Assembly (NCBI GenBank): GCA_002716355.1
Contig: PBAU01000001.1
Location: 10,573 to 22,116 of the forward strand
DNA: 11,544 nucleotides
Direction of reading: 5' to 3'
Source of the DNA: a bacterium
Lineage (GTDB): Bacteria; UBP7; UBA6624
Below, piece by piece: positions 1 through 11,544 of this stretch (positions within the stretch are counted from its first letter, which is position 1; every line of letters starts with the position of its first letter). The notes under the pieces are model-generated. The model did not search any database, was not told the DNA's origin, and saw nothing but the letters and a program-made list of their open reading frames with translations. The translations under genes were made by a program, and so were the position numbers.

Positions 1-119
1 GGTAATTGAAATTTTGAACTTATATCCTTTAGCTGCGAGGCTACCTCTAAGGATAAGTTTTCACTCTCAAGTGAACAAGGTCCTGCAATTAAAAATTTTG
101 AAGAAAATTGTTTAAGCAT
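1..119 (-). CDS. kdsA: 3-deoxy-8-phosphooctulonate synthase (KdsA)-like, N-terminal fragment that runs off the left edge
   Basis: Not in the supplied ORF track because it is edge-truncated. The reverse complement starts at ATG 119..117 and reads MLKQFSSKFLIAGPCSLESENLSLEVASQLKDISSKFQL, open to position 1, with an in-frame upstream stop at 129..131. The FLIAGPxxxES strand followed by an amphipathic helix ending SxKF is the N-terminal signature of the KdsA / type I-beta DAHP synthase TIM-barrel family. The very short N-terminus and the position 13 bp downstream of a lipid A acyltransferase favour KdsA. DAHP synthase cannot be excluded from 39 aa. Confidence 0.6.
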   Translation of the reverse strand, partial: MLKQFSSKFLIAGPCSLESENLSLEVASQLKDISSKFQL

Positions 120-132
120 CAATTTGTTTTAA

Positions 133-984
133 TTAACCTACCTTCCATCTATTGTGCAACCAAAGCCATTGGCTAGGCTCCTCCATTATAAGTTCAACAA
201 TTTCATTTGAATACTGCTGCACTGCCTCTTCTTGGCTAAGTTTACCAAGTTTTTTAGAAGGTCTAATAACCCATTCAAAAGAACCCCATTCAACCCTCCT
301 GACTATAGAAACCACTGCAGAACAATCAAACTTAAGCGAAAGGTTGTAAGCTCCCGTAAACGCCCTTGCTGGCCTTCCCATAAAGTCTACAACTATACCG
401 TTAGCAGAGTGTTGGTCAGAAACCAAGCCAGCAACAGCACCCTTTTTCATAATTTTAGAAATCTTAGCAAGGTCACGCCAATGTCTTGTTAGGTTTAGCA
501 TGCCGAATTTAGATCTTGTTTCAAGTGCAAGATCATTAAGGAGGCTATTGCTTTGCGCTCTTCCAACTGCAATTAAAGGTATATCAAGGTTCTTTTTAAA
601 AAACGCTCCACAGATTTCCCAATTACCATAATGTGCAGTTACCATGATGCCGCCTTTTTTAATTGATTTGATATTTTTGAAACCACTTTTTTTAAGCTTT
701 ATCAATTTAAAAAAATCTTTACCATGAAGATGCATATAAAAAATTTCAACCATTGTTAAAGCAAGATTGTAAAAACTTTTTTTCAGAATTTTTTCACATT
801 CAGATATAGAAACATCAACGAAAACCAGTCTCATTCTCTGGATGGCTCTTTTTCTTGGGCTGATCATCAGGGGCCATAATAAAGAAAAATAAAGTTTACC
901 TAAAGTTTCACCATGTTGAAATGGCACTACTCTTACCAAAAACATAGCAAGGTAAAGTAAAAACTTTTCAAATATTCTTCTCAA
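133..984 (-). CDS. LpxL/HtrB/MsbB-family lipid A (Kdo2-lipid IVA) late acyltransferase
   Basis: 283 aa with an N-terminal hydrophobic anchor (FLLYLAMFLVRVVPF). It has the HX4E acyltransferase motif TAHYGNWE and the downstream family block GLVSDQHSANGIVVDFMGRPARAFTGAYNLSL. The start as tracked is TTG 984..982, 3 nt after the upstream stop. The first ATG is codon 14 (945..943), so the start is uncertain. Acyl-chain specificity cannot be read from the sequence. Confidence 0.8.
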   Translation of the reverse strand: MRRIFEKFLLYLAMFLVRVVPFQHGETLGKLYFSLLWPLMISPRKRAIQRMRLVFVDVSISECEKILKKSFYNLALTMVEIFYMHLHGKDFFKLIKLKKSGFKNIKSIKKGGIMVTAHYGNWEICGAFFKKNLDIPLIAVGRAQSNSLLNDLALETRSKFGMLNLTRHWRDLAKISKIMKKGAVAGLVSDQHSANGIVVDFMGRPARAFTGAYNLSLKFDCSAVVSIVRRVEWGSFEWVIRPSKKLGKLSQEEAVQQYSNEIVELIMEEPSQWLWLHNRWKVG

Positions 985-987
985 GAT

Positions 988-1947
988 TTAAACCTTGATT
1001 GGCGTAAGTGGGTCAATACCTTGCAAAACATTAATTACATTTTGAGCTGCTAAATGAGCCATGCCATTCCTGGAATTCACAGAAGCACTGCCGGTATGGG
1101 GGGCCAGAACAACTTGATCCATACTTAACAATGGGTTATTTTTTTCTGGGGGCTCTGGGTCATACACATCTAAGCCAGCACCTAAAATCTCCCCTTCAAC
1201 AAGAGCCCTATATAAATCAGCCTCATCCACTAAACCACCTCTTGCAGCATTAATTAATATTGAATTTTTTTTCATCTTTTTAAAAGCTGCGTAATTCATA
1301 ATTTTTTTTGTAGACTCCAAAAGAGGCGCATGCAGGCTTAAAAAATCACTCTCAGCCAAAAGATCATCAAAATCAACTCTTCTTGCATTTAACTCATTTT
1401 CACCTTCCTCCCATGGGAAAGCATCAGTATAAAGAATCTTCATATTAAAACCTTTTGCTCTTTTCGCTACCGCCCTGCCAATTCTGCCAGCACCAAAAAT
1501 ACCAAGTGTTGCTTCCCATAGATCCTGCCCAATCAGCAAGCTGGGGGACCAGCCTTTATACTGGCCTTTTTCAGTCATTTTATGACCCTCGACAATTCGC
1601 CTAGCACAAGACATCATCAATGCCCAGGTGAGATCCGCAGTTGCTTCAGTTAAAACATCAGGTGTATTTGTACAGATAACATCATGTTCACAACACGCTT
1701 TCACATCTATATTATCGAAACCAACAGCATAATTTGCAACAATTTTCAAATTAGGAGCATTTTTTAACAAATCAGTATCCACCTTATCTGTTAACAAGGT
1801 AATTAGAGCATCTGCATCCTGCACCTTGCTTAAAAGCAAATCTCTTGGTATCACGCAATCATCCTCATGTATCCAAACATCATGAGATGCATTGCGAATC
1901 ATCTGTTCGGCATCACCAGGCAACTTTCTAGTTATAACAACTTTCAT
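988..1947 (-). CDS. NAD(P)-dependent D-isomer-specific 2-hydroxyacid dehydrogenase (glyoxylate/hydroxypyruvate reductase-like)
   Basis: 319 aa. Rossmann motif GIFGAGRIGRAVAKRA. The catalytic Arg-Glu-His arrangement of the family is present (NAARGGLVDE ... LAPHTGSAS). ATG 1947..1945 overlaps the metG stop by 4 nt (ATGA). Confidence 0.85.
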   Translation of the reverse strand: MKVVITRKLPGDAEQMIRNASHDVWIHEDDCVIPRDLLLSKVQDADALITLLTDKVDTDLLKNAPNLKIVANYAVGFDNIDVKACCEHDVICTNTPDVLTEATADLTWALMMSCARRIVEGHKMTEKGQYKGWSPSLLIGQDLWEATLGIFGAGRIGRAVAKRAKGFNMKILYTDAFPWEEGENELNARRVDFDDLLAESDFLSLHAPLLESTKKIMNYAAFKKMKKNSILINAARGGLVDEADLYRALVEGEILGAGLDVYDPEPPEKNNPLLSMDQVVLAPHTGSASVNSRNGMAHLAAQNVINVLQGIDPLTPIKV

Positions 1948-3821
1948 TTCACTATAGTACCATTCGAAACTTGTTTTTGAGGGTGTAAAGCAATTGGACC
2001 ACCATCATCAGCACAAAGAATCATTCCTTCACTCATCTCGCCTCGAAGCTTTACGGGTTCAAGGTTTGCAACAACAACAACTTGTTTTCCAATCATTTCA
2101 TCTACTGTATAGTGGCCAGCTAATCCAGCAACTATCTGCCTGACTGAATCCTCTCCAAGATCTACCTTAAACACTAATAGCCTGTCTGCATCCGGGTGTT
2201 TTTTTCCTGAAGTAATTGTGCCTATTTTTAATTTTGTTTTAAAAAAACTTTTAATATCAATATTTTCTTTTTTTTGATTCATTTTGCTCTCCTTGTGATT
2301 CTTTTCCTTGATGTCAATTCTTGGAAATAATTGTTTGAATGATTTTAAATCCTTAACGGGTGGAACAAATTCATTATCATCAGCTGGCATGGTTGGTTGA
2401 GAATTAAAAATCTTCAAAATGCTATCAGAGCTTGCGGGAAGAAGGGGGTTTAGCATATTTCCGATTGTCAAAATGGCATCACACAGGTGGAAAAAAACAT
2501 CATTTACCTCTTGGTGTTTTTTATTCTTGTAAAGGTTCCATGGTTGTTTTTCATCTAAATATTTATGTCCCCAGCGAACCAAATCTAAAATTGCCTCCAT
2601 TGAATTTCGAGGATTTAAGGATTCAAATCCGGCATGCCACTCTTTTATACAATTTGTTTTTTTGCTTAAGTATGTTTTGCTGATGCTCCCAGCAGGCTTG
2701 ACTGAACAGTCAAGATATCTATCAATCATTGATAAAGACCTGTGTATTAGGTTGCCTATCTCATTCGCTAAAAATGAATTGTAAAAATTAAAAAACTGTT
2801 CAACTGTAACAGCACCATCGCTGCCAAATGGAACAGAATAAAGACAAAAAAATCTCAAAGAATCCTCTTCATTTAATCCAGTTTTTCTTGTAATTTTTAA
2901 AGGGTCTATGACATTTCCAAGACTTTTTGACATTTTCGTATTTCCAACAGTTAAATAACCGTGAACAAACATGCCTTTAGGTAATGGTAGTTCTGCGGCC
3001 ATCAACAAAGCCGGCCACACACCTGCATGAAACCATAGTATATCTTTTGCAAGAAGGTGAAAAGAGTTTTTCCATCTATCTTCCCATTGGTCATCTTTAT
3101 CCCAGTTTACACCTGATAAATATGTTGTCAAAGCATCAAACCAAACATAAAAAACATTTTCTGCATCATCAGGTATTGGAACTGCGAAGTTCAATCTTGA
3201 CCTAGGTCTAGAAATGCATAAATCTTCAACTTCACCATTCAACCTTGCCAGAATTTCTTTCCGCCTACCAGGTGGATTGATGAAATTAGGATTATCTTGA
3301 ATAAAACTTGCTACTTTTGGAGCCCATTCTGAAAGTGGAAAAAACCAAGCGTCTTCTTTAACCTTCTCCAAATCATCACCTGTATCTGGATCTAAATAAT
3401 TGCTTTTTTTTGCTTCTAACTCTGGAACAAACCTGGCCTCACGAACATTGTACCAACCCTCGTAAATGCCTTTTTTAACTTGATTTTTTGCTTTTAGTTT
3501 TAAAAACAATCTTTTAACATCCTGATGATGCTCTGGGTCATCTGTGTGAATGAATTGATGATCATCGATATTCAAATGTCGCATAAGTTCATGCCATTTT
3601 GGACGCATTTTTTTTACAAAATCTTCCGCTTTTAACTTTTCAACCATAGCTATTTTTTCAATTTTTTCAGCATGTTCATCAGTGCCTGTTGTCATTAAAA
3701 CCTCTTGTCCATTGAGCCTAATGTATCTACAAAAAACATCAGCAAAAATACTTGTGTATGCATGGCCAAGGTGAGGGTTGGCGTTTGGATAAAAAATAGG
3801 TGTTGTGATATGTCTAAACAT
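1944..3821 (-). CDS. metG: Methionyl-tRNA synthetase with C-terminal Trbp111/EMAPII-like tRNA-binding domain
   Basis: 625 aa. HIGH motif (PNANPHLGHAYT, aa 12-23) and KMSKS motif (TKMSKS, nt 2922..2936). WFDALTTY block. C-terminal KLKIGTI...HPDADRLLVFKVDLG...IVAGLA...VVVVANLEPVKLRGEMSEGMILCA is the classic OB-type tRNA-binding appendage. A GAGGG Shine-Dalgarno sits 6 nt upstream of the ATG. Confidence 0.95.
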   Translation of the reverse strand: MFRHITTPIFYPNANPHLGHAYTSIFADVFCRYIRLNGQEVLMTTGTDEHAEKIEKIAMVEKLKAEDFVKKMRPKWHELMRHLNIDDHQFIHTDDPEHHQDVKRLFLKLKAKNQVKKGIYEGWYNVREARFVPELEAKKSNYLDPDTGDDLEKVKEDAWFFPLSEWAPKVASFIQDNPNFINPPGRRKEILARLNGEVEDLCISRPRSRLNFAVPIPDDAENVFYVWFDALTTYLSGVNWDKDDQWEDRWKNSFHLLAKDILWFHAGVWPALLMAAELPLPKGMFVHGYLTVGNTKMSKSLGNVIDPLKITRKTGLNEEDSLRFFCLYSVPFGSDGAVTVEQFFNFYNSFLANEIGNLIHRSLSMIDRYLDCSVKPAGSISKTYLSKKTNCIKEWHAGFESLNPRNSMEAILDLVRWGHKYLDEKQPWNLYKNKKHQEVNDVFFHLCDAILTIGNMLNPLLPASSDSILKIFNSQPTMPADDNEFVPPVKDLKSFKQLFPRIDIKEKNHKESKMNQKKENIDIKSFFKTKLKIGTITSGKKHPDADRLLVFKVDLGEDSVRQIVAGLAGHYTVDEMIGKQVVVVANLEPVKLRGEMSEGMILCADDGGPIALHPQKQVSNGTIVK

Positions 3822-5110
3822 TATTGACCCTCAATGATAATTTCTATTTTAGACATAGATTCAAAATTGTAAATATCTTTAGTTATTCGAACTGATGCCA
3901 AAGCACCGTTTTCAAAACTAACCATCTCTTCGGCCCTGTTTGTAAGCTTCCATGTTGGGTAAAAAACTCTTTTTTGAGTTTTCACATCTGGAAAGATACC
4001 TTTAGATTCCGCAATCTCCTCAATCAAGCTAATCAAAGACTGTAAAAATAAATAATTATTCTGAACAAGAGCGGTATCCTCAAAGAACCGTTCTGCCAGA
4101 ATCTCCCCTTCTTTAAAAATGATGCCCGAAGGAACCCATTCAAATATTACTTTCACTGCATCTCCCACAAAAACATTTGAGAGAACGGATGTTCTTAAAA
4201 AATAATTTCCAGATTTTTTTGAACCTAAAGCTCTTGCTGCAAGCGTATCTGCGGTTTCAAATGCAAAACTAACACCCAGGCTTTCAATGTCAGAAATCAT
4301 TTTTTGAAAACTGCTTTTTAAATAATCGCCTAAAAGCAAAGGGTCCAAATCCGCAGGGACCATTAATCTTTTCAATTCTTGACCCTTAACCAAAACCAAA
4401 GTTCCCTCAGAAGCTCGAACCTCTGCATCATTCAATGCAGCTGTTAGCTGCAGTAAATCCTTTTGAAGATCATCTAATTGATTATTTTTTTCAAGTAATT
4501 CATTTTCTGTTTTTTGCAGATTGATACTTAATTCTGAAATGCTGTCATTCAATTTTTTTTCTTCCTCTTTTAAAGTCAGAACCTGATTTTCTTTTTCAGA
4601 AAGTTCCTGGGTTAAAGAAAGTCCTTGCTCTTTTAAAGTTTGGATTTGTGCATTTAAAACTTCCGCCTGTTTAGATGAGTTCATTATCTCAATTTCTAAC
4701 TGCTCTTTCAGGATCGTGAGATCTTGTATCTGGTTGTTACTATCATTTAAATCTATTTCTAATTTTCCAAAATTTATTTCAAGATCTTTATAGGAAATCT
4801 GCAAATCTGAATATGTATCCTCTATACCCTGAAGCTGCTCTGAACTTTCTGCAAGCTCCTTTTTAATTGCCTGAATCCGAAAAACAGCATCCTGAAAATC
4901 ACTACTTACAAAGGATAACAATCCGTAAATAAAGGCTGAAACCAAAAAACCAATCATGCCTGCCCATATTGCAGATGCATACTTGGGCCTTAGGCCTAGC
5001 AATCTTTTTTTACTTTTTGAATATCTTCTACCTGCTATATCTCCCAAATAAGCAATAATCCCTCCAGAAAGCAAGAGGAAAAGAACATTGATTAAACCAT
5101 CATTAAACAT
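3821..5110 (-). CDS. Membrane-anchored coiled-coil protein, DUF3084-like
   Basis: 429 aa. The N-terminus has two hydrophobic helices bracketing GDIAGRRYSKSKKRLLGLRPKYASAIW. From memory, this matches the conserved GD-x-G-x-K-x-GK-x-R-x(3)-LRP head of DUF3084 proteins. About 160 aa of heptad-like Leu/Gln/Glu-rich sequence follow (aa ~80-235), then a globular C-terminal domain. The family assignment is unverified. Confidence 0.55.
   Translation of the reverse strand: MFNDGLINVLFLLLSGGIIAYLGDIAGRRYSKSKKRLLGLRPKYASAIWAGMIGFLVSAFIYGLLSFVSSDFQDAVFRIQAIKKELAESSEQLQGIEDTYSDLQISYKDLEINFGKLEIDLNDSNNQIQDLTILKEQLEIEIMNSSKQAEVLNAQIQTLKEQGLSLTQELSEKENQVLTLKEEEKKLNDSISELSINLQKTENELLEKNNQLDDLQKDLLQLTAALNDAEVRASEGTLVLVKGQELKRLMVPADLDPLLLGDYLKSSFQKMISDIESLGVSFAFETADTLAARALGSKKSGNYFLRTSVLSNVFVGDAVKVIFEWVPSGIIFKEGEILAERFFEDTALVQNNYLFLQSLISLIEEIAESKGIFPDVKTQKRVFYPTWKLTNRAEEMVSFENGALASVRITKDIYNFESMSKIEIIIEGQ
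3828..3832 (-). promoter_or_regulatory. Shine-Dalgarno (GAGGG) for metG, embedded in the 3' end of the upstream gene
   Basis: Minus-strand reading is GAGGGTCAATA-ATG, with 6-nt spacing to the start at 3821. Confidence 0.5.
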
Positions 5111-5122
5111 AATTAAAAAAAA

Positions 5123-5905
5123 CTATTTTTTTTGATCTGAGTTGTTATTTTGAAAATCAGTAATAGTTTTTTTTGTTGTTTCTAAAGACCAAGATTCTGC
5201 AAATAAATCTGCCTCTTTGATCAATGCATCTTTCTGGGACATCTCCAAATGCAGGCAAAGAGATTGTTTGGCTAACGCAATTGTTTGCTTGTTTTTAACA
5301 AGATACGGTTTTAAAAATTCTTTTGCATCAGCGATTAATTCTTTTGGTCTAGATACCTTTTGTATCAAACCCATTTCAAATGCTTCATCAGCTCTGAACA
5401 AACGACCACTTAAAACCAAATCCAAAGCTTTGGTTCTCCCAAGAAGCTCGACTAACCTTTGGCCACCCCCCCATCCAGGGATAAGACCCAAATTAATTTC
5501 AGTTTGACCAAATTTTGCCCTTGAACTAGCAATTCTAAAATCACAACAAAGCGCAAGCTCCAAGCCTCCGCCAAAACACATTCCATTTACTGCCGCTAAA
5601 GTTACAAGAGGTACGGATTCCATTAAGCTCCATATGCTATTCCCTTTTTGAGCTAAACGAGCTGCACCGGCTGTATCCTGGGACATAAGTTCAGGAAGGT
5701 ATGCCCCCGCTGAAAACATTGGCCCCCGGCCAGTTATTATGATTGCTTTTAAACTATCATTTTTAGAAGCAAGCAAAGCGCACTCTTTAAAGCTATCTGA
5801 AAAAGCATCTGACAAATTATTTAATGGATTCCCTTTGGTGTTAATCGTGATGATCAAACAGTCATCGTCTTGCTTGGCTTCAAAATAATCAGATTGATAA
5901 AACAT
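5123..5905 (-). CDS. Enoyl-CoA hydratase/isomerase (crotonase) family protein
   Basis: 260 aa. Oxyanion-hole segment FSAGAY and the block FGGGLELALCCDFRIASSRAKFGQTEINLGLIPGWGGGQRL. Both Glu positions that are catalytic in canonical hydratases are present. ATG 5905..5903 overlaps the upstream TGA by 1 nt (TGATG). Confidence 0.85.
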   Translation of the reverse strand: MFYQSDYFEAKQDDDCLIITINTKGNPLNNLSDAFSDSFKECALLASKNDSLKAIIITGRGPMFSAGAYLPELMSQDTAGAARLAQKGNSIWSLMESVPLVTLAAVNGMCFGGGLELALCCDFRIASSRAKFGQTEINLGLIPGWGGGQRLVELLGRTKALDLVLSGRLFRADEAFEMGLIQKVSRPKELIADAKEFLKPYLVKNKQTIALAKQSLCLHLEMSQKDALIKEADLFAESWSLETTKKTITDFQNNNSDQKK

Positions 5906-7686
5906 CAGAACTTAAACTTAACGTCTCCTTTCTTTTTCCAGTCTGCTGCTTTCGGGGCTCTTTTCCTACCCCTGTCAATTTCTTCTTGTGACTGCAAATA
6001 CATATCTCCGGGCACGCATGGAGGATATGGAAACTGCATAATTACAGGCTGACTATAACGAGCATGCTTCAAAAGCAAAGTTCCCTTCGGGAATATGGCC
6101 ATTTTTTTCTTAACCTCATCCGGAAGGTATGAGTATTCTGGAAGTCCTAATTCAGTTGGCCCAGATCTTCCGTAGCATATAGTTGAACTATTATCTGTGA
6201 CCTGCTTGTCGATCATTGAAGCAAACTGTTCAGCACCGAAAAAAGTAAGACCTAATGATCTTCCTCTAGCAGTAGCGTGAATGATAGACTCCTTCAGTGT
6301 TGTGCTTTTATCTGCTGGAGCAAATTTATTCAACTCATCAACAAACACAATAATATTGTCAAGGCCCTCCTCTTCTGTTTTCATTTCAACCAACTCAAAC
6401 AATCTCTTTAACACCCTTTCAAAAACCATCTGCTGGCCTCTATCGTTTAAGGCCTGAATATCAATAACGTATATATCTCCTGTTTTAAATTCATCTAATG
6501 GTATATCTTGTGGTTTTTCTGGAATATCTCTCGAATTAACCAAACCTTTAAAAAGCTCTGGGAGCGTAACTAAATTTTGAACAAGTTTAAAAAAGGTGGT
6601 TCTCTTATGTCCGTGCCAATGCTCCCTGTCTCTCATTACCCTTCGTTCTTCAACCAAAAAATCAACAAGATCTGGAAACTCTTTAATCGTTTCGTCTTTA
6701 TCAACTATGTCAAGCATATCTTCATATGCTGCTTGAACATTGTCATCCCAATCATCCTCATCAAAAAGCTCTGGTAGGTATTTTCTTAACTCAGGTATAT
6801 CCCAAACAAAATATTCAACAGAACCATCTTGCCTTAAGCTGTTAACTTTTGATGAGGTGGTTGAAGAGTATGGCGCAAAAATACGCAATTGATCAAATGG
6901 TTCAGGAGGAACATTTAGTTCTTTGTATATTTCTCTGTAAAATTCACCTTGTGAACTTTTTTCCTGAAGTTCAGGATTAGCCTTATCTAAAAACAATAAA
7001 TCCTTACCTTTAACATTAAATAAAACTACGCCTATTCTTTTTTTCTTATACTCTTGATTTCTTTGGAAAAAAGTTTGTACTGATTTAAGCATAAACTCAA
7101 CCAAACTTGTTTTGGTAGCCAAACCTGAAATTCCACTAATATTAAAGTGTGCTCCCTCTGGCCCTAAAAGAAATTCAATATCGACATAAATAGGTGTAAG
7201 TTGTCCATCTCCATTTTTAATAACACCTATAGGTACCCCTCTATCCTCAATATAGCCCTCCATATTAAAAGCCCTTCTGACTCCAGCAGGGTTAGCATAA
7301 AAAATATTAGCTCGAGTAACGGGCCTTGCTTTATCATCAGTTGATCCAATGATATTTGCTTTTGCAACAAGAACCTCTGAAACATCTGTTGGCAGTGACT
7401 GATCTGGTTTTCCAAAATCATGTGATATATAGTCAGAAAGAAAGTTTGGCATATCCATAGTTGAACGCAAATCAACAACAGTTCCAAATGTTATATGTCC
7501 ATCATCTCTAACAGCAGCAACAATGTTCCCTAATTCAAGATTTTGCTCCTTTCTAGAAAGCCAAAAATGAAAATAAGAAGAGGTGTTTGGATGTTTTTCA
7601 GTGCTAGCACCCTTTCCTACAAAACCCCACTCAAGGTTTACATATTCATTAAATTTTTCTTCTGCAAAATGAAAATTCTTGTTCAT
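5905..7686 (-). CDS. herA: HerA-like (FtsK/HerA superfamily, COG0433-type) ATPase with N-terminal HAS-barrel-like domain
   Basis: 593 aa. N-terminal barrel-like region (LELGNIVAAVRDDGHITFGTVVDL ... VLVAKANIIGS ... RANIFYANPAGVRRAF). P-loop region AHFNISGISGLATKTS, which is deviant. HerA-typical GDIYVIDIQALNDRGQQMVFERVLKRLF followed by Walker B NIIVFVDELNKFAP. ARGRSLGLTFFGAEQFASMID corresponds to the REGRK-x-G...Q-x-P block of HerA proteins. A strong SD lies upstream. Confidence 0.75.
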   Translation of the reverse strand: MNKNFHFAEEKFNEYVNLEWGFVGKGASTEKHPNTSSYFHFWLSRKEQNLELGNIVAAVRDDGHITFGTVVDLRSTMDMPNFLSDYISHDFGKPDQSLPTDVSEVLVAKANIIGSTDDKARPVTRANIFYANPAGVRRAFNMEGYIEDRGVPIGVIKNGDGQLTPIYVDIEFLLGPEGAHFNISGISGLATKTSLVEFMLKSVQTFFQRNQEYKKKRIGVVLFNVKGKDLLFLDKANPELQEKSSQGEFYREIYKELNVPPEPFDQLRIFAPYSSTTSSKVNSLRQDGSVEYFVWDIPELRKYLPELFDEDDWDDNVQAAYEDMLDIVDKDETIKEFPDLVDFLVEERRVMRDREHWHGHKRTTFFKLVQNLVTLPELFKGLVNSRDIPEKPQDIPLDEFKTGDIYVIDIQALNDRGQQMVFERVLKRLFELVEMKTEEEGLDNIIVFVDELNKFAPADKSTTLKESIIHATARGRSLGLTFFGAEQFASMIDKQVTDNSSTICYGRSGPTELGLPEYSYLPDEVKKKMAIFPKGTLLLKHARYSQPVIMQFPYPPCVPGDMYLQSQEEIDRGRKRAPKAADWKKKGDVKFKF

Positions 7687-7690
7687 AATA

Positions 7691-7698
7691 CCATCCTT
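7691..7698 (-). promoter_or_regulatory. Shine-Dalgarno (AAGGATGG) for the HerA-like gene
   Basis: Minus-strand intergenic reading is AATAGTAAGGATGGTATT-ATG. The AAGGA core sits 7 nt from the start at 7686. This is the best SD among the minus-strand genes. Confidence 0.6.
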
Positions 7699-7704
7699 AC
7701 TATT

Positions 7705-8697
7705 TTAGGTTACTATTGCTCCGTGCAAAAACCATTTAATTGTTTCAGCCTTAGGTAAATGGTTTGTTAAAAAATCAGTACAAACTTTTAAAGGGTGAAC
7801 TAATCTTTCCCATTTTGGGCTTGGATAAGAAACAGGATTTCTTAAACTGAAAACCAATCTCGAAACCTCATCCACGCTTCCGGGGTCAAGAGGCATTCCT
7901 TCGTATACTTCAGGTCTGATTAAACCAAAATTAGCCGAATGTGCACGAGGTTGCCTAATTCTCAAAAACCAACTTGTAATTTCATCTTTCTGTGGGGTTG
8001 AATATGAAAACAATGCACTTCTTTCAGAATAACCGAGGCTAAGAATATTACGTTGTGTCTCTGGTGTAAAAAATAAAGGATGATTGTCTTTACATAAACC
8101 AACAGCACAGGGGATAGGTTTTGGAAGATGTGCTAAAGATCCATCTACTAAAATTTTTTCTTTATATTTTTTCTCCTCTGCCCATTCGTAAAGATGATTG
8201 GACTCGAGCTTGTGACGTTGCTGTCTGGCCCTCATGACTGCAGCATACCTTTGCGCACCAAAATAACCTGTTTTCTCACCAGTGTCTAAAAAACCTTTTG
8301 GAAGATCGGATCCCAACAAAGACTTAGAAACTAATGCAAACTCCTCAATTCTGGGTTGCCCCCACATTTCAAAATTTCCATTTCTAAAACCAATAATTAA
8401 ACTTGCAATAATTGAATAATGAACTGTTACCGGATTGCTCCCAAAATCAAAAGTTCCTATTAAAAATGTTTTTTGAACTCCATCAGTAAACCATCTAATA
8501 GCTAGATCTTGATTTTCAGATTTTGCAATTTTTAAATCCTGAATCATCCCTCCCTCATGAACAGTTGTAACGTCTCTCAAATCCAATCGCTGTGGAGCAA
8601 AAGAGGCCTCTTCTATTTGATCTGCTGAGGCAATTTCACCACCACTCTCAACTAGGAAATTCTTAATATTAGCAAGTGTATCTGTTAGAAATGTCAT
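7705..8697 (-). CDS. nurA: NurA-like nuclease (RNase H-like fold), partner of the adjacent HerA-like ATPase
   Basis: 330 aa. Order and spacing of short motifs fit the NurA domain: an early acidic strand (IRWFTDGVQ, D72), an Arg/Glu helix (MRARQQRHKLESNHL, E165) about 20 aa before the hallmark ILVDGSL (D185, nt 8143..8145), and a C-terminal SYPSP...RLVHPL (Y291/H301). It lies 18 bp upstream of a HerA-type ATPase, the canonical pairing. The assignment rests on motifs only and is unverified. Confidence 0.55.
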   Translation of the reverse strand: MTFLTDTLANIKNFLVESGGEIASADQIEEASFAPQRLDLRDVTTVHEGGMIQDLKIAKSENQDLAIRWFTDGVQKTFLIGTFDFGSNPVTVHYSIIASLIIGFRNGNFEMWGQPRIEEFALVSKSLLGSDLPKGFLDTGEKTGYFGAQRYAAVMRARQQRHKLESNHLYEWAEEKKYKEKILVDGSLAHLPKPIPCAVGLCKDNHPLFFTPETQRNILSLGYSERSALFSYSTPQKDEITSWFLRIRQPRAHSANFGLIRPEVYEGMPLDPGSVDEVSRLVFSLRNPVSYPSPKWERLVHPLKVCTDFLTNHLPKAETIKWFLHGAIVT

Positions 8698-8703
8698 TCC
8701 TTT

Positions 8704-10050
8704 CTATTGTAATCTAGCAATGTGCGGCAATTTTTCCCCAGTTTCAACAATTGCACCATTTGCAATAATTGAATACGAATCATTCACAAACCCTTCCAGA
8801 TTACCTGAATAATCTGAAAGCCTGACATCAACATCAACACAAAAAACATCATTACCTTCCTCTAGGGAGCCTAGGATTTTCCCGGAACCTTCCCAACCTT
8901 TTACAACAACCTCTTCATTATCCTGAGTTTTAATCAAAATTGCCCCCGGTCTATTACCTGATGGTTTTTGCACATTGAGAACATTACCTTTTATTGATTT
9001 AGAGCGACCTTGTTTTTGCCAAGGTGTATCTTGAATATACTGATGATAAGAACCGCACCAGGGTTTTGCATCACACCATTTACAGTTATTTTCAGATGGC
9101 CTTGCTTCAAATAAAGACTCTGGTGATCCTGATTGCTGCTTAATTGCAGTAGCTGTATCGTTAAGGGTTAAAATCCAGCCATTAATAGACTCTTGATCGA
9201 GTTCCAGCTTTTTGATTTGTTGTGACCCAGTGTACCAAAACTCTACAGCGATAGGCATGTTGTCAAATCTTTCAGAAGCCAAATGTGCATACAGCCATCC
9301 TTGCAATTCGTGATTAAAATCAATTTCATTTTTCTTTGCCTTCCCAGTTTTGTAATCGACAATTTTGACATTATTATTTTCATCAACAAAAATCGCATCA
9401 ATAATTCCGCCCAATATGCCATCTTCTGAAAAAATACATGATTCGGTTTCAGTCGGGCCAAGTAACCGAACTGAATCCTTGTCCATTTTCCCATCAGTCA
9501 TATTATGAATAACCCAAATAATTTGATCCAAAATATCATCTCTTTTAGAGTCATCCCATTTGCCTTTTTTTCGTGCAGATGTCTCAAAGCGAGCTTTATA
9601 TTTATCCCAATAATCCATCAAAAGTGCCTTGATGTATGAGGATGGTTTTGCTTTGTCTAAGTCACATTGAAACAAAGCCTCTAAAACCGCATGAGCGACA
9701 CTGCCACGGTATAAAGCGGGGCTAACCATAGTTGGAATTTTTTTCTCGTAAGAAAAATAATACTGTTTTGGACACAGCAAATATTGGCTTGCTTTAGAAA
9801 AAGACAAACTGCCTTTTTGCCAGCGTTTCCGTGTTGGTAATTTTGGTATATCAACCCTTTCTGCTAATATTTCTGGCAATGGGTTGTTTTTAACGAACCA
9901 AGACTCCACATGCAAGATACCCGTTTCATCTGGGCCATCTACAACCTTTTTAGGAAACCATTTTTTAAAATTATCGTCTATTCGTACAATATAAACAGCT
10001 TTTTCTGTTTCTCTTTCGGTGTGCCACATTCCTTTTTGCTGTTTTTTCAT
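8704..10050 (-). CDS. Cas4/AddB-type PD-(D/E)XK nuclease with 4-Cys Fe-S cluster signature, N-terminal extension and C-terminal OB-fold-like domain
   Basis: 448 aa. N-terminal Cys in ASQYLLCPKQYYFSY (C93, nt 9772..9774). Motif I is GSVAHAVLE. The nuclease core is GGIIDAIFVD (D218) ... VKIVDYKTGK (D232, K234). QxxxY is QGWLYAHL. The C-terminal CKWCDAKPWC (C323/C326/C332, nt 9055..9084) completes the C-Xn-C-X2-C-X5-C pattern of Cas4/AddB iron-sulfur nucleases. About 85 aa precede the core and about 100 aa follow it. No SD precedes ATG 10050, and an alternative ATG lies at codon 8 (10029..10027). Confidence 0.8.
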   Translation of the reverse strand: MKKQQKGMWHTERETEKAVYIVRIDDNFKKWFPKKVVDGPDETGILHVESWFVKNNPLPEILAERVDIPKLPTRKRWQKGSLSFSKASQYLLCPKQYYFSYEKKIPTMVSPALYRGSVAHAVLEALFQCDLDKAKPSSYIKALLMDYWDKYKARFETSARKKGKWDDSKRDDILDQIIWVIHNMTDGKMDKDSVRLLGPTETESCIFSEDGILGGIIDAIFVDENNNVKIVDYKTGKAKKNEIDFNHELQGWLYAHLASERFDNMPIAVEFWYTGSQQIKKLELDQESINGWILTLNDTATAIKQQSGSPESLFEARPSENNCKWCDAKPWCGSYHQYIQDTPWQKQGRSKSIKGNVLNVQKPSGNRPGAILIKTQDNEEVVVKGWEGSGKILGSLEEGNDVFCVDVDVRLSDYSGNLEGFVNDSYSIIANGAIVETGEKLPHIARLQ

Positions 10051-10075
10051 ATGAATTAATGATAAAGTAGATTAG

Positions 10076-10579
10076 ATGAAAACTCATACACGTTTAGGTT
10101 TTTCATTTCTGACTCTATTGGTGCTAATTTGGTTGATTTTTTCATCATTTGATAACAAACATCTATACTTTGGGTTACTAGTAATTATGCTTAGTTACAA
10201 CTGGTGCAAAAAGATATTATTTATTTCTACTTCTAAAAATAAATTTTATATTTTTGATTTAAACTGGATTGCTTTAGCTGAGTATATGCTTTGGCTTTGT
10301 TGGCAAATTTTCATTGCAAACATCCATGTTGCAAAAATAATACTATCAAATAAAAACGATTTAGATCCACAGGTCATGATTTTTAAATCGGATTTAAAAC
10401 ACCCATTGGCAAAGTCGCTACTAGCTAACTCAATAACATTGACACCTGGAACAATTACATTGAATGTTTTTGCTGACAACTTTGAAGTTCACGCGCTAAA
10501 TGAAGAATTCACCCACCTGATAAAAGTTGGAGAGCTAAATAAAAAAATAGCTAAAATTTTTAAAGTTAAAAATGATTGA
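10076..10579 (+). CDS. mrpE: Mrp/Mnh-type cation/proton antiporter subunit E (MbhA-like)
   Basis: 167 aa with two N-terminal TM helices. Hallmark LLANSITLTPGTITL followed by FEVHAL. ANIHVAKIIL precedes it, as in MnhE proteins. Confidence 0.85.
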   Translation: MKTHTRLGFSFLTLLVLIWLIFSSFDNKHLYFGLLVIMLSYNWCKKILFISTSKNKFYIFDLNWIALAEYMLWLCWQIFIANIHVAKIILSNKNDLDPQVMIFKSDLKHPLAKSLLANSITLTPGTITLNVFADNFEVHALNEEFTHLIKVGELNKKIAKIFKVKND

Positions 10580-10829
10580 ACTAATTATTATTATCATTTT
10601 GGCTGTATTGCCGTTAAAACTTCTTGTAAAGGGTTCATCACCCTATGAAAGATTAATTGGCTTAAATGTTTTCAGCAACAAGGTCCTGGTTTTAATCCTG
10701 TTGCTGGGTTTAAGTTATGGGAAGATCGGTTTTTTTATCGATGTAGCAATAGGTTATGCATTGTTAAATTTCGTAGGGGTTGTAGTTCTGACAAGGTTTT
10801 TAAGAATGAGGGAGGAAAGCAATGGTTGA
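10572..10829 (+). CDS. mrpF: Mrp/Mnh-type antiporter subunit F
   Basis: 85 aa, three predicted TM helices. Has the G-x-x-P-Y-E/D-R-L-I-G-L-N pattern and the IDVAIGYALLNFVGVVVLTRFL tail typical of MnhF. Overlaps mrpE by 8 nt. Confidence 0.75.
   Translation: MIELIIIIILAVLPLKLLVKGSSPYERLIGLNVFSNKVLVLILLLGLSYGKIGFFIDVAIGYALLNFVGVVVLTRFLRMREESNG
10811..10815 (+). promoter_or_regulatory. Shine-Dalgarno (GGAGG) for mrpG
   Basis: GAGGGAGGAAAGCA-ATG, with 6-nt spacing to ATG 10822. Confidence 0.6.
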
Positions 10830-11121
10830 GTTATTGTCCGGCATCACCCTTTGGTTAGGTTTATTTTTTCTAGCAATCGGCAGCATTGGCATAATTAAAA
10901 TGCCAGACATTTATTGCAAGCTGCACGCTAGTGGAAAGTGTGATACATTGGGTATATTTCTTGCTTTTTCCGGCATATCGATGCAAGCAGATAACTGGCA
11001 TCAAATTTTAAAAATATTTCTTATGCTGATTTTTATTGCTATTGCCAATCCAACATCAGCTCATCTTGTTGGCAGAACCGCTAAGCATTCAAATATAAAA
11101 TTTTGGAAAAAATCAAAATGA
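10822..11121 (+). CDS. mrpG: Mrp/Mnh-type antiporter subunit G
   Basis: 99 aa. IGSIGIIKMPDIYCKLHASGKCDTLG and ANPTSAHLVGRTA match the MnhG signature (G-x-x-R-x-P-D-x-Y-x-R-x-H and P-x-x-A-H-x-x-x-R-A-A). Overlaps mrpF by 8 nt. Confidence 0.85.
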   Translation: MVELLSGITLWLGLFFLAIGSIGIIKMPDIYCKLHASGKCDTLGIFLAFSGISMQADNWHQILKIFLMLIFIAIANPTSAHLVGRTAKHSNIKFWKKSK

Positions 11122-11360
11122 TTTTTGAACTAAATGTTTTTCTATATTTGGTGTTATTTGCACTTGCAATAGTAGCATTAAAAAATAAAGATCTTGTGGT
11201 TTCGGCAATATCACTGGGTGGTTTCTCTTTTTGCATGGCAATACTATATTCCTCTTTGGGCGCTGTGGATGTTGGATTAACCGAAGCGGTAATAGGTGCA
11301 GGTGTCAATAGTGTAATTGTTGTAGCTGCAATATGGCATCTAAGGACAAGCAAACAATGA
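11118..11360 (+). CDS. DUF4040 membrane subunit (MrpA C-terminal / MnhB N-terminal domain, MbhD-like)
   Basis: The track starts this ORF at TTG 11103. ATG 11118 forms an ATGA overlap with the mrpG stop (11119..11121), matching the ATGA/8-nt overlap style of the operon, so it is preferred. The product MIFELNVFLYLVLFALAIVALKNKDLVVSAISLGGFSFCMAILYSSLGAVDVGLTEAVIGAGVNSV fits the DUF4040 pattern (...A-x-D-V-x-L-T-E-A-x-V-G-A-G...). Confidence 0.7.
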   Translation: MIFELNVFLYLVLFALAIVALKNKDLVVSAISLGGFSFCMAILYSSLGAVDVGLTEAVIGAGVNSVIVVAAIWHLRTSKQ

Positions 11361-11544
11361 AAATTAAAAATCTATTTACCCTTGTCCTGTTTGGCTTAGT
11401 TCTTTTATTCGCCCAAAAAGATATCCCGCATTTTGGAGAATCTGGACCAATTCATCAAAAAATAAACACTGTTTATCTAGATGAAACATATGAAAAGACA
11501 CACACTAAAAACATAATCACAGCCGTACTTGCAGATTGGAGAGG
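11357..11544 (+). CDS. MnhB/MrpB-like antiporter subunit, N-terminal fragment that runs off the right edge
   Basis: Not in the supplied track because it is edge-truncated. ATG 11357 overlaps the previous stop (ATGA). It translates to MKIKNLFTLVLFGLVLLFAQKDIPHFGESGPIHQKINTVYLDETYEKTHTKNIITAVLADWR. NIITAVLADWRG is the start of the N-x-V-T-A-I-L-x-D-x-R-G-x-D-T-x-G-E block conserved in MnhB-type subunits. Confidence 0.7.
   Translation, partial: MKIKNLFTLVLFGLVLLFAQKDIPHFGESGPIHQKINTVYLDETYEKTHTKNIITAVLADWR

Follow-up and report, generated by a model that had tools for sequence, protein, structure and literature searches.

A bacterial NurA-HerA pair with a clade-specific Cas4/AddB-type Fe-S nuclease gene upstream

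The NurA-HerA pair of Deinococcus radiodurans has been characterized both structurally and biochemically (PDB 7F6D, 7WRW, 7WRX; PMC9960219). Another bacterial NurA, TM1739 of T. maritima (PDB 1ZUP), is known from its structure and is biochemically essentially uncharacterized. The archaeal HerA-NurA-Mre11-Rad50 operon follows the two-enzyme logic of the bacterial pair, a hexameric translocase feeding an RNase H-like nuclease dimer. RecJ, an exonuclease with an OB fold, degrades single strands in the 5'-3' direction. In Deinococcus, RecJ binds bacterial HerA, which is a precedent for a second nuclease on this ATPase (PMC4663267). In Sir2-HerA and DUF4297-HerA, which are mobile and patchy two-gene units, effector enzyme genes adjoin the gene of a HerA-family ATPase. 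Cas4, ACE1, solo-Cas4 and UvrD-Cas4 fusions have the PD-(D/E)XK fold and an Fe-S cysteine cluster in common. A 2017 survey showed that links with helicases recur in the PF12705 branch of these nucleases; HerA and NurA have no occurrences in that survey (PMC5704561).

We analyzed a window (the whole stretch of DNA under study, 11,544 nucleotides) from a bacterium in which an initial annotation had described three consecutive minus-strand genes with gaps of 6 and 18 bp between them. The host is an uncultured marine bacterium. The coordinates confirm this layout, with open reading frames at 8704-10050 (448 aa), 7705-8697 (330 aa) and 5905-7686 (593 aa), a gap of 6 nt (8698-8703) between the Cas4-like and NurA genes, and a gap of 18 nt (7687-7704) between the NurA and HerA genes. 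The features are as follows:

8704..10050, minus strand: Cas4/AddB-type Fe-S nuclease of 448 aa with three regions (Pfam PDDEXK_1), clade-specific and first in the array
9871..10050, minus strand: N-terminal small beta domain of the Cas4-like protein, about 60 residues (three strands, pLDDT about 60; W-F-P-K-x-V-V motif)
9031..9810, minus strand: PD-(D/E)XK nuclease core with four-cysteine Fe-S pattern (Pfam residues 81-332; invariant columns; Foldseek)
8761..9000, minus strand: C-terminal OB-fold-like beta barrel, residues about 351-430 (predicted model and Foldseek)
7705..8697, minus strand: bacterial-type NurA nuclease (RNase H-like), 330 aa (family profile, Pfam in relatives, predicted fold)
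5905..7686, minus strand: bacterial-type HerA hexameric translocase ATPase, 593 aa (phmmer to 7f6d_B)
7105..7134, minus strand: HerA Walker A, G185-I-S-G-L-A-T-K192-T-S194 (invariant in an 18-sequence alignment)
6322..6348, minus strand: HerA Walker B, V-F-V-D450-E451-L-N-K-F (D450 and E451 invariant)
6256..6270, minus strand: HerA A473-R-G-R-S477, probable arginine-finger segment (invariant in the HerA alignment)

The trio is part of a longer array and not an isolated cassette. The stop of the HerA gene overlaps the start of an enoyl-CoA hydratase (ECH) gene by 1 nt at position 5905, and the co-directional array continues past ECH with genes for DUF3084, MetRS, a 2-hydroxyacid dehydrogenase and a lipid A acyltransferase at spacings of -4 to +12 nt. 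The tight spacing, which had been put forward as an argument for a cassette, is therefore a weak one, since it is the local norm even among functionally unrelated genes and carries no special signal. The Cas4-like gene is the first of the array, behind a 25-bp divergent spacer, and no promoter or terminator signals delimiting an operon stood above background. The window contains no mre11 or rad50, as initially reported, and no SF1 helicase gene.

The 593-aa protein matches D. radiodurans HerA (7f6d_B) with a phmmer E-value of 2e-42, in agreement with its initial description as a HerA-type ATPase, and it has at least 2783 homologs. In an alignment of 18 sequences spanning 40-80% identity, the Walker A motif, D450 and E451 of Walker B, and A473-R-G-R-S477 are invariant. 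By phmmer, the latter two stretches align with 'VLDELNKYAP' and 'ERGRSLG' of D. radiodurans HerA, respectively, and A473-R-G-R-S477 is probably the arginine finger; the Walker A segment is likewise common to both proteins. Together, these matches identify the protein as a Deinococcus-type HerA ATPase. The 330-aa protein, in which NurA-like motifs had been noticed, gave no direct match in Pfam, NCBIfam, PADLOC or PDB and is too diverged from D. radiodurans NurA for direct pairwise detection. Its assignment to NurA relies on a family profile and a predicted structure: a profile of 50 sequences matched D. radiodurans NurA (7f6d_H, E=3.8e-12) and, over its full length, TM1739 (1zup, E=2.9e-9), and the predicted model (pLDDT 91.5) had 7f6d_G (E=4e-12) and 1zup (E=6.5e-11) as its sole significant Foldseek matches. 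The D / E / D-G / G-x-x-K / G-x-R-S motifs of TM1739 are matched despite an identity of about 16%, and the family-conserved residues are D72, E165, D185 and K203, the last of which, the G-x-x-K lysine, aligns with the catalytic K201 of D. radiodurans NurA if a 20-residue offset in chain numbering is assumed. Of the expected Pfam families, PDDEXK_1 was found for the first protein, and PF09376 was found in 7 of the 50 NurA relatives. The HerA/DUF87 and NurA models were silent on the window proteins themselves, which share too little sequence identity with their archaeal counterparts.

The initial description of the 448-aa protein as a four-cysteine PD-(D/E)XK nuclease of the Cas4/AddB type with an OB domain also stands. 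Residues 81-332 match Pfam PDDEXK_1 (E=3.7e-30; 106 bits, cutoff 22), a PHROG 'exonuclease' family matches at 3.7e-30, and NCBIfam adds weak matches to AddA and AddB at their nuclease ends. The NCBIfam cas4 model TIGR00372 scores 36.7 bits, below its cutoff of 65, and the protein belongs to the PF12705 branch and not to the core Cas4 family. All catalytic and cysteine residues are kept, and C93, C323-x2-C326-x5-C332, D218, D232-Y-K234 and Q250-x3-Y254 are invariant in the family alignment. With a mean pLDDT of 50, the AlphaFold model as a whole is poor, but in residues 351-430 the 10-residue blocks average 70 to 91, and the predicted strand-strand-strand-helix-strand-strand order is OB-like. 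With Foldseek, the nuclease core retrieved Cas4-family nucleases (ACE1, MGME1, AdnAB and SSO0001), and the C-terminal domain retrieved Teb1 OB, RPA-related proteins, IF1, SSB and POT1 at probability 1.0 and target-normalized TM of 0.5-0.6. The N-terminal region of about 60 residues matched no Pfam or PHROG family. The dN/dS of 0.056 against lineage L003 shows that the gene is functional.

The sole distant full-length homolog of this protein is P0130 (39% identity), which is archaeal (Poseidoniia), one member of its cluster being named Candidatus Poseidoniia archaeon. The P0130 gene shares 4 nt with the end of a gene for a 1247-aa fusion of a UvrD/PcrA-like helicase and a Cas4/AddB-like nuclease, and is probably translationally coupled to it. 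The three-domain Cas4-OB family thus recurs beside DNA motors, which suggests that it normally works with a translocase. About 24 invariant residues of the N-terminal domain are common to the two proteins, and this equal conservation in a protein paired with a different motor argues against the domain being a HerA-specific docking module. AddAB and AdnAB resemble the window nuclease in the four-cysteine AddB/Cas4 PD-(D/E)XK domain and in this archaeal pairing, but the motor adjoining it here is a HerA/FtsK-type ring ATPase, and the nuclease is free-standing, with a beta unit added at its N terminus and an OB-like domain at its C terminus. The latter two domains, and a context without CRISPR or Argonaute, also separate it from the Cas4-family accessory nucleases.

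Conservation of the neighborhood, which had been suggested as a check, held for the pair and failed for the third gene outside its own clade. In 53 of 58 unrelated metagenomic loci, nurA immediately precedes herA, an order also found in D. radiodurans, where mre11 and rad50 are likewise missing; the NurA-HerA linkage is general and represents the known bacterial pair. The Cas4-like gene, which D. radiodurans lacks at its locus and which takes the extra-gene position in comparison with the archaeal operon, is kept at every locus of the window's own clade, in which synonymous sites are saturated, but occurs at none of the 42 other HerA loci with more than 2.5 kb of upstream sequence, and a broadened Cas4-like HMM left it absent at all 81 other HerA loci. 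It is also absent in sister lineages, whose HerA proteins are 80%, 61%, 60%, 57% and 48% identical. The NurA-HerA-ECH-MetRS synteny still holds where MetRS identity has fallen to 36%. The adjacency of the Cas4-like gene to NurA-HerA arose once, and the Cas4-like gene is not a general NurA-HerA partner, so that the conserved three-component machine proposed initially is not established. Literature searches found no named system of this composition, in line with the initial annotation.

We consider that the locus encodes a bacterial NurA-HerA end-resection module of the Deinococcus/Thermotoga type for genome maintenance, with a clade-specific accessory Cas4-OB nuclease acting on the same DNA ends, and give this reading a probability of about 0.5. 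A tentative alternative that we regard as quite possible is that NurA-HerA forms the functional unit and Cas4-OB is an independent nuclease of repair or recombination, whose gene landed just upstream at a rearrangement breakpoint and, the genome being compact, has been inherited there passively. Within the only clade that has the adjacency, synteny extends to all flanking genes, so retention there is no proof of selection for linkage, and the in-clade conservation of the trio may be plain vertical inheritance. Sister clades, which lack the gene, have a cytochrome bc/Nap block, ComM or L25 upstream instead of the Mrp operon found here. The ECH, DUF3084, MetRS, dehydrogenase and acyltransferase genes are spaced as tightly as the trio, and the evolutionary rates are decoupled, dN of the Cas4-like protein being about 6 times that of HerA. 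With about 60 neighborhoods sampled, we estimate that one DNA-related chance neighbor is not improbable. Against passive inheritance, all three products share one theme as DNA-end enzymes, the Cas4-like gene leads the array after its divergent spacer, and P0130 has its probable translational coupling to a helicase-nuclease motor gene.

The initial annotation had also raised immunity. An anti-phage or anti-plasmid system, in which HerA would scaffold NurA and Cas4-like effectors that destroy invading DNA ends as in Sir2-HerA and DUF4297-HerA, is unlikely. Defense-like contexts do occur elsewhere in this NurA-HerA family: at 10 loci the gene immediately upstream is DruA (PF14236)-like, in one case with genes for a DNA methylase and a type III Res protein alongside, a SIR2 gene lies upstream of one HerA without NurA, and there are also Eco57I-type methylase and Schlafen neighbors. 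DruK and Cas4 are the best PADLOC models for the Cas4-like protein, and ACE1, a Cas4-family nuclease, cooperates with Argonaute in defense (PMC12094033). The window's branch, however, has conserved housekeeping neighbors (MetRS, ECH, lipid A acyltransferase, Mrp), no mobile-element genes, CRISPR array or cas genes in its context and no compositional anomaly, and its effectors differ from those of the two HerA defense systems. PADLOC matches are weak and generic (HerA 2e-7, mad8 5.5e-7; none for NurA). Against L003, dN/dS is 0.010 for HerA, 0.024 for NurA, 0.056 for the Cas4-like protein and 0.059 for MetRS, with dS alike for all genes (0.75-1.15), and the identity to L013 is 96% for HerA and 74% for MetRS. 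These values indicate very strong purifying selection on HerA and NurA and no recent transfer. A CRISPR-linked reading is highly improbable and already contradicted by context. Pyrobaculum has CRISPR-linked NurA-HerA paralogs (PMC3396285) and the top PADLOC model for HerA bears the label 'Type III coevolved', but neither the window nor related loci over 10-18 kb contain a CRISPR array, cas1/cas2 or csm6, and the nuclease falls short of the cas4 cutoff.

In the accessory-nuclease reading that we prefer, by homology, the HerA hexamer would pump double-stranded DNA into the NurA dimer, which would digest the 5' strand to leave a 3' tail for recombination. The Cas4-like protein would serve as an accessory single-strand or end nuclease on the DNA ends of NurA-HerA, trimming or cleaning them or degrading the strand that NurA does not handle, a role that may be comparable to that of HerA-binding RecJ or of the nuclease domain that AddB places next to the AddA motor. 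RecJ belongs to the unrelated DHH family and its gene is not next to herA, and the corresponding interaction here is conjectural. The analysis shows the protein identities, the intact catalytic motifs, the purifying selection and the distribution of the gene arrangement, whereas the biochemical activities, co-transcription and any coupling, physical or functional, between the Cas4-like protein and NurA-HerA are inferred. That the three proteins form one machine is plausible but unproven, and the locus is of a known kind, bacterial NurA-HerA, with a possible clade-specific third nuclease. Because nurA and herA deletions in Deinococcus and Thermus have mild phenotypes or even improve resistance (PMC9960219), resection for repair is not firmly established for bacterial NurA-HerA itself; in contrast to those mild phenotypes, NurA-HerA in the window is constrained much more than neighboring housekeeping genes. 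In the marine lineage studied here, the module resides on the chromosome amid housekeeping genes and has been inherited vertically. This context, together with the very strong purifying selection on the pair, points to a role in core DNA maintenance, such as break repair or fork processing, rather than in mobile defense.

The window has a G+C content of ~36% and carries an eight-ORF minus-strand array running from 10050 down to 133, divergent from a Mrp/Mnh antiporter operon that starts at 10076 on the plus strand. The array opens with the three genes under study:

8704-10050, minus strand: Cas4-like gene, 448 aa
7705-8697, minus strand: nurA, 330 aa
5905-7686, minus strand: herA, 593 aa

All three products are labelled hypothetical in a deposited Tara Oceans MAG with an identical contig. 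The intergenic gaps of 6 and 18 nt reported in the initial annotation were confirmed from the ORF coordinates. At 5905 the herA stop codon shares 1 nt with the start of an enoyl-CoA hydratase (ECH) gene, and ECH is followed by DUF3084, methionyl-tRNA synthetase (MetRS), D-2-hydroxyacid dehydrogenase, and lipid A acyltransferase genes at spacings of -4 to +12 nt. Because tight spacing is the rule throughout the array, spacing alone weighs little as evidence. At the other end, only 25 bp (10051-10075) lie between the start codon of the Cas4-like gene and the divergent one of mnhE, so the promoters of both arrays must sit within coding sequence or overlap one another. Promoter-like and terminator-like sites in the window occurred at shuffle background and did not define operon limits, and tandem and direct repeat searches of the window revealed no CRISPR array or other repeat structure. 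A Pfam scan of its large ORFs detected neither Mre11 nor Rad50, as had been stated from sequence inspection, and none was found in related loci.

The Cas4-like protein matched Pfam PDDEXK_1 over residues 81-332 (E=3.7e-30, 106 bits against a cutoff of 22), and PHROG families annotated as exonuclease also matched it. Residues D218, D232-Y-K234, and Q250-x3-Y254 are invariant among the protein and its four known cluster representatives, and the four-cysteine pattern C93, C323-x2-C326-x5-C332, a putative Fe-S site, is invariant in the family alignment. The protein thus has the PDDEXK_1 domain, D...(D/E)xK and QxxxY motifs, and four cysteines of Cas4/AddB-type PF12705 nucleases, to which its sequence assigns it; the domain score and invariant motifs upheld the earlier identification as a nuclease of this four-cysteine type. 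A bona fide CRISPR Cas4 was rejected, since the score against the curated Cas4 model TIGR00372 (36.7 bits) was below the cutoff of 65 and neither cas genes nor a CRISPR array were present. The AlphaFold model was built from 5 sequences and had an overall pLDDT of 50, leaving only the OB-like region usable: residues 351-430 showed OB-like topology with 10-residue block mean pLDDT values of 70-91. Foldseek with this model returned the Cas4-family nucleases ACE1, MGME1, AdnAB, and SSO0001 together with many OB folds. In this poor model the N-terminal ~60 residues fold as a small beta unit, which matched no family in Pfam or PHROG. Viral and phage homologs share the nuclease core only, at ~25% identity, and are generic phage RecB/Cas4-like exonucleases.

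Assignment of the 330-aa protein required deeper profiles. Pfam, NCBIfam, PADLOC, and PHROG scans and a single-sequence PDB search gave no match, and a 7-sequence profile reached Deinococcus radiodurans NurA at E=1.8 only. An exhaustive profile search yielded 759 relatives, and a 50-sequence profile against the PDB recovered D. radiodurans NurA (7f6d_H, E=3.8e-12) and Thermotoga maritima TM1739 (1zup, E=2.9e-9). These two proteins were also the only significant Foldseek matches of the predicted structure (pLDDT 91.5). The initial annotation had expected Pfam to recognize this protein as NurA; the Pfam family is reached by 7 of the 50 relatives but not by the window protein alone, which profile and structure nevertheless place in NurA. 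Each of D72, E165, D185, and K203 is shared by 90% or more of the 50 sequences, and by mapping K203 would be the counterpart of the catalytic K201 of D. radiodurans NurA, assuming a 20-residue offset between PDB-chain and native numbering.

The 593-aa protein was identified as HerA by a phmmer match to the D. radiodurans enzyme (7f6d_B, E=2e-42), with a PDB alignment spanning residues 145-310 and 363-557. This part of the earlier proposal therefore stood, although Pfam gave no HerA family match for the protein, nor any match for residues 1-194, which would include the HAS-barrel-like head proposed in the initial annotation, and PHROGs returned a weak terminase match. Walker A (G185-K192-T-S), Walker B (D450-E451), and R474/R476 of an ARGRS segment are invariant among 18 homologs. 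The protein ends in a Lys/Arg-rich tail (residues ~565-593, window 5905-5990) with an aromatic terminal motif, …KKKGDVKFKF, which could be a partner-binding peptide. Relatives at 57-80% identity have a similar tail, most of those at 45-49% retain an F-x-F-type motif close to or at the C-terminus, and the 40-43% branch is without it. One metagenome contig from the window's clade, L014 (10357-12356), has two called genes of 252 and 373 aa in place of a single HerA. Misassembly, a frameshift, or pseudogene formation could account for the split; HerA is intact in L013, an otherwise matching locus.

We then compared the window with loci carrying HerA homologs of 27% to 98% identity, sampled through contig look-ups and a metagenome scan, with all ORFs searched by family HMMs; a single-protein scan of genome contigs returned near-identical relatives only (L003-L007). 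nurA lay directly upstream of herA in 53 of the 58 non-clade loci having more than 1.1 kb of upstream sequence, indicating that NurA and HerA form a genuine unit. The Cas4-like gene accompanied the pair in one clade only, at 14 loci (L001-L007, L013-L015, L017, L018, L177, and L178). Neither the family HMM nor a broadened HMM detected it in 81 other HerA loci, 42 of them with more than 2.5 kb of upstream sequence; the broadened model, built from the family and 138 viral Cas4-like sequences, readily picks up an unrelated UvrD fusion by its nuclease domain. Sister lineages were also without the gene (HerA identity ~80% in L008, 61% in L010, 60% in L179, 57% in L180, and 48% in L011). The synteny anticipated in the initial annotation thus holds for NurA-HerA but not for the Cas4-like gene (0/81), and a conserved three-gene system is not borne out, because the trio is confined to one clade and does not recur in independent lineages. 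Two loci depart from the usual arrangement of the pair. In L180, HerA (6001-7788, 57% identical) is followed by ECH and MetRS, with NurA absent from the 6 kb to each side and a 1604-aa repeat protein upstream on the opposite strand; loss or relocation of NurA may explain this. In L070 (2677-6009) the order is inverted, a NurA-like ORF with a weak profile score (E=3.4e-11) lying directly downstream of HerA.

The order NurA-HerA-ECH-MetRS was kept down to 36% MetRS identity, as is characteristic of a core chromosomal function rather than a mobile defence island. The order HerA, ECH, MetRS was likewise kept across very deep divergence (L008, L010, L179, and L180, with HerA running from 8001 or 6001), with no obvious functional link among these genes. 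Identity between the window and L013 was 96% for HerA and 90% for NurA, compared with 74% for MetRS, 70% for ECH, 62% for DUF3084, and 61% for the Cas4-like protein; HerA likewise exceeded MetRS in L008 (~81% vs 52%) and L010 (61% vs 36%). Recent horizontal transfer as the source of the high HerA and NurA identity was rejected, because dS against L003 was similar for all genes (0.75-1.15), that of HerA and NurA equalling that of the neighbours. The corresponding dN/dS values were 0.010 for HerA, 0.024 for NurA, 0.056 for the Cas4-like gene, and 0.059 for MetRS. HerA and NurA are therefore under exceptionally strong purifying selection, and the Cas4-like gene is functional, its evolution resembling that of ordinary housekeeping genes.

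A protein database search with the Cas4-like protein returned four clusters, three of them from the window's clade. The fourth (P0130, with one member named Candidatus Poseidoniia archaeon) is 39% identical over the full length, with all three regions conserved. In its locus (L016, 686-5712), the homolog overlaps by 4 nt the end of the gene for a 1247-aa protein in which a UvrD/PcrA/RecB-like helicase is fused to a Cas4/AddB-like nuclease, a gene pair that resembles a minimal AddAB-like pair. That the window's lineage and marine archaea have this three-domain nuclease in common is among the more surprising facts of the analysis, and it hints that marine group II archaea and the window's bacterial lineage have exchanged genes.

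The window's pair resembles Deinococcus-type NurA-HerA in its HerA motifs, RNase H-like NurA fold, and nurA-herA order, and differs from the archaeal Mre11-Rad50-HerA-NurA operon in having neither mre11 nor rad50. AddAB and AdnAB encode an SF1 helicase with the Fe-S nuclease, whereas Pfam found no UvrD-type helicase in the window; such a helicase adjoins the archaeal homolog in L016 only. Full-text literature searches found no description of a Cas4-like/NurA/HerA trio, consistent with the earlier remark that the composition is not a named system, and as far as searched it is undescribed. A phylogenomic survey of Cas4 linked PF12705 nucleases to UvrD and COG1205 helicases and nowhere mentions HerA or NurA (PMC5704561). 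The best PADLOC model name for the Cas4-like protein was DruK, and a literature search on this name returned unrelated papers only.

We favor, with a probability of about 0.5, a housekeeping resection or DNA-processing module in which the Fe-S/OB nuclease would be an accessory acting on the same ends. The Deinococcus complex is our model for the mechanism of the HerA hexamer and NurA dimer (PMC9960219), and from that study only we would expect the window's pair to form a HerA6:NurA2 complex with ATP-dependent 5′ strand resection. By this homology, the HerA hexamer would translocate duplex DNA into the NurA dimer, which would degrade the 5′ strand during translocation and leave a 3′ tail. The clade-specific nuclease may serve these ends as an accessory nuclease for single strands or flaps. 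Proposed analogues of this role are the AddB nuclease domain and RecJ, which binds HerA in Deinococcus (PMC4663267).

The main rival, a real possibility in our judgment, takes the nuclease to be a repair enzyme that is independent of NurA-HerA and merely adjoins it. The flanks (the Mrp operon and, at the opposite end, ECH-DUF3084-MetRS) are also conserved within the clade, so that retention of the Cas4-like gene could be simple vertical inheritance, and the persistence of unrelated genes in synteny in this lineage calls for caution in inferring function from adjacency. If the nuclease does not cooperate, the tidy three-gene picture is a product of compact-genome packing and the locus is a member of a known pair. 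The archaeal locus speaks for a closer relationship: the family again stands beside a DNA motor-nuclease, which supports a role as an end-processing partner. We entertain only tentatively, as somewhat doubtful, the stronger proposal that the nuclease belongs to a HerA-NurA ring motor, as its third subunit or as a partner dedicated to it, in an end-resection machine with two nucleases on one translocase. It would then do the job performed elsewhere by Mre11-Rad50, RecJ, or AddB, and the three-domain nuclease would be a portable second-strand nuclease module fitting unrelated motors: HerA in the window's bacterium and, in marine group II archaea, a UvrD-type helicase. Conservation of the N-terminal unit is the same beside either motor, which argues against a HerA-specific docking module. 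Support for the third member is circumstantial, and the core pair is of a known kind. A defence role for the window's branch, which the initial annotation had left as an option, appears improbable in view of the housekeeping neighbours, the dN/dS of 0.010-0.056, and PADLOC results limited to weak generic matches (a HerA model labelled 'Type III coevolved', 2.1e-7, and mad8, 5.5e-7; none for NurA), the models specific to Sir2-HerA, DUF4297-HerA, or any other PADLOC system being unmatched. A CRISPR-related role is contradicted by the context and is very hard to credit; CRISPR-linked NurA-HerA, as in Pyrobaculum, was rejected on the same ground.

Other HerA loci had different upstream genes, and the slot ahead of (NurA-)HerA seems to be variable. 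A DruA-related gene (PF14236/DUF4338, GNAT-like) lies directly upstream of NurA-HerA in L030, L031, L035, L036, L037, L038, L040, L053, L054, and L056 (for example, L035 2604-6458 and L031 4474-8372), with HerA at ~33-42% identity and, where measured, a gap of 4-10 bp or a short overlap. The DruA-like gene of L031 is preceded by a DNA methylase and a type III Res gene, and a DUF4365 gene lies near the trio in L056. No PADLOC model matched the DruA-like or NurA proteins of this branch, and a literature search on DruA and NurA found no paper on the trio. DruA-like-NurA-HerA may be an undescribed defence cassette, and this branch, with its defence-island contexts, may hold the better candidate for an immunity system not yet described. 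Elsewhere, SIR2 is upstream of HerA without NurA, like the known Sir2-HerA system (L049 5695-8701), and HerA-family members are preceded by an Eco57I-type methylase (L060 2066-8319), a radical-SAM-like protein (L058 and L067, ~4390-8650), or a Schlafen AlbA_2/HATPase_c_4 protein (L088 1426-5648).

What bacterial NurA-HerA does is a matter of continuing dispute, since mutants of Deinococcus and Thermus have little phenotype, and given that nurA and herA knock-outs are nearly silent in these organisms (PMC9960219), the degree of constraint on the window's pair was unexpected. HerA evolves several-fold more slowly than a tRNA synthetase and has kept its position over deep divergence, indicating that the function is of great importance to these marine bacteria. 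Bacterial DNA-end resection proceeds by RecBCD/AddAB/AdnAB or by RecJ-RecQ, and if the Fe-S nuclease cooperates with the pair, the trio would be a third bacterial solution beside these two. If so, a single nuclease module could serve ring translocases and SF1 helicases alike.
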